Positions 1 to 64,000 of a stretch of 64,000 nt of DNA are shown here, piece by piece. Numbering within the stretch: the stretch's first letter is position 1; the number at the start of each line of letters is the position of its first letter. The DNA is from Lachnospiraceae bacterium (lineage in GTDB: Bacteria; Bacillota; Clostridia; Lachnospirales; Lachnospiraceae). The stretch spans positions 626 to 64,625 of the forward strand of contig JAFTJD010000065.1 in NCBI GenBank assembly GCA_017456585.1. The letters are read 5' to 3'. The position numbers and the translations under genes were made by a program. A model generated the notes under the pieces. That model did not search any database, was not told the origin of the DNA, and saw only the letters and a list, made by a program, of their open reading frames with translations.

Positions 1-10
1 ATTATCTTCC

Positions 11-1213
11 ATGACATTACCCATAGAAAAAGGCAATGTTCTCCCTGAAACCGTAGCTGTTCCTCTTACTAATGGCGGTACCGCTAATTATCGCATGGAT
101 TGGGGCAAGCTTACAGGTGCTGCCATCAGTGATAATCAGACAATTACTGCTCATGCAATGGAACACCGCTATTGCAATCCTATCATAATGCATAGAGCAG
201 ATCCTTTTATCTATCATCACACCGACGGCAACTACTATTTCGTTGCTTCATATACCGATAACGAGCATAATCTTGAGGGTACCTATCAGTATCGTAAGAT
301 TCTTCTTCGCAAGGCTGCTTCGTTAGATAATCTCGCAGATAATTCCGGCAAATATGAGGAAGTATGCGTATTCGAAAGAGAGCCTCTCTCTAATGGTGCA
401 AGCCCGCATATCTGGGCGCCTGAGATTCATTTTGTGCAGGGCAAATGGTACATATACTATACCACAACTATTTCAGAGACCAGTCCTTGGGGAATCCGCC
501 CACATGTTATGGAATGTGCCGACAGTGACCCAATTACAGGTACTTGGAAGAATCTTGGTTTGGTACAGAAGGATGACGAAAGCTCTGTAGCTTTTACAGA
601 CTTTTCACTTGACCATACAGTATTTGAGCATAAAGGGGAATTATATATGATATGGGCACAGAAATGCCCTGTTCTTTCAGACTTACTTATTGCTAAGATG
701 AGTAATCCATGGACAATCACAGGTCCTGCAGTCAAAATCACCACTCCTGAATACAACTGGGAGAAGCATGGTTTCCAGGTATGCGAAGGTCCAAGTATCT
801 TAAAGAGAAACGGTCGTATTTTCCTTGTATATTCTGCAAGCGGAACAGATGCACTTTATTGTCTTGGCATGCTTACAGCCGATGAGAATGCCGACCTCTT
901 AGATCCGGCTTCTTGGGTCAAGACTCCTTATCCTGTATTCCAGAGTTCACGAGTTAACGGACAGTTTGGACCGGGACATAACAGTTTCACAACAGATGAG
1001 GACGGCAATGATGTCATTGTTTATCACGCAAGACAGGAAGAACGTTATCTTGCAGACCCGGGCTATCAGCCACTCTATGATGCAGGCCGTAACGCTTCAG
1101 TTATGCGTTTCTTCTGGAATCCTGACGGTACACCTAACTTCTCAGTACCGCAACCTTGCGGACCTAAGGCAGACTGCTATAAAGAAATCATCGTTAATAT
1201 CGTAGTAGAATAA
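11..1213 (+). CDS. glycoside hydrolase family 43 (arabinofuranosidase/xylosidase type)
   Basis: 400-aa ORF with GH43-like blocks (ADPFIY, HIWAPEIHF, GKWYIYYT, CEGPSIL, GPGHNSF). A hairpin terminator follows. The start is close to the window edge. Confidence 0.8.
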   Translation: MTLPIEKGNVLPETVAVPLTNGGTANYRMDWGKLTGAAISDNQTITAHAMEHRYCNPIIMHRADPFIYHHTDGNYYFVASYTDNEHNLEGTYQYRKILLRKAASLDNLADNSGKYEEVCVFEREPLSNGASPHIWAPEIHFVQGKWYIYYTTTISETSPWGIRPHVMECADSDPITGTWKNLGLVQKDDESSVAFTDFSLDHTVFEHKGELYMIWAQKCPVLSDLLIAKMSNPWTITGPAVKITTPEYNWEKHGFQVCEGPSILKRNGRIFLVYSASGTDALYCLGMLTADENADLLDPASWVKTPYPVFQSSRVNGQFGPGHNSFTTDEDGNDVIVYHARQEERYLADPGYQPLYDAGRNASVMRFFWNPDGTPNFSVPQPCGPKADCYKEIIVNIVVE

Positions 1214-1231
1214 AAATTATTCAATAAAATA

Positions 1232-1273
1232 AGAACTGCTCCATAGACGATTAAACATCTATGGAGCAGTTCT
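1232..1273. terminator. bidirectional hairpin terminator between GH43 (+) and SDR (-)
   Basis: Perfect 15-nt inverted repeat agaactgctccatag / ctatggagcagttct. The T-rich tail is on the minus-strand side. Confidence 0.7.
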
Positions 1274-1306
1274 CATTTATACTATGCGAGCATTTGTCTC
1301 ATATCA

Positions 1307-2095
1307 TTAACGAACCATTGTCGCTCCACCATTTACACAAATAACCTGGCCACTGATATATCTTGAAGCATCAGATGCAAGGAATACCATAACAGGTGCA
1401 CAGTCACGCTCTGCATCTCCCATACCACCATCGATAGGATATCTTCGTTTAAGACCTGCTAAATGCATCTCTTTTACCTGCGGATCAACTGTTCTAAGCC
1501 ATTCTTCATACATAGCAGTCTTAATCGTAGGGTTAACACAGTTACAACGAACATTACTCTCAATTCCCCACTCCATAGCTATTGAACGTGTCCAGGCAAG
1601 TACAGCCCCCTTAGATGCAGCATACATTGCACCATTTGGCATACCACTAAGGGCAACATCTGAAGAATAGTTAATGATGGAACCTTCAACACCATTTGCC
1701 TTAAAAATCTTATACGCTGCTTGATTAGTATAAACTGTACCATACATATTGACATCCATAAGAAACTGCATCTGACCAAGCTCATAGCTTTCAGCAGCAC
1801 AGTTAGCTTCTACACCTGCAACATTAGCAAGAACATCTAATCCACCAAGAATATCTACAGCATTAGCAAAGAATTCATCTACAGCTGATTTATCAGCAAT
1901 ATCACAACGCATATAAGTCGCATGACCTGTAACACCCGGTTGAGCATTTACTGCTTCTTCAGTAGCTTTACCTCTTTCATCATTAGTTCCGCAGAACACT
2001 ACCTTAGCACCTTCTTTAACATAAAGCTTTACGGTTGCAGCTCCGATTCCTTTAGTACCACCTGTTACAATAATTCTTTTGTTTTCAAGTTGCAT
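1307..2095 (-). CDS. SDR-family oxidoreductase
   Basis: 262 aa with TGGTKGIGAA Rossmann motif, NVAG, and catalytic YAASK. Confidence 0.85.
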   Translation of the reverse strand: MQLENKRIIVTGGTKGIGAATVKLYVKEGAKVVFCGTNDERGKATEEAVNAQPGVTGHATYMRCDIADKSAVDEFFANAVDILGGLDVLANVAGVEANCAAESYELGQMQFLMDVNMYGTVYTNQAAYKIFKANGVEGSIINYSSDVALSGMPNGAMYAASKGAVLAWTRSIAMEWGIESNVRCNCVNPTIKTAMYEEWLRTVDPQVKEMHLAGLKRRYPIDGGMGDAERDCAPVMVFLASDASRYISGQVICVNGGATMVR

Positions 2096-2221
2096 TTACA
2101 ATTCCACCTTTCTTTGATATAATAACGAAAATATCTTTGTTTTCATTACTATTTTAAATTAAATCAATCGTAATGTAAACCGAATGTTACAAAACTGACA
2201 CAAAACGAGGTTAATTGTATC

Positions 2222-2764
2222 ATGGAAAACAGTTTGACAATAAATAAGATCGTTTGCGAATCAATATCTCTTGCGCTCGTTCAGCTCATGAATAAAAAAC
2301 CATTCAACCAAATTACTATTAGCGAAATTACAAAAACAGCAGGCGTTGGAAGGAGTAGCTTCTATCGCAATTTTGACAGTAAAGAACAGATTTTATTAAG
2401 CTATATCCATAACCTTTATGGTGATTTTTTTAGTGCCAAGGATATATTATCTGTTTATCCAAAACAGACTGATCTTGAGCACTTCCTTATTCCCCGCTTC
2501 CGTTTCATAAAGAAACATAAGGATTTTTTTATTGCACTTAGAAAAAATAATCTTCTCTATTATATTTTCGAACAAATGGAGCCGGAACTCATCCTGCTTC
2601 TCTGCGGTCAAGACAATTCTCTTTCCAAATATTATTGCTCCATGTTTTCAGGCTCATGTGCCAGCATCGTACGCTTATGGATTGATACCGACTTCAAAGA
2701 AACAGAAGAAGAGATGGCCGCAATATTTGCAAACCATCCCTTAAGCACATTATATTCTAATTAA
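2222..2764 (+). CDS. TetR/AcrR-family transcriptional regulator
   Basis: N-terminal HTH ITISEITKTAGVGRSSFYRNF. Divergent from the SDR gene. Confidence 0.85.
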   Translation: MENSLTINKIVCESISLALVQLMNKKPFNQITISEITKTAGVGRSSFYRNFDSKEQILLSYIHNLYGDFFSAKDILSVYPKQTDLEHFLIPRFRFIKKHKDFFIALRKNNLLYYIFEQMEPELILLLCGQDNSLSKYYCSMFSGSCASIVRLWIDTDFKETEEEMAAIFANHPLSTLYSN

Positions 2765-3689
2765 CTTTATTCTTAGGATTACCCTCATTAAACGAACGGA
2801 TATTATCCATAACGATACCGATAAGACGCTGTCTTGTTTCAATAGGTGCCCATGCCACATGCGGAGTGAATGTAATACCTTTGACTCCATACAGTTTGCA
2901 GTCTTTAGGCATAGGTTCTGTTGCAAGTACATCAATAGCCGCTCCCGAGAGCTTACCACTCTCAAGTGCCCACACAAGGTCTTCATCTACTACGACTCCG
3001 CCTCTTGCTGTGTTTACAAAATACGCTCCATCTTTGAATTTCTCAAATGTCCTACGGTTAAACATGCCTGCCGATTCTTCATTAAGTGGGCAGTGTACCG
3101 TAACTATATCTGATTCGTGAAGAAGCTTCTCCCATTCTTCTTTCGCGGACTTTCTTGTATATGGTATAACCTTCATATTAAAGGCTTCGGCTATCTTTGC
3201 GACCTCTTTGCCTATAGTTCCATATCCTACTATACCGATAGTTTTACCCATAAGCTCATGCATTGGATATGTAAATGCAGAAAACGTCTCGCATTTTTGC
3301 CATTCGCCATCTGCTACATATTTTTCATATTTACTTATACTATTGTAATGATTAAGTATAAGTGCAAATGTATGCTGTGCTACCGCAGCAGTTGAATAAC
3401 TTCCGGCATTAGCCACAACTATTCCTCTTTTGGCACAGTAATCAACATCTATATTGTTATACCCTGTAGCAAAAAGCCCAATGAATTTAAGCTTCTTGGC
3501 ATCCTTAAGATTGCTCTCATTAAGAACCACTTTATTACAAAGGATATATTCTACATCAGCTATTCTCTCAGCAACGCACTCTGCCGGCGTCAAATCATAT
3601 ACTATAAGCTCTCCAAGCTCAGCAAAAACCGACAAATCCACATTACCTTCCGATATAGTCTTTCCATCCAATATTGCTATTTTTCCCAT
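2757..3689 (-). CDS. D-isomer-specific 2-hydroxyacid dehydrogenase
   Basis: GIVGYGTIGKEV NAD motif, NTARGGVVD, TPHVAW. Start placed at ATG 3689 (MGKIAIL) with a purine-rich RBS-like tract; the track ORF extends 24 codons further. Confidence 0.85.
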   Translation of the reverse strand: MGKIAILDGKTISEGNVDLSVFAELGELIVYDLTPAECVAERIADVEYILCNKVVLNESNLKDAKKLKFIGLFATGYNNIDVDYCAKRGIVVANAGSYSTAAVAQHTFALILNHYNSISKYEKYVADGEWQKCETFSAFTYPMHELMGKTIGIVGYGTIGKEVAKIAEAFNMKVIPYTRKSAKEEWEKLLHESDIVTVHCPLNEESAGMFNRRTFEKFKDGAYFVNTARGGVVVDEDLVWALESGKLSGAAIDVLATEPMPKDCKLYGVKGITFTPHVAWAPIETRQRLIGIVMDNIRSFNEGNPKNKVN

Positions 3690-3778
3690 TGTGTTACTCT
3701 CTTTCCAATCTGATATATTTCCCTTATATTTGCTGTAAATCAAATATCTATAATAGGTCATCTCATACGATATATCTG

Positions 3779-4783
3779 TTATCTACCATGTTCCGCAAAA
3801 AACTCAGGTATCTCTTTACCTCTCCACTCATGTCCTCCATCATGGATTACGTGAAGCAACTTATCTTCTGCTCCCAGAAGCTTGTAAGCCTTTCTTGTCG
3901 TTTCAACCTGTGGCATGACATTATTAAGAAGATTGGCTCCCGCAAGCGGGTCTTTCTCTCCGCTTTCAATAAGAAATGGTCTTGGTGCGATGAGTGCACC
4001 AATATCTCCCATATCTGCCACTTTCCAAATATTGGGCACAAAATTACATGAGCAGTTCTGCGGAAGCATTAACAATGCCTCTTTCATTCCATAGAAATAT
4101 CCGCTTGTAGCACCCGCTGCTATCCTGTCATCAAGTGCCGTAAGCCATAATGCCTGCTGTCCGCCTCCCGACATTCCCATGCACATAATCCTATCAGAAT
4201 CCACATGCCGAAGCGTAGTCAGATAATCAACAAGTCTCATAAGGTCCCATATAGAAAGTCCCAGTGTAGTCATACCAAAGCCTAATGCCATCTGATTTAA
4301 CTCACGATGCGAATTAGCTCTTTCCATGCCTTCTTTTTGTTCCGGAAATTCTCTTCTTTCACCGCAACCGCGCTGATCCGGACACACAAGATTATAACCC
4401 TTGTCAAGCATCATGGTTATATAAGCAGGCGGTAGTGCCCATTCCTTGCCTCCTCCATGTCCATGTGGCACAACTATGGTAGGCACAGGCTCCTTGCTAA
4501 CACCTCTTTTGTAATAATAAAATGGCATTATAATTCCCGGTTCGGTTTCAATAGTCCATGTCTCCCTTGTATATGCTCCAAATGCCTCAGTCTCTACCAT
4601 ACGCGGGTTAAATGCTTCCGGCATTTCACACCACTCAAGCCCTATACAATCTATAAGTGCCTGCTTGGTATCTGTTTTCCATTCATTATATTCAAGCAGA
4701 TTGTCTGCATGAAAAGCACATTTCTGTCCAAATCTGTCATATAGCATTGCCATTCTTTCAAGACTTGTATAAAACATAGACAT
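3779..4783 (-). CDS. alpha/beta hydrolase (putative carbohydrate esterase)
   Basis: 334 aa with GMSGGG nucleophile elbow, PHGHGGG, and C-terminal HDGGHEW. Substrate unknown. Confidence 0.65.
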   Translation of the reverse strand: MSMFYTSLERMAMLYDRFGQKCAFHADNLLEYNEWKTDTKQALIDCIGLEWCEMPEAFNPRMVETEAFGAYTRETWTIETEPGIIMPFYYYKRGVSKEPVPTIVVPHGHGGGKEWALPPAYITMMLDKGYNLVCPDQRGCGERREFPEQKEGMERANSHRELNQMALGFGMTTLGLSIWDLMRLVDYLTTLRHVDSDRIMCMGMSGGGQQALWLTALDDRIAAGATSGYFYGMKEALLMLPQNCSCNFVPNIWKVADMGDIGALIAPRPFLIESGEKDPLAGANLLNNVMPQVETTRKAYKLLGAEDKLLHVIHDGGHEWRGKEIPEFFAEHGR

Positions 4784-4841
4784 CTCCTCCTATATACTAA
4801 TAATTTTAAGGCGTTTACGAAACTGCCACCTTATAATATTT

Positions 4842-4868
4842 GAAATTCGCCTTATTGGGGCGAATTTC
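4842..4868 (-). terminator. hairpin downstream of the nitroreductase gene
   Basis: gaaattcgcc / ggcgaatttc inverted repeat just after the stop at 4875. The U-tract is modest. Confidence 0.5.
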
Positions 4869-4874
4869 TGACGT

Positions 4875-5447
4875 TTATTTAATTATAAGCTCCTCAAGAC
4901 TTCTCTTAGGTACGTAGTGCACCATATTCTCATCTCGGTAATATGTAGTTGCACCGCTCTCGGGTACATCAACGATTCTGATATCTTCCTTAGGTTCTCC
5001 GATAGCAATCATAAGGTCGATTGTATATCTTTCAGTATCAATATTCATAATCTTGGCAATCTCTGTTCTCTTGATATTGCCAAGCATTATACCACCGAAG
5101 CCTTTTTCTACCGCACCGAGCAACATAGTCTGAGCTGCAATTCCTACGTCGGTCTGCTTATTCTTACCTATAGTAAGATCGCAAAGCACGATTATGTATC
5201 CTGTCGGTCTTTCTCCTTCTACCGGGCCATCCCAATCCGGTAATGCACCCGCCCAACCTATTGTTTCAAAAAGCTCGGCACATTTTTCCTTATCACACAC
5301 CGGCATAAATTTAAGTGCCTGTGCATTTGCACCACATGGAACGATTCTTGCAAGTCCAATAAGCTCCTCTAAATTCTTCATTCCTACTTCAACGTCCTGA
5401 TTAAAACGACGATATGAACGGTTCTTTGCAACTAAATCCTTTAACAT
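4875..5447 (-). CDS. nitroreductase-family protein
   Basis: NRSYRRF start region and nitroreductase-like body. Start set at ATG 5447, preceded by GAGGAG. Confidence 0.75.
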   Translation of the reverse strand: MLKDLVAKNRSYRRFNQDVEVGMKNLEELIGLARIVPCGANAQALKFMPVCDKEKCAELFETIGWAGALPDWDGPVEGERPTGYIIVLCDLTIGKNKQTDVGIAAQTMLLGAVEKGFGGIMLGNIKRTEIAKIMNIDTERYTIDLMIAIGEPKEDIRIVDVPESGATTYYRDENMVHYVPKRSLEELIIK

Positions 5448-5515
5448 CTTTTTCTCCTCTCTATCATATAACTCGATAAACATTTGCGAAATCATATTAC
5501 AAATATGAAAAACGC

Positions 5516-6691
5516 TTAAACCTCTGCCATATACAGACATGGTTTACCTTCTAAGTCAGTTGTAAATATAACATGCTTGCTATCCTTTGTAAAGAACGGA
5601 TGCGGATGAGTGTCCTGTGAATTACCATATATCGCTCTCCACGAGCTACCATGGTAGCAGAGTTTAATCTCTTTTCGTGCTTCTACATCCACGATATAAA
5701 TAAAATCGTTCTTAACCTCGCCCGTACGGTCCTTCTCCTTTGAATGGTCAAGCATATGTATCGGAACATCGTGTCCCTGTGAATCTCCCACCATATATTT
5801 ACCGCTAGGTGCCACATTGAAATGTGCATATGGCGAACAGTTCATAAATACCTCTTCTTTCATGGTACTCATAGGAATCATGCGAATATTTTCTTCCATC
5901 TTACCTGTGGTCTCCTTATACACATAAGCCACACTCTCTCCGTCCGGCATCCATATCTCATGTGTAATAATGAGGTCTGACGGCTGTTCCCTCAAGCAGG
6001 TAAGTCCTGTTCCGTCGATATTAATACACCATAATCTCGCATCTATCAAATCATATGGTCCTTCATGGCAGAAAAGAATCTTATCTCCATATATAGGTCT
6101 TATCTGCGTATGCCCAAGCCAGCATCTTTCTTCATGTATAATACGGCTTGTACCTTTTTCCATATCAATATATACAATTCTGCAAAGTGGTTTCGCAAGA
6201 CAGTTCTCAGCAAATGCATCCCAGTTGCCGCCAACCTTGCGTTTGGCTGTAGTGTCCTTTCTGGTTTCTACGATAGACATATATTTATAATCACTGCTTG
6301 GTCCCAAATCTCCACCCGCAGACCAGCCTTCAGGAGTCTCGTAGAAGCATTCCTCTTCTCCTGTATCAAGGTCCTGCTTCATAAATCGCTCGCCCTGTCT
6401 GTAGATAAGATATCTGTCATCAGCAGTAATCATACCACTATAATCAGCCACACCGGTTCCTTCTGTCATCTGAACGGCATCGCCTGTCTCTATATCCATA
6501 AGATACAGCTGACGTTCTCCGTTAAGTTCTGCACTATACAGAAGCTTCTTGCCATCACTTGTCATCATATTATTGTAAAAGTACATATGATGACTTACAT
6601 GATCCGGCTCGGTAAGTCTTGTAACATTAGTTCCTGTATAGGTATCTTTATATGTATGAAATTGATTCTTTATAATATCTCTTTTTGCCAT
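5516..6691 (-). CDS. ogl: oligogalacturonate lyase (PL22)
   Basis: 391 aa, collinear by recall with enterobacterial Ogl: N-terminal FHTYKD..TG..VTRLT, central WLGH..RP...FCHEGP.DL.DARLW, C-terminal THPHP.FT.D.KH..FT.D.EGKP.LY.A.V. Confidence 0.85.
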   Translation of the reverse strand: MAKRDIIKNQFHTYKDTYTGTNVTRLTEPDHVSHHMYFYNNMMTSDGKKLLYSAELNGERQLYLMDIETGDAVQMTEGTGVADYSGMITADDRYLIYRQGERFMKQDLDTGEEECFYETPEGWSAGGDLGPSSDYKYMSIVETRKDTTAKRKVGGNWDAFAENCLAKPLCRIVYIDMEKGTSRIIHEERCWLGHTQIRPIYGDKILFCHEGPYDLIDARLWCINIDGTGLTCLREQPSDLIITHEIWMPDGESVAYVYKETTGKMEENIRMIPMSTMKEEVFMNCSPYAHFNVAPSGKYMVGDSQGHDVPIHMLDHSKEKDRTGEVKNDFIYIVDVEARKEIKLCYHGSSWRAIYGNSQDTHPHPFFTKDSKHVIFTTDLEGKPCLYMAEV

Positions 6692-6704
6692 ATTTCTCTT
6701 CCTT

Positions 6705-7466
6705 CTATAATGTTCCTGATAAGACTTTTTCTATAGTGTCTATTAATCTGGTTTGGTCTATTGGCTTAAGCAAATATCCGGATGGTTTCAATTTAAGCAC
6801 AGCTTCAATATGTGCCCTGTCTGTTACTGCCGTCAAAAATACAACCTTAACATCTTTAAGTTCATCATCCTTAAGGATTTCTTCAAGAGTTCTCTTGCCA
6901 TCCCAATCCGGCATTTCATAATCGAGAAGTATAAGGTCCGGAAGCTTCTTCTTAGCCTGTTTAATTGCAGCCATTCCGGAAGTTGCTACAGATACATCGT
7001 ATTTTTTATCAAGCATTCCTTTTACACTTCTTAAAAGTATTCCACTGTCGTCTACTGCAAGAATAGACTTAAGGCCTTCTTTTTCCTTCTCTGCAGTAAC
7101 AGTGTCATTCATTCTAAGAAGCTTAAAACACTTATTCATTATTACCGACAATGTTGTAGGTCTAACTGCATAATCAAACTGTTCGGTATCATAAGTTTTC
7201 TGGAAATATCTGCACTCCTCTAAAGTTCCCACAAGAAGCACCGGTATTTTGGAATATTTTTCTTTCAAGAAATCGAGAATATTTTGGTCAAGCTTACCTA
7301 CTCCCACCATAGAAACCATTACTAAATCCGGGTCGAATACCTTTAACATACCCTTCATCAATTCAAGGTCATCCTTACATATCTGGGTCTGAAATCTTGT
7401 TGACAATTGTTTGTTGATACTGCTGACTGTCTGATTCAAATCTCCTAATAAAAGTACCTTTTTCAT
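6705..7466 (-). CDS. orphan response regulator, pseudo-receiver plus canonical receiver, no output domain
   Basis: The C-terminal half has VDDS...DLILLDYEMPDWDG...FLTAV...KP. The N-terminal half is REC-like but carries GD and S at the acidic and phospho-acceptor positions. Start at ATG 7466 after GGGAGGA. Confidence 0.75.
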   Translation of the reverse strand: MKKVLLLGDLNQTVSSINKQLSTRFQTQICKDDLELMKGMLKVFDPDLVMVSMVGVGKLDQNILDFLKEKYSKIPVLLVGTLEECRYFQKTYDTEQFDYAVRPTTLSVIMNKCFKLLRMNDTVTAEKEKEGLKSILAVDDSGILLRSVKGMLDKKYDVSVATSGMAAIKQAKKKLPDLILLDYEMPDWDGKRTLEEILKDDELKDVKVVFLTAVTDRAHIEAVLKLKPSGYLLKPIDQTRLIDTIEKVLSGTL

Positions 7467-7663
7467 AGCTATCCTCCCAAAATTATAATAATTTTTCTCT
7501 TCTAATAGTGATGCTGCATGTTCAGCAATTATCATACTTTCAACATGCTAATCTATATCTATCATTATACTTAAAATCTGTCATTTATTCAATATTAATC
7601 TAATTGTTTTTACAATTAAGTTATGATATAATCATTTTGAAAATGAGGTAAAGGAGAATTATC

Positions 7664-8386
7664 ATGAATACTAAAAAAATATACTGGGCAGGCGATTCTA
7701 CCGTCAAAAAGAACAACATATCTACATATCCTCAGACAGGAATTGGCCAGATGCTCCCCATGTATCTAAAAAATGAGGTCACAATCTGTAATCATGCAGA
7801 AAATGCAAGAAGCACCAAGTCTTTTATTGCTGAAGGCAGACTTGATGCTATACTTACTGAGCTTAACGCAGGTGATTATTTATTTATACAGTTTGGTCAC
7901 AATGACTGGAACGAGAAGCCTGAACGTCATACGGTAGCCTTTGGAGATTATCAGGATAACCTTAGATTTTTTATTAATAAAGCACGTGAAAAAGGAGCTT
8001 TTCCTGTACTCATAACTCCTGTATACATGCGCGAATATGACGAATCAGGTGTCCTTAAAGAGAAAGTTCATTTCGACTATCCGGATGCAATGCTTGCTGT
8101 AGGCAAGGAAACCAACACTCCTTGCATCGACTTATGTCAGAAAAGCTACGAAGCCATCAAGAATGCCGGCTCTGAATTTTCCAAAAACTGGTTTATGAAT
8201 CTTCCGGCCGATCTTTACCGCACTGCACCTGACGGAAAGGTTGATAATGCACATCTTAGATACGAAGGTGCTGTAGTTATGGCGGGACTTGTTGCAGAGG
8301 GTCTGTATGAGCTTGGCGAACATTACCGCGAGCTTTTAATCTCTACTGAACATACCCCTGTTTGTATTTATGCTAAAAACCAATAG
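7664..8386 (+). CDS. SGNH/GDSL hydrolase, rhamnogalacturonan acetylesterase-like (CE12)
   Basis: IYWAGDSTV block I, FGHND block, DNAH catalytic end. 240 aa, the size of RhgT-type enzymes. Confidence 0.75.
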   Translation: MNTKKIYWAGDSTVKKNNISTYPQTGIGQMLPMYLKNEVTICNHAENARSTKSFIAEGRLDAILTELNAGDYLFIQFGHNDWNEKPERHTVAFGDYQDNLRFFINKAREKGAFPVLITPVYMREYDESGVLKEKVHFDYPDAMLAVGKETNTPCIDLCQKSYEAIKNAGSEFSKNWFMNLPADLYRTAPDGKVDNAHLRYEGAVVMAGLVAEGLYELGEHYRELLISTEHTPVCIYAKNQ

Positions 8387-8414
8387 TGATTCATTACGAA
8401 GTGATTTACATTTA

Positions 8415-9275
8415 TTACCGATTTGACACAGACTTTCTATATCCTCCGGGAGTACATCCCTTGAATGATCTAAAGGTTTTAGAAAAATAGCTAAAGCTGT
8501 TAAATCCGCATTGTAACGCAATCTCGCCAATTGGCAGGTTGCTAGCAAGAAGCATGCGACAACTGTTTTCAATTCGCACTCTAAGCAGATATTCGAAGGG
8601 GGTCATATGCATAATTTCCGAAAATCGTCTGCAAAAATATCCACGGCTCATATTAGTTCTCGCGGCTATATCCTCAAGAGTTAGCTGCGAAGCATATTCC
8701 TCGTGAATATATGCAAAGACTTTTTTCATACCCTCAACCGTGTCATCAATAATATTCTCGCTTTGCCTGCTACCGTTAGCAAAGCACAACTGCCATGCCT
8801 CCATAAGCATGGCTTTTATTTTGAGTTCATAGCCTATATTGGCATTAATATACTCAAGGTGAACCGCTTCCAACAAGTCAACAACTTCCTTCTGCCACGA
8901 TATACTCGTACTATAAGTCTCCCCGAAATGTATCTTCTTATTAATCACCGGCATAACATACTTATTCATTATCAGATCATCGCCAAAGCTTCCAAATAGC
9001 TCCGGCGAAAATACTATGGCATAAAATACCGTTTCCTCTTCATCTATATTAAGTCCTACATGAAGTGCCTCGGAATTAATAAATATGGCATCGCCTTCGC
9101 TAATTACATATTCCACATCATCAATATAAAGCTTTCCACTTCCCTTTTTCATAATAAGAAATTCAAACTCCCTATGTAAATGCGGGTACAGCGAGAAGCC
9201 TTGCTCGCACACCGTATCATGCACACCTACCGGAAATTCTTTTGAACCATGCTCCAGATTCTCATAATAGTTCAT
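8415..9275 (-). CDS. AraC-family transcriptional regulator (cupin plus HTH)
   Basis: C-terminal double HTH (LTLEDIAARTNMSRGYFCRRF ... IGEIALQCGFNSFSYFSKTF). Divergent from the GH31 gene. Confidence 0.85.
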   Translation of the reverse strand: MNYYENLEHGSKEFPVGVHDTVCEQGFSLYPHLHREFEFLIMKKGSGKLYIDDVEYVISEGDAIFINSEALHVGLNIDEEETVFYAIVFSPELFGSFGDDLIMNKYVMPVINKKIHFGETYSTSISWQKEVVDLLEAVHLEYINANIGYELKIKAMLMEAWQLCFANGSRQSENIIDDTVEGMKKVFAYIHEEYASQLTLEDIAARTNMSRGYFCRRFSEIMHMTPFEYLLRVRIENSCRMLLASNLPIGEIALQCGFNSFSYFSKTFRSFKGCTPGGYRKSVSNR

Positions 9276-9394
9276 ATTACCACCTCATGTCAATATATTT
9301 ACAATTTATATTAAAATAGTTACAGAAATATCATGTTTATAATGCTATAATAATTATATAATTATATTTTCCCGATATCAAGGAGGAATATCCC

Positions 9395-11368
9395 ATGAGT
9401 AAGATTACTATTGTTGATAACAAGCTTTTGTTCCAAATGCGCGACGAAACTGTTCTTGTAGAAAGCTACGGCAAGAACTGCCTTAGAGTCCGTGCCTCCA
9501 AGAACACGATTCTTTCTGATGAAAGCTGGACTTTGCTTCCCGCTACAGATGATGCTATACCTAATGCTTATACCGACGAAAAAGGACTTTACATTCTGGA
9601 GAACGGAAATATCACTGTCAAAGTAAGCAGGATATGGCAAAGCTACAAGCTTACCTTCTATAAGGATGGCAAAAAAATACTGCAAACTCGCGAAGAAGGT
9701 GATGCTCTCAGAAGATACAGACACACAGAAGGTAATCATTACACCATCAAGGCCCTGTTTGAGGCCAATCCCGGAGAACACATATATGGTTTAGGTCAGG
9801 AACAGTGTAGCTACTTTGACAAAAAGGGCTGTTCTTCAGACCTTATTCATTACAATACGAAATCCGCCATGCCGGTTATCTATTCATCACTGGGTTACGG
9901 CTTCTTCTGGAATAATCCCGGAACAGGGCGTTGTGAATTTACAAATAATCATACTTTATGGCTTGCTGACAGCGCATACCAGGCTGATTATCTTATATTT
10001 ACAGGCGATACTCCAGCTGACATTATGTACAAATATTGCACTCTTACAGGCTTTTCTCCGGACATGCCTAAATGGGCAGCCGGCTTCTGGCAATGTAAAC
10101 TAAGATATGAAAGTCAGGAGGATTTGATGGAAGTTGCCAGAGAATATAAGAAACGTGGTATTCCTATTGATGCGATAGTTATCGATTATTTTCACTGGAC
10201 AGAACAGGGAAACTGGGAATTCGAACCAAGCCTATGGCCTGACCCCGTAAAGATGTGTAAAGAGCTAGAAGACATGAATATACACCCTGTAGTTTCAATC
10301 TGGCCTACCATTAATCCTAACAGTAAGAACTATGCTACGATGAACGACGAAAATATGCTTGTACGCACAGAAAATGGCCAGTATGGTATCTTCGATTTCT
10401 ATGGTTTACAAACATTCATTGACCCCACTAATCCTGCAACGCGCGACTATGTATGGGAACAGATTAAAAAGACTTATTATTCTTATGGAATCAAGACATT
10501 CTGGCTTGATGAAGCCGAACCCGAAATTCATCCGCAGCAATTTGAAAACTTACGCTTCCATATCGGCAACGGTGCACAAACAGGTCTTCTATATCCATAT
10601 TATTATGCCAAAACCTTCTACGACGGTCTCAAAAGCGAAGGTGAGGAGGATATCATTTCTCTTACACGTGCATGCTATCCGGGCAGCCAGAAATATGCAG
10701 CAGTAGTTTGGAATGGTGACATTCCGTCAACCTTCGAAGCATTATTTCAGAGTATCGTATCCGGACTTTCAATGTCGATGTGCGGAATCCCATGGTGGAA
10801 TAGTGATATAGGTGGTTTCCATCAGGGAGATATTGAAAGTGATTACTTTAGAGAACTTATCGTCAGATGGTTCCAGTTTGGATTGTTCAGCCCTGTAATG
10901 AGACTTCACGGAGCAAGAAAAAGGATGAGTAATCAGATTGACCGTCATCCGGGTGTAAAGGAACGAAGCGGCGGTGATAATGAAATCTGGTCATTTGGTG
11001 AACACAACTATCCTATCCTCAAAGATTTGATACTTCTTCGTGACAGACTCCGTCCATACATACTTAAGCATACGAAGCTTGCTTCCACGACCGGTGCTCC
11101 TATCATGCGTCCGATGTTCTTCGACTTCCACGAAGATGAAATATGCTATACCCTTGACGACCAGTACATGTTCGGAGAAGATATTTTATTTGCTCCTATT
11201 TATGAGCGAGGCATAATTGAAAGAAAAGTCTATCTTCCAAAAGGAACTTGGGTAAGAACTACCGACCACAAGGAATACGAAGGAGGACAGTTTGTAACAT
11301 GTCACGCCGAAATTGATGAATTTATTGCATTTGTAAAGAGCGGTGCAGAAGTGCTTAGCGTATTCTAG
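9395..11368 (+). CDS. glycoside hydrolase family 31 (alpha-xylosidase/alpha-glucosidase type)
   Basis: 657 aa with IDAIVIDYFHW, FWLDEAEPE, WNGDI, WWNSDIGGF, FSPVMRLHG. Confidence 0.85.
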   Translation: MSKITIVDNKLLFQMRDETVLVESYGKNCLRVRASKNTILSDESWTLLPATDDAIPNAYTDEKGLYILENGNITVKVSRIWQSYKLTFYKDGKKILQTREEGDALRRYRHTEGNHYTIKALFEANPGEHIYGLGQEQCSYFDKKGCSSDLIHYNTKSAMPVIYSSLGYGFFWNNPGTGRCEFTNNHTLWLADSAYQADYLIFTGDTPADIMYKYCTLTGFSPDMPKWAAGFWQCKLRYESQEDLMEVAREYKKRGIPIDAIVIDYFHWTEQGNWEFEPSLWPDPVKMCKELEDMNIHPVVSIWPTINPNSKNYATMNDENMLVRTENGQYGIFDFYGLQTFIDPTNPATRDYVWEQIKKTYYSYGIKTFWLDEAEPEIHPQQFENLRFHIGNGAQTGLLYPYYYAKTFYDGLKSEGEEDIISLTRACYPGSQKYAAVVWNGDIPSTFEALFQSIVSGLSMSMCGIPWWNSDIGGFHQGDIESDYFRELIVRWFQFGLFSPVMRLHGARKRMSNQIDRHPGVKERSGGDNEIWSFGEHNYPILKDLILLRDRLRPYILKHTKLASTTGAPIMRPMFFDFHEDEICYTLDDQYMFGEDILFAPIYERGIIERKVYLPKGTWVRTTDHKEYEGGQFVTCHAEIDEFIAFVKSGAEVLSVF

Positions 11369-11447
11369 ATAAATACTTACGTTATTGCATTTTTTAATAA
11401 GTCCAACTGTGCTGAAACAAACTTCATCACATCTGTATATGTAAAAT

Positions 11448-11478
11448 ATGGCTATCACAATTAAAATGTGATAGCCAT
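11448..11478. terminator. hairpin between convergent GH31 and tyrA
   Basis: Perfect 12-nt inverted repeat atggctatcaca / tgtgatagccat with a 7-nt loop. Confidence 0.55.
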
Positions 11479-11619
11479 TATACTTTATAATCTTCTGTTT
11501 TCTGTTCTCCAATTTAGATAAACCATAAATACAAGACACATCATAATCTGAAATACCGATGAAGCCGGTGTTCCAAGTCCTATATGGAATAGACAAGAAA
11601 TAGCTCGTCTTATCACAGC

Positions 11620-12453
11620 TTAACCATCCACTTCTTCCTTACACTTCTTGCCTTCATAAAGAAGCTCCTTAAGAGTATCGGCATCTTCGTTTTTAAGTGC
11701 GTTTCTATATTTTACAAGCTCACTGATAAAAGTATCAAGTTCATATAAGAGATTATCTTTATTTTCCAAAAAAAGCTCTGTCCACATTGATTCGTTAAGC
11801 CATGCAACTCTTGTAAGATCCCTATAGCTTCCTGCCGAGAATCCCACATGTTCTTTGGCTGTAGGGCTCTTAATGAATGCATTGGATACAAGATGTGCCA
11901 TCTGCGAAGTAAAAGCTATCATCTTATCATGCTTGTCAGCTGTCGTAACGGTTACATTATTGAAGCCCGCCGGAGCAAGAAGCTCCTTAACACGTGACAA
12001 AAAGTTAATGTCATCGAAAGACTTCGGAACAAGAACCATGGTTGCTTTCTTAAACATATCGCGGTTACTGTATTTGTAGCCTGAGTAATGAAGACCTGCC
12101 ATCGGATGTCCACCGACAAATGTAAAGCCATATTGCTCTGATATCTCAAATCCGGCTTTACATACCTCTTCTTTGGTACCACAGCAGTCAATTACTATAG
12201 TTGACTTACTGATATGTGGTGCCATTTTTCTAAGATATTCGATTGAAAGTCTTGGGTAAAGTGCTATGAATACTAAGTCACAGTCCTTTATCGTTGTCTC
12301 GTTAAGCTCGTCTTTCATATCCTCTGCAAGAATTGCCAGCTTAACAATCTTCGTATCAATATCATAACCGTAAACTTCCCAGTCCTTGTGTTCATTGTAT
12401 GCCTTTATAAGTGAGCCTCCAATAAGACCCATACCTACTACTCCGACCTTCAT
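11620..12453 (-). CDS. tyrA: prephenate dehydrogenase
   Basis: 277 aa with VGVVGMGLIGGS NAD motif and GGHPMAG. Its start abuts the aroF stop. Confidence 0.85.
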   Translation of the reverse strand: MKVGVVGMGLIGGSLIKAYNEHKDWEVYGYDIDTKIVKLAILAEDMKDELNETTIKDCDLVFIALYPRLSIEYLRKMAPHISKSTIVIDCCGTKEEVCKAGFEISEQYGFTFVGGHPMAGLHYSGYKYSNRDMFKKATMVLVPKSFDDINFLSRVKELLAPAGFNNVTVTTADKHDKMIAFTSQMAHLVSNAFIKSPTAKEHVGFSAGSYRDLTRVAWLNESMWTELFLENKDNLLYELDTFISELVKYRNALKNEDADTLKELLYEGKKCKEEVDG

Positions 12454-13454
12454 TATCTTACTGCCTCCAATACCTTATTTACTCTGCGTACCACGTGGTC
12501 AAACTGCTCAGGTGTAAGTGACTGTGGTCCGTCGCAGAGTGCCTTCTGTGGATTGTTGTGTACTTCAATCATAAGTCCGTCAGCTCCTGCCGCAGCTGCC
12601 GCAAGTGCCATAGGCTCAACAAGTGCAGCCACACCCGTTGCATGACTTGGGTCAACTACGATTGGAAGATGGGTAAGACTTCTAAGCATCGGAATTGCTG
12701 ACAAATCAAGCGTATTTCTTGTATATGTTTCAAATGTACGAATTCCCCTTTCACAAAGAATTATGTTCTCATTACCACCTGCCATAATATATTCAGCACT
12801 CATAAGCCAGTCCTTCATGGTATTTGCAAGACCCCTCTTTAAGAGAATCGTCTTATTAGTCTTACCAAGTTCCTTAAGAAGTTCAAAGTTCTGCATATTT
12901 CTTGCGCCGACCTGAATCACATCTACATCTTCAAAAAGTGGTAAATGGTTAGCGTTCATAATCTCAGTTACAATCGGAAGCCCGGTAGCCTTCTTCGCTT
13001 CAAGAAGAAGTTCAAGACCTTCTCCCTTCATCCCCTGGAAATCATATGGTGAAGTACGTGGCTTAAACGCACCGCCTCTAAGCATAGTGGCACCGGATTT
13101 TTTTACATCATTTGCTACTTCTATGATCTGCTCTCTTGACTCTATTGAACATGGACCTGCAATAATAGCAAAGTTGCCACCACCAACCTTTGTTCCTCCA
13201 ACTTCTATAATTGTGTTATCCGGATGGAACTTTCTGTTTGCATTCTTAAACGGTTCGCTGATTCTCTTTACTGTCTCTACGATAGATAATGCTGATACCA
13301 AATCTTCATCAATCTTGCTTGTATCTCCAACAAGACCAAGTACTGTCTGATATTCACCTTCAGATACGTGTACCTTTACTCCCTGCTCCTCAAACCATTC
13401 GATAAGTTTTGCTCTCTGTTCAGTTGTTACTCCACTCTTTAATACTGTAATCAT
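12453..13454 (-). CDS. aroF: 3-deoxy-7-phosphoheptulonate (DAHP) synthase, type I-beta with N-terminal regulatory domain
   Basis: 333 aa with an ~90-aa ferredoxin/ACT-like N-domain, then KPRTSPYDFQG, VTEIM, VGARNMQN, and DPSH of KDO8PS-like DAHP synthases. AGGAGG RBS. Confidence 0.9.
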   Translation of the reverse strand: MITVLKSGVTTEQRAKLIEWFEEQGVKVHVSEGEYQTVLGLVGDTSKIDEDLVSALSIVETVKRISEPFKNANRKFHPDNTIIEVGGTKVGGGNFAIIAGPCSIESREQIIEVANDVKKSGATMLRGGAFKPRTSPYDFQGMKGEGLELLLEAKKATGLPIVTEIMNANHLPLFEDVDVIQVGARNMQNFELLKELGKTNKTILLKRGLANTMKDWLMSAEYIMAGGNENIILCERGIRTFETYTRNTLDLSAIPMLRSLTHLPIVVDPSHATGVAALVEPMALAAAAAGADGLMIEVHNNPQKALCDGPQSLTPEQFDHVVRRVNKVLEAVR

Positions 13455-13490
13455 GATATGCCTCCTGCTTATTATATTCTAAATGTATTG

Positions 13491-13667
13491 CTCGAAGCAA
13501 AGCTTCTCGCTGATTAGCATTCGCCAAATACGACACCTCGAAGCAAAGCTTCTCGTTGATCAGCATTCGCCAAATACGACACCTCGAAGCAAAGCTTCTC
13601 GTTGATCAGCATTCGCCAAATACGACACCTCGAAGCAAAGCTTCTCGTTGATCAGCATTCGCCAAAT
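13491..13667. repeat. 46-bp tandem repeat, about 3.8 copies
   Basis: Unit ctcgaagcaaagcttctcgttgatcagcattcgccaaatacgacac starts at 13491, 13537, 13583 and 13629. Copies 2 and 3 are identical, copy 1 has 2 mismatches, and copy 4 is truncated after gccaaat. Confidence 0.95.
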
Positions 13668-13777
13668 GAAATCGCATGCGCGATTTCATTTCGCATACTC
13701 ATGTTCATCGGTCATCTGTAAGCAAGCTTACATGACCGACAAATATGAGTATGCTTCGAAACCGCTCTGCGGTTTCG
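13664..13777. repeat. cluster of three consecutive palindromic hairpins
   Basis: H1 13664-13691 (12-bp perfect stem). H2 13693-13754 (nested arms gcatactcat / tcggtcat / tgtaagc). H3 13757-13777 (cgaaaccgc / gcggtttcg). Confidence 0.9.
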
Positions 13778-13789
13778 CTTGGCTCATTG

Positions 13790-13828
13790 CCATAACAAAA
13801 AGCCGATATCTGCTACCAGATATCGGCT
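13790..13828 (-). terminator. intrinsic terminator (candidate attenuator terminator)
   Basis: On the minus strand: AGCCGAUAUCUG-GUAG-CAGAUAUCGGCU, a perfect 12-bp stem, followed by UUUUGUUAU. Confidence 0.8.
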
Positions 13829-13859
13829 CAATAACTTCATCAACAAAACATGCAAAGTA

Positions 13860-14003
13860 TCAATCAGACGATTCTTGGTAGCACAATAAATCAACGCTAT
13901 AATAATAATAGCCCTGATAAGATACGTATGAATATTCAACTGACATATTCTTTATCTGCTGTTCTACCATATCCTTGATCCTTTCATTTTCTGCTAAATT
14001 CAT
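13860..14003 (-). CDS. candidate Tyr-rich leader peptide (47 aa; 36 aa from the internal ATG at 13970)
   Basis: Hand-translated; below the track cutoff: MNLAENERIKDMVEQQIKNMSVEYSYVSYQGYYYYSVDLLCYQESSD. The ATG at 13970 has AAAGGA 8 nt upstream. The first ATG lies only ~6 nt from the predicted TSS. Confidence 0.45.
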   Translation of the reverse strand: MNLAENERIKDMVEQQIKNMSVEYSYVSYQGYYYYSVDLLCYQESSD

Positions 14004-14015
14004 TTTTATTTTTTA

Positions 14016-14044
14016 GTTATAACTCTTTTTATAGGCAATGTCAA
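14016..14044 (-). promoter_or_regulatory. sigma-A-type promoter TTGACA-17-TATAAC
   Basis: -35 at 14044-14039, -10 at 14021-14016, 17-nt spacer. Immediately upstream of the Tyr-rich ORF. Confidence 0.55.
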
Positions 14045-14091
14045 GAACATTTTCCTCAAAAATATACATTAAACATGCATATTTCCGCATA

Positions 14092-15417
14092 TTAATTAAT
14101 ATAAAATGCTCGTACACCATGTTTATTTACGCTTGCATTAATTTTACCTGCTGCGAACTGTGCTTCTTCCTTGCTCCAAATATCAAACCCGGTAAGTACC
14201 TTTTCTTTTAATACTTCGTTCTCCTTAACAAGGTCTTTTTCTTCCAAATCATCAAGGGCAATTTCCAAATCCATATCTTCATCAGACAAATTAAATAATG
14301 CAACACATATCTTTCCTGTCTCAGAATTCTTATTCTTCCATACCGCAAATCTATTAGTTCTTACGAGCTGTGTTCCCTTACACTTTTCACCCATAAGCCC
14401 AAGCATATCTTTATTAGTAAGTAAGGATAATGTAAAATCATCTAGCTTTGTAAGTTCTGCGCCAACCATAAGCGGCGAACGGAACATACACCACAAGGTC
14501 ATCATAGTCATTTGCTCGTCCTTAGTAAAATTAGTAGGACGCTCTTTGCCAAAACCTCTGCCTAGTTTACCTACCGGAAGCATATCGCAATCCGGATAGC
14601 AACCTTTTTTTACATGGTCCTGCCACATTTCACAACGCCAGAACATATTCTTTAACAAATCCCAATTATCCCAGAAATCATCCGTAATTCTCCACATATT
14701 GGCATTATCACAGTATTTCCATGCCCTATCAATATGTGCAGGTCCCGGAGAAAGACTAAGCACAATATTTCGTCCTGTTTTCATGATTGCTTTATGTAAC
14801 ATTTCTGTTTCAAACCAACCATTAAATCCGTCATGTCTGTACATCCAGCTGTCGCATATATCATCACACTTTATAAAGTCTACACCCCAATCAGCATACA
14901 TGGATATAATAGAATCATAATATGCCTGACCTGCCTGATTATTCCTTACTCCGTACATATCGGGATTCCATCCGCAAATTGAAGATGGGTCTGCTATCAT
15001 ATCTGCTGTCCAGTCTGTTCCCATCACCTTACAATGCTGTTCTGCAGCCTTACGAGGAATACCTCTCATTATATGAATACCGAATTTAAGACCTAAGCTA
15101 TGCACATAATCAGCAAGTGGCTTAAATCCCTGTCCATCTACGGAAGACGGAAATCTAACCGGACTTGGAATAAATCTTCCCCACTCATCCATAGCCGTGT
15201 CTCCAAACGGAATATATTGATGCTTATCTCTCTGAGTGCCGGCATCATTAGAATACCACTCTATATCCACAACCACATATTCCCAACCATATTCCTTAAG
15301 GTTCTCTGCCATATAATCCGCATTAGCCCTAACCTCAGCCTCTGTAACCGTAGTATCATAGTAATCATAACTGTTCCATCCCATAGGTGGTGTTACCGCA
15401 AAATCATTCTTACTCAT
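14092..15417 (-). CDS. glycoside hydrolase family 27 (alpha-galactosidase-like)
   Basis: 441 aa with PPMGWNSYDYY and DFIKCDD (GH27 nucleophile region). Confidence 0.8.
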   Translation of the reverse strand: MSKNDFAVTPPMGWNSYDYYDTTVTEAEVRANADYMAENLKEYGWEYVVVDIEWYSNDAGTQRDKHQYIPFGDTAMDEWGRFIPSPVRFPSSVDGQGFKPLADYVHSLGLKFGIHIMRGIPRKAAEQHCKVMGTDWTADMIADPSSICGWNPDMYGVRNNQAGQAYYDSIISMYADWGVDFIKCDDICDSWMYRHDGFNGWFETEMLHKAIMKTGRNIVLSLSPGPAHIDRAWKYCDNANMWRITDDFWDNWDLLKNMFWRCEMWQDHVKKGCYPDCDMLPVGKLGRGFGKERPTNFTKDEQMTMMTLWCMFRSPLMVGAELTKLDDFTLSLLTNKDMLGLMGEKCKGTQLVRTNRFAVWKNKNSETGKICVALFNLSDEDMDLEIALDDLEEKDLVKENEVLKEKVLTGFDIWSKEEAQFAAGKINASVNKHGVRAFYIN

Positions 15418-15544
15418 AATCGTCCTCCATTCTTATACATATGATATCTGTTGCATATACAAAGTATTTTTTTGATATTATTGCTTTTTCACTTTATTTA
15501 ATTATAATACTAAATATAGGCATTTCAAAGAATAGATATTTGAC

Positions 15545-16402
15545 ATGGAGGGTAAATTTTTGATTAATTATACTTATGGCAATTATGGTTTTATCAAGCA
15601 TGAACGCATGCAAAATCAACCTCTTTTTTTGATAGATGCGGGAATAGAACATCGTGACAATACGCAGTACTATTATGATAATAACAATCGTTCAGCCTTT
15701 AATGGATACTTAATTCAATATACTCTTAGCGGAAATGGAGTTTTTGTAAAAAATAATGAACGCTATTCTTTAAAACAGGGCGACGCCTTTTTTGTTAAAA
15801 TCCCCGAAAACAGCTGTTACTATTTCGACAGTTCAACAGCTTCTGATTGGGACTTTTTTTACCTTCATTTTGATGGTGATAGTGCCTTACCCTTTTATGA
15901 AACAATAGTCAAACTTACAAATGGCGTTTTTCATATTGGTACCGACAAGGCTCCCCTTCATCTTTTTTTCAGTTTTATAGATAATTATGTGCGTAAAGGT
16001 TTTTTGGAATTATATGAAGGCGGAGAATTCGTATATCGCTTTCTCTCCGGTATACTTCGCGAAATTGAAGCTCCATCAGAAAACACCTCCTCTCAGATAC
16101 TCGCTGCAACCAGATTCATGCGTGATAATTTTGCAAGCATTGGCTCCATATCAGAGGTAGCTGATATTTGTAACATATCTACCGAACATTTTTGTCGTTG
16201 CTTCAAAAAAGAAAAAGGACATTCTCCATTGCAATTTTTAAACAAATTGCGAATAGAACATGCCCTATTTTTGCTATTAAATACCACAAGCAGTATCGAA
16301 GAAATCGCTACTGCCTGTGGATTCATGAATGGCAATTACTTTGCTAAAGTATTTAAAAAATATATGTTATGCACTCCCGGGGAATATCGAATCCGTAGTT
16401 AA
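15545..16402 (+). CDS. AraC-family transcriptional regulator
   Basis: C-terminal AraC HTH (ISEVADICNISTEHFCRCF ... IEEIATACGFMNGNYFAKVF). Divergent from the GH27 gene. Confidence 0.85.
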   Translation: MEGKFLINYTYGNYGFIKHERMQNQPLFLIDAGIEHRDNTQYYYDNNNRSAFNGYLIQYTLSGNGVFVKNNERYSLKQGDAFFVKIPENSCYYFDSSTASDWDFFYLHFDGDSALPFYETIVKLTNGVFHIGTDKAPLHLFFSFIDNYVRKGFLELYEGGEFVYRFLSGILREIEAPSENTSSQILAATRFMRDNFASIGSISEVADICNISTEHFCRCFKKEKGHSPLQFLNKLRIEHALFLLLNTTSSIEEIATACGFMNGNYFAKVFKKYMLCTPGEYRIRS

Positions 16403-16413
16403 TTACATACTAC

Positions 16414-17559
16414 TTATTTCATCTTAAATACATGCACATCCGATGCAAGATTAACCACGTTATAAAGTACAAGCATATCTGTAACACCATACTGTTCAAT
16501 AAACATCTCTGCATTGAACATATTGTAATATCTAAGATCAAGCATGATTATTCTTTCGTAATGGTTAGCTGCAAAAGGAACAAAAGAATGTCCAAAAGAG
16601 TCCTTAAGAACAAGCAATGTCTTGCCATTCTTAACATTAGTTTCAACATCAACAATCGCATAATTACCGCCCATATACACGGTATATTTATCCTTACCTT
16701 TAAGACCATCATAATGATACAAAGAATCTCTGACATCATCTGTCATATTATAGGTAAGTTTATATTCCATATCGTCTTTGAGATGGTAAAGTGCCATACT
16801 ATCCGGTTCTATATTAACATTCACCTTAGAATCCAATGTTCCAAGGAATTCTTCCGTAGCAATCTCTACATCAAAATCAGAAAGCTCATAAGGAGTAAGC
16901 CCTGTACTCTTACACCACTCAACATATGTGTAATACGCACCGAGTGTTGTCCAGTGATGATCAGTTTTATAATAAATGTATTCATCCGTATGGTCTTTAA
17001 GTGCCTCGTACGCATTATAGACATATCCATCCGGAACCATTTCATTAATCTTATTAACCCATGTATTCTGGTCATATGGTGTCGCGAACAACGGAAGCTT
17101 ATCCTTAAGTACTTCTGATGCAGTAGGAACTAAAATCGCCTGAAAATGCTCAGGGCCGAACTTCTCAGCATATTTGTTTACAAAATTTGTAAATACATTA
17201 ACATTCGACTTTGCCTGATCTGACTCAAACTTAGTTGCATCATGCTTCTCCATAAGATAATCATCGTCACAGAAATATACTCCGTTAATGTCTTTTCTAA
17301 GTGTCATAAGCTCAACTCTTGTCTTACAACCAATCCATGAATCCCTGAATACAAACTGATCTGTAACAAAAGACTCATAATCACTAGTGTAACTTCCGTC
17401 AAATAAAGCTTCGAAAGAAAATGTCGGCTTCTGTGCAAGATAACGGTTTTCATTTTCAGAAAAGAGAACCGTTTTTTTTATGAGACTTAATATGGTAAGT
17501 CCAAATATCAATGTCAAAAATATTGCAGTAATTAATATGTCTTTAATATTTTTCTTCAT
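16414..17559 (-). CDS. DHHW-family protein (AlgJ/AlgX/PatB-like SGNH O-acyltransferase partner)
   Basis: 381 aa with an N-terminal membrane anchor and the signature YYKTDHHWT. Immediately downstream of the MBOAT gene. Confidence 0.8.
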   Translation of the reverse strand: MKKNIKDILITAIFLTLIFGLTILSLIKKTVLFSENENRYLAQKPTFSFEALFDGSYTSDYESFVTDQFVFRDSWIGCKTRVELMTLRKDINGVYFCDDDYLMEKHDATKFESDQAKSNVNVFTNFVNKYAEKFGPEHFQAILVPTASEVLKDKLPLFATPYDQNTWVNKINEMVPDGYVYNAYEALKDHTDEYIYYKTDHHWTTLGAYYTYVEWCKSTGLTPYELSDFDVEIATEEFLGTLDSKVNVNIEPDSMALYHLKDDMEYKLTYNMTDDVRDSLYHYDGLKGKDKYTVYMGGNYAIVDVETNVKNGKTLLVLKDSFGHSFVPFAANHYERIIMLDLRYYNMFNAEMFIEQYGVTDMLVLYNVVNLASDVHVFKMK

Positions 17560-17585
17560 TTTTCCTCCTATACAAACCTAACCGT

Positions 17586-19007
17586 CTAGAATCTAAAATA
17601 GAGGAACGGATTATATGTTGCGTCAACAAGATATGATAAAGCTACAATAAACACAACCACATAGAACACCAGTTGAAGTGTTGTTGCTATCCATTGCTTA
17701 TTCTTCAAAGCAGACATAATTGAAAGTGCACACTTCTTAGGTAATTCCGTACTTCCGAGAATCATTATAACAATCCAAACTATATTGGTTAATAACAGAT
17801 AGAAGAATTCCTGATTTACGAATTCAACTCCTCCCAAACCAATCATCGTCTTAATGTAGGAAAGACCATCCTTAAGTGAGTCAAATGCAAATATTACCCA
17901 ACCAAAGGCTACCACAAGTAATGTATATACATGCTGAACCCATGCCGGAAGTTTCTTAAGCACTTTACCGAAAAATACTTTTTCCATAATGATAAATGCG
18001 CCATAATATACTCCCCAAAGCACAAAGTTCCAACTGGCGCCGTGCCATATACCTGTTGCGAGCCATACAATAGCCAAGTTACGAATCTGCTTCGCAAGGG
18101 TACAACGATTACCTCCGAGCGGAATATATAAGTATTCCCTAAACCATGTTCCAAGTGAGATATGCCATCTTCTCCAGAACTCTGAAACGCTCTTTGATAC
18201 ATACGGATAATTAAAGTTCTCCGGAAAATTAAAGCCAAACATACTTCCAAGACCAATAGCCATATCTGAATAACCTGAGAAATCAAAATATATCTGGAAT
18301 GCAAATGCTAATACTCCAAGCCATGAAGCTGCAACTGACATTTCAGTGCCACCCATAACCTTTATGCTATCCCAAAGCATACCTATGTTATTGGCAAGAA
18401 GTATCTTCTTACCAAGGCCAATCATAAAACGGTTAATACCGCGTGAGAAACCTGATACTGTTTCTTTTCTAACATCAAGTTCTTCCGCTATCGTCTGGAA
18501 ACGTACAATAGGTCCTGCAATAAGCTGCGGGAATAACGCTACGTATGCACCAAATGATATGATGTTACGCTGCACCTTGGCCTCTCTACGATACACATCA
18601 ACCGTATATGACATAGTCTGAAATGTATAAAATGATATACCGATAGGAAGCGCAAGATTAAGTAGCGGAATACTTGTTCCAAACACGCTGTTAATTGAAC
18701 CAATAAGGAAATCCGAATACTTAAAGAATCCAAGCAATGCGAGGTTTATTATCATTGACGAGGCAACTATAAGCTTTGCCTTACCATCTTCACCCTTATT
18801 TCTAAATTTATCAACCAACATACCATGCGTATAATCAACTACTGTAGAAAATAACATAAGCACCACGTATACTGGTTCTCCCCATGCATAAAACACAAGA
18901 CTGGACAGAAAAAGCACTGCATTCTTAAGCTTACGCGGTGCAATAAAATATAGAATCAATACTATAGGTAAAAATCTAAACAAAAAAAGCAAACTACTAA
19001 ATACCAT
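17586..19007 (-). CDS. MBOAT-family membrane O-acyltransferase (AlgI/DltB/PatA-like)
   Basis: 473 aa, polytopic, with FWRRWHISL and the conserved His region GIWHGASWNF. Confidence 0.9.
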   Translation of the reverse strand: MVFSSLLFLFRFLPIVLILYFIAPRKLKNAVLFLSSLVFYAWGEPVYVVLMLFSTVVDYTHGMLVDKFRNKGEDGKAKLIVASSMIINLALLGFFKYSDFLIGSINSVFGTSIPLLNLALPIGISFYTFQTMSYTVDVYRREAKVQRNIISFGAYVALFPQLIAGPIVRFQTIAEELDVRKETVSGFSRGINRFMIGLGKKILLANNIGMLWDSIKVMGGTEMSVAASWLGVLAFAFQIYFDFSGYSDMAIGLGSMFGFNFPENFNYPYVSKSVSEFWRRWHISLGTWFREYLYIPLGGNRCTLAKQIRNLAIVWLATGIWHGASWNFVLWGVYYGAFIIMEKVFFGKVLKKLPAWVQHVYTLLVVAFGWVIFAFDSLKDGLSYIKTMIGLGGVEFVNQEFFYLLLTNIVWIVIMILGSTELPKKCALSIMSALKNKQWIATTLQLVFYVVVFIVALSYLVDATYNPFLYFRF

Positions 19008-19030
19008 TCCGTAATGTCCCCCTTATTAAT

Positions 19031-19621
19031 TTAATCTACGGGCAATACAATACTGTAGCCTTCCACTGAAGCGCATACCGTAAATGTATATTCACCATCC
19101 ATAAGCACTCCATCGGGATACATTGTGTTATATTCATCACTTTCAAGAGTCAATATAACCCGCGTTCCGATTGCATCCTCTTCATTAGAACTTCTCAACA
19201 AAACACAATCTATTTTAACTATATCCTCTTCAGATATAATATCTTTCACATTTACGACTACCTCAAATTCATACGCAAGCTCTCTAAGAGACATAATGCC
19301 TGTCTCACTTGAACCGGTAGCATCTATAGCCTTATTATCTATAACCTTATTATCTATTCCAAAATCTACATTTGTATGTAGAACTGTTGTCAATGTAACT
19401 AACAACACCATAGCAACAGCCGCTCCTGCCAACACAAAACCTCTGTTACCATTCTTCCTCAAGGCATCTGTTATATTCGAAACTATTTTTGTTAATCCTC
19501 TTTCCTTTGTCAAACCATCAGTTGATGCACTTGCACCGGCAGCAACAAATGAATTCATCATTTCTGTCTGTCTTGCAGCTTTTTCATATATTCCTGCAAT
19601 AAATTCTCTATCACTTTTCAT
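19031..19621 (-). CDS. single-pass membrane protein, putative anti-sigma factor
   Basis: ATGA start/stop overlap with the sigma gene. Cytoplasmic N-terminus, one TM helix (FVLAGAAVAMVLLVTLTTVL), and a ~115-aa extracytoplasmic domain. No recognisable ZAS motif. Confidence 0.45.
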   Translation of the reverse strand: MKSDREFIAGIYEKAARQTEMMNSFVAAGASASTDGLTKERGLTKIVSNITDALRKNGNRGFVLAGAAVAMVLLVTLTTVLHTNVDFGIDNKVIDNKAIDATGSSETGIMSLRELAYEFEVVVNVKDIISEEDIVKIDCVLLRSSNEEDAIGTRVILTLESDEYNTMYPDGVLMDGEYTFTVCASVEGYSIVLPVD

Positions 19622-20157
19622 ATAGAAAATCCCTCTCTTTTTAAGATTTTCTCCAACTTTTTACGAGTGCGATGGAGCTTCACTTTAACTTGTGCAAGCG
19701 AAAGCTTCATTACACCTGCCACATCCTTATAACTTAATTCTTCAAACTCAACAAGATATATAAGCTCCTGCTCTTCAGGCAAAAGTTCTTTAATGGCCTT
19801 ATTAAGAATGCCCTTACTCTCTTCTGCCAACACATGCTTTTCTATCAGGAAATCATCCTCAGTCTCTACATGCTCATCCACAAGAACCATTCTGCTATTT
19901 TTTCTAATAAAATCTACTGCCTTATTGTGGGCTATAGTATAAAGATATGTCTTGAATCCTTTACCCACCTTATATTGTTCCTTATTAAGTAATATTGTTA
20001 CAAAAGCGTCTTGGGCCAAATCCTCTGCGTCTGCAAAATTAAGCCCAAGACGCCTTAAATAGTAAATCAAATGATTCTTATGCCTTAATACAAGCTCCTC
20101 AAAGCCCGTATTATCGCCACTCAAAAACAATCTATATAATTCGTCATCCTGGTTCAT
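19618..20157 (-). CDS. ECF-type RNA polymerase sigma-70 family factor
   Basis: Region 2 (DAEDLAQDAFV..., YLYTIAHNKAVDFIR) and region 4 (LSYKDVAGVMKLSLAQVKVKLHRTRKKL). Start at ATG 20157 after GAAGGTGA. Confidence 0.85.
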   Translation of the reverse strand: MNQDDELYRLFLSGDNTGFEELVLRHKNHLIYYLRRLGLNFADAEDLAQDAFVTILLNKEQYKVGKGFKTYLYTIAHNKAVDFIRKNSRMVLVDEHVETEDDFLIEKHVLAEESKGILNKAIKELLPEEQELIYLVEFEELSYKDVAGVMKLSLAQVKVKLHRTRKKLEKILKREGFSI

Positions 20158-20239
20158 GTTGTTCACCTTCTGTCCACTAGCACTACACAGAAAGTATACC
20201 ACAAACCACTATAATATTAAACTATATTTACATTAATAA

Positions 20240-20839
20240 TTAGTTAAAAAATGCGTTGATTGCATCTACACCAACCTTAACCTGTGCCTTAGCCTCAGCA
20301 AGCATAGCTTCCTCACCTAATGCTTCTGTTTCCATTGAAATTCCACCGCCTAATAATACGAAGAACATATAATCTCCGTGACGAATAACTTCACTTGCCT
20401 GAACTCTTACCTTGTTAGCCGGGTACTGGAAAGACTCATTAATAAGATAATCCTTGTAAGCATTAAGTGCTTTCTCAAGATCATCTGCCTTACCCTCTGC
20501 CGCCTTAAAAGCCATAAACTCATCTGCATTTGCACTAATCATAGGCATCTCAGCGATAAACTCTGAATATAAATCTGCCGGAATTGTCTTTAAGTTAGCA
20601 AGCAACTCAGCATCAAGCGGCATGTTAGGAAAATACATCTCACCATAAGCAGCCTTCACTGCCTCATGTACTTCAGTAAGACTTACATCCTTCTTTGGTG
20701 CTTCTGTTGTAGGAGCCTCTGTTGTAGCTGCTGTGGTTGTTGTAGTTGTTCCGTTGTCATCTTTCTTATTACAAGCAGCCACACCAACAAGTCCAATAAC
20801 GCATACTGTTGCTAAAACCAAACCAAAATATTTCTTCAT
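20240..20839 (-). CDS. lipoprotein, function unknown
   Basis: Signal peptide plus lipobox (LVGVAAC) and a Thr-rich linker. First gene of the sigma operon. Confidence 0.7.
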   Translation of the reverse strand: MKKYFGLVLATVCVIGLVGVAACNKKDDNGTTTTTTAATTEAPTTEAPKKDVSLTEVHEAVKAAYGEMYFPNMPLDAELLANLKTIPADLYSEFIAEMPMISANADEFMAFKAAEGKADDLEKALNAYKDYLINESFQYPANKVRVQASEVIRHGDYMFFVLLGGGISMETEALGEEAMLAEAKAQVKVGVDAINAFFN

Positions 20840-20920
20840 AATTTAATCGTCCTTTCTTATATATCTTGATGTTATATACCAAGCATTTTTTATCTTCTAC
20901 ATTACTTATTCGTATGAGTT

Positions 20921-20973
20921 CAAAAAAAGTTACACATATTTTTTATTTTTTTCAAAAATTATAAAATATATGT
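20921..20973 (-). terminator. AT-rich hairpin downstream of ridA
   Basis: 13-nt arms acatattttttat / ataaaatatatgt (1 mismatch), followed on the minus strand by a U7 run. Confidence 0.35.
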
Positions 20974-20983
20974 ATAAAAGTGC

Positions 20984-21364
20984 TTAATTAACAGCAGCAA
21001 TTACTTCTACCTCAACCAATACATTCTTCGGAAGTGCTTTAGCTGCGACACAGCTTCTTGCAGGCTTAGATGTGAAATACTTACCATAAACTTCATTAAA
21101 TGCTGCAAAATCTGCAATATCAGCAAGAAAACAAGTTGTCTTTACTGCACTATCAAAAGATGCACCTGCTGCTTTAAGGACCTCTCCAAGATTCTTCATA
21201 ACCTGCTCTGTCTGTCCTACAATATCTGTTGCCTCAACATTACCTGTTGCAGGAACGATAGCAATCTGTCCCGAAGTATATACCATTCCTCCACATACAA
21301 CTGCCTGTGAATATGGACCTATCGCTGCCGGAGCATTATCTGTGTGAATTTTGTTAATTGACAT
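20984..21364 (-). CDS. ridA: RidA-family reactive enamine/imine deaminase
   Basis: 126 aa, YjgF/RidA signature (GPYSQA ... PARSCV ... VEVEVIA). Confidence 0.9.
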   Translation of the reverse strand: MSINKIHTDNAPAAIGPYSQAVVCGGMVYTSGQIAIVPATGNVEATDIVGQTEQVMKNLGEVLKAAGASFDSAVKTTCFLADIADFAAFNEVYGKYFTSKPARSCVAAKALPKNVLVEVEVIAAVN

Positions 21365-21375
21365 ATTTCTTCCTC

Positions 21376-22572
21376 CTAGTTTGCGATTTTAAAACCATTA
21401 TCTGTAAGAGCTTTCTTAATCTGCTCTACATGTTCAAAATTCCTTGTTTCCATCATAATTCTTAAGTAGCAACCTGTTACCGCTGAACCTTCATTAGTTC
21501 TTTCATGATGAACCGATATTACATTGCCGCCCATATCAGCAATAATCTTAGATACATCTCTAAGCTGTCCCGGCTTATCAAGAAGCTCTATCATAAGAGA
21601 AACCGTACGCCCTGACATAAGAAGACCTCTCTTGATAACTCTTGAAAGAATTGTAACGTCTATATTACCACCGGAACATAAGCAGACAACCTTCTTCCCT
21701 TTAATCGGAACTTTATTAAACATAGCAGCTGCTACAGCTACTGCACCGGCACCTTCCGTAACTAACTTCTGCTGTTCCATAAGAGCCAAAATTGCTGCTG
21801 AAATCTCATCATCTGTTACAGTAACAATCTCATCAACATATTCTGAGCAGTATTTAAATGTATTGGCACCTGGTTCCTTTACTGCGATTCCGTCTGCAAT
21901 TGTAGATACTGAATCAAGTCTTTCTATCTTTTGATCACGAACTGAATTGAACATACTCGGTGCACCGCTTGCCTGAACACCATATACCTTAACATTCGGA
22001 TTAAGAGCTTTTACTGCAAAAGCTACACCTGATATAAGTCCGCCGCCACCAATCGGTACAATCACAGCATCCATATCCGGAAGCTGTTCTATAAGTTCAA
22101 GTCCGATAGTACCCTGACCTGCTATTACATTTTCATCATCAAAAGGATGTACAAAAGTATAGCCTTCCTCATCTCTAAGCTGTAATGCTTTAGCATAAGC
22201 ATCATCATATACACCATTTACAAGGCAAATATCTGCGCCATAGCTCTTGGTTGCCTCTATCTTCGAAATAGGAGCTGCATCCGGAAGACAGATAAGTGAT
22301 TTGATTCCGTTCTTAGTTGCTGCAAGTGCAACACCCTGAGCGTGGTTACCCGCTGAACAAGCCACTACACCTTTTGCCTTTTCTTCTTCTGTCAACTGTG
22401 AAATCTTATAATAAGCTCCTCTTACCTTGAAGGAACCTGTAATCTGAAGATTCTCTGTTTTAAGATAAACACTTGCTTCAGGATTAATCTTAGGAGCATG
22501 AATAATATCTGTCTCTCTTATAACCTGTTTAAGTACATACCTTGCATGGTAAACCTTATCTAATGTAAGCAT
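21376..22572 (-). CDS. ilvA: threonine ammonia-lyase (threonine dehydratase) with C-terminal ACT-like domain
   Basis: 398 aa with the PLP lysine motif (TGSFKVRGA), GGGGLISG, and a C-terminal regulatory domain. Confidence 0.9.
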   Translation of the reverse strand: MLTLDKVYHARYVLKQVIRETDIIHAPKINPEASVYLKTENLQITGSFKVRGAYYKISQLTEEEKAKGVVACSAGNHAQGVALAATKNGIKSLICLPDAAPISKIEATKSYGADICLVNGVYDDAYAKALQLRDEEGYTFVHPFDDENVIAGQGTIGLELIEQLPDMDAVIVPIGGGGLISGVAFAVKALNPNVKVYGVQASGAPSMFNSVRDQKIERLDSVSTIADGIAVKEPGANTFKYCSEYVDEIVTVTDDEISAAILALMEQQKLVTEGAGAVAVAAAMFNKVPIKGKKVVCLCSGGNIDVTILSRVIKRGLLMSGRTVSLMIELLDKPGQLRDVSKIIADMGGNVISVHHERTNEGSAVTGCYLRIMMETRNFEHVEQIKKALTDNGFKIAN

Positions 22573-22732
22573 TTTTCCACCTCTTTCTATTTTTACTTTA
22601 TTCTTTAATTATGAAAGTCGTCTGCTACAACTCCGTTCTCCCGCATCCGCCTCCATTCGCATTCTGCGCTATCGAGTTCATGCTCGTTCAGGCTTAGTTT
22701 GCAAATATCTCGACAATTTTGCCAACAAGCTA

Positions 22733-23932
22733 TCAAATTGTCGAGCTGCTTGCCAACACTTTCATAACATATTGTTTCGCTGTTCTTGCGGAGCGACCGC
22801 TTCCCGCAAGTGCAAAAGCTTCCGCTTCAACTGCAAGCTTTTGCTCATCCATTTCTATATTATACTGGTTTAGAATACCTTTTACAATCTCTATGTATTC
22901 TTTTTTACCCGGTTTAGAAAAAGTAACCGTTAGTCCGAATCTGGCCGAAAGCGATATAAGCTGTTGTATCGTATCGTTTCGATGAATATCGTCCCCTTCT
23001 CTGTCTGAGAAGCTTTCTCTAACCAGATGTCGACGATTACTTGTAGCATATATAACTATATTATCTGCTCTCGCCGAAACGGAACCTTCAAGCGTAGCTT
23101 TGAGCGCTCCGAAACAGTCATCATCTGATGAAAAAGATAAATCATCTATAAACAATATAAACTTAAGTGGATTACGGCTTATGCTGTCAATAATTAGAGG
23201 AATATCTCTAAGTTGCTCTTTAGTTATCTCGATAAGTCTAAGACCTTGATTAGCAAATTCGTTAACTACAGCCTTAACTGTCGAAGACTTACCCGTTCCC
23301 GCATCACCACAAAGAAGTACATTCTGAGCAGGTTTACCCGAAAGCAACGCAAGCGTATTATCAATAACCTCCTGACGCTCTCTCTGATACCCAATAAGGT
23401 CTGAGAGTCTTGTCTCATCAGGATATTTTACAGGTACAACCTTACTATCCTTAATGATAAACATAGAATACTTAGCATAAAGACCATAACCAAAATTGCC
23501 TATTCCAATAATTCGCTTGCGATATTCAGCCTTAAAATCAATTTCTTCGGTTCTCCATTCCGGAAGAAATCCATTGTAATCAATAGTCGCCGCAACTTCC
23601 GAAGATGTGAGTCTTGAGATGCTCTCAAGCACCTCAAGTTCTCTCATCGCACACTCTTCAATAAGTTCATCAACCACCTTGCCCTCAGCATGGCGTATAA
23701 TATATGAATTCTCATCCTGAAGTACAAGTTCAAGCAAATACTTACTAAGATTCTCTGACTTCTTATAAAGCTCATACACAAACTTTGAATAAAGTCTTAT
23801 CTGTACAAGTGAATCATCTTCCTCTGCTGCAAGTAATTCTGAAAGTGCACTTATAACTTTTTCTTTTAAAATTCCTCTGAAAATAACCAGAGAATTGAGC
23901 CCCAGATCAAGCTCTTTTAAACGGGTATTCAT
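22733..23932 (-). CDS. DUF815-type AAA+ ATPase
   Basis: 399 aa with Walker A (LLCGDAGTGKSS) and Walker B (FILFIDDL). Starts 1 nt after the leuB stop. Confidence 0.8.
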   Translation of the reverse strand: MNTRLKELDLGLNSLVIFRGILKEKVISALSELLAAEEDDSLVQIRLYSKFVYELYKKSENLSKYLLELVLQDENSYIIRHAEGKVVDELIEECAMRELEVLESISRLTSSEVAATIDYNGFLPEWRTEEIDFKAEYRKRIIGIGNFGYGLYAKYSMFIIKDSKVVPVKYPDETRLSDLIGYQRERQEVIDNTLALLSGKPAQNVLLCGDAGTGKSSTVKAVVNEFANQGLRLIEITKEQLRDIPLIIDSISRNPLKFILFIDDLSFSSDDDCFGALKATLEGSVSARADNIVIYATSNRRHLVRESFSDREGDDIHRNDTIQQLISLSARFGLTVTFSKPGKKEYIEIVKGILNQYNIEMDEQKLAVEAEAFALAGSGRSARTAKQYVMKVLASSSTI

Positions 23933-23933
23933 T

Positions 23934-25007
23934 CTAAAGCTCCTCTAAAATCTTCTCTGTAATCTCTGTACATGTAAGAGGTGTCTCATTGCTTCCGCCA
24001 AGTAAGTCAGCTGTTCTGTAGCCTTTCTCAAGTACTCTGTCTACCGCATCCTCAATACACTTAGCTTCTTCGCTAAGATCAAATGAATAGCGAAGCATCA
24101 TGGCTGCTGAAAGAATAGTGGCAATCGGGTTAGCCTTGTTCTGACCTGCAATATCAGGTGCTGAACCATGAATCGGCTCATATAAGCCTCTCTTTGTATT
24201 ACCAAGTGATGAAGATGCTAACATACCAATTGAACCTGTAATCTGAGAAGCCTCATCTGAAAGAATATCACCAAACATATTAGATGTAACGATCACATCA
24301 AACTGTCTCGGATTCTTAACAAGCTGCATAGCTGCGTTGTCAACAAGCATGTCTGAATATTCTACCTCAGGATATTCCTTAGACATCTCATGCATAATCT
24401 CTCTCCAAAGACGTGAAGTCTCAAGTACATTAGCCTTGTCAATGCTTACAAGCTTCTTGTCTCTCTTCATAGCTGTCTCGAAAGCTACTCTACCGATACG
24501 CTCAATTTCCATTCTACTGTAAGCCTCTGTATCATATGCCTCAGGGCCGTACTTACCATCGCGTCTTCCTCTCTCGCCAAAGTAAATACCTCCTGTAAGC
24601 TCACGAACTATCATAAGATCAAAGCCCTTCTCCACGATATCTGCTCTAAGCGGAGAAGCTCCCTTAAGTGCAGGATAAAGCTTAGCCGGTCTTAAATTAG
24701 TAAAAAGTTCAAGTGCTGCACGTATACCAAGCAACGCCTTCTCAGGTCTTAAATTACCCGGCAGAGTATCCCACTTTGGTCCACCTACTGCACCAAGTAA
24801 AACACTATCACTTGCAAGACAGCCTTTAACTGTCTCCTCAGGAAGCGGTGCACCTGTAGCATCAATAGCACACCCACCGATAAGGTATGGGGTAAAATTA
24901 AATGTATGATTATATTTTGCTCCTATTTTCTCAAGAACCTTAACGGCACTGTCAACTATCTCAGGGCCAATACCATCACCCTTTAATAACGCAATATTAT
25001 AATTCAT
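23934..25007 (-). CDS. leuB: 3-isopropylmalate dehydrogenase
   Basis: 357 aa with [22 protein letters not shown]-like NMFGDILSD, and GSAPDIAG. Confidence 0.95.
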
Positions 25008-25018
25008 GACATGTCCTC

Positions 25019-25513
25019 CTATTTAATAATTCCATCAGCGATAGACTGGATAAGTCCGCCATTCTCAATAATTTTCTGTACAAACTCTGGGAATGGAGCT
25101 GTCTTATACTCTTTACCTGTTGTCTTGTTATAGATAATACCATTATCCATATCTGCTTCTACAACATCACCTTCCTTGATATCCTCAGCAGCCTCAGGAC
25201 ACTCAACGATTCCAAGTCCGATATTGATAGAGTTTCTATAGAAAATACGTGCAAAACTCTTCGCAATTACAATTGAAATTCCGCTTTCCTTGATAGCAAT
25301 CGGTGCATGCTCTCTTGATGAACCACAGCCAAAGTTCTGGCCTGCTACCATGATATCGCCTGCCTTAACACGTTTTACGAAAGTTGTGTCAAGGTCTTCC
25401 ATACAATGTGATGCCAATTCCTTTTTGTCACTTGTATTCAAGTATCTTGCAGGAATTATAACATCTGTATCAACATTGTCGCCATATTTAATAACCGTTC
25501 CATTATATTTCAT
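25019..25513 (-). CDS. leuD: 3-isopropylmalate dehydratase small subunit
   Basis: [15 protein letters not shown] and [10 protein letters not shown]. Start at ATG 25513 (MKYNG) after GAGAAAGGA. Confidence 0.95.
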
Positions 25514-25533
25514 ATTATTATATTCCTTTCTCA

Positions 25534-26796
25534 CTAGACTACCTTCAACGGATCTGTAATATATCCTGTAATAGCACTTGCTGCTGCTACTTCAGGACTT
25601 GCAAGATAAACCTCTGACTCCGGATGTCCCATACGACCTACAAAGTTTCTGTTAGTAGTAGCAACTGCTCTCTCACCCTTTGCAAGAATACCCATATGAC
25701 CACCAAGACATGGTCCACATGTAGGTGTTGAAACGATTGCTCCACTTTCAATAAATGTTTTAACAAGTCCCATCTCAATTGCTTCAAGATATATCTTCTG
25801 TGTTGCCGGAATAATAATTGTTCTTACATTCTTTGCAACCTTTTTACCCTTAAGAATCTCAGCTGCTGCAATTAAGTCCTCAAGTCTTCCGTTAGTACAT
25901 GAGCCAATAACTACCTGATCAATCTTAACTTCACCTATCTCATCAAATGTCTTTGCATTCTCAGGGAGATGCGGGAATGCAACTGTTGACTTGATTGTAG
26001 ATAAATCAAGCTCAATAACCTGCTCATATACTGCATCCTCATCTGCCTTAAATATAGCAGGTGTCTTAGTGCTGTGCTCTCGGATATAATCAAGTGCTAT
26101 ATCATCAACCTCAAAGATACCATTCTTAGCACCTGCTTCAATAGCCATGTTCGCAATACAAAGTCTGTCGCTCATAGAAAGTGACTTAAGACCTTCTCCC
26201 GTAAATTCCATTGACTTGTAAAGTGCACCATCTACACCAATCTTACCAATAATATGTAAGATAACGTCCTTACCTGACACATATTTGTTAAGCTTACCTT
26301 TAAGTACAAACTTAATAGCTGTAGGCACCTTAAACCATGCCTTACCGATAGCCATACCACATGCCATATCTGTTGAACCTACACCTGTTGAAAATGCACC
26401 AAGTGCGCCATATGTACATGTGTGTGAATCAGCACCGATTACAACATCTCCTGCCACTACAAGACCTTTCTCCGGAAGAAGCGCATGCTCGATACCCATT
26501 GTTCCTACATCAAAGAAATTAGTAACCTCTTTCTCATTACAGAAGTCACGGCACATCTTGCACTGCTCAGCAGCCTTGATATCCTTATTCGGAGCAAAAT
26601 GATCCATAACCATTGTTACCTTATCTTTGTCAAACACACCTTCTTTATTAAGTCTGTTAAACTCCTTAATAGCCACAGGTGATGTTATATCATTACCAAG
26701 TACTAAATCAAGATTTACCAGAATAAGCTGTCCGCTCTCTACGCTAGGAAGTCCCGCATGAGCCGCCAGAATCTTCTGAGTCATTGTCATTCCCAT
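25534..26796 (-). CDS. leuC: 3-isopropylmalate dehydratase large subunit
   Basis: 420 aa, aconitase-family Cys ligand regions (GADSHTC, GSCTNGR, CGPCLG). Confidence 0.95.
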
Positions 26797-26820
26797 TATA
26801 TATACCTACTTTCTACTTTA

Positions 26821-28479
26821 TTATATGTTTATAATCGCACCCTTATCGGCTGAAGATACTGTTGCAGCGTAACGTTTAAGGTATCCTGTAATACCTGTCT
26901 TTTTCTGAATCTCCATTGTCTTCTTACGTTCTTCAAGTTCCTCATCAGATACTTCAAGAGTAATCTTATATTCCGGAATATTGATAGAAATCATGTCTCC
27001 ATCTTTTACATAAGCTATATTACCGCCTCTTGCTGCCTCCGGTGATACATGACCGATAGAAGCACCTCTTGTAGCACCACTGAAACGTCCGTCAGTAATA
27101 AGTGCAACCTCTTTATCAAGTCCCATACATGCGATTGCAGATGTAGGTGAAAGCATCTCTCTCATACCCGGGCCACCTGCTGGTCCTTCGTAACGTATAA
27201 CAACTACGTCTCCGGCCTTAATTCCACCTGCGTAGATAACCTCAATTACCTCTTCCTCGCTGTTAAATACTCTTGCCGGTCCTCTGTGAACAAGCATCTC
27301 AGGAGCAACCGCGCTTCTCTTAACTACACAACCATCGGGAGCAAGGTTACCCTTAAGTACAGCAATTCCACCTGTAGCACTAAACGGATTATCAATAGGA
27401 CGGATAATCTCCGGATTCTTGTTTTCACAGCCCTTGATATTCTCGCCCATTGTCTTACCTGTACATGTCATAACATCAAGGTTTAATACACCCTTCTTAC
27501 TTAACTCATTGAGCACTGCATATACTCCGCCTGCCTCATTGAGATCTTCCATATATGTATTGCCTGCCGGAGCAAGATGACAAAGATTAGGTGTTCTTGC
27601 GCTAATTTCATTAGCGATATCAAGATTAATATTAACACCACACTCATTAGCAATTGCCGGAAGATGTAACATACTGTTAGTTGAGCATCCAAGTGCCATA
27701 TCAGCAGTAAGTGCATTCTGGAATGCTTTCTCTGTCATAATGTCAAGCGGTCTAATATTCTTTCTGTAAAGCTCCATTACCTGCATACCTGCATGCTTTG
27801 CAAGCTTAATTCTGTCTGAATATACAGCTGGGATTGTACCATTACCCTGAAGTCCCATACCAAGAACCTCCGTAAGACAGTTCATAGAATTAGCTGTATA
27901 CATTCCTGAACACGAGCCACATGAAGGACAAGCCTTACACTCATATTCCTCTAATTTATTTTCATCAATCTTTCCTGCCGTGTAGGCACCTACTGCCTCA
28001 AACATAGTAGAAAGACTTGTTTTCTTACCATCAATATGGCCTGCAAGCATAGGTCCGCCACTTACGAAAATCGTAGGAACATTAAGTCTTGCTGCTGCCA
28101 TCAAAAGTCCGGGAACATTCTTGTCACAGTTAGGTACCATAACAAGTGCATCAAAGCCATGTGCCAAAGCCATAGCTTCAGTTGAATCGGCGATAAGATC
28201 TCTTGTAACAAGAGAATATTTCATACCCTTATGTCCCATTGCAATACCATCGCACACAGCTATTGCAGGGAAAACTATCGGTGTGCCGCCTGCCATGGCA
28301 ACACCCATCTTAACTGCATCTACTATCTTATCAATATTCATATGGCCAGGAACTATCTCATTATATGAACTTACAATTCCTACCATAGGTCTGTCTAATT
28401 CTTCTTTAGTAAGACCAAGTGCATTGTACAGTGATCTTCTTGGTGCACTACTAAATCCTTTTGTTAAATTCTCGCCCAT
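26821..28479 (-). CDS. ilvD: dihydroxy-acid dehydratase
   Basis: 552 aa with [23 protein letters not shown]. Confidence 0.95.
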
Positions 28480-28521
28480 TGTAATCCCTCACTATTATAT
28501 TAATATACGTTACATATTAGC

Positions 28522-28567
28522 ACAAAAGCCGCTTCCCCGATTACAGTCTGTGCATCAGGAAAGCAGC
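28522..28567 (-). terminator. terminator-like hairpin inside the ilvC-ilvD spacer
   Basis: On the minus strand: GCUGCUUUCC (19-nt loop) GGGGAAGCGGC, a ~10-bp stem with G-U pairs, followed by UUUUGUGC. Confidence 0.4.
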
Positions 28568-28588
28568 TATATTAGGTTCCGAGCCAAG

Positions 28589-28616
28589 CTCGAAAATGCT
28601 ACGCATTTTCTCGATG
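28589..28616. repeat. CGA-stem-GAG hairpin related to the aroF/mgtC leader element
   Basis: Plus strand ctcgaaaatgc-tac-gcattttctcgatg. Same flank architecture as ctcgaagc-aaa-gcttctcgttg, with a different, still complementary stem. Confidence 0.5.
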
Positions 28617-28641
28617 TGCGTATCCGTTTAATAGAAAAATA

Positions 28642-29709
<1,068 letters not shown>

Positions 29710-29728
29710 TTATATATATGTAACTCTG

Positions 29729-30226
29729 CTACTCACTCTTTAAGCAGTTATTACCTCTTTCAAGTGCTACCATACCTGTACGGCACATCTCAATTATGCC
29801 ATATGGCTTCATAAGCTCGATAAATGCCTGTATCTTTGAGCTCTCACCTGTAACTTCACAAATAAGTGATACAGCTGAATAGTCAATAATCTTACAGCGA
29901 AATACCTCTACCGCAGACATAATATCCTGTCTTGTTTCCGGTCTGTTCTCTACTTTTATAAGTAAGAGTTCTCTTGAAACTGATTCAGCCTTATCAAGAA
30001 CCTCAACCTCTTTAACATCATAAAGCTTAGCAAGCTGTCTGATAAGTTGCTTCTTCTCTGCTCTGTCACCCGTAAATGTAATTGTGATTCTTGAATAATC
30101 AAATGATTCTGTCTCACCTACCGCAAGACTATCGATATTAAAACCTCTTCTTGTGAACATGCTTGATACTCTTGTAAGCACACCTGATACATTAGACACA
30201 AGAATTGCTATAACAAACTTCTCCAT
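29729..30226 (-). CDS. ilvN: acetolactate synthase small (regulatory) subunit
   Basis: 165 aa with an ACT domain (VSNVSGVLTRVSSMFTRRGFNIDSL). Confidence 0.9.
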   Translation of the reverse strand: MEKFVIAILVSNVSGVLTRVSSMFTRRGFNIDSLAVGETESFDYSRITITFTGDRAEKKQLIRQLAKLYDVKEVEVLDKAESVSRELLLIKVENRPETRQDIMSAVEVFRCKIIDYSAVSLICEVTGESSKIQAFIELMKPYGIIEMCRTGMVALERGNNCLKSE

Positions 30227-30228
30227 AT

Positions 30229-31902
30229 TTATGCCTCCACTTCCACATTAGTAATGATATCGTCAATAGAGCCACCCGGAGGAAGCATAGGAAGAACGAA
30301 TTCATCCGGATTAACAATACAATCAATAACTACCGGACCGTTCTCCTTGTAAGCCTTTGCAAATGCATCCTTAAGTTCATCACATGTTGTAACTCTCACG
30401 CCCTTAGCTCCGAATGCTTCTGCAAGCTTAACAAAATCTGTCTGTCTGTTAAGTGTTGTATTAGAATAATGCTTGTTAAAGAAAAGTGTCTGCCACTGTC
30501 TAACCATACCAAGCACACCATTATTCATAATTACTACTACCATAGGTACATTGAATGAAACGGCTGTCGCAAGCTCATTAAGATTCATTCCAAAGCTTCC
30601 GTCACCTGTAACAAGAACAGTTCTTTCACCTGAACCCATCTGTGCACCGATAGCTGCTCCCATACCAAATCCCATCGTTCCGAGACCACCGCTGGATACG
30701 AAAGTTCTTGGAGATTTAAACGGATATCTCTGTGCAGTCCACATCTGATGTTGACCTACATCTGTTGCAATAACTGTCTTAGGATCAGTCACGCTACTAA
30801 TTATATCAATGATATTATACGGTGTCAATGCTTCGCTCTTCTTAATGGTAGAGGCCTCTATCTCTTTAAGTTCTGCAGCTCTCGCCATCCATTCCGGATT
30901 CTTCTTTGGATCAATCATAGCAGTAAGTCTTGATACTGCATTTTTAACATCACCCGCAATTGATAAATCAACGGTGATATTCTTCTGAAGCTCTGAATTA
31001 TCTATATCTATATGTATAATCTTTGAATTAATTGCGAATCTTTCTTTCTTACCTGTTGCTCTGTCGCTAAATCTGGCACCTGCAACAATAATAACATCTG
31101 CTTCATCCTGTGCTATCGAAGATGCATAGTGTCCGTGCATACCCTGCATACCAAGAAATCGAGGATTATCAGTTGAAATTGCTGAAAGTCCCATCATACT
31201 TGAACCGATAACAGCATCCAATTTTTCAGCAAGAGCTTCTATCTCCCTTGTAGCTCCGCCTGCAATAATTCCACCACCGCAATAGATATATGGCTTCTTA
31301 GCATCTTTAAGAATCTCTGCAGCCTTTAACAACTTATCCTCAGAAGCTGCAAGCTTAGGATACGCCTCTACAACGTGACCTCTTTCATATTCACACTGTG
31401 CAACCTGAACATCCTTAGGTATATCAACAAGAACCGGACCCGGTCTTCCTGATTTAGCTATTCTAAACGCTTCTCTAAGTGTTTCTGCTAACTTAGTAAC
31501 GTCCTTAACAATAAAGTTATGTTTTGTTATCGGCATTGTAACACCTACAATGTCAACCTCTTGGAAACTATCACGACCGATAAGACTGCAAGGAACGTTT
31601 CCGGTAATTGCCACCATAGGAACTGAATCCAAATGAGCAGTCGCTATACCTGTAACAAGGTTAGTTGCTCCGGGGCCTGATGTTGCTATAACTACTCCGA
31701 CCTTTCCTGTTGCCCTCGCATATCCGTCAGCAGCATGGGATGCGCCCTGCTCATGTGCGGTAAGCACATGCTTTATCTGATCCTGATAATTGTAAAGCTC
31801 ATCAAACAAATTAATAACCTGACCACCCGGGTATCCGAATATTGTATCACAACCCTGTTCAATCAAGGTTTCCATAACTATCTTTGAACCTGATATCTTC
31901 AT
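30229..31902 (-). CDS. ilvB: acetolactate synthase large subunit
   Basis: 557 aa, ThDP enzyme (GYPGG, TSGPGATN, GLGTMGFG, GDGSF..N..EL). Confidence 0.95.
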   Translation of the reverse strand: MKISGSKIVMETLIEQGCDTIFGYPGGQVINLFDELYNYQDQIKHVLTAHEQGASHAADGYARATGKVGVVIATSGPGATNLVTGIATAHLDSVPMVAITGNVPCSLIGRDSFQEVDIVGVTMPITKHNFIVKDVTKLAETLREAFRIAKSGRPGPVLVDIPKDVQVAQCEYERGHVVEAYPKLAASEDKLLKAAEILKDAKKPYIYCGGGIIAGGATREIEALAEKLDAVIGSSMMGLSAISTDNPRFLGMQGMHGHYASSIAQDEADVIIVAGARFSDRATGKKERFAINSKIIHIDIDNSELQKNITVDLSIAGDVKNAVSRLTAMIDPKKNPEWMARAAELKEIEASTIKKSEALTPYNIIDIISSVTDPKTVIATDVGQHQMWTAQRYPFKSPRTFVSSGGLGTMGFGMGAAIGAQMGSGERTVLVTGDGSFGMNLNELATAVSFNVPMVVVIMNNGVLGMVRQWQTLFFNKHYSNTTLNRQTDFVKLAEAFGAKGVRVTTCDELKDAFAKAYKENGPVVIDCIVNPDEFVLPMLPPGGSIDDIITNVEVEA

Positions 31903-31936
31903 ATTATTTATAACCAGCCTTTCTTATCTGCATTCA

Positions 31937-33598
31937 TTATTTTGCAAGCATCACATTAATCGCACTGACAAGTGCTTTAGCTGAAGAAGTAAGAATATCC
32001 GTATCAATTCCTGTTCCCCAGAACTTATTACCATTCTGGTCTGATATTCCGACATAAGATACAGCTTCTGCCGCCGTACTTTCTTTAAGTGCATGCTCTG
32101 TGTATGTTTCAAGGGTATATTTAATACCTATGCCTTCTTTAATTGCATTACTTATTGCATCAAGACGACCATTACCGTTTGCCATCTTCACGATGGTTTT
32201 ACCATTGTAATCCATTGTAATCTCTGCCTTGATACCTTCACCCTGCACAAAATGAGAATCGTCCATCTTGAGCGGTGTCTCAATATTCACATATGTATCC
32301 ATGAACATATTATATACTTCATCCGGAAGCATTTCTTTGTGCATATGATCAGAAACACTCTTAACCTGATATCCAAATGCTTCTCGCATCTTAGGCGGCA
32401 AATTGAAGCCATACTTTGTTTCGAGAAGGTATCCGATACCACCCTTACCTGACTGACTGTTAATTCTGATAACATCTGCCTCGTAGACTCGACCAACATC
32501 TGTAGGATCAATTGGAAGATAAGGAACTGTCCAATGTTCACAATTCTTCTCTTCTCTCCACTTCATGCCCTTAGCAATTGCATCCTGATGTGACCCGCTA
32601 AATGCAGCGAATACAAGCTGACCGCTATACGGCTGACGCTCGTAGACGTGCATCCTGGTGACTCGTTCGTATACCTCGGTAATTTCGGGAAGATTACTAA
32701 AATCAAGTTCAGGATCAACGCCCTGTGAGAACATATTCATACCAAGTGTAACTATATCAACATTACCTGTACGCTCGCCGTTACCAAATAATGTTCCCTC
32801 AATTCTATCAGCACCTGCAAGAAGTCCCATCTCACTATCTGCTACTGCACAACCTCTGTCATTATGAGGATGAAGCGAAATTATGACGTTCTCTCTATTA
32901 TTAATGTTTTCACACATATATTCTACCTGATTAGCATAAACATGCGGCATTGAATGTGATACCGTTACAGGAAGATTAATTATAACCTTATCCTCAGGTG
33001 TAGGCTGCCACACATCAATAACAGCATTACATATCTCAAGTGCATATTCCGGTTCAGTTCCTGTAAAGCTCTCCGGTGAATATTCAAATTTGAAATTGCC
33101 TTCTGTTTTATTACGATATTCCTTGCAAAGCTTTGCTCCGAATATTGCGATATCGATTATCTCCTCCTTGCTCTTCTTAAATACCTGTTCTCTCTGAGCA
33201 AGTGAAGTAGAATTATATAAATGAACTATCGCATTCTTTGCACCCTTAAGAGCTTCAAATGTCTTAGCAATGATATGCTCTCTTGACTGTGTAAGTACCT
33301 GAATGGTTACATCATCCGGAATCATATTATTCTCTATAAGAGTTCTACAGAATTCGTATTCTGTCTCGCTTGCAGCCGGAAATCCGATTTCAATCTCTTT
33401 AAAACCAACTTTCACAAGAAAGCTAAAGAACTCAAGTTTCTCTTCAAGGCTCATCGGAATGATTAATGCCTGATTACCATCTCGCAAATCAACACTACAC
33501 CATTGTGGTGCTTTTTCAATATAAGATTTCTGTGTCCATTTCATTGAAGTCTTAGGCGCTTCAAAATACTGTTTTGTATACTTTTCAAAATTCTTCAC
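31937..33598 (-). CDS. leuA: 2-isopropylmalate synthase (long form)
   Basis: 553 aa with DLRDGNQA, HPHNDRG, and a C-terminal LeuA dimerisation/regulatory domain. Confidence 0.9.
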   Translation of the reverse strand: MKNFEKYTKQYFEAPKTSMKWTQKSYIEKAPQWCSVDLRDGNQALIIPMSLEEKLEFFSFLVKVGFKEIEIGFPAASETEYEFCRTLIENNMIPDDVTIQVLTQSREHIIAKTFEALKGAKNAIVHLYNSTSLAQREQVFKKSKEEIIDIAIFGAKLCKEYRNKTEGNFKFEYSPESFTGTEPEYALEICNAVIDVWQPTPEDKVIINLPVTVSHSMPHVYANQVEYMCENINNRENVIISLHPHNDRGCAVADSEMGLLAGADRIEGTLFGNGERTGNVDIVTLGMNMFSQGVDPELDFSNLPEITEVYERVTRMHVYERQPYSGQLVFAAFSGSHQDAIAKGMKWREEKNCEHWTVPYLPIDPTDVGRVYEADVIRINSQSGKGGIGYLLETKYGFNLPPKMREAFGYQVKSVSDHMHKEMLPDEVYNMFMDTYVNIETPLKMDDSHFVQGEGIKAEITMDYNGKTIVKMANGNGRLDAISNAIKEGIGIKYTLETYTEHALKESTAAEAVSYVGISDQNGNKFWGTGIDTDILTSSAKALVSAINVMLAK

Positions 33599-33664
33599 AG
33601 CAAAGAGTCCTCACTTTCATAGTCAAATTATTCTAATATTATGTAAACTTGTTATCAGCAAAAG

Positions 33665-33946
33665 GGAATAAAAAAAGCCCCCCTTATGCTATTGCATAAA
33701 AGAGACGAAGAAGTTCTACTCCGTGGTACCACTCTTTATTGACATATACATGCCCACTCACGCATCATCAAATAATGTGCCTCTCTGTAACGGGAGAAAA
33801 CCGTTCCAACCTACTTTGCATAAGAAAATGCGGTTCAGCCGACTGCTCCGGGAGGAGTTTACTTACCCTGTTTTACCACCTTACACCGGCCGGTGGCTCT
33901 CTGCGAAAACAAAAATAAGTTTTAGTTCCCTTCATTGCATTTATTG
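33665..33946 (-). promoter_or_regulatory. T-box leader (probable Leu specifier) with terminator
   Basis: On the minus strand: stem-I-like AGAGAG...GGUG; AGUA followed by AACUC (CUC = complement of 33855-33857); T-box sequence AAAGAGUGGUACCACGG (33721-33738); terminator CUCUUUUAUGC-AAUA-GCAUAAGGGGG plus U7 (33670-33706). Confidence 0.8.
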
Positions 33947-33952
33947 TGTAAT

Positions 33953-33981
33953 ATCTTAACCCGACATTTTAGATTTGTCAA
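33953..33981 (-). promoter_or_regulatory. sigma-A-type promoter TTGACA-17-TAAGAT for the leu/ilv operon
   Basis: -35 at 33981-33976, -10 at 33958-33953, directly upstream of the T-box leader. Confidence 0.55.
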
Positions 33982-34039
33982 GCGAATTTTAAATTATTTT
34001 TAAGATATTTACAAGTTACTTTTTGGTTACATTTTTACA

Positions 34040-34094
34040 CGACAACAGAGGGCTAAAGACTCACAAGCAAGCTTGTGTCTCCAACCCCCTGTCG
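34040..34094 (-). terminator. long imperfect hairpin downstream of the MCP gene
   Basis: cgacaacagaggg...agactcacaagc / gcttgtgtct...ccccctgtcg. The U-tract is weak. Confidence 0.35.
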
Positions 34095-34130
34095 CTGTAT
34101 GAAATTGCTCCGCGCTTTCACTTAACGGAC

Positions 34131-35609
34131 TTATTTCTGAATATTCTTAAGTTCCTGTGCAAGTTCATAGATATTGGTAAGATTCTCTGCACACTGATTC
34201 ATGTTATCAACTGAAACTTCTGCAGTCTTAGCACCTTCTGTAGACGCTGCAGCTATCTCCTCACTTACTGATGAAAGATGGCTGATACTATCAGATATGG
34301 TCTCTGTTGCGCCCATGATATCGCGCATTCCTACCTCTGTCTTTCTAATATTATCATTGAGAATAACCATAGCATCATTTATATCTTCAAAACGCTTACG
34401 TGTGTTCTCAATCATTTCATTTTGTTTCTTTACAGATTCAACTGAATTGATGATACTTTCTTTTGCAAGCTCTGTATCAGAATTAAGCTGGCTGATTATG
34501 CTCGTGATATTATTTGAAGCCTCCTTAGTCTGTTCCGAAAGTCCTCTGATTTCTTCAGCAACTACCGCAAATCCTCTACCCGCATCGCCTGCACGAGCCG
34601 CCTCAATAGATGCGTTAAGTGCCAAAAGATTAGTTTGACTTGAAATACTAAGTATAGTACCAACGAATTTCTCAACTTCACTAACCTGTGTAGCAAGCAT
34701 CTCTATAACCCTTACTGTTTCATTACTTGCTGCAGTAACATTATCTGCTTGATTCTTAAGTGCAACTATCTCCTCTGTACCCTCTTTTAATGTCTTATTA
34801 GTCATATCTGACGCAGCAAGCATCTTAGTAATACTATCTTCCGTCTCATTACTAATCTCCTGGATGTTAGCACATACTTCAGCTTCCCTCTGAATAGATT
34901 CAGCGGTACTTTCTGTACTCTCAGCAATGTTATTCATCGCAAAACTGCTGGCATCTACCGCAGCCTTAAGGTTCTGTATATTACTCTGTGTATTATCAAA
35001 ATTGACTGCAATCGCATCTGCAACTTCATGCATCTTCTTATTGACGAGTTCCTGCTCTCGAGCTTTCTCTGTTACAGTCTCTATATTCTCTTCATTAAAT
35101 CTATGCAATACTTTACTCATAACCACTGCAGCAATAGCTACTATTGCAACTACAAACATGCTGATAAAAGCCTCAGACAAGAATGCATCTCCTCCTGTCG
35201 ATACCCTCATAAGAATTCGTATCACATTAGCTAAAACAACCACTGAAGATCCGCAGAACAAAAGTCTTGCATTCATATAAACCATAGCTGCTACCATTAT
35301 AGGAAATGCATATACATATGTACCACTGGTACTGTTAAGAATAGCCACTAGCGCATAAGCAAGTGCGCCACTTCCCATCATAGCTATACAACATAGCTTC
35401 GTTTCTCTCTTCATAATATATGCAACAGTACTTATTACTATAGACACGATAACTGCTGCAAGCTGTACCCAAACTCTCCATGTACCTGCACTCGCAAGAA
35501 CAGCTCCCACAAGCGTAAATGCGAAATAGCAAAACACCAACATCATCACTATGTACGCCACTTTGTTGGCTCTTCTGTACTGTCTTTCTGTTAAATTACT
35601 ACTTTCCAT
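34131..35609 (-). CDS. methyl-accepting chemotaxis protein (multi-TM N-terminus)
   Basis: Conserved signalling hairpin [33 protein letters not shown]. Start at ATG 35609 after GGAGGAG. Confidence 0.85.
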
Positions 35610-35821
35610 AATCTCTCCTCCATCATTTCTGTATATTATAGTCAAAGCGCTTTCCTAACCACAATAATGTTTCACACTTTGATAAATTATACCATACTAT
35701 TCAAAATTTTAAAAGTCTTTAGGAACAAATTTTCACATTTTTCGACCCATCACATTACAATTTACTATCACATAAACTGTAACAAAAAAATAAACAAGAA
35801 GATCTTTAATCATATTCTGAT

Positions 35822-35850
35822 TTGACACTCGTGTCACTTGGCACTATAAT
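35822..35850 (+). promoter_or_regulatory. perfect-consensus sigma-A promoter TTGACA-17-TATAAT
   Basis: ttgaca 35822-35827, 17-nt spacer, tataat 35845-35850. Lies 135 nt upstream of the TrmH-family gene. Confidence 0.6.
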
Positions 35851-35876
35851 ATTTCTATATTGTTTAAAGCAGATTC

Positions 35877-35942
35877 ACTATTTACTTACAACAAATTTAC
35901 TATTTACTTGCAGCAAATTTACTGCTTGCTACAAGCAAACTA
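35877..35942 (+). repeat. 22-bp direct repeat, 2 good copies plus 1 degenerate
   Basis: actatttacttacaacaaattt / actatttacttgcagcaaattt / actgcttgctacaagcaaacta, inside the predicted 5' UTR. Confidence 0.8.
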
Positions 35943-35985
35943 ATCTGAAATAATCTATGTTTACAAAGAACAAGAGGATACACCG

Positions 35986-36831
35986 ATGCCTAATATAATT
36001 GAAATAACCAATTTCGACGCAACTGAACTAGATGTATATGCCAGACTTAGCGAAGGCCAGCTTCTTAATCGTCATGAACCTGATAAAGGTCTCTTCATCG
36101 CTGAGAGTCCCAAGGTCATAGAACGTGCACTGGATGCCGGATACGAACCGGTTTCTCTTTTATTAGAGAAAAAGCATGTCACAGGCGAAGCCAAAAAAAT
36201 AATCGAACGCATAGGCAATATTCCCGTCTATACATCCGATTTTGATATTCTTACAAATCTCACAGGCTTTCAGCTAACCAGAGGAGCCCTATGTGCCATG
36301 AAACGACCGCATACGCTGCCAAAAGTTAAAGACATATGCGCAAGTGCCCGCCGTATAGCCATACTTGAGAACGTAATGAATCCCACCAATGTCGGCGCCA
36401 TATTCCGTTCAGCTGCAGCACTCGGCATGGATGCTGTTATTCTTACTCCGTCGTGCAGTAATCCCCTGTATCGCCGCTCCATAAGAGTCAGCATGGGAAC
36501 AGTCTTTCAAATTCCATGGACCTATATCGGAGAAACCGATTCCGATTGTTGGCCTCACCCCGGCATAAACATTCTTAAAGAATTAGGGTTCAAGACAGTT
36601 GCCATGGCATTAAATGACAATTCCGTAAACATTAACGACCCTGCACTTATGTCAGAGGATAAGCTCGCCATCATTCTCGGAACAGAAGGCGATGGTTTAG
36701 CCGAAAATACTATAGCTAATTGCGATTACACAGTCCGCATCCCAATGTCGCACGGAGTAGATTCTCTTAATGTAGCTGCAGCAAGTGCCGTAGCATTCTG
36801 GCAGCTTGGCAATACTCAATTGCCCGTTTAA
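35986..36831 (+). CDS. TrmH/SpoU-family RNA 2'-O-methyltransferase
   Basis: 281 aa with SpoU motifs (NPTNVGAIFRSAAALG, ILGTEGDGL, IPMSHGVDSLNVAAASAV). Confidence 0.85.
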   Translation: MPNIIEITNFDATELDVYARLSEGQLLNRHEPDKGLFIAESPKVIERALDAGYEPVSLLLEKKHVTGEAKKIIERIGNIPVYTSDFDILTNLTGFQLTRGALCAMKRPHTLPKVKDICASARRIAILENVMNPTNVGAIFRSAAALGMDAVILTPSCSNPLYRRSIRVSMGTVFQIPWTYIGETDSDCWPHPGINILKELGFKTVAMALNDNSVNINDPALMSEDKLAIILGTEGDGLAENTIANCDYTVRIPMSHGVDSLNVAAASAVAFWQLGNTQLPV

Positions 36832-36856
36832 TAATTCGCAGCTTTCAAAACCTTAA

Positions 36857-37282
36857 CTATTCTTCACGGTAGGAATTTTGCGCCAAATCCATTAAAGTTT
36901 GATAGAATTCCGGAAGATCTTTGTTTAGTCGCATAGGTCTTCCGTTTTTGTCAAGGAAGCAATGCTCCGAATGAGCTATACATACCACCTTACCTTTTTC
37001 ATTTTTCATCTCATACTTAAGTCTTAACTTAACTCCCTTAAATTCTTCAACAGATACCTCTATTACGACATTCTCTGCAAAAACCGTAGTCGCCTTGTAT
37101 TTGCAACTAACTTCTGTTACAGGTGATATTACTCCACTCTCCTCAAGCTTAGCATAATCCCAACCAATCTTCTTAAGGAAATCAACACGTGCCTCTTCCA
37201 TCCATCTTATATAATTGGAATGATGCGTAATTCCCATTTTATCCGTTTCATAGTAATGCACGGTATGCTTATACAAATTCAT
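36857..37282 (-). CDS. hotdog-fold acyl-CoA thioesterase (YbgC/4HBT-like)
   Basis: 141 aa with VHYYETDKMGITHHSNY, typical of 4HBT thioesterases. Confidence 0.75.
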   Translation of the reverse strand: MNLYKHTVHYYETDKMGITHHSNYIRWMEEARVDFLKKIGWDYAKLEESGVISPVTEVSCKYKATTVFAENVVIEVSVEEFKGVKLRLKYEMKNEKGKVVCIAHSEHCFLDKNGRPMRLNKDLPEFYQTLMDLAQNSYREE

Positions 37283-37389
37283 AATACTTAATCCTTCTTT
37301 CTTGTACTTTATAAATTTAAATGTCTATATTTCCCATGCAATTCCACGCAATAACAGGGCATAATTTTATCAGATAAAGGAGCAATGTC

Positions 37390-38055
37390 ATGGAAATAAT
37401 AAAAATATTTTTAACTACATTTTTATCGGTTATATCCTTATTCATCATAGCCAAAGCAATGGGCCATAAACAAATGGCACAGCTTGACTTCTTCGACTAT
37501 ATAACAGGAATAACCATCGGTTCAATTGCCTCGGAGCTAGCAATTAATAATGAATCTCCTTGGAAGCCGCTTATCGCCTTGATAATATACGGCACCGTAT
37601 CCATAGCTTTAAGTATAATCACAAGTCACTACCCTCGTTCCCGTAAATATATCAACGGAACACCCACCATTATAATGAACAACGGCAACCTCTATCGCAA
37701 AAACATGAAAAAGGCACGTTTAGACTTAACTGAATTTATGGTTATGTGCAGACAGGAAGGATATTTCGACATCAACGATATCCAGACTGCAATCTTTGAA
37801 TATAACGGTAAACTCACTGTATTACCTAAAAGTGAGCACCGCCCTGTCACTCCTTCAGACATGAAGCTTACAGTAAAATCCGCCCACATCACCACTGAGG
37901 TAATTATGGACGGAAGAATTCTTCATGATAATCTTAACCGCATGGGCCTCGACATCAAATGGTTAGAGAAAGAACTTCATTCCCACGGATACAAAAGTGC
38001 CAAAGAAATATTCCTCGCCATATGCGATAAGGATAAAAAGTTATCTTTTTTCTGA
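37390..38055 (+). CDS. DUF421 (YetF-like) membrane protein
   Basis: 221 aa with an N-terminal TM region (GHKQMAQLDFFDYITGITIGSIA) and a C-terminal soluble domain. Confidence 0.8.
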   Translation: MEIIKIFLTTFLSVISLFIIAKAMGHKQMAQLDFFDYITGITIGSIASELAINNESPWKPLIALIIYGTVSIALSIITSHYPRSRKYINGTPTIIMNNGNLYRKNMKKARLDLTEFMVMCRQEGYFDINDIQTAIFEYNGKLTVLPKSEHRPVTPSDMKLTVKSAHITTEVIMDGRILHDNLNRMGLDIKWLEKELHSHGYKSAKEIFLAICDKDKKLSFF

Positions 38056-38079
38056 TAGATGCATCTCAGCTTTAAATTA

Positions 38080-39915
38080 TTAATGCATGTATAGATACGA
38101 CTCACATAATGCCTTATTCTTATCAGCCGCCAGCCTATCAGCTATAACTTTCACAGCAACAGAGGCACAATTATCTGTTTCCTTAAGCCATTCAATTAAC
38201 ACTTCATATCCTGTCACTGTTTTATCGTAATCAAGTCTCCAGAGGAAGAATTTAAGCTCTGTAAGTAACATCTTCATATCATCTATGTTGCCAAATGCTC
38301 CGAACCCCTTCTTAACCTTTGAAGCCTTTTCTTCAAGGAGTATCTTACCTATCAAGGCCAAATAACGCATGTTTGTATCTCTTCGCCCTGCGTTTTCAAG
38401 ATCATTAATCATATCCAAGGCCTCTTTAATCTTCCCTGCCTCAAAGATTTTCCTTAGCTTAGGATAATATTCTGCCGCCTCTCTGGCATTCGTCATAGTA
38501 GTCAAATTAATCTTAGACTCTACATATCTATAACCAAATCTTGCATATTCATTACAGAATAACTGTCTGTAATAATCATACTTTCCAAGCTTAGAAAGCC
38601 CGCAATCATGCATGCACCATGCACTACTCTGCGCAAGAACGCCCACCTTATGCCCAGCCTTGGCAAATTCCATACACTGTGATATATCATAGTAATCAAA
38701 ACCATCAAATACATCCTCACGCCACGGCACATCATATTGTGTAATCATAATCATTCCATCAACTGCTATTACTTCTTCAAGCATAGCCGTAGGCTTACCA
38801 ACACAAAGTGTCTGCCCTGCATTGCAGGCAACGGTCATACCAACATTCCATTTATCCCAATAGCTACCGTCAATTGACATCTCCTTTGTTCCGAGAACGC
38901 CAACCAGACCATATCCGGGATTATTCTTAAACGTAGTTACAATCTCTTCTATAAAATTCTCATTAATAATAAATACATCCTGATGAAGATATACCTTGTA
39001 TTTAGCATCAGAGCTTTCCATCGCCGCATTGTATCCGGCTGTCATACTGTCAGCCTCAGCGATACTTATCACATCCGTCTCCATGCCATCCGGCACCTTT
39101 AATGCAGATATATAATCATTACATTCGCCAAGATATCTCTCATTGTTATAGCATATAACAAAAGCTATCTTATTCTCATTAAGTTCTCCTGCATTAAGAC
39201 CTTTTCCCGTCTTCTTAACTGCAGAATAATCATCAGCCTTCCAGCCCTTACAATACTCACCGTATTCTTCTACAAATATCTTTCGCCATGTATCATATGT
39301 TTCAAGGTTAAGTATATCGTTATCATGCAGACACCATGGCTTGTCCATGTACGGAACTGCAACCTGATAGCCCGCTTTCCAGAATTCAAGTGCCTGCGAA
39401 CAATCATAGAAATCCCAGCCTGTAAACAAATCCTCTCTCCAAGGTATATCATACTGCGTCGCCATCAAGAGACCGTCTATTACGATAACCGGCTGATATT
39501 CTCCAACTGCCTTAGCAAAAAAAGAATAGGTCATACTATTTATAAGGTCACCATAGATTTCACCGACTCTTCTGTGCATACCATCAGACCACGGACAGCA
39601 GTCCGGTGCAAGGCTGGTATTACCAACCATCCCAAGCATTCCTACTTCCGGATGCTTCTCGAACAAGTCAATCATCTCAATCAGCATATTCTTATTAATA
39701 AGAAGAACATCCTGATGAAGATATATCTTGTACTTTGCATCAGACGCATTCATCGCCTCGTTATAGCCCGATGTCATGCTTGTAGCATCACCTACTACCA
39801 ATGTTTCAACACTAAAGCCATCAGGCACCTTAAGCTGTTCTATATATAGCAGGCATTCTCCCGCTAACATTTCATCATTAGAGCACATTATAAAGCATAT
39901 CTTCTTATTGTCCAT
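38080..39915 (-). CDS. tandem-duplicated GT-A-like glycosyltransferase with C-terminal helical (TPR-like) domain
   Basis: 611 aa. Residues ~5-235 and ~247-470 are internal repeats (LKVPDG, SMT.GYN.AM..SDAKYK.YLHQDV, DG..M.TQYD.PWRED.F.G.D.YD.SQ). Confidence 0.7.
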   Translation of the reverse strand: MDNKKICFIMCSNDEMLAGECLLYIEQLKVPDGFSVETLVVGDATSMTSGYNEAMNASDAKYKIYLHQDVLLINKNMLIEMIDLFEKHPEVGMLGMVGNTSLAPDCCPWSDGMHRRVGEIYGDLINSMTYSFFAKAVGEYQPVIVIDGLLMATQYDIPWREDLFTGWDFYDCSQALEFWKAGYQVAVPYMDKPWCLHDNDILNLETYDTWRKIFVEEYGEYCKGWKADDYSAVKKTGKGLNAGELNENKIAFVICYNNERYLGECNDYISALKVPDGMETDVISIAEADSMTAGYNAAMESSDAKYKVYLHQDVFIINENFIEEIVTTFKNNPGYGLVGVLGTKEMSIDGSYWDKWNVGMTVACNAGQTLCVGKPTAMLEEVIAVDGMIMITQYDVPWREDVFDGFDYYDISQCMEFAKAGHKVGVLAQSSAWCMHDCGLSKLGKYDYYRQLFCNEYARFGYRYVESKINLTTMTNAREAAEYYPKLRKIFEAGKIKEALDMINDLENAGRRDTNMRYLALIGKILLEEKASKVKKGFGAFGNIDDMKMLLTELKFFLWRLDYDKTVTGYEVLIEWLKETDNCASVAVKVIADRLAADKNKALCESYLYMH

Positions 39916-40336
39916 TATACCCTGCTCCTTCCTTCTGCCTAAAGAGTTCCGCTACTCTTGCCTGCACCTTATCAGGATTAATAATATTCCTCTTAAGAAG
40001 ATGTGTCAGGAAATATCCTGACACATTAGTTGCCTTGCAATAATCATAGAACTCTTCCTGATATGCCTTAGGAAAATCAAAATCGAATCTTCGAAGGAGT
40101 AATTTAGTTATCATATAATGTCTCACTATCGTTTTAAAATCAAGCGAATAATCAAAAACAGTATATGGTGCATTATTCTTGATTTCTTCATTATAAATAT
40201 TTATCAAATGCGCAAGTATCACCAGATTCTTATTCATCTTAGGCAAACTCGACATAAATATCTCTAAACGTTTGATATCTCCTACCTCAAGTAAGAGCGA
40301 TGCTTTTCTTTCGGCTGTTTTAAAATCCATCTTCAT
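39905..40336 (-). CDS. hypothetical helical protein, translationally coupled to the glycosyltransferase
   Basis: 143-aa ORF. Its stop overlaps the GT start by 11 nt. No recognisable motif. Confidence 0.5.
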   Translation of the reverse strand: MKMDFKTAERKASLLLEVGDIKRLEIFMSSLPKMNKNLVILAHLINIYNEEIKNNAPYTVFDYSLDFKTIVRHYMITKLLLRRFDFDFPKAYQEEFYDYCKATNVSGYFLTHLLKRNIINPDKVQARVAELFRQKEGAGYNGQ

Positions 40337-40348
40337 CCCCCCGCATTT

Positions 40349-40376
40349 ATATCGGTCATTTTAGCATATTTCTTTA
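40349..40376 (-). promoter_or_regulatory. sigma-28 (SigD/FliA)-type promoter candidate
   Basis: On the minus strand: TAAAGAAA-N12-aCCGATAT, compared with the consensus TAAA-N15-GCCGATAT. About 12 nt upstream of the 143-aa ORF. Confidence 0.4.
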
Positions 40377-40561
40377 ATTGATTATCAAATTTCGAAAACA
40401 ACTCTTTTATCATTTATTTGCATAATTTTTTCAAAGATTTTAAATCAATTTATCATGCTATAATCTTATCATGCCGTATTTGATTTCACAAGCGATTTTT
40501 GTTCTTCCGCAGAGCCACTTTCCCATTTCATAATCAATCCTTATATCATAGTTAAAGTACC

Positions 40562-41704
40562 TTAATATCCACCCTTTAGTATATAAAAATTATCCTGAAG
40601 AAGTAGCCAATTAGCCCTAAAGAGTTGCATAATCTGCCAGTATCCTGCCCCACGAAGCCGAAACTCTTTAATCAAATCAAACTTACCCTGAAGGCTTCTT
40701 ACATCTTCAAACCACACCTCATGCATAATACCGTCGTTGTCATAATTAAAATATGGCGATACTGCAAGTTCATCAAACTTTATCTCTGCACCCCTGCTAA
40801 GCGCAAGCTGTACCGCTTCCACATTGCCGATAGTACGTGCTCTTGTCATACCTCTTTTATACGGAAGCGGCCAATCGTAGCCATAATTTGGAATACCCAA
40901 ACTTATCTTCTCAGGTACTATCTCCGTCACTGCGTATTCCACTACACGTCTAACCATATTAAGCGGTGCCACAGCCATAGGCGGTCCATATGTATATCCC
41001 CATTCATAGGTCATAAGAAGCACGTGGTCGGCTATTTCACCAATCGCCTTGTAATCCTTTCCCTCATATAAAAGTCCTTTCTGCATGGCAGAGGTTTTGG
41101 GAGCAAGTGCCACAGACACCTGATATCCTGCCTCGTGCATCTTCGTCGTACATTCTCTTACAAATTCCGTAAAATAGTCCCTATCCTCAGCCTTAATAAA
41201 CTCAAAATCTATATCAAGTCCCTCATATCTTTTTGTTTCCATGACCTCCAACAACCCATTGATAAGGTTGTCTCTTACAGCCGAATTTCTTACCACAGCA
41301 GAAATAAGATTATTATTAAAATTCCCCATCATATCAAGCGGAGTAAGAGTAAGTATTGGCATCACTCTGTTTTGCAATGCCCTTTCCACCATCCATACAT
41401 CATCCAATATCGGCGGAACCAATTCCCCACTTATCGTAAATCCATAAGAAAAAACGGACAGTACCGACAGAAAGGGCAATGTATTGTCAAGCACCCATTC
41501 ACTTATAAATGGATATGCATAGCCATTACTTCTTACCTCCATTGTTCTGTTTCGCTGTCCGTTCGATATTAATAATGATTGTCCTACCGCCAACTGATAG
41601 GGATAGTTAAGTTGATTATCATATATCAAGGTATTTTGATTGACGCCATATGTGGCAGCAATTCCGTTAAGTGTATCACCCTGTTTTACAACATATATTT
41701 CCAT
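40562..41704 (-). CDS. LysM domain plus GH18-family protein (YaaH/SleL-like)
   Basis: N-terminal LysM (YVVKQGDTLNGIAATYGV). GH18 catalytic motif GLDIDFEF. Confidence 0.8.
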   Translation of the reverse strand: MEIYVVKQGDTLNGIAATYGVNQNTLIYDNQLNYPYQLAVGQSLLISNGQRNRTMEVRSNGYAYPFISEWVLDNTLPFLSVLSVFSYGFTISGELVPPILDDVWMVERALQNRVMPILTLTPLDMMGNFNNNLISAVVRNSAVRDNLINGLLEVMETKRYEGLDIDFEFIKAEDRDYFTEFVRECTTKMHEAGYQVSVALAPKTSAMQKGLLYEGKDYKAIGEIADHVLLMTYEWGYTYGPPMAVAPLNMVRRVVEYAVTEIVPEKISLGIPNYGYDWPLPYKRGMTRARTIGNVEAVQLALSRGAEIKFDELAVSPYFNYDNDGIMHEVWFEDVRSLQGKFDLIKEFRLRGAGYWQIMQLFRANWLLLQDNFYILKGGY

Positions 41705-41756
41705 AGTTTCACCTTAATCTGTTTATACATTATATTCAGGGAAATACTTTTCAATT

Positions 41757-42446
41757 CTAAAAAATTTCAGTAACAAAAGCGACTTCTTCTAACTGTTCTA
41801 TGTCATTGATTATCCTGTCATGCAGGGTCTTTTTGCCCAAATCCACCTCAATACTAAGCAATATCGCCTCTTCATTCTCTCTTCTGTCCATTTCATTTAT
41901 ATGATATCCTTGTTCACGAATGTATCTGATAAGCTTCTTGATTCCATCCTTCTCATCAAATTCTATATCCAGTTTCATAAGTCGACTGCGACGTAATTGT
42001 TTACGGCTAACCCCTGCCATAAGCTTGATTACTACCATAATGAGTGCAAATGTAAGAATAGAAGAATACAGATAGCCGGAGCCAATGGATATGCCAAGTA
42101 CCGCTGTAGTCCAAAGTGTTGCCGCAGTAGTCAAGCCTTTTATATGTCTCTTACCTGTCACCACAATCGTTCCGACACCCAAGAATCCTATTCCATTAAT
42201 AACACCTTGTGCCAATCTCATTGGATCTCCACTTCCATATACCATAACGCAATGAATGTCTATAACTTGTGCTAAAGCCGCACCGAGGCACACAAGCATA
42301 AAGGTTCTTAGTCCTGCTGCATGCTTAGTAGCACCTCGTTCCATACCAATCACTCCACCCATAACTGTGGCGAGAATCAATCGAACCGCAACCGATACTT
42401 CATTAAATTCTTCCAAATATTCAAAAAACTCTGCTATAACCCACAT
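41757..42446 (-). CDS. mgtC: MgtC/SapB-family membrane protein
   Basis: 229 aa with GMERG...AGLRT, GIGFLGAG-like GIGFLGVG, and a C-terminal ACT-like domain. GGAGG RBS. Confidence 0.85.
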   Translation of the reverse strand: MWVIAEFFEYLEEFNEVSVAVRLILATVMGGVIGMERGATKHAAGLRTFMLVCLGAALAQVIDIHCVMVYGSGDPMRLAQGVINGIGFLGVGTIVVTGKRHIKGLTTAATLWTTAVLGISIGSGYLYSSILTFALIMVVIKLMAGVSRKQLRRSRLMKLDIEFDEKDGIKKLIRYIREQGYHINEMDRRENEEAILLSIEVDLGKKTLHDRIINDIEQLEEVAFVTEIF

Positions 42447-42462
42447 AATGCATACCTCCTAA

Positions 42463-42625
42463 TCGAGTAGGCTGACTCCTACTCGCTTCTGCAAGCAGAC
42501 ACCTCGAAGCATAGCTTCTCGTTGTTCTTGCGCCTGTCAAATGAAAAGGTATGCAAGCATCCTTTCCCGGTCGGCAATTTTGCTTTCGCAAAATTATCCG
42601 ACAAGCTTTACAGGCTTTTGCTTCA
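42463..42625. repeat. second copy of the modular hairpin element (shares its core with the 13.5-kb tandem repeat)
   Basis: acacctcgaagcatagcttctcgttg at 42499-42524 matches the 46-bp unit core with 1 mismatch. Flanked by hairpins cgagtagg/cctactcg, aaaggtatgc/gcatccttt, and cggcaattttgc/gcaaaattatccg. Confidence 0.8.
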
Positions 42626-42662
42626 AAAAGGAGCATCGCCCCACAAGTTGATTCGATGCTCC
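42625..42662 (-). terminator. intrinsic terminator of the MCP gene
   Basis: On the minus strand: GGAGCAUCG (15-nt loop) CGAUGCUCC followed by UUUUUG. Confidence 0.75.
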
Positions 42663-42693
42663 ATTCTATGTATTGCAATATAAAAATTATTCC

Positions 42694-44106
42694 TTAAACT
42701 TTCTCAAACTTTCTAACTTCTCCCTGAAGTTCTTCTGATATCTTCTCTGAATCTTCTGTCGCATCCTGAATCTGTGACATTGCATCAACAAGAACCGATA
42801 CATCTTCAGCAACACTTGAAACAGCCTTTGCACTATCGCCTACTGTCAATGATACATCGACGATACCGGAATTCATATTCTGCATTGTCTCATTAATAAC
42901 TGATGCCTGTTCTGCGAATTCTCCAAGAATACGGCTCATAGTATCTGCATCTTCTTCATACTGATTAACTATACCAACGAATGAATCATAGTCATTAATA
43001 ACATCTTTCTCAACGAAAGATAACATCTGGCGCGCATTATCCGCAAGCTTGGTAACTGCATCCATTACAATACTACTGATGTTACGAATATCATTAGCTG
43101 TCTTACTACTATTCTCTGCCAATACTCTAATCTCTTCAGCTACTACTGCGAATCCTCTTCCGACTTCACCTGCACGTGCAGCCTCGATAGATGCATTCAA
43201 CGCCAACAAGTTAGTCTGGCTTGCTATACCAAGGATATTGCCTGTAAGCTCATTAATCTTATCAACATTCTTACTCTCTTCAACAGCTGTCTCTAACTCT
43301 GTAGTAATACTCTGAAGAACCTCTACTGCGTTGTTCTTGCTTTCCATTGTAGCTTTCTGCTTATCAAGTGCACGAACCTTAATAGCTTCAACTGTTTCAT
43401 TACCGCTGCTAGCACTTACATTCATGCCCTTAACTCTTTCAAGAATATCACCGCTTCCGGTAGCAATCATCTCTAAAGTAGCACTAACTTCTTCCATACT
43501 TGCTGCCAACTCTTCCATAGCAGATGAAACATTAAGAGCACTCTTGTTAGATTCACCAACCTGGTCTGTTACTGCATGCGATGAGTTAAGCATTCTCTCT
43601 GACTGTACCTGCATGTTCTGGATAAGTCCCTGAAGATTAGCTATAAAGCCGTTAATACCTTCTGCCAACTGTCCTATCTCATCCTTAGACTTTATCTCGA
43701 TTCTCTGTGTCAAATCACCCTTCTCATTCTGGATCTTATCAACTATCTGATTAAGCTGCGTGCTGGCATTACGCGCCGGTTTGGCAATAGAAACATTAAC
43801 GATAAAGATAGAAACCACCAAAAAGATTGCACCAACCGCAATCAATATGTAATCAAATGACATGGTACCTTCAATTCTTACCATACTATGTTCAAGATCA
43901 TATTCCAAATCCTGCTCCAACTGTTCTAATCCCTGCAAGTCATTGGAATGTACCATCTCTTCGTACTTATGTACATAATCAGCTATATCACCATTAAAAA
44001 CCTTCATTGCCTTCCAAGCTGACATATCCAATACAACTGCAATAAGTAAAAACAATCCCATTATTGCTACCAAAACGATAGCTTTCATTCCTACACTCTT
44101 CCTCAT
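42694..44106 (-). CDS. methyl-accepting chemotaxis protein (2 TM, HAMP)
   Basis: 470 aa with a HAMP region and [33 protein letters not shown]. Confidence 0.9.
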
Positions 44107-44254
44107 ATCTCTTTCCTTACCTTTCTTTAGAATTAAAAACAGTACTACACTACTTATATAAATGATTACACCAAATCAGTTACCTTTATGATATTGTACC
44201 ACAATACAGCTAATAAATCAATTACTTAGTACACAATTTTCGCACAATTTTTAA

Positions 44255-44287
44255 TTAAAAAGAAAAAGGGCTCGAATCAAGCCCTTT
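44255..44287 (-). terminator. intrinsic terminator downstream of lgt
   Basis: aaagggct / agcccttt stem with a 7-nt loop. U-rich tail on the minus strand (UUUUUCUUUUU). Confidence 0.7.
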
Positions 44288-44330
44288 TAATGCCACTTCT
44301 ACTTTTGTCAATAATATTGTATTACTTTTC

Positions 44331-45128
44331 TTACGCTAGATTTTTGCTAAACTTCCCCGATACCAAGGCAATTCCTATCGGCAACAGTATAACACTTATA
44401 ATCTGAGATGTAGATACTCCGCCCACATTTCCTCTTGCAGCATCACCTCTTAGCATTTCAAGCAAAAATCGTGCTACTGTATAATACAATATATATATCC
44501 CCATAAGCTGCCCTGATTTTAGCTTAACTTTTTTCATAAGTACAAAAAGCACTCCGGCAACGGCAAAGTTAAGTCCTGCCTCAATAAGTTGCACCGGAAT
44601 TCGCGGCACATCATCAAGTACCGGAATAAGCTTATTTGCCGGAAACTGCACACATCCAAAGCCATGGTATTCTTTACCATAACAACATCCGGCCATAAAA
44701 CAGCCTATTCTTCCTATCCCATGTACAAAAGGTATAAGCGGCGCAAATATATCTGTAAGCGTATGAAATGGCATCTTATATTGCCTACAGTAAATATATG
44801 CTCCAAGCAAAGCTCCTATAAGACCGCCATAAAAAACAAGGCCTCCAAAAGAATAATTAAAGGCTCCCATAGGCTCATTCTTCCAATATTCTATATAAAC
44901 ATCAAACTTAGCAACAATTGCCGGCAACTTGGATATAAAATACATGAGCTTAGCCCCTAGAAATATACCAATTCCGGCATACAAAGATACATATAAAATA
45001 TCAGCCTTAGGATAATTATAACGTTCCGCTATCCTTCTCGCCATAATAATCATAATTGCAAACCCCAGCATAAACAACGCCGTATAAACAGGGATACGTA
45101 CAACTCCAATTTCAATTACAGGAAACAT
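44331..45128 (-). CDS. lgt: prolipoprotein diacylglyceryl transferase
   Basis: 265 aa, polytopic, with Lgt motifs (YGLLIALG-like, GRIGCFMAGCCYG, PVQLIE). Confidence 0.9.
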   Translation of the reverse strand: MFPVIEIGVVRIPVYTALFMLGFAIMIIMARRIAERYNYPKADILYVSLYAGIGIFLGAKLMYFISKLPAIVAKFDVYIEYWKNEPMGAFNYSFGGLVFYGGLIGALLGAYIYCRQYKMPFHTLTDIFAPLIPFVHGIGRIGCFMAGCCYGKEYHGFGCVQFPANKLIPVLDDVPRIPVQLIEAGLNFAVAGVLFVLMKKVKLKSGQLMGIYILYYTVARFLLEMLRGDAARGNVGGVSTSQIISVILLPIGIALVSGKFSKNLA

Positions 45129-45254
45129 ATCCTCTCCCTCTCTATCACATAGACATTTGCAAAACCATACCGCAAATGCCTACTATTATCACAATGAAGC
45201 TGTCGCATAAGCAACAGCTTCATCAGTTAATCAATTATATACTTCTGCTATAGT

Positions 45255-45644
45255 CTACCAACCATAAATTTCGTTGTAAGCTTCATCCATGATGTCATCC
45301 CACTCGTCTTCCAACTCATCTTCAACATCATCAACAAGACACATACTGCCGCCGATACAACCGTAGCTTCCGTAACCTTCTGAAGCAGCACCACAGATTG
45401 CACATGAAACAGTGAAAAGTGCGCCAAATACTAAGCCGATAATGCCACATGCAAGTCCTGCTGTTCCTTTAGCACCATCTGTTTCTTTCTTAGCCGCAAT
45501 ACCGAATACAATGCCAAGGATACCTAATACTACAGCAATTAATCCACCGATAATACCGAAAGTAATTCCTCCGATAACACCAACGCAGATACTTACTATA
45601 CCGCATGCTGTTGCGATAGCTGATTTTGTGCTTTTCATTTTCAT
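45255..45644 (-). CDS. small Gly-rich membrane protein with acidic C-terminal tail
   Basis: 129 aa, ~3 TM helices rich in G/I/V, and a DDVEDELEDEWDDIMDE tail. Confidence 0.55.
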   Translation of the reverse strand: MKMKSTKSAIATACGIVSICVGVIGGITFGIIGGLIAVVLGILGIVFGIAAKKETDGAKGTAGLACGIIGLVFGALFTVSCAICGAASEGYGSYGCIGGSMCLVDDVEDELEDEWDDIMDEAYNEIYGW

Positions 45645-45734
45645 TCCTCCTAATGTAATATAATAAACACAATAATTATACTATCCGCATCCGAGAAACG
45701 CAAGCATTTTAGTCTATTTTATTCTTATATCCCC

Positions 45735-48083
45735 TTACTCCACTATGAGAACTCTTGGCGTAACCTTCTTAATTTTTCGCGACACAGTATAAGCGCTTAC
45801 ATAATATATAAGACTCATAAATAAGATAGGAAGTACAGCTGCTGATATATGCAGACTTGCTGTAAAATTAGCCATTCCAAACATTTCAAATATACTTCCG
45901 ATTACTAAATCAGAGAATATAAGTGTGAGTATTATTCCCACAACCGCGCCAAAAACTGCTACAAATACGAAGCGTAATGCGAACTGTCTCCTTAATCTTG
46001 CAGACGTATAACCTATAGACTTAAATATCCCATAGTCGCGCTTTTCTTTACTAAAAAGTTTACTGCAAACCATAATTACAGTTACCATAACAAATACTGC
46101 AGCAATAACGTATACAAGAACAGCTATTCCGTTTATCGCCATAATGATAACATCCATTCCATCGAATGCATCATACTCCGACACCCCTGCTTCTGCCTCA
46201 TCATATTTCGCAGATATCGAAGCAGCTATGTCACCTATAACAGATGTATCTTCAAGGATATAGCAATAGGCATTTACCTTATATTCATCAACAAGTTTCT
46301 TAAAGCCGCCCTCTGTTATGGTGATATTTTTCCCCAGGTCATTAGACAACTGATAAAAGCCTGACACAATGAACTCTTCAGAATGATTACCTAATTTTAT
46401 CTCAACACTGTCTCCGATTCCGATACCAAAATTCTCTGCAACATACTCAGTTATAAGCACCTCATTATCATACAGGCAGGTTCTGCCTTCATAGACATTG
46501 TTAATTCTATCAGGCGAATCGATTACTCCACACCATATCTGTATGTCATTCATAAGAACATATCTTGAACCGAACATCAATCGCTCTGCTTCTGTATGCT
46601 CTTTTATTATACTATCTATATCCTGTAGTTGTTCATTAGTATTAGCATATACCCTAATATCATAATTAACTAACGAAAACATCTTCTCAAGGTTCTCGCC
46701 GCCATTACCAAACCACATACACATATTGCTAATCATAGCCATGAACATAACCAATATAGCATTGACTATAATAGCACTCACATATTGCTTCTTACCTGTA
46801 ATAAACTGTCTGTATGCAAGTGAAAATCCTAAGCACTTCTTCGAAATCGGTAATTTGAAAATGCTTGAAAAATGCACATCTTTCTTATTATCCCTTATAG
46901 CCATAACCGGTGTTATTCTTGAAACTTTTCCAAGCTTTAATCTTATGAAAAGTGCAAGCACAACAAATATCGCAAGCAATGACAATCCACCCATTACAAG
47001 CTGTGGTGTATTATCCACTACTATTCCAATAGCAGGTCTTATAAGCTTATTAACTATTCCTATAAGAGGAAATGCCGCTATCATACCAATTAACGCTCCT
47101 ATGAACGCCATAATAAGATATCCGAGCATAATTGTATTCTTAAGTCTGCCATCAGATACTCCGACCGCCTTTAATATACCAATATTAGCATAATCGTGTT
47201 CTATACTGTTACTAATATTATGGCTAAGTACGATTAATGTCGCAACTACAAGCATAGCAACGAAGCCTATAAGTATTCCCGAGAATATATCCGTAAGCAT
47301 CGTCATATATCCATACGCCTGACTTCTTGACAAAGCAAACCATGAGTATGCCGAAAAAGATGTTTTTCTGTTAAGTTCAGCTTCAAACTCAACATCATTC
47401 ATAGTACTTGAGCTTTTTCTAAAAATACTTAAGACAGTAGTTGTGTGCTTTGACTCAGATTCTTCTACTATCTTAACAATATCCATTTCATTCATAAGTA
47501 CTGTCTTCATTCCAACAAGCGAGCTTCCCATATATGGATCTTCCATATATGAGATAATCTTATACTCATACTCTTTTCCATCATAGACAAGAGTAATTAC
47601 ATCTCCTATCTTACAGTTAAATAGTGTTCTAAATGATATAGGAACACTTATTTCACCGGGATTAATAACCGGTTGCTCAATCAGCTTATCTTTCTCATCA
47701 TAAATATTATAATGTACATATTCTGACTTATAATCAAGTACCATCACGCTATTACTGCTTGATTGGCCATTAAGATCAACTATGTCCATGAACACCGATG
47801 GAACCTTATCTACCCGTTCCACATCATCACAAGATTCAAGTCCTGCTACAATTTCATCACAAAACGCATCATAATCCGCCACCTTTACAGCTTTGATAGC
47901 TGTAAAAATATGTCCGAAGCCTGCCTTTTCTATAAGCTCCTTATCGCGTCCTGAAGTATTAAGCATTATACTTAATACTCCAACAAGCGAAAACGAAACC
48001 ACAAACATCAAGATTGCAACACTTATATATGAGCCCTTATTCTTTCTTAAGTTCCCCTTAATAATTGTAAAAGCCTGTCTCAT
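45735..48083 (-). CDS. FtsX-family ABC transporter permease (BceB-like, 10 TM with large extracellular domain)
   Basis: 782 aa from ATG 48083 (GGGGTGAG RBS). Two FtsX modules. Confidence 0.85.
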   Translation of the reverse strand: MRQAFTIIKGNLRKNKGSYISVAILMFVVSFSLVGVLSIMLNTSGRDKELIEKAGFGHIFTAIKAVKVADYDAFCDEIVAGLESCDDVERVDKVPSVFMDIVDLNGQSSSNSVMVLDYKSEYVHYNIYDEKDKLIEQPVINPGEISVPISFRTLFNCKIGDVITLVYDGKEYEYKIISYMEDPYMGSSLVGMKTVLMNEMDIVKIVEESESKHTTTVLSIFRKSSSTMNDVEFEAELNRKTSFSAYSWFALSRSQAYGYMTMLTDIFSGILIGFVAMLVVATLIVLSHNISNSIEHDYANIGILKAVGVSDGRLKNTIMLGYLIMAFIGALIGMIAAFPLIGIVNKLIRPAIGIVVDNTPQLVMGGLSLLAIFVVLALFIRLKLGKVSRITPVMAIRDNKKDVHFSSIFKLPISKKCLGFSLAYRQFITGKKQYVSAIIVNAILVMFMAMISNMCMWFGNGGENLEKMFSLVNYDIRVYANTNEQLQDIDSIIKEHTEAERLMFGSRYVLMNDIQIWCGVIDSPDRINNVYEGRTCLYDNEVLITEYVAENFGIGIGDSVEIKLGNHSEEFIVSGFYQLSNDLGKNITITEGGFKKLVDEYKVNAYCYILEDTSVIGDIAASISAKYDEAEAGVSEYDAFDGMDVIIMAINGIAVLVYVIAAVFVMVTVIMVCSKLFSKEKRDYGIFKSIGYTSARLRRQFALRFVFVAVFGAVVGIILTLIFSDLVIGSIFEMFGMANFTASLHISAAVLPILFMSLIYYVSAYTVSRKIKKVTPRVLIVE

Positions 48084-48096
48084 GTTCTCACCCCGC

Positions 48097-48858
48097 TTAC
48101 CAATGCATAGCTGAGAGCCATGAATTAACCTGTATTTCACGCTCTTTCACATTCTTCTCATCATATGGCGGCAATTCCATCTCCCCGCAGATTTTGCCAT
48201 CCTCAAGATAGATAAGTCTGTTACCTCTAAGTGCCGCTCTTACATCATGAGTAACCATCAATATACTTTGCCCGTTATTATTAATATCGCTCAACAGACT
48301 AAGCACCTCTTCCGTGTTCTTTCTGTTAAGTGCTCCTGTCGGCTCATCTGCAAAAAGAAGTCCCGGTTCATTTATAACCGCTCTTGCAATAGCTGCTCTC
48401 TGTGCCTCTCCCCCTGACACCTGAGACGGCAATCTATCCTTTGCATCCACGATATTCATCTTAACCATTAACTCCATTGCTCTTTGTTTTACTTCTTTTG
48501 CTGACTTATCCTTATCCGTATATCCCGGAACAAGCACATTCTCAAGAAGTGACAGGTTACTCACAAGATGTACCTGCTGAAATACAAAACCGAATTCTTT
48601 CGCGCGAAACTGTGCAAGCTCCTTCTCCGCAAGTCCCGTTATCTCCTTATCCATATAACAGACCTTACCTGATGTTGGTGCGTCCATAGCGCTAAGGCTA
48701 TACAAAAGTGTTGATTTACCTGAGCCCGAAGACCCCATAATCACCGTAAAATCGCCCTCATAAAGACTAAGCTCAAGATTATCAAGCACATGATTCTGAT
48801 AGCCATCATTCGCGAAGCTCTTGCAGAGTTTTTCTGCCTTAAGAATTACCTTTTTCAT
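48097..48858 (-). CDS. ABC transporter ATP-binding protein (BceA/MacB type)
   Basis: Walker A GSSGSGKST, signature SGGEAQR, Walker B LLFADEP. Start at ATG 48858 after GAGGGAG. Confidence 0.9.
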   Translation of the reverse strand: MKKVILKAEKLCKSFANDGYQNHVLDNLELSLYEGDFTVIMGSSGSGKSTLLYSLSAMDAPTSGKVCYMDKEITGLAEKELAQFRAKEFGFVFQQVHLVSNLSLLENVLVPGYTDKDKSAKEVKQRAMELMVKMNIVDAKDRLPSQVSGGEAQRAAIARAVINEPGLLFADEPTGALNRKNTEEVLSLLSDINNNGQSILMVTHDVRAALRGNRLIYLEDGKICGEMELPPYDEKNVKEREIQVNSWLSAMHW

Positions 48859-48981
48859 TATTTTCTCCCTCTTTCTATGAATCCGATACACTTATTACTC
48901 ATCTCGCTGCCACAGCAACAATCGACGTTTGTGGTTCATGTACTAATATTACTACAGAAAATATTAAGAAATCCTTAAGGA

Positions 48982-50220
48982 CTATTTTTTGAAATTCAAC
49001 TTTACTAGTAGTCCGTCTTCTTCATTGCGGAGTTCAACCCTGCCACCAAGCTGTTCCATAATATATTTTACGATGAATAAACCAAGTCCTGCGCCTGCCT
49101 GTTCACCTTTATTCTTTCCTCTGTAGAACTTTTCAAATATAAATGGCATATCCTCCGGCGGTATACCCATTCCGGAATCTTTGATGCTAAGAATGTATTC
49201 TTCGTCTGTTATTTCCGTTCTTACGAATATCTCACCTTGTGCATATTTTCTTGCATTGTTAATTATATTCTCTATAACCTGGGCCACTCGTCCGGCATCA
49301 CAATTAGGGATTACTGCTTCCTCAATCTCGCTCACGTTAATATCTCCCTTATCGCCCTCCATTGAGTGAACAGTATCACTTATAACTTCATGAATCTTTA
49401 CATCCTCGTTCTTAATAACCAGTTTATCGAGATTATGTAGCGAGTGAATAAACATATCATTTGTAATTCTCGTCACTTCATCACATTTCTTTATGATAAC
49501 ATCAAGATATCTGCTTCTACGCTCAGGCGTGGAATCCATATTGCCAAGAAGTGCTTCTCCATAAGCTCTTATGGACGCTATAGGTGTCTTAATGTCATGT
49601 GAAAGAGTCGCTATTACCGTCTTATTATTCTCTATTGCTTCCTGTTCGCATGCTCTGGCTTTTTTTATCTCATGACGCATATGATCAAATGCCCACGTAA
49701 ATTCGCCAAACACATGCACACGGTTGTACTTTAATTCTTTATCAAGATTACCCGTGGCTATCTCTGCTGCGAATTCTTCCAGTTTCTTAAAAGGTTTCAA
49801 TACCAGCACATAAACTAACGAAAAAATGCCAAGGCAAACACCCACTGCTGCGATATAGAAGACAACCAGATATTTGCCGTTATATTTTTCCTCGCTATCT
49901 TTCTTAATCTGAAGTGTAGCAATCAGACTCTGTATTTTCTCATCTATCTCTGACACAGAATTGTCACCAACAACATTATCACTCGCAGAATTATCAGTAG
50001 CAGTCTCCTCACCCGTCACCTCATTATTATGTAGCAGATTATCTATCTCATTAAGCGCAACTATGACATCTCCATATCTACTGTTATTCATTTCTTCTGA
50101 GCGTTTCTTATCATAATCAAGGTACATAATCAGAAATACAGCAGTTACCACCAATATGCTAACTGCTGTCATTATCACCATTTTATGTACTATTCCCGAT
50201 TTATTTCTTATCTTAGCCAT
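48982..50220 (-). CDS. sensor histidine kinase
   Basis: 412 aa: 2 TM helices flanking a ~95-aa acidic extracellular loop, HAMP-like linker, H-box SHDIKTP, and N/G boxes. Confidence 0.85.
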   Translation of the reverse strand: MAKIRNKSGIVHKMVIMTAVSILVVTAVFLIMYLDYDKKRSEEMNNSRYGDVIVALNEIDNLLHNNEVTGEETATDNSASDNVVGDNSVSEIDEKIQSLIATLQIKKDSEEKYNGKYLVVFYIAAVGVCLGIFSLVYVLVLKPFKKLEEFAAEIATGNLDKELKYNRVHVFGEFTWAFDHMRHEIKKARACEQEAIENNKTVIATLSHDIKTPIASIRAYGEALLGNMDSTPERRSRYLDVIIKKCDEVTRITNDMFIHSLHNLDKLVIKNEDVKIHEVISDTVHSMEGDKGDINVSEIEEAVIPNCDAGRVAQVIENIINNARKYAQGEIFVRTEITDEEYILSIKDSGMGIPPEDMPFIFEKFYRGKNKGEQAGAGLGLFIVKYIMEQLGGRVELRNEEDGLLVKLNFKK

Positions 50221-50300
50221 ATATGATTCCCCTTATCATATTCCACAATTTCGGAAGTCTGCACCTCTTATCTAATTATTCCCAATCATTATTTCCGGTG

Positions 50301-51023
50301 CTAACTATCCGCACAATCCTGCAACTTATATCCTACACCCCACACAGTACTTATTAAAACCGGCTTAGACGGTTCCTTCTCCAGCTTCTCTCTTAACCAC
50401 CTTATATGTACCGTAAGCGTAGATGGTTCTACTTCACTGAACGCTCCCCATACCTCACTTATAATCTTATCTTTAGGCAAGGATTGCCCTTTTCTTTCCG
50501 CCATATAAAGAAGAAGTTCATATTCCTTAAGAGATAAATTAATCTCTTTACCCTGCCTTATTACCTGTCTGTTAGACGGATTAATCACTATATGATTATC
50601 TTCACCTGCCATAAACTCATAGCATGCACTTTCAACCTCAAAACCATATGTTCTTCGCATAAGTGATTTAACCCTGGACATCAGCTCCTTAAGTGAATAT
50701 GGTTTAGCAAGATAATCATCCCCGCCCATATCAAGACCGGTTATCTTGTCATCCTCACAGGTTCTTGCACTGGCAAATATTACCGGAACAGTAGAAACTC
50801 TTCTTAGCTCCTTGCATAATTCGAAACCTGTTCCGTCAGGCAAATTAATATCAAGAAGTATGAGGTGTACTTTTTCCTTCTCCAGTATCTCATATGCCTC
50901 ATCCATCGCACCTGCCATAACAACCTTATACCCATTATCCTCAAACATATCTCTTATAAGCATAGACAGGTCCATATCATCATCTACTATCAAAATAGTC
51001 CTTGCTGCATAATTACCATTCAT
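50301..51023 (-). CDS. OmpR-family response regulator
   Basis: Receiver domain (ILIVDDD...LILLDINLPDG) plus winged-helix output (TVHIRWLREKLE...TVWGVGYKL). Confidence 0.9.
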   Translation of the reverse strand: MNGNYAARTILIVDDDMDLSMLIRDMFEDNGYKVVMAGAMDEAYEILEKEKVHLILLDINLPDGTGFELCKELRRVSTVPVIFASARTCEDDKITGLDMGGDDYLAKPYSLKELMSRVKSLMRRTYGFEVESACYEFMAGEDNHIVINPSNRQVIRQGKEINLSLKEYELLLYMAERKGQSLPKDKIISEVWGAFSEVEPSTLTVHIRWLREKLEKEPSKPVLISTVWGVGYKLQDCADS

Positions 51024-51148
51024 ATCTTACCTCATACCTCTTATCTCTTCCAACTTTAGTTGTTTGCGAAACTGTATTACATATTTCATCTGGTTTATTG
51101 CATGAACAAGATGAATTTTGCAATATAGTTTTGCAAACACCTTCTTTC

Positions 51149-52918
51149 TTACTTATACCAGCCGGCCTGTAACTCGTACATATGGCAATAATCTCCCCCA
51201 TTATTGATTAATGCTTCATGGTTGCCTTCTTCAGCTATCTCTCCGTTCTTAATGAACAAAATATAATCACATATCGCCGTACTCTGCAAACGGTGTGATA
51301 TCATAATCATTGTCTTGTCTTTCATGATATTATACAGTTCATCATATAACTTATTCTCTGCTATCGGATCAAGTGCAGAAGTCGGTTCATCAAGTATCAA
51401 CATCGGTGCATCCTTACATGCTGCACGCGCAATCGCAAGCTTTTGTCTCTCTCCGCCGGAGAAATTCACACCATCCTTGGCATATTCTTGCGTAACATAT
51501 GTATTAAGGCCACTTGTAAGCTTATTTATTTTATCATACATATCGAGCTTCTTAAGCTCATCTATCATTCTTTCATCACATGAAGAATCTTCTGTAAACA
51601 CTATATTCTCTCTGATGGAAAAAGCAAACAAGTTAAAATCCTGGAACACCGTAGAGAACAATCTGTAATAATCATATCTCTTTATTGTAAGATAATCAAC
51701 TCCATTAACAAGAATTCTTCCTTTTGTCGGTGTATAAAATCTCATTAGAAGTTTAATAAAAGTAGTTTTGCCTGAACCATTCTCCCCAACAACTGCAATC
51801 TTCTGTCCACCTGTAAGTTTAAGACTAACATCCTTCAAAACATAATCCTCTGCCCCCTGATACTTAAACCATACATGTTCAAACTCAATCGTCTTAATTA
51901 CCGGCTCCATTTCTTCCACTTCGATAAGCTCATCTTCATCCTCTATAGCCATATAAGCTTTAAAATCTTTAAGTCTCTCTCCCTTTGCGGTTGCCGCAGC
52001 ATAGCTTTCAAAAAGTCCTGCAAAAGCCCCCGAAAATACGAGAACAAGGTTAATATAAAGAGTGACATCGCCAATCATGGCATAGCCTTTAAAATATTCG
52101 CGGCCAACCAACAAATACAATATTATGAGCTGAATAACTACTATAACAACACCGCACATACGGTCAATCAATGTATACCCATGCTTCTTTTTACGAATGT
52201 CATATACCTCTTTTTCCTGTTCAAGATATTTGTCCTTCATAAAATCAGCCGCACCAAAAACTCGTATTTCTTTGCCCGCAACATAATCGAGCATGTTTCC
52301 CAAAAAATAATTAATCTTTCTACGAGGTTTGTGCTCCATTTTTTCATTCTCGTAGTACTTATTCTGAAAATATTTACTTGTAAAATAATTAAGTGCAGCA
52401 AACGGAATAATCACCAATAGAATAAGCGGATTAAACATGGTAAATATCGTTGCACAGCTGACTATTTTTATTATGTTCGAACCAAAATCAGTTATATATT
52501 CCGTAATCACCGGAACCGCTGAACACCCCTTACCTGCTCTTAGTCTAAGTTCTGATATCTCCGGATTCTCCGCCTTCTCATACTTCATATCAAAGGTCTT
52601 CCTGCCAACCATAGTATCAAAATGATGTCCCATATCAATATAATGATTAGTACGATACCATCTGACATATATGTCAATCACCTGAAGAATTGTGAGGATG
52701 CCAAGCATAATTGCTGCAGCAAGTATCGCTTTATCAACCCTTGCGTTTGTAGTAGCCAGATTAATAACCTCACTTACAAGATTGGCATTTATAAAGGGCA
52801 CCACACTGGCAACCGCCATGGATACACTCAGCAAAAGCAAATATGTCTTATCCATTTTAAACATCATTTTGATGCAATAACCCATCATCCCATATGTACT
52901 TTCTCTCTTATCTTTCAT
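51149..52918 (-). CDS. ABC exporter, fused permease/ATPase (heterodimer partner)
   Basis: Walker A GENGSGKTT, signature SGGERQK, ILDEPTS. Start at ATG 52918 (GGAGAAG RBS), overlapping the upstream stop by 11 nt. Confidence 0.85.
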   Translation of the reverse strand: MKDKRESTYGMMGYCIKMMFKMDKTYLLLLSVSMAVASVVPFINANLVSEVINLATTNARVDKAILAAAIMLGILTILQVIDIYVRWYRTNHYIDMGHHFDTMVGRKTFDMKYEKAENPEISELRLRAGKGCSAVPVITEYITDFGSNIIKIVSCATIFTMFNPLILLVIIPFAALNYFTSKYFQNKYYENEKMEHKPRRKINYFLGNMLDYVAGKEIRVFGAADFMKDKYLEQEKEVYDIRKKKHGYTLIDRMCGVVIVVIQLIILYLLVGREYFKGYAMIGDVTLYINLVLVFSGAFAGLFESYAAATAKGERLKDFKAYMAIEDEDELIEVEEMEPVIKTIEFEHVWFKYQGAEDYVLKDVSLKLTGGQKIAVVGENGSGKTTFIKLLMRFYTPTKGRILVNGVDYLTIKRYDYYRLFSTVFQDFNLFAFSIRENIVFTEDSSCDERMIDELKKLDMYDKINKLTSGLNTYVTQEYAKDGVNFSGGERQKLAIARAACKDAPMLILDEPTSALDPIAENKLYDELYNIMKDKTMIMISHRLQSTAICDYILFIKNGEIAEEGNHEALINNGGDYCHMYELQAGWYK

Positions 52919-54740
52919 CACCGCTTCTCCCATCAAACTTTTTAGCCTGAACATTCCACATTTCATAATAAACGCCCTTTTTTGAAAGAAGTTCTTTAGG
53001 CGTTCCTTCTTCCACTATCCTTCCTGAATCAAAAACCAGAATTCGATTGCAAAAACGGGTACTCGCAAGGCGATGCGATATAAAGAGAATAGTTTCATCA
53101 TCAGATTCTCCTGCCACCGCTTTATACATCTTATCTTCAGAAATAACATCAAGGGCAGATGTAGGCTCATCAAGTGCAATCAGACTGCTTTTCCTGTAAA
53201 AGCTCCTTGCCATAGCGATTTTCTGGGATTCGCCTCCCGAAAGCATCATGTCACCCTTATCAAAAAATCCTCCGATAACAGACTTCTCCTTTTTATCAAG
53301 ACTTGATATCTTTTCGTCTATTCCTGCACGCTTAATACTCTTTACAAGCTCTTGTTCATTAACATCTTGTTCAAGTGCTATATTATCTTCTATTGTTAGC
53401 GCAAAGATTTTATAATCCTGGAACACGGCACTCATATAACGTCGAAGACTCCTAGACGAATATTCAGATATATCCCTGCCATCTATAAGAATACTTCCTT
53501 CAGTCGGCTTATATAAACCAAGCAGAAGCTTAATAAAAGTCGTCTTTCCCGCTCCGTTAAAGCCTACTATTGATATATTTTCACATGGATTAATTGTAAC
53601 ATTGATGTCTTTTAAAGCATATTCAGTGGTATTGGCATATTTAAACCATAGATTCTTTACCTCTATTATGTGTGTTCCGCTTGAAAGCTCCCTTCCATCT
53701 TCATCATTCTTATCTTCGCTAAGTTTCATACACTTCTCATAATCCATCATAAATGAAGAAAAAATATTGAGTGACAGTATCGCATTGAGCATATCCTTTG
53801 CCGTATCAGAAAAGGTCAGTATCGCGGCAAATATCATACTAAAATCACCTACTGAAACCGCCCCGTCTTTAAGTAACAATACAAGTGAAACAAGCACAAT
53901 AAAGCGCATCATATTATTAGCAACATTCATCATAACCGCAGAAAGACAGCTCTCTCTTCTTGAATTACCTCGAACATCCAAATAATCCTTCGTAGTATCA
54001 TGGAATTTAGAAATAACAAAATCTGTCATTCCAAACACACGAAATTCCTTGCCGTACTCAAAGGTTCTTAATAATTTATTGCAATAGCGGCTCTTAACAT
54101 GACAAGCTCCCGCCTCCACTCTTATTTTAACCATCGCCTTCATGTTTACGACGCTAAAAATAAGATTTAAGACAACACATAGCACTACTGCAAGAAACAT
54201 GTACCACTCCATATAGCTAAAAACGAACAAAACACTTACCAGCAATACAATGTCTTTAATCACTTTAAGAAGCTGGTCAAAATACCCTGTTATTCCTTCC
54301 TCTCCGATTACTCCAAACGAACGCTGTTCCTCATTAAGTCCACCCATAATTGCTATCTTGGCTCTGTTAAACATGTCAATCGACTTATTATCTTCAAGAA
54401 AGCTGTAATCAACCTTCATAAACTTTTCGCCAAGCTTTACATTAAGTTCCATTTTTAATTTAGTTTCAAGAATATTTTTGAAGTAAGTTAAGGCATGTAC
54501 GCAAAGATGCAATATCAAATATAGTGCTACATATACAATTACCGGAATTAAAATATCCTTAACGCTTTCTCCAAACTGCATGCCGTCAAAAATATATTTC
54601 GGTGCAATTACCAATACCAAATCCTTTGTATATGTAATCAAGAGCATTAATACAAGCACAAGAAAATATACCTTACTGTGTCGCCACGCCACGCCTAACA
54701 TATATCTGTTATTTTTAATAATCTCTCGTATTTTCGCCAT
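52908..54740 (-). CDS. ABC exporter, fused permease/ATPase (heterodimer partner)
   Basis: Walker A GFNGAGKTT, signature SGGESQK, ALDEPTS. The ATG at 54740 with a GGAG RBS is preferred over the TTG at 54761. Confidence 0.85.
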   Translation of the reverse strand: MAKIREIIKNNRYMLGVAWRHSKVYFLVLVLMLLITYTKDLVLVIAPKYIFDGMQFGESVKDILIPVIVYVALYLILHLCVHALTYFKNILETKLKMELNVKLGEKFMKVDYSFLEDNKSIDMFNRAKIAIMGGLNEEQRSFGVIGEEGITGYFDQLLKVIKDIVLLVSVLFVFSYMEWYMFLAVVLCVVLNLIFSVVNMKAMVKIRVEAGACHVKSRYCNKLLRTFEYGKEFRVFGMTDFVISKFHDTTKDYLDVRGNSRRESCLSAVMMNVANNMMRFIVLVSLVLLLKDGAVSVGDFSMIFAAILTFSDTAKDMLNAILSLNIFSSFMMDYEKCMKLSEDKNDEDGRELSSGTHIIEVKNLWFKYANTTEYALKDINVTINPCENISIVGFNGAGKTTFIKLLLGLYKPTEGSILIDGRDISEYSSRSLRRYMSAVFQDYKIFALTIEDNIALEQDVNEQELVKSIKRAGIDEKISSLDKKEKSVIGGFFDKGDMMLSGGESQKIAMARSFYRKSSLIALDEPTSALDVISEDKMYKAVAGESDDETILFISHRLASTRFCNRILVFDSGRIVEEGTPKELLSKKGVYYEMWNVQAKKFDGRSGDER

Positions 54741-54849
54741 AATATCAATCTCCGTTTTCAAAAAATCATCTTATGTCTCAATAGTATCACATCAGTCTAT
54801 TGCGTTCTTGATTTTTTGAACAAATTTTGACGTTACACTCTTTCTCGCC

Positions 54850-54890
54850 ACAGAAATAGCAATGCCGCCGGCAAAACTTAGCCGACGGCA
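54850..54890 (-). terminator. hairpin downstream of the RsmH-like gene
   Basis: 10-bp stem (ugccgucggc / gccggcggca, with one G-U pair), then a moderately U-rich tail. Confidence 0.5.
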
Positions 54891-54912
54891 TGATAATAAA
54901 CATTATTTAATT

Positions 54913-55998
54913 CTATGACCTGATTGCCCATCTTAGTTTTGTGGATTTAGCTCGAGGATTTCTCGTACATTCCGCAGCTGATGGACGTATTACTTCATCA
55001 CTAACTTCACTATAAATGCCTTCTTTTTTGTAATGCTTAAATGCCTTTTTCACAAGGCGGTCTTCGCCTGAATGGAAGGTAAGAATTGCAACTCTTGCTC
55101 CGGGATTAAGTATCCCGGGAAGTTTATCAAGAAAACTGTAGAGCACTTCAAATTCACTATTCACATCAATTCTCAATGCCTGAAATACTCTTGCGCAGGA
55201 TTTCTTAACTGCTTCTTTTCTCTCAGCTGTAGGAACCACAACAAGAGCCTCTTCAATCGCTTTTCTTAAATCTGTAGTGGTTTCTATCTTATCTCCGCGT
55301 CGAAGCTTATTAAACACCTTATTCGCTATCTCCTCAGCATATGGTTCATCAGAATTCTCAATCATCATCCCAATAAACTCTTCCTCGGTTATGTTCCTAA
55401 GTCTCTCTGCAGCTGATTCACCATGTTCCGGGTCAAGTCTTAAATCAAGCGGTCCGTCAACCTTGTATGAAAAGCCTCTCTCAGGATTATCGATCTGCAT
55501 TGATGACACTCCTAAGTCTGCGAGCACAAAATCAAACTTCCCCGCTGTAGCTGCCACTTCATCTATGTTAGCAAAATTCGTCTTTACTACGGTAAGTATC
55601 TCCGGTCCAAAGCCTTTATTCTGGAGTCTTCGCGTCGTTTTCTGTATCTCAATCGGGTCAACGTCAAGTGCATACATATGACCTTTTCCTTCCAGCTTCT
55701 CAAGCATGGCACTTGTATGTCCGCCATAACCAAGTGTAGCATCTAACCCCTGTTCTCCCGGTTGTATCTTCAACACTTCGAGAATCTCATTGACCATAAT
55801 TGAAATATGCATTCCCGCAGGTGTACTACCTTTACTTATTACTTTCTCGATAGTATCTGCATATTTTTCAGGCTGCGCCTCTTTATATTTCTCATGAAAT
55901 GCCCTGGGATGAGTACCCTTATATCTCACACGTCGCTTATGCTCTGTAGCACCGGCTCCATCCTTGACATCTATGCCGTTTATATTCATATTATCCAT
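54913..55998 (-). CDS. divergent RsmH (MraW)-family SAM-dependent N4-cytosine methyltransferase paralog
   Basis: GYGGHTSAMLEKL, DLGVSSMQID, RGFSY...PLDLRLD, FHSGEDRLVK, NPRAKSTKLR. Has a basic ~50-aa N-terminal extension. Start at ATG 55998 after GAGGAA. Confidence 0.75.
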   Translation of the reverse strand: MDNMNINGIDVKDGAGATEHKRRVRYKGTHPRAFHEKYKEAQPEKYADTIEKVISKGSTPAGMHISIMVNEILEVLKIQPGEQGLDATLGYGGHTSAMLEKLEGKGHMYALDVDPIEIQKTTRRLQNKGFGPEILTVVKTNFANIDEVAATAGKFDFVLADLGVSSMQIDNPERGFSYKVDGPLDLRLDPEHGESAAERLRNITEEEFIGMMIENSDEPYAEEIANKVFNKLRRGDKIETTTDLRKAIEEALVVVPTAERKEAVKKSCARVFQALRIDVNSEFEVLYSFLDKLPGILNPGARVAILTFHSGEDRLVKKAFKHYKKEGIYSEVSDEVIRPSAAECTRNPRAKSTKLRWAIRS

Positions 55999-56003
55999 AT
56001 CTT

Positions 56004-56687
56004 CTATTCCTCTGCCCACCTTGTAAGATTAAGGCCTCTGTCACCCACTACAACACTACCATCCTTCAGTGAAATATATGGTGAAAATTCCACCGTCTCA
56101 CCCTTATATGTCAGACCAACCATAACATCCGGAAAAATATCACTAATATTACATTTAATAACAAAAGGACCGCATGCTTCACACTCGTAAATCAATGTTT
56201 TGCCCATAGTCTCCATATCATTTCGATACAAGCTCAAGTGCATATCATCATATCTAGGAATAATAAGATAGTATTCTCCGTCCGAAAAAACATGGGTAGG
56301 AATTTCCTTATCCCCAATATATTTGTCCTTGTAAAAATCTAAATCTTCTATCTCCATATATCCCACATATGCCACCGCATATAACTGCAAATCATCCACA
56401 TAAGGTATAGGTTCCAAATTAGTCGTAGTAGTTGCCTCCGTATTTGTCTCTTCTGAAGATGACGTTTCTGCATCCGATACTTCTGTGTTTGTCGCATCCG
56501 AGCTTGTCATTTCCATAGTAGGTTGTACACCACTTGCTGTTTCTTTGTCCTGTCTGCTTGTTGTTTCAATAGCAGCATGACTGCACCCGATAATAGCTAT
56601 AGCAAATAGTGTTATCGCAACTATCATAACCACCATTCTATTAATCTTATAACGCGCTGTAATTCTGCTAAATTTATTTCTTTTCAT
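56004..56687 (-). CDS. lipoprotein, function unknown
   Basis: Start at ATG 56687 (MKRNKF...). Lipobox IIGCS, Ser/Thr/Glu-rich linker, ~130-aa C-terminal domain. Confidence 0.6.
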   Translation of the reverse strand: MKRNKFSRITARYKINRMVVMIVAITLFAIAIIGCSHAAIETTSRQDKETASGVQPTMEMTSSDATNTEVSDAETSSSEETNTEATTTTNLEPIPYVDDLQLYAVAYVGYMEIEDLDFYKDKYIGDKEIPTHVFSDGEYYLIIPRYDDMHLSLYRNDMETMGKTLIYECEACGPFVIKCNISDIFPDVMVGLTYKGETVEFSPYISLKDGSVVVGDRGLNLTRWAEE

Positions 56688-56730
56688 TCCTTTACATCTC
56701 CCTACAAATAACACACCTAACAGGCAACTA

Positions 56731-57279
56731 TCAAAGCGTTCTGCCTGCCTCATATGCCTTTTTCATAATATCACTATCAGCATCCCATGCATCCTTGCCG
56801 GTATGCACAAGTTTGGCATGAAGCTTCATATCTCTGTTCTGAAAATCTCTAAGATACCAATCGTATGCCTTTTCTGCTGCCTCATAGTTATCCTTAGCGC
56901 CTTGAGAAAAAACGCCTATAAGCTTAATGCCCGGATGAACTCTGACTCCCTCTGATGTAATAAGGCAATAATGTCTGTTCATATATGTAATCATCGGTCC
57001 GTTTATCTGGGAGCAATAATTAGGTGCTGCTACAAGAAGTGCACCGCACTCATGAAGATCTTTCCAATAAGGTGCAAGATCATCCTGCAACACGCAATCT
57101 ATCTTATTCTGCTTACATGCTCCACAACCCTGACAGCCTTTAACATTCATATCATTAATTACATATTCAACTACCTCATGACCTGCATCCTTTGCTCCAC
57201 GAAGCACTTCTCTTGCTATCACATTTGACGGACCATCCTTATGTGGACTTCCGAGTACCGCTACTACTTTCATAATCAT
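56731..57279 (-). CDS. flavodoxin-fold NAD(P)H-dependent FMN reductase / iron-sulfur flavoprotein-like
   Basis: 182 aa with VLGSPHKDG and the Cys cluster CQGCGACK. Confidence 0.75.
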   Translation of the reverse strand: MIMKVVAVLGSPHKDGPSNVIAREVLRGAKDAGHEVVEYVINDMNVKGCQGCGACKQNKIDCVLQDDLAPYWKDLHECGALLVAAPNYCSQINGPMITYMNRHYCLITSEGVRVHPGIKLIGVFSQGAKDNYEAAEKAYDWYLRDFQNRDMKLHAKLVHTGKDAWDADSDIMKKAYEAGRTL

Positions 57280-57377
57280 ACCTCCTATATTTAGATTCTT
57301 TTAGTTCTGTATTTTTCATACATTAATTATACATTAGAATCCCCACTTTCTCAAGATATTCATCAAGATACTTTTAA

Positions 57378-57412
57378 AGCTCCATACCAAACATTACGTC
57401 TGATATGGAGCT
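57378..57412 (-). terminator. hairpin downstream of the FGE-like gene
   Basis: agctccata / tatggagct 9-bp stem. Weak U-tract. Confidence 0.4.
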
Positions 57413-57435
57413 TGTAATCATATAATTATATTCAA

Positions 57436-58209
57436 TTATGGATTAATAACTATTCTAAAACCAATCCCATCTGTGGCGTCTTGCTCACCACAAGCATTTC
57501 TATATCCCGAACGGCAACTATCCGGACTTGCACCCCAGCCACCGCCTCGCGAAATTCTCGCTTCGCCTTTCTTCGGACCTGTCGGGTCGGTAAGATCATC
57601 CGCAAGATATTCTGCACTATAATAATCCAAGCACCATTCCATTACATTGCCATACATGTCATATAAACCATTGGGATTCGCTTCAAAGCTACCTACCGGA
57701 TATGTTTTAGCATCAACATCAGTTTCCCCATAAGTACTATATGCCGTCTCCTCATCCCCAAAGAACCATTTCGTAGTAGTTCCTGCACGACAGGCATATT
57801 CCCATTGTGCCTCAGTAGGTAAACTAACATCATATCCACTCAATTCGGAAAGTTTCTCGCAAAAAGCATTAGCATCCTTCCAGCTAATGGTCTCAACCGG
57901 CAATTCTTTACCTTTAAACGTACTGGGATTATTCCCCATCACTGCTTCCCATTGAGCTTGCGTTATTTCAAAAACTCCCATATAGAAATCTTCCGTAATG
58001 GTAACCTCTCTCACCGGCAGTTCATCTTCATCACCAATGCCCTCATAGCTTCCCATAAGAAAGTTTCCTGCGCTTATCTTATTGAGTACTATCTCACAAC
58101 CTTCAAGTGAGATAACTATATTGTCACCATAATCGACATTAGCCTTCTTGGAACAAGCCATGCAAAGGACTGTTACAATGCAAATCAATATCAAGCCGAT
58201 TCTCTTCAT
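57436..58209 (-). CDS. formylglycine-generating-enzyme (SUMF1/EgtB/PvdO) family lipoprotein
   Basis: Lipobox LCMAC. FGE-fold motifs (EITQAQWEAVMG, NVMEWCLD, RGGGW). Confidence 0.8.
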   Translation of the reverse strand: MKRIGLILICIVTVLCMACSKKANVDYGDNIVISLEGCEIVLNKISAGNFLMGSYEGIGDEDELPVREVTITEDFYMGVFEITQAQWEAVMGNNPSTFKGKELPVETISWKDANAFCEKLSELSGYDVSLPTEAQWEYACRAGTTTKWFFGDEETAYSTYGETDVDAKTYPVGSFEANPNGLYDMYGNVMEWCLDYYSAEYLADDLTDPTGPKKGEARISRGGGWGASPDSCRSGYRNACGEQDATDGIGFRIVINP

Positions 58210-58236
58210 GTCATTCTCCGTTCAGCCAAAATAGTT

Positions 58237-59466
58237 TTAGTTAAAGCATCCCATTCCTGCCAAATCACTGCCACTCTTTAAGTGCATGAAAGTAATGGTA
58301 GGTAATACACCATTAGCTCCTCTTGCTCTTGTCATCTGTGATGCATCCAAGCTCACGAAATCATCTGCTGTACAATTATAAGCACTGTTCCAAGAACAGC
58401 TTCCTACCTTTGTTCCTGTACCAATATTCTTGATAGTACCATTGTATGAAATGTTAAGTCTAAGAACTTCTCTTGTTCCCGGTATATCTGTCGAGTCAGT
58501 AGGGCTAACACGCTCTAACATGTTATAGTTAGATGTCTTATTACCATATGCTGTATTATTGGTCCATGTAGCTGCCTGGCCAGGCTGATGGTTAGCATAG
58601 AAACCATTAGCTCCGTTACAAGCCGCAAGACAATTTACAACTGTATGTACCGGCACTGTGCTAGGTACTGTTCCTGTACCATATCCACCGATTTTAAATC
58701 CGTTGGAATCTCCACCCTTGTTCATGTCGTATGCCCAACATGTATCAAATGTATTAGCTCCCTTAGATGTAATACAATCATAACCATCATCACCACATGC
58801 CCATGCACGACACTGGATAAATGTAACACCTTTACCATGTGCACCAAAACCATCTGTATTGCTGTTAGACACACTGTTAGAAGTATAAAGATTATACGCA
58901 TCACACTTAATTACTTTACCTGTTCCATTATTACAGAAATAGAAACCGTTAGCATTGGAATTATAACAGGTAATCTGATTCATTGTTGCACTTCCTTCAA
59001 TACGGAAGCACTCAGACTGCTTCTGGCTGCCAACAGGAACACCTGTTACCTTAAAGCAAAGGAATGTTACACCTGTTACACCACTCTTAACATGGAAAGC
59101 TGCAACTCTCTTAGAAGTTGTTGTTCCTGAGAAATCGAAAACAGGAACATCCTTAGATGAGTATGCACGATATGTAATGTTACTCTTTGTAAACTGATGT
59201 ACATAATTATAATTACTATCTGATGTCTCTATTGAAAAATTCTTGTAAGTTCCACCCATAATATATACGGTATCTCCTGAAGAAGCTGCTTCCTCAGCCT
59301 TGTTCAATGATGCAAATGGGCTTGAATAAGTTCCTGAATTAGAGTCGCTACCTGAAGGTGACACATACCAGTCAGCGGCATGTACAACCGTTACACCGAT
59401 AGCCATTGAAAATACGAAACCAAACGCAATACTTGCTAAAGTTTTAATAAAATTAAATTTCTTCAT
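58237..59466 (-). CDS. secreted right-handed parallel beta-helix protein (pectate-lyase/PL9-like, DUF1565-type N-terminus)
   Basis: Signal peptide, then WYVSPSGSDSNSGTYSSPF...GDTVYIMGGTY, and repetitive G/N/T-rich beta-helix turns. Confidence 0.65.
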   Translation of the reverse strand: MKKFNFIKTLASIAFGFVFSMAIGVTVVHAADWYVSPSGSDSNSGTYSSPFASLNKAEEAASSGDTVYIMGGTYKNFSIETSDSNYNYVHQFTKSNITYRAYSSKDVPVFDFSGTTTSKRVAAFHVKSGVTGVTFLCFKVTGVPVGSQKQSECFRIEGSATMNQITCYNSNANGFYFCNNGTGKVIKCDAYNLYTSNSVSNSNTDGFGAHGKGVTFIQCRAWACGDDGYDCITSKGANTFDTCWAYDMNKGGDSNGFKIGGYGTGTVPSTVPVHTVVNCLAACNGANGFYANHQPGQAATWTNNTAYGNKTSNYNMLERVSPTDSTDIPGTREVLRLNISYNGTIKNIGTGTKVGSCSWNSAYNCTADDFVSLDASQMTRARGANGVLPTITFMHLKSGSDLAGMGCFN

Positions 59467-59599
59467 TATTGTAAACCCTCTCTTTTTTCATATAAGTGGC
59501 ACAGCTTCAATACATATTCTCAATATAGTTTTTTGCTATCCTCCTTGTCTCGTATTTACCCTCTACTCCCATTTGCTTTGAATTCCAGCCACCTCCCTA

Positions 59600-59628
59600 A
59601 TTATACCTATAAGCCCACACACAGTCAA
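59600..59628 (-). promoter_or_regulatory. sigma-A-type promoter TTGACT-17-TATAAT
   Basis: -35 at 59628-59623, -10 at 59605-59600. Predicts a ~130-nt 5' UTR for the beta-helix gene. Confidence 0.55.
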
Positions 59629-59760
59629 GAAATTTTTGTGCATTTTTACCATTTTTCTTCGTTATTTTATTCTCAATTTGTATATTATTACTAATATGCA
59701 AAATATCCCGAATAAATATTCAACTTGTTAAAAAAGAAACATAATTTCAGCTAAAATTCA

Positions 59761-60000
59761 TTAATATCCATAAGCTGCTTCCCTAAAAAAGCTTGGAACT
59801 TCATAAGGCAACTCTGATGTCGGAAAGTACTTAAAATTCAGATTAGTATAGTTTGGATTTTGGAATAAAATCTGCACATTAATTCCTTCTTCTAATCCGA
59901 TTACATACTCACTATCGATATTATTTTCCTTTCTGTTCATATAGTTTAAATAAACCGGTGGTTGTTCACTATGATTCATTGAATCAATAGCCAATATCAT
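59761..60000 (-). CDS. hypothetical small protein (weak coding call)
   Basis: 79 aa from ATG 60000, 19 nt after the phosphoesterase stop. No RBS seen and no motif. Confidence 0.3.
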   Translation of the reverse strand: MILAIDSMNHSEQPPVYLNYMNRKENNIDSEYVIGLEEGINVQILFQNPNYTNLNFKYFPTSELPYEVPSFFREAAYGY

Positions 60001-60019
60001 CAATGTTTTATTATAATAA

Positions 60020-60712
60020 CTAGTCTACATAATATTCCTGCATCGTATCTAAACAAATACACCCAAGCGGATACCCAAACGAAGCCCCGCAATCAACTGC
60101 AATATGGTTGTTACCTTTCCACACTCTTCCTTCGTATTTCTTATCAATAAGCTCCGTAGGAGTATGCCCGGTTACCAATATTATATTGTCGAAATATATT
60201 TCATCATAATCCGGTTCGCCCAATATAAGCTCTCGTTTTGAACACAGTTCCGGTTCTTCCGGCATACTCTCCTTTTCCGGCACGGTATGTGCAAAAAAAT
60301 ACATTTGTCCGTTTACTTCCAGTTTTTTAAAAAATGGCATAGCTCTTAAATAATCTAATATAATCAACTTCTCTTCTTTATCCAACTTCTGAAAGTTTTC
60401 ATAAGTTGGTAATCCTCCATCGGATATCCAATATTCAAATTGCTTTGCAAATTGCCCATTCGCTGTCGTTGTTTCCTCTTTCATCAATTGACTCAGAATA
60501 AACAAGGCTTTATGATCATGATTTCCCCTTAAAGCAATCACATTCTTTCTTCGAATTAAATCGAATAATATTCGTATTCCATCCGGTCCGCGATCCACAA
60601 CATCACCAAGAATATAAAGCATGTCCGTTTCCTTCAAATCAATTATGGAAAGCATTTTACTGTATTTCTCATAACAGCCATGCAAATCCGACATTACATA
60701 AATCATTGGCAT
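60020..60712 (-). CDS. calcineurin-like metallophosphoesterase (PrpE/ApaH-type)
   Basis: SDLHG, GDVVDRG, RGNHD, GHTP. Confidence 0.85.
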   Translation of the reverse strand: MPMIYVMSDLHGCYEKYSKMLSIIDLKETDMLYILGDVVDRGPDGIRILFDLIRRKNVIALRGNHDHKALFILSQLMKEETTTANGQFAKQFEYWISDGGLPTYENFQKLDKEEKLIILDYLRAMPFFKKLEVNGQMYFFAHTVPEKESMPEEPELCSKRELILGEPDYDEIYFDNIILVTGHTPTELIDKKYEGRVWKGNNHIAVDCGASFGYPLGCICLDTMQEYYVD

Positions 60713-60811
60713 ATCCTCCTTTTCACTAGGTTTTGTTATTATTGTTCATTTATTGATTACACCTATTTATATCATATCTAAGCGCGCATTATTTTGTACA
60801 TCTGCGTTTAA

Positions 60812-60849
60812 GAAAAGGAAAAAAGGGAAAAGGTCCGTAGGACCTTTTC
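60812..60849 (-). terminator. strong intrinsic terminator ending the helicase operon
   Basis: On the minus strand: GAAAAGGUCC-UAC-GGACCUUUUC followed by CCUUUUUUCCUUUU. Lies 19 nt after the stop at 60869. Confidence 0.85.
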
Positions 60850-60868
60850 TATACTCTAAATATTGTTT

Positions 60869-61321
60869 TCATACATATTTCAATGCTTCCACCATATCGG
60901 ACAAATCACCCGTTTTGACATCATACACTAATTTATCATCTTCTCCATAATAATATTCAAACTCATATGCAGGAAAAACTCCATCTCCATGCCATTGATA
61001 GGAATCCGTTACTTTTCCCAACATAAGACGAACCGCAAGTTGTGATGCCCTAAATTTTTCGTTATCTTCATCAGCAGTATACCTGTCTGACATATACTCA
61101 GACATCAGGCATGTAAGTTGCAACACTTGAAGAACATTCACAGTTTCACCCCATTCTTCCATCTTGAGCTGTTCCATGTTATAAACTGAATCAAAAATTT
61201 CAAATGCTCCCTTCATTGCCTCATCAAATAATGCTTCATTAAATTCCTCACCAAATACATACGCGTTTACATTTTCCAAAAGACTACTCCATAATTCTCT
61301 CACATTATGAAAGTTTGCCAT
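60869..61321 (-). CDS. hypothetical acidic, predicted helical protein
   Basis: 150-aa ORF starting 3 nt after the upstream stop. No recognisable motif. Confidence 0.6.
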   Translation of the reverse strand: MANFHNVRELWSSLLENVNAYVFGEEFNEALFDEAMKGAFEIFDSVYNMEQLKMEEWGETVNVLQVLQLTCLMSEYMSDRYTADEDNEKFRASQLAVRLMLGKVTDSYQWHGDGVFPAYEFEYYYGEDDKLVYDVKTGDLSDMVEALKYV

Positions 61322-61324
61322 AGA

Positions 61325-62068
61325 TTAATCCCCCTCTCCAAATTCCATAAATACCTTTTCCTTAAGTGGCTTATGTTCCCGAAACTCCGGGCGGTCTGAA
61401 AAACATATCTTTACTTTAGGTTCCTGATGAGATACATATTCTCTTAATTCATCCTTAAATTCTTTGGTACTCCAACTATGCTCTTCCGACGCACTATCCA
61501 ATACAAGAATATGAGTTGGTTTATAATAGTCAATCTCTATTTTCAACAACTTAAGCATACCATTTTCCATCTGAGTTTTCTTTAACTTTTCACAAGGATT
61601 ACCCGCCTCTTCAGCACATATCACTTTACACAAATTAGAATAACATATATTTTTATACCATTCCGTTTCATCTTCCGCACCAGTTAATCCGAGATATATT
61701 TCCTTCGAAAACCCAAAAAACGGTTTAGAATCTATATAACCATTTTCTTCTTTTCTATGAATCCAACTCAGATGGTCTGTTTCATAATAATATTCATTAA
61801 AACATTTTTCTATTTTCTTTTCATTAATAGAGCATCCCTCTGCTGTATATTCAGTTACTGCAAGGTGAGGTTTTTTTGTTTTACCGCTAGCTCTTCCCAC
61901 TACCATAAACTTTACTTTATTATCATTAAAGTAATTTTCACCATGCCGTGCAAATTCAATCATAAGTGGTTCGCCATTTTTTATTTCTTTTGATTTACCT
62001 TTCGAAATAACTTCCAAAACATTTTTAGCTACTTCCATTACCTCTTTCTTATAACATTCTAACTCCAT
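61325..62068 (-). CDS. hypothetical protein with possible uracil-DNA-glycosylase-superfamily topology
   Basis: 247 aa with an AAGGAG RBS. The order of blocks FMVVGRASGK / YSNLCKV / NPC..L.....L..EI.YYKPTHILVL / KICFSDRPEF resembles UDG family 4/5 motif positions, but the catalytic residues are not canonical. Confidence 0.6.
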   Translation of the reverse strand: MELECYKKEVMEVAKNVLEVISKGKSKEIKNGEPLMIEFARHGENYFNDNKVKFMVVGRASGKTKKPHLAVTEYTAEGCSINEKKIEKCFNEYYYETDHLSWIHRKEENGYIDSKPFFGFSKEIYLGLTGAEDETEWYKNICYSNLCKVICAEEAGNPCEKLKKTQMENGMLKLLKIEIDYYKPTHILVLDSASEEHSWSTKEFKDELREYVSHQEPKVKICFSDRPEFREHKPLKEKVFMEFGEGD

Positions 62069-62114
62069 AGTTGTTCTCCTTTGTTGTTACACTTTTTGAT
62101 ACTTTTCATGTACC

Positions 62115-64000
62115 TCATTGTCGGCTTTCTTTACCAAGTTTATCTTCAAGGGCCTCAAATGCCGCATCTACGGCTTCCTCCCTTTTGGCAAATACTTCTT
62201 TACAAAAAACATTGTCAATTGAATATTTCCAATTATCATAGTTCTTATTATAGTATAAAACAATCAAATGGTCTTTTACTTTTAAATAACTATTATTATT
62301 TTTGGAAGTACGCCATTTACGGTTATGAAAATTTTCTTTGCGCGACTGCTTATTTTTAAAATCCTGTTCACGCCTTTTAGCCCTGTCGATATTCCCTTCC
62401 ATCTTGCCTGCACAGACACAGCCCACATCCAGTGAGCCGTATTCTGCATGGTACATGTGATGAACATATCTGATTATTTGATGACCGCACATCTGACATA
62501 TGCCTACAGGTGCCCCCAAATCCGACACTCCTGTGCAAACCCAACCTGTTTTGGGCACATCATCTCTTTCCCATAAATTGTCAGTACTCACATTCTGCCT
62601 CGGAACCTGTATATCTTGCGGCGAATCGGATTGCCCTCCCGGCTGTTGATTACCATTACCGCCAACCGGTTTAAGCTCCGAAACCTTCTTTTCTTCCACT
62701 TTCTCATAACCCTCAGGAATCTTTTTATCCATATTAGTTGTCTCATGATTTTTTCTATCCATAGCAGTCGTAGGAGCAGGAGCTACAGCGTTAGAAACGG
62801 CGGTATCAGCGACATTCGTAAAGCTATTTTGGTCCACAGCAACCTTCAGAGGAATTTCCCTCTTTCGATTAAAGAAGTCTACCGATATCTCCCTCTCACT
62901 TTGAAGCTTATCGAAACGAATTAAATAGCTGCCCTTATTTTTTCCATATCCCAGTATTGTGCCTTCGCCAAATGCCGGATGAGTCACTTTGTCATTAACC
63001 GCTTTAACGCTCGTATCAGGGGTCTCTTCAAAGAGTTGAGTTGCATAACGATTAGCATTTTCCTGCAATTCTCTTGATATATTCCCTACTCTGATATAAT
63101 TATCTTCACCTATTTCTTTCAAAAATCGTGAAGGATATTTCTCTTTGCCGTTCTGATTATAGCCTTCAGAATCCAGCAAAAATAGTCTTTTCTCCGCTCT
63201 TGTGATAGCCACATAGCATAATCTTCGTTCTTCTTCCAAGCCTAATTTCTTTCGTTCTTCTATCGTCTTTGCTGACGGAAAAATCCCCTCTGAGAAGCCC
63301 AATACAAAAACATACGGAAATTCCAAACCTTTAGAAGAATGTATAGTCATCATTTTTACCATATCACATGACTCATCGCCATCATCCTCTGACTGCAATG
63401 ATATTTGGTTAATAAACTCCTTCAAAGATACCTCTTCACCTAAGTTTCGCTCATACTCTGTAGCGATACGTTTAAACTCAGACAAATTCTCAAAACGTTC
63501 CATATCCCCAAGTTCTCTGATGTATTTCTCATATCCGCTATCACTACATACTTTCTCTACGATTTCTGTCACTTTAAGTTCGTTAATATGATTACGGATA
63601 TTTTCAATAATGTTAACAAACTCACGGGCACCACTATTAGCGAAAGCAGAATCATTAATATGTTCTTTCAGCGTTTGATAATAAGACATATCATTCTTCT
63701 GCAGTTGCGCAAGATGCTGTAGCTTCATTCTTCCAAATCTTCGTCTCGGTGTATTAATTATTCGTTTAAAAGCTATATCATCATCGAATGCAATGAGTCT
63801 AAGATACGCCATAATATCCTGAATTTCCATTCTGTGATAGAACTTAACTCCTCCGAATATTTCATACGGAATACCCACTTCCGTAAGCTTCTTTTCAACA
63901 ATTCTTGATAAAAACCCCGAACGATATAGTATAGCAAAATCCGAAAAATTACATTTCTGTTCATTACGAATTCTGTTAATATTTTCTACTATCTTATCAA
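62115..64000 (-). CDS. UvrD/PcrA-family helicase (5' end outside the window) with a long C-terminal extension
   Basis: The reading frame is open to the window edge (DKIVENINRIRNEQKCNFSDFAILYRSGFLSRIVEKKLTEVGIPYEIFGG...). Motifs V/VI (TIHSSKGLEF, YVAITRAEKRL), a Tudor-like HPAFGEGTILGY segment, a low-complexity linker, then a Cys/His-rich module. Confidence 0.85.
   Translation of the reverse strand, partial: DKIVENINRIRNEQKCNFSDFAILYRSGFLSRIVEKKLTEVGIPYEIFGGVKFYHRMEIQDIMAYLRLIAFDDDIAFKRIINTPRRRFGRMKLQHLAQLQKNDMSYYQTLKEHINDSAFANSGAREFVNIIENIRNHINELKVTEIVEKVCSDSGYEKYIRELGDMERFENLSEFKRIATEYERNLGEEVSLKEFINQISLQSEDDGDESCDMVKMMTIHSSKGLEFPYVFVLGFSEGIFPSAKTIEERKKLGLEEERRLCYVAITRAEKRLFLLDSEGYNQNGKEKYPSRFLKEIGEDNYIRVGNISRELQENANRYATQLFEETPDTSVKAVNDKVTHPAFGEGTILGYGKNKGSYLIRFDKLQSEREISVDFFNRKREIPLKVAVDQNSFTNVADTAVSNAVAPAPTTAMDRKNHETTNMDKKIPEGYEKVEEKKVSELKPVGGNGNQQPGGQSDSPQDIQVPRQNVSTDNLWERDDVPKTGWVCTGVSDLGAPVGICQMCGHQIIRYVHHMYHAEYGSLDVGCVCAGKMEGNIDRAKRREQDFKNKQSRKENFHNRKWRTSKNNNSYLKVKDHLIVLYYNKNYDNWKYSIDNVFCKEVFAKREEAVDAAFEALEDKLGKESRQ

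Follow-up and report, generated by a model that had tools for sequence, protein, structure and literature searches.

The minus-strand DNA upstream of aroF-tyrA in the window (the whole 64,000-nt stretch of Lachnospiraceae bacterium DNA analysed here) raises the question whether a short, tyrosine-rich reading frame followed by a terminator-like hairpin acts as a leader-peptide attenuator of tyrosine biosynthesis. In textbooks, leader-peptide attenuation is placed in Proteobacteria and Actinobacteria, and control by T-box or TRAP in Firmicutes, for which the Lactococcus leu/phe leader (listed in Rfam) provides a leader-peptide precedent; to our knowledge, tyrosine biosynthesis is not on the classical list of leader-controlled pathways. 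Judged from the sequence, the window leader is very probably a classical ribosome-mediated attenuator of the two-gene aroF-tyrA operon, with charged tRNA-Tyr as the sensed signal; the small open reading frame (sORF) would be translated, the ribosome would stall at its Tyr codons, and the operon would respond to tyrosine.

The genes downstream of the leader had been named as DAHP synthase and prephenate dehydrogenase in the first-pass annotation, and Pfam assigned them in the same way:

11448-11478: bidirectional terminator-like hairpin after tyrA (terminator scan)
11620-12453, minus strand: tyrA, prephenate dehydrogenase (Pfam PF02153 and PF20463), which ends the operon and shares 1 nt with aroF
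12453-13454, minus strand: aroF, DAHP synthase carrying a ferredoxin-like (FXD) domain at its N-terminus (Pfam PF00793 and PF18152), first regulated gene
13466-13461, minus strand: ribosome-binding site AGGAGG of aroF

The 5' part of the leader comprised the following elements:

14016-14044, minus strand: leader promoter, read in the sequence (-35 box TTGACA at 14044-14039, 17-nt spacer, -10 box TATAAC at 14021-14016)
13979-13984, minus strand: Shine-Dalgarno sequence AAAGGA of the leader ORF, 8 nt before ATG 13970; invariant in the window and the loci L081 and L082
13860-13970, minus strand: leader peptide ORF of 36 aa, MVEQQIKNMSVEYSYVSYQGYYYYSVDLLCYQESSD (ATG 13970-13968, stop codon TGA 13862-13860)
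13899-13934, minus strand: regulatory Tyr codon cluster (Tyr codons at 13934-13932, 13928-13926 and 13919-13917, and four consecutive TAT codons at 13910-13899)

The promoter TTGACA-17-TATAAC had already been proposed at these positions and was recognised there by reading the sequence; it was absent from the listing of the consensus scan, as TATAAC does not end in T. Neither the -35 box nor AAAAAGAGTTATAAY differed in L081 and L082 despite different upstream genes; the -10 box was TATAAT in six of seven orthologous loci (L081, L167, L169-L172) and TATAAC in L082 and the window, the latter hexamer being the weaker match. Of the ORF previously delimited at 14003 to 13860, the coordinates, the length of 47 aa and the sequence were as quoted, whereas the start had to be moved to the conserved ATG at 13970 (36 aa), which had itself been noted as an internal ATG with AAAGGA (13984-13979) 8 nt upstream and was present as such. 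The 47-aa version was rejected, since its first 11 codons and the ATG at 14003 were conserved in no orthologue. An ORF in an alternative frame (13939 to 13784, 51 aa, TTG start) was discounted as well: it has neither an ATG nor a ribosome-binding site and crosses the terminator, and its being likewise open in L081 and L082 is accounted for by their approximately 90% nucleotide identity.

The 5' leader of this biosynthetic operon thus holds a short ORF with Shine-Dalgarno sequence and start codon, whose codon cluster specifies the amino acid that the operon makes (Tyr; aroF-tyrA). Seven of its Tyr codons fall inside 12 codons and the eighth is at 13880-13878, within the antiterminator strand described below; this agrees with the earlier count of eight Tyr in residues 24-42 of the 47-aa version, the four TAT codons at 13910-13899 included. 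As to the caveat that TAT runs arise easily in AT-rich DNA, a first-order Markov model predicted 0.44 YYYY runs and 0.05 stretches of 19 aa with at least eight Tyr per window; each of the two features occurred once only in the six frames of the 64-kb window.

A proposed switch between mutually exclusive structures was made up of the following elements:

13793-13830, minus strand: intrinsic terminator, with region 3 (5' arm and loop) at 13830-13812, region 4 (3' arm) at 13811-13800 and the U-tract at 13799-13793
13864-13884, minus strand: region 2, the 5' antiterminator strand, formed by the sense codons at the end of the leader ORF (core GCUACCAAGAAUCGUCU, 13882-13866)
13961-13978, minus strand: predicted region 1 (anti-antiterminator), the start-codon stretch that pairs with region 2 in the RNAfold minimum-free-energy structure of the untranslated leader

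The terminator stem and U-tract of the first-pass annotation were found in place, behind the leader ORF and ahead of the first structural gene: the stem (13829-13800) has 13 pairs when the closing G-U is counted, including six G-C, with a GUAG loop and -21.2 kcal/mol, and is followed by UUUUUGUU. In the orthologous locus L082, the U-tract is broken (UUAGUUUGUUUU). The pairing that had been proposed between the last sense codons and the 5' arm plus loop of the terminator was also returned by RNAfold: RNA from 13886 to 13812 folded, at -19.4 kcal/mol, into a helix of 13882-13866 and 13828-13812, and this antiterminator is the minimum-free-energy structure as long as the 3' arm does not exist. 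The suggested comparison of energies therefore stands at -21.2 kcal/mol for the terminator hairpin versus -19.4 kcal/mol for the antiterminator (RNAfold); the full-length leader reached -61.8 kcal/mol in the terminator state versus -51.6 kcal/mol with the antiterminator forced. For a ribosome stalled on the last Tyr codon, the calculated edge lies about 7 nt short of region 2, whose far end is 3 nt away from the stop codon. In silico, the antiterminator strand would thus be free upon a Tyr stall and covered by a ribosome at the stop.

According to this arrangement, transcription would start approximately 7 nt downstream of the -10 box (14021-14016), and a ribosome initiating at ATG 13970 would translate the 36-codon leader with its eight Tyr codons. 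With plentiful Tyr-tRNA, the ribosome would reach the stop codon at 13862-13860 and cover region 2 (13884-13864), so that the nascent hairpin 13829-13800 and the U-tract would terminate transcription. With scarce Tyr-tRNA, it would stall on the Tyr run with its leading edge near 13889, and the free region 2 would pair with the emerging 5' arm and loop of the terminator (13830-13812); the terminator would be blocked and RNA polymerase would continue into aroF-tyrA. In untranslated RNA, region 2 is predicted to be held by pairing with 13978-13961 around the start codon, which would make termination the default. For region 1, this holding role may be proposed from the folding model; as its sequence is invariant in the three closest species, it is not open to a covariation test, and being sited at the start codon and not over the regulatory codons, it would not be masked by the stalled ribosome.

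Seven orthologous loci were compared with the window (L081, L082/L168, L167, L169, L170, L171 and L172; aroF 81-98% identical to that of the window); these close relatives were found via a leader-peptide search and an aroF protein search with contig look-ups, and scans of genomes and metagenomes with aroF yielded no relative above 80% identity. Absence of conservation in relatives had been named in advance as a ground for giving up the attenuator reading. In all seven loci, however, promoter, ribosome-binding site, sORF (QGYYY(Y) core, 0-1 Phe) and terminator were located directly upstream of a two-gene aroF-tyrA operon, the terminator at a distance of 60-120 nt; the frame, start, stop position and Tyr codons of the sORF were kept, and indels within it were multiples of three. 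The genes upstream of the leader varied (DHHW, divergent GerA or GH27). Since the same leader occurs in orthologues with DHHW or divergent GerA upstream, the reading of the hairpin as a mere terminator of the GH27 gene, a caveat of the first-pass annotation, was rejected.

Both helices showed the compensatory changes that had been proposed as a test. In the terminator helix, 98.8-100% of cells were paired (98.8% in eight orthologues, with three compensatory double-change pairs), none of 500 shuffles matched the observed score, and slid registers were only 19-47% paired. In the antiterminator helix, 92.1% of cells were paired with two compensatory pairs (eight orthologues), A-U to G-C at columns 65:131 and 68:128; again, none of 500 shuffles matched the score, and slid registers were 21-47% paired. 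These values represent approximately five independent lineages and a structure modelled on the window sequence; the antiterminator cells that fail to pair come mostly from L172, whose terminator loop MAFFT placed one column off (not hand-edited). The leader-side changes were non-synonymous (TAC to TGC, Tyr to Cys; CAA to CGG, Gln to Arg), i.e. they alter the peptide, and selection at these positions therefore acts on RNA pairing and not on peptide sequence.

This result bears on the possibility that the sORF encodes a functional Tyr-rich small protein or peptide (e.g. signalling or modified), with the hairpin as its own terminator and a separate promoter for aroF. The sORF was annotated as a gene in two metagenome assemblies and its sequence is well conserved in close relatives, both in favour of such a product; family-wide, however, conservation is confined to the aromatic run and the segment for RNA pairing, the peptide being otherwise free in length and sequence, and changes in its C-terminal residues go along with changes in the terminator loop. 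In addition, the consensus scan of the window gave no promoter-like site from the terminator to aroF, the corresponding gap in the orthologues is short (40-100 nt) and largely ribosome-binding site, no modification or export genes are linked, and the sORF is always associated with aroF whatever its other neighbours. We consider a functional peptide very improbable.

A switch set by a trans-acting factor (uncharged tRNA, a TRAP-like or other RNA-binding protein, or the ligand of a small-molecule riboswitch), with an incidental ORF, would conform to the T-box or protein-mediated antitermination common in Firmicutes, and three relatives (L110, L117, L130) carry a T-box at the same position upstream of aroF. 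In the window, the T-box model RF00230 had no hit in 13300-14300 at E <= 10, and no Rfam 15 family matched the leader at this threshold; Phe_leader, Trp_leader, His_leader, Leu_leader, Thr_leader and the leu/phe leader likewise gave no match to the window leader at this cut-off, and six other members of the leader family described below had no Rfam match at E <= 0.1. As a positive control, the T-box elsewhere in the window (33698-33944) scored 112.5 bits; the earlier statement that the aroF leader lacks a T-box in spite of one in the same window is thereby upheld, and a T-box or other known RNA was rejected as the identity of the leader. The 5' part of the leader, moreover, offers neither the length nor the constancy that an aptamer requires; the ORF has kept its reading frame, start, stop position and codon identity, all indels being in frame, and Phe/Tyr codon runs are maintained in genomes of 65% G+C (63-67% G+C at the loci concerned). 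A trans-acting switch with an incidental ORF is thus hardly to be expected, and the ribosome-mediated attenuator remains the preferred reading.

The first-pass annotation had presented the locus as a candidate leader-peptide attenuator in a Firmicute; the attenuator was supported, but it is not an isolated case, for the window leader belongs to a large Phe/Tyr leader family of aroF across Clostridia. Its defining features are an sORF rich in aromatic residues that lies 60-200 nt before aroF or pheA-aroF, and a terminator complementary to the 3' part of the sORF or its downstream flank; the window leader has both. An sORF with at least six aromatic residues in 10 preceded aroF in 88% of 81 loci versus 1.1% of 552 control upstream regions; with a threshold of five aromatic residues, a Phe/Tyr-rich sORF was found upstream of aroF in 131 of 152 Clostridia loci, followed by a terminator in 115 of the 131. 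These terminators paired best with the leaders they belong to: cognate leader/terminator duplexes averaged -14.1 kcal/mol versus -11.0 kcal/mol for non-cognate ones (permutation p <= 2e-4, n = 104). The correlation of C at the wobble position with locus G+C was weak (rho 0.21) and was not taken as coding evidence. The window peptide is homologous to those of L083, L111 and L002 (EY..SYQGYY...LC[CY]..S), and its terminator to that of L002; among the members are the cultured gut species Hominicoprocola fusiformis, Flintibacter faecis, Angelakisella massiliensis and Sporobacter termitidis.

Within the family, the positions of the Tyr cluster are occupied by Phe in more distant homologues, and the homologues' Phe positions are Ser, Val, Tyr or Leu in the window leader. 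The nearest outgroup has a homologous Phe and Tyr leader (4 Phe, 3 Tyr) before pheA-aroF-tyrA-aroB-aroA, in contrast to 0-1 Phe versus 5-8 Tyr in the clade with aroF-tyrA only. The clade of the window thus appears to have lost its Phe codons, the leader being retuned from Phe and Tyr to Tyr alone as the operon shrank to aroF-tyrA. Among 131 leaders, the Tyr fraction was 0.51 with tyrA next versus 0.37 without it, and 0.54 without pheA versus 0.42-0.45 with pheA; as these values are not corrected for phylogeny and have counter-examples, e.g. L085, they describe a trend only, and the comparison within the clade was relied upon.

An attenuator that is real and yet not Tyr-specific, responding to Phe, to aromatic amino acids generally or to translation speed or stress with the Tyr run as a slow patch, would be in line with the mixed Phe and Tyr codons of most family members and with the one Phe codon retained in L167 and L170-L172. 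Its closest studied analogue is the Corynebacterium glutamicum leader aroR (F-Y-F) before aroF, a case of ribosome-mediated attenuation in which, as far as the account in PMC11802643 (citing Neshat 2014) goes, Phe limitation is effective and Tyr availability is not; Tyr codons do therefore not guarantee a Tyr response. Against this stand the composition of the window leader (eight Tyr, no Phe or Trp codon), the scarcity of Phe in the entire aroF-tyrA-only clade as opposed to its pheA-containing outgroup, and the replacement of Phe at the positions that it occupies in homologues. A response other than to Tyr is accordingly judged improbable, and sensing of charged tRNA-Tyr is retained.

As in Escherichia coli pheL-pheA and trpL-trpEDCBA, a translated leader with a run of codons for the end product is combined with a terminator and an exclusive antiterminator between which the ribosome position would decide; unlike these, the window leader is proposed to sense Tyr, resides in a Lachnospiraceae host and has no sequence similarity to them, and, unlike in trpL, its predicted region 1 is found at the start codon instead of over the regulatory codons. 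The aroF-tyrA operon of E. coli is controlled by the TyrR repressor and not by a leader (PMC11802643). With C. glutamicum aroR, the window leader shares an aromatic-codon peptide directly upstream of the DAHP synthase gene; the actinobacterial aroR leader has F-Y-F only, however, in contrast to eight Tyr without Phe and tyrA as operon partner here. The uORFC-13-1 motif of Brewer et al. 2021 (24 representatives from Acholeplasma and environmental sequences, none assigned to Clostridia) occurs exclusively upstream of aroF and has a U-run encoding at least one Phe, for which aromatic amino acid sensing was proposed (PMC8632094). Compared by description only, it resembles the window leader as a uORF with promoter, ribosome-binding site and adjacent terminator upstream of aroF in a Firmicutes-related lineage; as the window leader has no Phe codon, at least the sensed codons differ. 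The T-box (RF00230) leaders that precede aromatic biosynthesis genes in Firmicutes have in common with the window leader the tRNA-charging logic, the terminator/antiterminator switch and the position, but bind uncharged tRNA directly without translation, and the window leader has no T-box features; Tyr is listed under T-boxes (PMC1262725). In bacilli, His leader peptides upstream of hisZ/hisS replace T-boxes, a pattern of sensor swapping between leader types (Naville & Gautheret 2010, PMC2965389) that is seen again in the T-boxes of L110, L117 and L130; these and the Lactococcus leu/phe leader concern other amino acids, genes and taxa and have no sequence relationship to the window leader. Beyond uORFC-13-1 and aroR, the searchable literature contained neither a Tyr-codon leader nor a clostridial aroF leader.

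As far as the comparison of sequences carries, the mechanism is classical, and what is new is the Tyr specificity and the prevalence in Clostridia, so that the paradigm would be extended, not changed. We give a little better than an even chance to the wider proposal that leader-peptide attenuation and not the T-box is the predominant control of aroF, the gene of entry into the shikimate pathway, in gut and rumen Clostridia, exerted by a large family of which no description was found and whose codon content is tuned to operon content, and that the lineage of the window, by reducing the operon to aroF-tyrA and purging the ancestral Phe codons, gave rise to the first Tyr-specific leader-peptide attenuator. 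Most sampled Clostridia have a Phe/Tyr leader peptide before aroF, and in a minority of relatives a T-box takes its place; the replacement of one sensor by another can here be studied in a clean natural setting. Such sORFs are almost never called, and their recognition could help to annotate gut-microbe genomes better and to predict which members of the microbiome are prototrophic for aromatic amino acids and how this is regulated; the leader itself could serve as a compact Tyr-responsive genetic part.

The window's species deviates from its relatives in one further element:

13480-13790, minus strand: species-specific hairpin/repeat insertion in the aroF 5' UTR, outside the conserved attenuator

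The gap of approximately 335 nt between terminator and aroF, brought up as a caveat in the first-pass annotation, is explained by this inserted hairpin DNA, which is missing from L081, L082, L167 and L169-L172. It might have uncoupled or modified the attenuator (as a processing site, sRNA gene or cryptic promoter) and left the leader a relic: it is confined to the window's species, shows an extreme degree of structure (z = -8), has a sub-threshold match to the sRNA family RF01699 and differs in repeat number between strains. In three strains, though, the attenuator is complete and its elements do not differ; within the insertion, the consensus scan gave no promoter-like or terminator-like site, and its hairpins lack U-tracts. 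A relic is consequently regarded as unlikely, if somewhat less so than the other alternatives, and a working attenuator is favoured for the window's species too. Since the leader is 100% identical in the three strains, present selection in this species cannot be judged. A 46-nt tandem repeat occupies 13491-13667 of the insertion with 3.8 copies; the same-species contigs L163 and L164, obtained by a tyrA look-up (an exact look-up of the window's aroF gave none), have two repeat units fewer. The RF01699 match is a Clostridiales-1-like element at 13631-13758 (36.7 bits, E ~1e-6; gathering threshold 48 bits), and a full Clostridiales-1 copy is present elsewhere in the window at 22609-22767 (56.4 bits).

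Upstream of aroF (12453-13454) and tyrA (11620-12453), a Tyr-rich short ORF followed by a terminator very probably constitutes a ribosome-mediated attenuator of both genes. This reading, advanced for 13790-14044 in the first-pass annotation, is supported by the conservation of the leader in orthologues and by covariation in both of its helices; its tyrosine specificity and its operation in the window's particular species are what we infer. The elements are as follows:

14044-14039, minus strand: -35 box TTGACA of the leader promoter, followed by a 17-nt spacer and the -10 box TATAAC (14021-14016)
14003-13860, minus strand: 47-codon frame of the first-pass annotation
13970, minus strand: internal start ATG, with AAAGGA (13984-13979) 8 nt 5' of it
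13910-13899, minus strand: four TAT codons of a Tyr cluster (eight Tyr in residues 24-42)
13862-13860, minus strand: leader stop codon TGA
13829-13800, minus strand: terminator hairpin starting 30 nt past the stop, with 13 pairs, loop GUAG, then UUUUUGUU (-21.2 kcal/mol)

The promoter, the frame with its internal ATG, the Tyr run, the stop codon and the terminator behind it had all been claimed before and were found at these positions; the start at 14003 did not hold. Since the 11 codons before ATG 13970 are not conserved in orthologues, the 47-aa ORF was rejected as a real peptide, and the predicted leader start is ATG 13970, giving a 36-aa product. YYYY occurs once across all frames of the 64-kb window, in the leader, and a stretch of at least eight Tyr in 19 residues is likewise unique to it (first-order Markov expectation 0.05 per window). 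Neither a T-box nor any other Rfam family matched the leader at E values up to 10; an Rfam scan gives the genuine T-box of the window (33698-33944, minus strand) 112.5 bits. With this canonical T-box present, the organism would control different amino-acid pathways by T-box and by leader-peptide attenuation.

Searched against 5.8 billion proteins, the 47-aa peptide returned two 35-aa homologues, each starting where the internal ATG sits. On their contigs (L081, L082; aroF 95% identical to the window's), promoter, ribosome-binding site, short ORF and terminator stand in the same order directly 5' of aroF, the terminator-to-aroF distance being only 60-120 nt; the 335-nt hairpin DNA of the window is missing, as is the GH27/AraC pair in L081. 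An aroF protein search with subsequent contig look-ups added L167 (aroF 98% identical), L168 and L169 (96%), L170 and L171 (84%) and L172 (81%). Common to these loci are a TTGACA-17-TATAAT promoter, Shine-Dalgarno sequence, start codon, terminator and two-gene aroF-tyrA operon, the contig of L168 ending 202 nt 5' of aroF with promoter and ORF start off the contig. Their leader core reads EY.Y(V/F).(S/F)YQGYYY(Y), with 5-8 Tyr and 0-1 Phe; the frame and the Tyr run are both kept, and indels within the leader ORF are multiples of three. A second minus-strand frame (13784-13939) overlaps leader and terminator, is open over 51 codons from a TTG start with a hydrophobic product, and is likewise open in L081 and L082; as it has no ATG or ribosome-binding site, its openness probably just reflects how similar these sequences are at the nucleotide level.

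The hairpin might have been taken simply for the terminator of the upstream GH27 gene: in the window, this alpha-galactosidase gene and a divergent AraC-family regulator occupy 14092-16402, between a DHHW gene and the leader promoter. The leader is kept, though, where the upstream neighbour is DHHW (L081, L167, L169) or a divergently transcribed GerA gene (L170, L172); because the neighbours differ, this explanation was dismissed, and the leader stays with aroF. Between DHHW and the leader promoter, L081, L167 and L169 lack the GH27 and AraC-family genes, which thus represent a cassette that close species have acquired or lost.

The proposed mechanism is classical attenuation, like that of E. 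coli pheL and trpL. On folding of RNA 13886-13812 with RNAfold, the claimed antiterminator was reproduced (13882-13866 paired with 13828-13812, -19.4 kcal/mol); adding the 3' arm makes the terminator the minimum-free-energy structure. If a ribosome were to stall in the Tyr run, its A site at the last TAT (13901-13899), its leading edge would lie near 13889 and leave region 2, the antiterminator 5' strand (13884-13864), free to pair with the emerging region 3, the terminator 5' arm and loop (13830-13812), which would block the 3:4 terminator. A ribosome at the stop codon would cover roughly 13877-13850, leaving at most 6 nt of region 2 free, so that the terminator would form. When the leader is not translated, the predicted partner of region 2 is the sequence around the start codon (region 1, 13978-13961), which would make termination the default; the closest species show no variation in region 1, whose pairing is a fold prediction. 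A stalled ribosome would not mask this region 1, in contrast to that of trpL. In the full leader, the terminator state (-61.8 kcal/mol) is favoured at equilibrium over the forced antiterminator (-51.6 kcal/mol), so kinetics must decide the outcome, as they do for other attenuators. The aroF product (minus strand) is a DAHP synthase carrying, at its N-terminus, a ferredoxin-like FXD domain (PF18152), which we take to be an allosteric Tyr/Phe-binding domain as in Thermotoga-type DAHP synthases; FXD-mediated enzyme feedback probably complements the transcriptional control.

Compensatory changes were found in both helices in a MAFFT alignment of eight orthologues, which represents about five independent lineages and was examined for a structure derived from the window sequence. 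The terminator helix had 98.8% of cells paired and three pairs changed on both sides (slid registers 19-47%), the antiterminator helix 92.1% and two (slid registers 21-47%); for either helix, 0 of 500 shuffles attained the observed score. The unpaired antiterminator cells came mostly from L172, its loop being displaced one column by MAFFT. A four-sequence terminator alignment including the more distant L002 was 100% paired, with three compensatory pairs. In the antiterminator, A-U was replaced by G-C at column pair 65:131 in L170 and L171 and at 68:128 in L167, L169 and L172. On the leader side, the replacements alter the encoded residue (TAC to TGC, Tyr to Cys; CAA to CGG, Gln to Arg), with corresponding changes in the loop and arm of the terminator; on this comparative evidence, selection in the region-2 segment is on RNA pairing and not on the peptide, which is the prediction of an attenuator and not of a functional small protein.

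By peptide alignment, the window's leader (EYSYVSYQGYYYYSVDLLCYQESS) is homologous to those of the more distant loci L083/L084 (EYFFFSYQGLYFSAGNLCCCKQS), L111/L150 (FYYFSFQGYYFYPDYFCCNESS) and L002, which aligns likewise and also has a homologous terminator; where they have Phe, the window's clade has Ser, Val, Tyr or Leu. In the nearest outgroup (L083, L084; aroF 80% identical), a leader with four Phe and three Tyr precedes pheA-aroF-tyrA-aroB-aroA. All members of the 81-100% clade have a Tyr-dominated leader, and aroF-tyrA only wherever the contig extends past tyrA. We infer that the leader became specific for tyrosine as the operon shrank; family-wide, leader composition versus operon content shows a trend only, in a statistic that ignores phylogeny. 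The outgroup leader (L083 1760-1879, and L084; MMTKEYFFFSYQGLYFSAGNLCCCKQS) is homologous to the window's, but with Phe codons; the LCCC codons of L083 (UGCUGCUGU) look complementary, by eye, to the terminator loop (ACAGCGGCA).

Searching GTDB genomes and metagenomes with aroF yielded 160 further loci (aroF 64-80% identical). A short ORF with at least six aromatic residues per 10 lay at most 450 nt 5' of aroF in 88% of the first 81 loci versus 1.1% of 552 control upstream regions of the same loci; at threshold 5, and after allowing for pheA 5' of aroF, 131/152 loci had a leader. Representative peptides read M..FAAEYFYFYFYF..., MNKLFATAYYYYFFSREKR and MKSIFVFAYYYYFTMDS; the operon that follows is usually aroF-tyrA-aroB-aroA(-aroC). 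A terminator-like hairpin follows 115 of the 131 leaders. When the RNA 3' of a ribosome halted at the aromatic codons is folded, the terminator 5' arm pairs with sequence surrounding the leader's stop, this fold averaging -17.6 kcal/mol versus -12.2 with the upstream part shuffled; cognate leader/terminator duplexes average -14.1 versus -11.0 kcal/mol for non-cognate ones (permutation p <= 2e-4, n = 104). AT-rich Phe/Tyr codon runs are kept in loci of 63-67% G+C: the family leaders L007-L120 use mostly TTT/TAT and not TTC/TAC even there, likely rare codons for such genomes that might sharpen stalling sensitivity. Among 15 loci without a leader found within 450-500 nt, two (L083, L012) have aroF behind pheA and the leader 5' of pheA, and three have a T-box of 100-108 bits 5' of aroF (L110 331-602, L117 236-498, L130 2625-2936), a natural sensor replacement at one locus. 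Six leader-bearing loci, cultured species included, gave no Rfam 15 match at E <= 0.1.

The attenuation mechanism itself is already known. According to a passage in PMC11802643 citing Neshat 2014, the F-Y-F leader aroR precedes aroF in C. glutamicum, and transcription was affected by Phe limitation and not by Tyr availability; uORFC-13-1, a predicted Phe-codon uORF with terminator, lies 5' of aroF in Acholeplasma and environmental sequences (PMC8632094), bacilli have His leader peptides (PMC2965389), and RNA-level regulation of Tyr genes has been ascribed to T-boxes (PMC1262725). No description of a Tyr-specific leader or a Clostridial aroF leader family was found in the literature searched, an incomplete set without older Russian-language comparative studies; tyrosine specificity and apparent family prevalence, in a phylum thought to prefer T-boxes, are the unusual part.

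The 335-nt DNA between terminator and aroF is missing from all sister species and has thus been inserted into the 5' UTR. Its hairpins have no U-tracts, and no promoter-like or terminator-like site was detected within it; segment 13631-13758 resembles Clostridiales-1 RNA at a sub-threshold 36.7 bits. A 46-nt tandem repeat (13491-13667, minus strand) is present in 3.8 copies; the same-species metagenome contigs L163 and L164, with an identical leader, are otherwise identical but 92 nt shorter (two fewer units, ~2 copies), so repeat number varies between strains. A full Clostridiales-1 RNA (RF01699, 56.4 bits; 22609-22767, minus strand) lies between DUF815 and PALP (threonine dehydratase-like) genes and alters the C-terminus of the DUF815 protein; as it is missing at the orthologous junction of L081 (1028-1041), where the two genes are 13 nt apart, this "sRNA" behaves like an insertable intergenic element. 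Another intergenic hairpin array (42450-42680, minus strand) follows a terminator, lies 5' of the next gene and includes, at 42498-42527, the repeat-unit core again at 93% identity (GACACCTCGAAGC.TAGCTTCTCGTTG), which suggests a dispersed REP/MITE-like hairpin family in the window's genome.

Follow-up and report, generated by a model that had tools for sequence, protein, structure and literature searches.

A UDG-like protein encoded beside a PcrA-like helicase: a possible reduced copy of a WYL-controlled DNA-conflict island in gut Clostridia

Background

The 64,000 nt of DNA analysed here, which we call the window (Lachnospiraceae bacterium, GCA_017456585.1, contig JAFTJD010000065.1, positions 626 to 64,625 of the forward strand), hold near their 3' edge a helicase gene followed by genes for two small proteins of 247 and 150 aa. 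A first-pass annotation suggested that these genes might form a DNA-surveillance or anti-phage module. Do the three genes belong together as a system, and what might the two small proteins do?

Results

The three genes lie on the minus strand. A PcrA/UvrD-type SF1A helicase (62115..64000) is open at the window edge, so that its C-terminal 627 codons are seen and its N-terminus lies past the window end; it stops with TGA at 62117-62115. A 46-nt spacer (62069..62114, minus strand) holds a ribosome-binding site, read from the sequence as AAGGAG at 62081-62076, 7 nt upstream of the ATG at 62068 that opens the 247-aa ORF (61325..62068, minus strand). That ORF ends with TAA, and after the triplet TCT, 3 nt past the stop, comes the ATG of the 150-aa ORF (60869..61321, minus strand). 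An intrinsic terminator (60827..60849, minus strand) begins 19 nt beyond the 150-aa stop and ends the three-gene unit; it consists of a 10-bp stem and a 3-nt loop, GAAAAGGTCC-TAC-GGACCTTTTC, followed by a T-run, and is one of just two terminator-like sites in 4.6 kb. These features, the main ones of which the first-pass annotation had described, show that the helicase, 247-aa and 150-aa genes are a single transcription unit.

The absence of ligA after the helicase, also pointed out at first pass, was confirmed: the next gene encodes a calcineurin-like (NinI-like) metallophosphoesterase of 230 aa (60020..60712, minus strand; Metallophos 1.7e-14, phrog_246 5e-36). It lies beyond the terminator, yet it is a syntenic part of the same island, with 53-69% identity to phosphoesterases encoded 3' of the DnaB_C gene in three related loci (L001, L022 and L025). 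The low-GC island ends with an 80-aa ORF (59761..60003, minus strand) found in same-strain contigs only, and the GC content of 59761-62114 is 0.342, compared with 0.388 for the entire window. The assemblies end about 170-280 bp upstream of the helicase ORF, one of them (L009) within a divergent ORF. The window and four further assemblies carry the three ORFs intact, and in L010 codon 107 of the 247-aa gene is changed from GAA to TAA, a nonsense mutation that is the sole difference from the window over about 5 kb.

The expectation that the three genes would prove to be a conserved system did not hold. In a synteny survey of related loci that sampled about a dozen independent contexts, all three occur together in one other locus only, L001, where two extra genes are interleaved. 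The helicase is seen in other contexts (L016-L018) with neither partner, and the 150-aa family is found in L022 and L023 behind other genes and without the 247-aa family. The helicase, 247-aa and 150-aa proteins are not a fixed, co-conserved trio.

A WYL regulator is instead the partner with which the 247-aa family is conserved. A wHTH-WYL-WCX gene lies directly upstream of the relatives of the 247-aa gene in all cellular loci that have upstream sequence, down to 26% identity. It is found in this position and on the same strand in L001, L002-5, L007, L014, L015, L020, L021 and L025-27, and as a remnant in L006; it is also upstream of the relatives at 26-30% identity (L028-32), with overlaps of 8 and 17 nt between it and the UDG-like gene. 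These WYL+WCX regulators match Pfam PF13280 and PF25583 (PADLOC WYL, 2e-32). WYL repressors that sense ssDNA govern defence operons (PMC11662680, PMC9122601), and WYL regulators also control DNA-damage regulons (PMC10693628). A tblastn search of the whole 64-kb window found no WYL homolog, adjacent to the operon or elsewhere. The window seems to hold a cut-down copy that lacks the WYL regulator.

Beyond this pair, gene content is shuffled. The companions include an FtsH/IetA-like AAA ATPase, a DnaB_C-type ATPase, the NinI-like phosphoesterase, a PolIII-alpha-like nucleotidyltransferase, small acidic proteins and sometimes a PcrA-like helicase; in L001 a rhomboid protein, a HIRAN protein, a 294-aa ORF and an AAA+ protein are encoded upstream of the helicase. 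The neighbours of related loci that are typical of conflict or mobile elements are integrases, a serine recombinase, NikA, PcfJ, HEPN, type I R-M and PemK, together with SNF2/P4-cII-like helicases and an IetA-like ATPase (7.7e-19). The defence setting suggested for the locus was upheld in so far as related loci do lie among mobile-element and defence-type genes. PADLOC models match neither of the two small proteins nor most of the neighbours. The family is rare and patchy (20 and 10 clusters, the latter being the homologs of the 150-aa protein). Because the WYL, DnaB_C and AAA genes are all missing from the window, the locus there may be a remnant.

The 247-aa protein belongs to the UDG superfamily and has a family-4/UdgX-like core. 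Its AF2 model (pLDDT 91, pTM 0.90) is an alpha/beta/alpha fold with a central four-stranded parallel sheet (strands 54-58, 141-144, 186-190 and 220-224), and each strand is followed by a sequence motif. The best 13 Foldseek matches in the PDB are all UdgX (E 1.6e-4 to 4.5e-3), at a probability of about 1.0 but with modest TM scores of 0.33-0.42, and BFVD yields family-4 UDGs of phages as well as UDG domains fused to PolA. The window protein does not reach the gathering score of Pfam PF03167 and has no Pfam match even at E<=1. Among its distant relatives, 20 of 64 match PF03167 at E<0.01 (best 5.3e-6), the four whose scores were seen reaching 17-19 bits, under the 24.3-bit cutoff; 4 of the 64 match TIGR00758 (UDG_fam4). 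The link to the Pfam UDG family is therefore transitive, and it agrees with the structural matches in supporting the UDG-like fold that had been read from the letters alone. A profile search (E<=1e-3) gathered 870 clusters at 50% identity. The clade is a large, widespread, unannotated and undescribed UDG branch. As first reported, neither small protein can be assigned to a named family: the 247-aa and 150-aa proteins have no match in Pfam, NCBIfam, PADLOC or PHROGs.

The signature of the 247-aa protein is VVGR59A-x-G, F117, N145-x-x-K148, G-N157-P158, H186-I-L and R226-P-E. A subfamily-specific W-I-H104 sits elsewhere in the protein. Conservation was counted over 170 relatives, with the R59 position aligned in 158 and R226-P227-E228 in 104. 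The stacking aromatic residue F117 is kept in 151 of the 170, N145 in 164 and K148 in 142. Where family 4 has G-E-[GQ]-P, motif 1 is V-V-G-R59-A-x-G, with Arg in 152/158 relatives, and in place of the H-P of motif 2 stands R226-P227-E228, with Arg in 100/104. The spacing from F to N is 28 residues, compared with 26 in UdgX, and from N to [R/H]P it is 81, compared with 87; residue equivalence was inferred from spacing and secondary structure, not by residue-level structural alignment. The protein keeps the Phe that stacks on the base and, in the base pocket, N-x-x-K, and the motif-1 Glu and motif-2 His have given way to near-invariant Arg.

Family-4 UDGa enzymes carry four conserved Cys that ligate a 4Fe-4S cluster. 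In the close family of the 247-aa protein only C89 and C142 are invariant, and across the clade C142 is present in 29 of 170 relatives and no Cys lies beyond K148. UdgX carries its cross-linking His on an extended R-loop about 18 residues past the motif-3 Asn (motif roles in PMC10776899); residues 146-166 of the 247-aa protein, LCKVICAEEAGNPCEKLKKTQ, include no His. The substitution H178A abolishes the activity of UdgX (PMC10776899). Since the motif-1 Glu and the motif-2 His (H178 in UdgX) are replaced, the 247-aa protein may bind its target rather than cut it.

The full-length helicase, taken from identical contigs (L009), is 959-976 aa long, and in it Walker A, DEFQD and motifs III, V and VI are all intact. 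The window fragment matches UvrD_C (2.8e-53) and the helicase is 75-79% identical to that of L001. The full protein aligns to positions 2-695 of the 725 in PcrA model TIGR01073, at 608 bits against an equivalog cutoff of 911. The helicase is a PcrA-like paralog and not the PcrA equivalog; a sole, essential PcrA ortholog was what the first-pass annotation had named as evidence against its proposal.

The C-terminus of the helicase had been called novel, and it does hold an extra module (62118..62603, minus strand) made up of a C2H2-like zinc motif, a G-C-x-C-A motif and an alpha/beta tail. A low-complexity linker of about 90 aa (~62604-62873, minus strand) joins it to the PcrA core. The zinc motif follows the pattern C-x2-C-x8-H-x3-H ('IRYVHxMxH'), in which Cys and His are invariant (alignment A4), and the module has no match in Pfam or the PDB. 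Its homologs (n = 62) are mostly stand-alone ORFs of 90-270 aa; in L017 and L018 the module lies directly 3' of UvrD helicases that are split or decayed. The domain is present in 48 IMG/VR viral contigs and four GenBank phages; in the Acutalibacteraceae phage NatCom_11578 it adjoins a DNA polymerase and a helicase. The window helicase is an intact SF1A motor joined to a phage-type zinc module, which shows that a module common in gut phages was captured by a cellular or island PcrA paralog.

The 150-aa protein has a pI of 4.2 (30 Asp+Glu, 11 Lys+Arg) and a helical N-terminus. Its AF2 model is poor (pLDDT 61), no match was found by fold or sequence, and its homologs, which include a 153-aa ORF of L001 at 51% identity, fall into 10 clusters only.

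Discussion

We propose to read the locus as a reduced copy of a mobile, WYL-controlled, glycosylase-based DNA-conflict island of gut Clostridia (Oscillospiraceae/Acutalibacteraceae-type), a reading that we place just short of probable. The core of such an island elsewhere would be the wHTH-WYL-WCX regulator followed at once by the UDG-superfamily protein, with the other genes shuffled. The UDG-like protein would act on phage or plasmid DNA that enters the cell and flip out a non-canonical base, most likely a modified pyrimidine; the flipped base would then be excised or clamped, as by Brig1-3, and abasic sites would block replication. At canonical loci the WYL repressor would free the operon once ssDNA appears. 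In the window the regulator would have been lost and the UDG-like gene driven together with the helicase, which may unwind or strip damaged DNA, and the acidic 150-aa protein could have an accessory role, perhaps inhibiting the glycosylase-like protein or serving as its adaptor.

A broader version of this proposal is more doubtful. It holds that the WYL regulator and the Arg-substituted UDG-like protein, often with IetA/FtsH-like AAA and DnaB_C-type ATPases, make up a widespread, undescribed inducible system that recognises non-canonical bases by a new catalytic or clamping chemistry. ssDNA or abasic sites would feed back on the WYL protein, acidic partners would serve as immunity or DNA-mimic regulators, and the helicase would be an optional processing arm.

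The main rival of the conflict-island reading, which we consider unlikely, is that the genes form a module for the replication and repair of a mobile element that integrates, of a satellite or of a prophage remnant. The helicase would unwind the element (rolling-circle or theta), the DnaB_C, PolIII-alpha-like and AAA+ proteins would be its replisome and the WYL protein a damage-inducible induction switch; the UDG-like protein would scan for lesions or uracil, or would assist the replisome without catalysis, comparable to the poxvirus D4 UDG or the PolA-fused phage UDG domains. A backbone of WYL-...-DnaB_C-Metallophos-PolIII-alpha-like-AAA667 recurs in L025/26, L022 and L001, the match of the DnaB_C protein to TIGR00665 reaches 249 bits, and there are hits to phrog_19 and phrog_168 (clamp loader). 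PolA-fused domains among the BFVD matches, the phage zinc module beside replication genes, nearby integrase, resolvase and NikA genes, and the replaced catalytic Glu and His point the same way. However, the WYL and UDG-like pair also exists as a compact chromosomal cassette of three to five genes in L028 and L031, with no integrase or relaxase within 8 kb on either side (in L031 the downstream side extends about 3 kb, to the contig end). The 247-aa family is absent from PLSDB and INPHARED, with one distant relative only in IMG/VR, and gene content between WYL and DnaB_C is very variable, resembling a cargo slot. The very strong conservation of the pocket residues also suggests that the protein has a specific ligand or substrate and is not a scaffold.

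Host DNA-damage-response paralogs are a distinctly improbable source of the locus. A WYL activator of the DriD/PafBC/SiwR type would induce a specialised glycosylase, and here a UvrD-like helicase as well, to repair a class of lesions in the cell's own chromosome. WYL activators do sense ssDNA and turn on adjoining repair-type genes (PMC10693628; DriD papers), the helicase is nearest to PcrA/UvrD, and L031 adjoins genes for AP endonuclease 2 and pyrimidine-nucleoside phosphorylase. Yet the distribution is patchy and strain-variable, GC is low, the neighbours include mobile-element and toxin genes, and the window has no WYL gene; the decayed helicases of L017 and L018 and the nonsense allele in one strain also speak against a host repair function.

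It is very improbable that the two small proteins are a toxin/immunity-like pair, in which the UDG-like protein would be a potentially self-damaging, DNA-targeting enzyme and the 150-aa protein a DNA-mimic inhibitor, as Ugi, p56 and SAUGI are of UNG. The acidity of the 150-aa protein and its start so close to the UDG-like stop fit such a pair. Its family also follows the small proteins L22_194 and L23_229, one of which is weakly similar, in register, to the UDG-like clade near the N-L-Y-K motif, and its N-terminus weakly resembles small ORFs (L1_157, L28_147) beside WYL and UDG-like pairs. Against this, a 150-aa homolog is missing at most UDG-like loci, its model is poor and without matches, and L22_194 resembles UDGs no more than marginally (in-register E 0.026). 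That the window copy is a decaying remnant with no present function, eroding after the loss of WYL, DnaB_C and the AAA genes (the missing backbone genes and the nonsense change in L010 speak for this), has a similarly slim chance, given that the three ORFs remain intact in five assemblies, the helicase motifs are intact and the ribosome-binding sites and terminator are preserved.

If the glycosylase-like protein of the proposed conflict island is active, it would found one more UDG family, marked by an unusual active site and by substrates of a new class. The recently discovered antiviral defences based on glycosylases would then gain a form that is regulated and made of several genes, in human-gut Clostridia, a group in which few defence systems have been put to the test. 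The tight WYL coupling offers an experimental handle: DNA damage or infection would de-repress the operon, and expression can be read out. The zinc module could be the sign of an interaction that recruits or inhibits helicases, which would be of wider interest. Should the genes be only a replication module of a mobile element, the locus is ordinary.

Comparison with known systems

The helicase shares with PcrA/UvrD a core that reaches profile position 695 of 725 and all catalytic motifs, but it falls under the equivalog cutoff, is not followed by ligA and, unlike both PcrA and GajB, bears an additional 250 aa of linker and zinc module. An analogy with Gabija had been drawn at first pass. PADLOC GajB models do match the helicase (5.8e-31), but only in the generic UvrD_C region; no GajA (OLD-family nuclease) is encoded in any neighbouring position, the window contigs ending upstream of the helicase, and the genes downstream are the UDG-like and 150-aa genes. 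Gabija was rejected, as the analogy fails in the absence of GajA. Operons of the BrxR/CapW type resemble the related cellular loci in having WYL+WCX immediately upstream; the window differs in having no WYL gene, its cargo is not a described system, and WYL proteins can also activate damage regulons.

Family-4 UDGa and UdgX have the same alpha/beta fold as the 247-aa protein, UdgX being the only significant PDB match. At similar spacings the clade retains the stacking Phe as well as N-x-x-K, a motif found in family 4 and UdgX alone (PMC10776899). It differs from them in motif 1 (G-R-A instead of G-E-[GQ]-P) and motif 2 (R-P-E instead of H-P-S), in having about 45 inserted residues after motif 1 and before the stacking Phe, in lacking the conserved four-Cys Fe-S set and the R-loop His, and in its tie to a WYL regulator in place of housekeeping contexts.

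The idea that glycosylases can act in phage defence is well founded: Brig1-3 are proven UDG-superfamily effectors whose remodelled pockets target modified phage bases (PMC11078745; bioRxiv 10.1101/2025.10.29.685425; 10.64898/2026.02.25.707755). Searches with hhalign and phmmer against the Brig1 sequence found no homology to the 247-aa protein, and the sequence of Brig1 shows two motifs, G-L-N-P-G and Y-P-W-H-S. The available parts of the Brig1/2/3 descriptions mention no obligatory WYL partner, unlike what is seen in the 247-aa clade. Like the 247-aa family, Brig1, Brig2 and Brig3 are single-domain members of the UDG superfamily of about 250 aa that are annotated as hypothetical and are distributed patchily on islands and mobile elements.

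Results

The three genes form one tight transcription unit on the minus strand. By sequence reading, the helicase ORF extends from beyond the end of the window to its TGA at 62117-62115. A 46-nt spacer with AAGGAG at 62081-62076 separates it from the ORF of the 247-aa UDG-like protein (62068-61325, stop TAA), and the 150-aa ORF (61321-60869) begins with an ATG 3 bases past that TAA. A terminator hairpin with a 10-bp GC-containing stem and a T-run (60849-60827) follows 19 nt past the last stop; only one other terminator-like site was seen in 4.6 kb. The first-pass annotation had described this anatomy, and it was borne out in every detail, from the ORFs, AAGGAG and spacers to the terminator read on the minus strand. 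In 40-64 kb the minus strand carries every ORF of 120 aa or more that looks like a gene by size and arrangement, and the GC skew of this interval is strongly negative throughout. The small-gene part of the locus has a GC content of 0.342, against 0.388 overall. The direct and inverted repeats of 59400-64000 seem attributable to chance. Elsewhere in the window, a T-box leader (33698-33944, minus strand, 112 bits) and a Clostridiales-1 sRNA (22609-22767, minus strand, 56 bits) both score over the Rfam gathering score and support a Clostridia origin.

Neither small protein matches anything in Pfam, NCBIfam, PADLOC or PHROGs, and close homologs of the 247-aa protein amount to only 20 clusters. An AlphaFold2 model built with these 20 clusters is confident (pLDDT 91, pTM 0.90). 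In a Foldseek search of the PDB, M. smegmatis UdgX accounts for each of its best 13 matches (E 1.6e-4 to 4.5e-3, probability ~1, TM only 0.33-0.42); among viral models it matched phage UDGs of the family-4 type and the UDG domains of phage PolA fusions. An exhaustive profile search with the family recovered 870 representative clusters at E <= 1e-3 and 225 at E <= 1e-10, nearly all of them proteins of 230-290 aa. Sampled relatives match Pfam UDG in 20 of 64 cases and TIGR00758 (family-4 UDG) in 4 of 64, and no other family was consistent. The earlier description of the protein as UDG-fold-like was right, because the Foldseek, viral-model and relative-profile matches are all to UDGs.

Scans of metagenome and genome collections with alignment A1 gave only 2 loci each, and scans of viral collections with the 247-aa and 150-aa families gave nothing. 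The 247-aa protein is absent from PLSDB and INPHARED, as are three distant relatives from PLSDB. No informative domain fusion turned up in the longer relatives. PDB sequence searches with family profiles A1, A2, A3 and A4 (the helicase zinc module), and with the single 194-aa and 229-aa proteins of loci L022 and L023, returned chance matches only.

To compare the pocket with known enzymes, 170 relatives were aligned to the family profile and set against the motif definitions of UdgX and family 4 (PMC10776899). The stacking aromatic (F65 in UdgX) is kept as F117, and the N-x-x-K of motif 3 as N145-x-x-K148. The F-to-N spacing is 28 rather than 26, and the N-to-motif-2 spacing 81 rather than 87. 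Motif 1, which begins G-E-[GQ]-P in family 4 and UdgX, begins G-R59-A here (Arg in 152 of 158), whereas the H-P that opens motif 2 is replaced by R226-P-E (Arg in 100 of 104). The clade also has an insertion of ~45 residues past motif 1, and lacks both the conserved Fe-S cysteine set and the UdgX cross-linking loop. On these features it is a distinct, unannotated clade of the UDG superfamily, in which the changed catalytic residues could mean binding instead of excision. Comparison of Brig1 with the wider 247-aa family and with the 194-aa and 229-aa proteins by hhalign gave no signal, and in global mode only junk alignments.

The 150-aa protein is very acidic (pI 4.2) and has ten homolog clusters. 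Its AlphaFold model is poor (pLDDT 61); no fold match was found with that model, nor any sequence match. Members of the family also lie behind other genes: a 194-aa ORF (L022:1093-1677) that occupies the slot directly after a WYL gene and immediately before the 150-aa family gene, and a 229-aa ORF (L023:249-938) that lies ahead of it with a 138-aa ORF between. These two proteins look unrelated, and both carry L[KR]EPN, N[LI][YH]P and F-x-H-P-[SC], reminiscent of UDG motifs; the 194-aa protein gives a weak in-register alignment to the UDG-like clade (E 0.026). They may represent an alternative glycosylase fold in the same slot.

The conserved unit is a pair rather than the proposed three-gene system. 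Every context that could be gathered was collected and compared by tblastn and BLASTP, and all three genes occur together elsewhere only in L001. There a wHTH-WYL-WCX regulator (WYL) gene lies between the helicase and the UDG-like gene, and a 157-aa ORF between the latter and the 150-aa homolog. In every other gathered locus with upstream sequence, WYL is directly upstream of the UDG-like gene: L002-5, L007, L014, L015, L020, L021 and L025-27, while L006 keeps a remnant of it. Even relatives of only 26-30% identity are WYL-preceded, the genes overlapping by 17 and 8 nt (L028-30 and L031-32), and the sequences of the two partners have diverged in step. The 64-kb window itself contains no WYL homolog. 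The only exception seen to the pairing among relatives is on an IMG/VR viral contig (L084:5526-6293), where a distant UDG-like relative lies between 517-aa and 421-aa ORFs and WYL is absent nearby. None of the papers listed brought a WYL regulator (WYL, BrxR, CapW) and a DNA-repair glycosylase together in a pertinent setting; overlaps of the terms among them were off-topic bar one restriction-modification review.

Partners of the pair vary. The helicase family and the UDG-like gene occur together in three places only, namely the window, L001 and L014 (on the opposite strand, 3 kb off), and the helicase family is also found alone in other contexts. Recurrent partners are a DnaB_C/AAA_25 ATPase, a NinI-like phosphoesterase, a PolIII-alpha-like protein (314-449 aa), AAA+ proteins and assorted small ORFs, and the stretch from WYL to DnaB_C behaves as a variable slot. 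The phosphoesterase is also present past the window's terminator, with 53-69% identity to its counterparts. The PolIII-alpha-like proteins (L002:10958-12307, L025:5758-6702, L021:11701-12216) recur downstream of the pair, often with a conserved 274-aa ORF, and their similarity to PF07733, the PolIII-alpha NTPase (palm) domain, is confined to its first ~85 positions. One AAA+ type, a soluble AAA plus Peptidase_M41 (FtsH-like) protein of ~410-425 aa that matches PADLOC IetA (7.7e-19), is a frequent neighbour, upstream in L028:5659-8780 and L031:5584-10226 and downstream in L007:1847-3097 and L014:2043-3275.

The 627 helicase residues visible in the window match UvrD_C (2.8e-53), as well as the PcrA, UvrD and Rep models over their C-terminal halves; the whole protein, read from identical contigs of other assemblies (L009), is 959-976 aa. 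It aligns to positions 2-695 of 725 of PcrA TIGR01073 and scores 608 bits against a curated cutoff of 911. Because its motifs are complete (Walker A GSGKT, DEFQD, GDPDQNIY, TIHSSKGLE, YVAITR) and its score is under the cutoff, it is a PcrA-like paralog with its SF1A motor intact rather than a PcrA equivalog. Copies from other genomes are broken up into two or three ORFs (L017, L018). Its score, its extra domains, the absence of ligA and these broken copies rule out a housekeeping PcrA. The suggested analogy to Gabija, Nhi and Hhe fails: a GajA-like gene is absent nearby, and the GajB matches cover generic UvrD_C only, as do all the best 25 of 29 PADLOC matches (23 GajB models, RTasHel and C3a187).

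C-terminal to the PcrA-like core are a low-complexity linker of ~90 residues and a module of ~160 residues with the invariant motifs C-x2-C-x8-H-x3-H ('IRYVHxMxH') and G-C-x-C-A. Searches of Pfam and the PDB found no relative, the best PDB match being a chance-level C2H2 finger. Homologs are mainly stand-alone ORFs of 90-270 aa, some directly after UvrD helicases, and are carried by 48 IMG/VR viral contigs (L033-L080) and four GenBank phages (PV036426.1, PV036431.1, PV036425.1, PV764937.1), Oscillospiraceae/Acutalibacteraceae phages included. The 'novel C-terminus' of the first-pass annotation is therefore a phage-borne zinc module fused to a PcrA paralog. In one of the Oscillospiraceae/Acutalibacteraceae phages its gene comes after those for a DNA polymerase, a nucleoside 2-deoxyribosyltransferase and a DNA helicase. 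The viral loci have nothing else in common with the window, and neither of two phage neighbour proteins checked is UvrD-like. In the viral contigs it is a common stand-alone protein of ~150 aa; its carriers include an Agrobacterium phage, and it is without annotation anywhere.

Related loci neighbour tyrosine integrases, a serine recombinase, NikA, PcfJ, HEPN proteins, a type I R-M system, SNF2/P4-cII-like helicases, Fic and PemK, and the related MAGs are Acutalibacteraceae and Oscillospiraceae. Because at least three independent assemblies end ~170-280 bp upstream of the helicase ORF (L009:1-280, L011, L012; just beyond window 64000), a repeat or a strain-variable junction or element is suggested there. 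The L009 contig stops within the opening codons of a divergent ORF whose product starts MSKNPKG. Immediately downstream of the putative island, ordinary chromosomal genes resume at 57436-59466 (minus strand) with a secreted Pel9A-like beta-helix protein (409 aa) and an FGE-sulfatase-domain lipoprotein (257 aa). In one metagenome sample (L010:2714-3457, equivalent to window 61325-62068), a G-to-T change turns codon 107 of the UDG-like gene from GAA to TAA, splitting it into ORFs of 106 and 99 aa; this is the sole difference from the window over ~5 kb.

Discussion

The evidence best fits a locus belonging to a mobile, WYL-controlled conflict island, a reading that we hold tentatively. Its constant element would be the WYL regulator and the remodelled glycosylase-fold protein, and the window would be a reduced derivative in which the UDG-like protein and its acidic accessory are transcribed behind the PcrA-like helicase. 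This reading is weaker because the catalytic residues are changed, WYL factors run DNA-damage regulons as well (PMC10693628), and the partner genes fit a replication module. The DnaB_C, PolIII-alpha-like and AAA genes could equally be the replication module of the element, and the locus a replication/repair module with the UDG fold as a replisome accessory, which we consider unlikely. We give less weight still to a paralog of the host's damage response, a toxin/immunity pair or a decaying remnant.

The conflict-island reading has counterparts among known systems. Members of the UDG superfamily whose pockets are remodelled are well established as antiviral effectors against modified-base phages: Brig1 (PMC11078745), Brig2 (bioRxiv 10.1101/2025.10.29.685425) and Brig3 (bioRxiv 10.64898/2026.02.25.707755). 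To assign defence to the UDG-like protein is to infer function from fold. Repressors of the wHTH-WYL-WCX type that sense ssDNA are likewise established switches of defence operons (PMC11662680, PMC9122601). Two things are new here: WYL is coupled to a UDG clade with Arg substitutions, and a PcrA paralog carries a zinc tail derived from phages.
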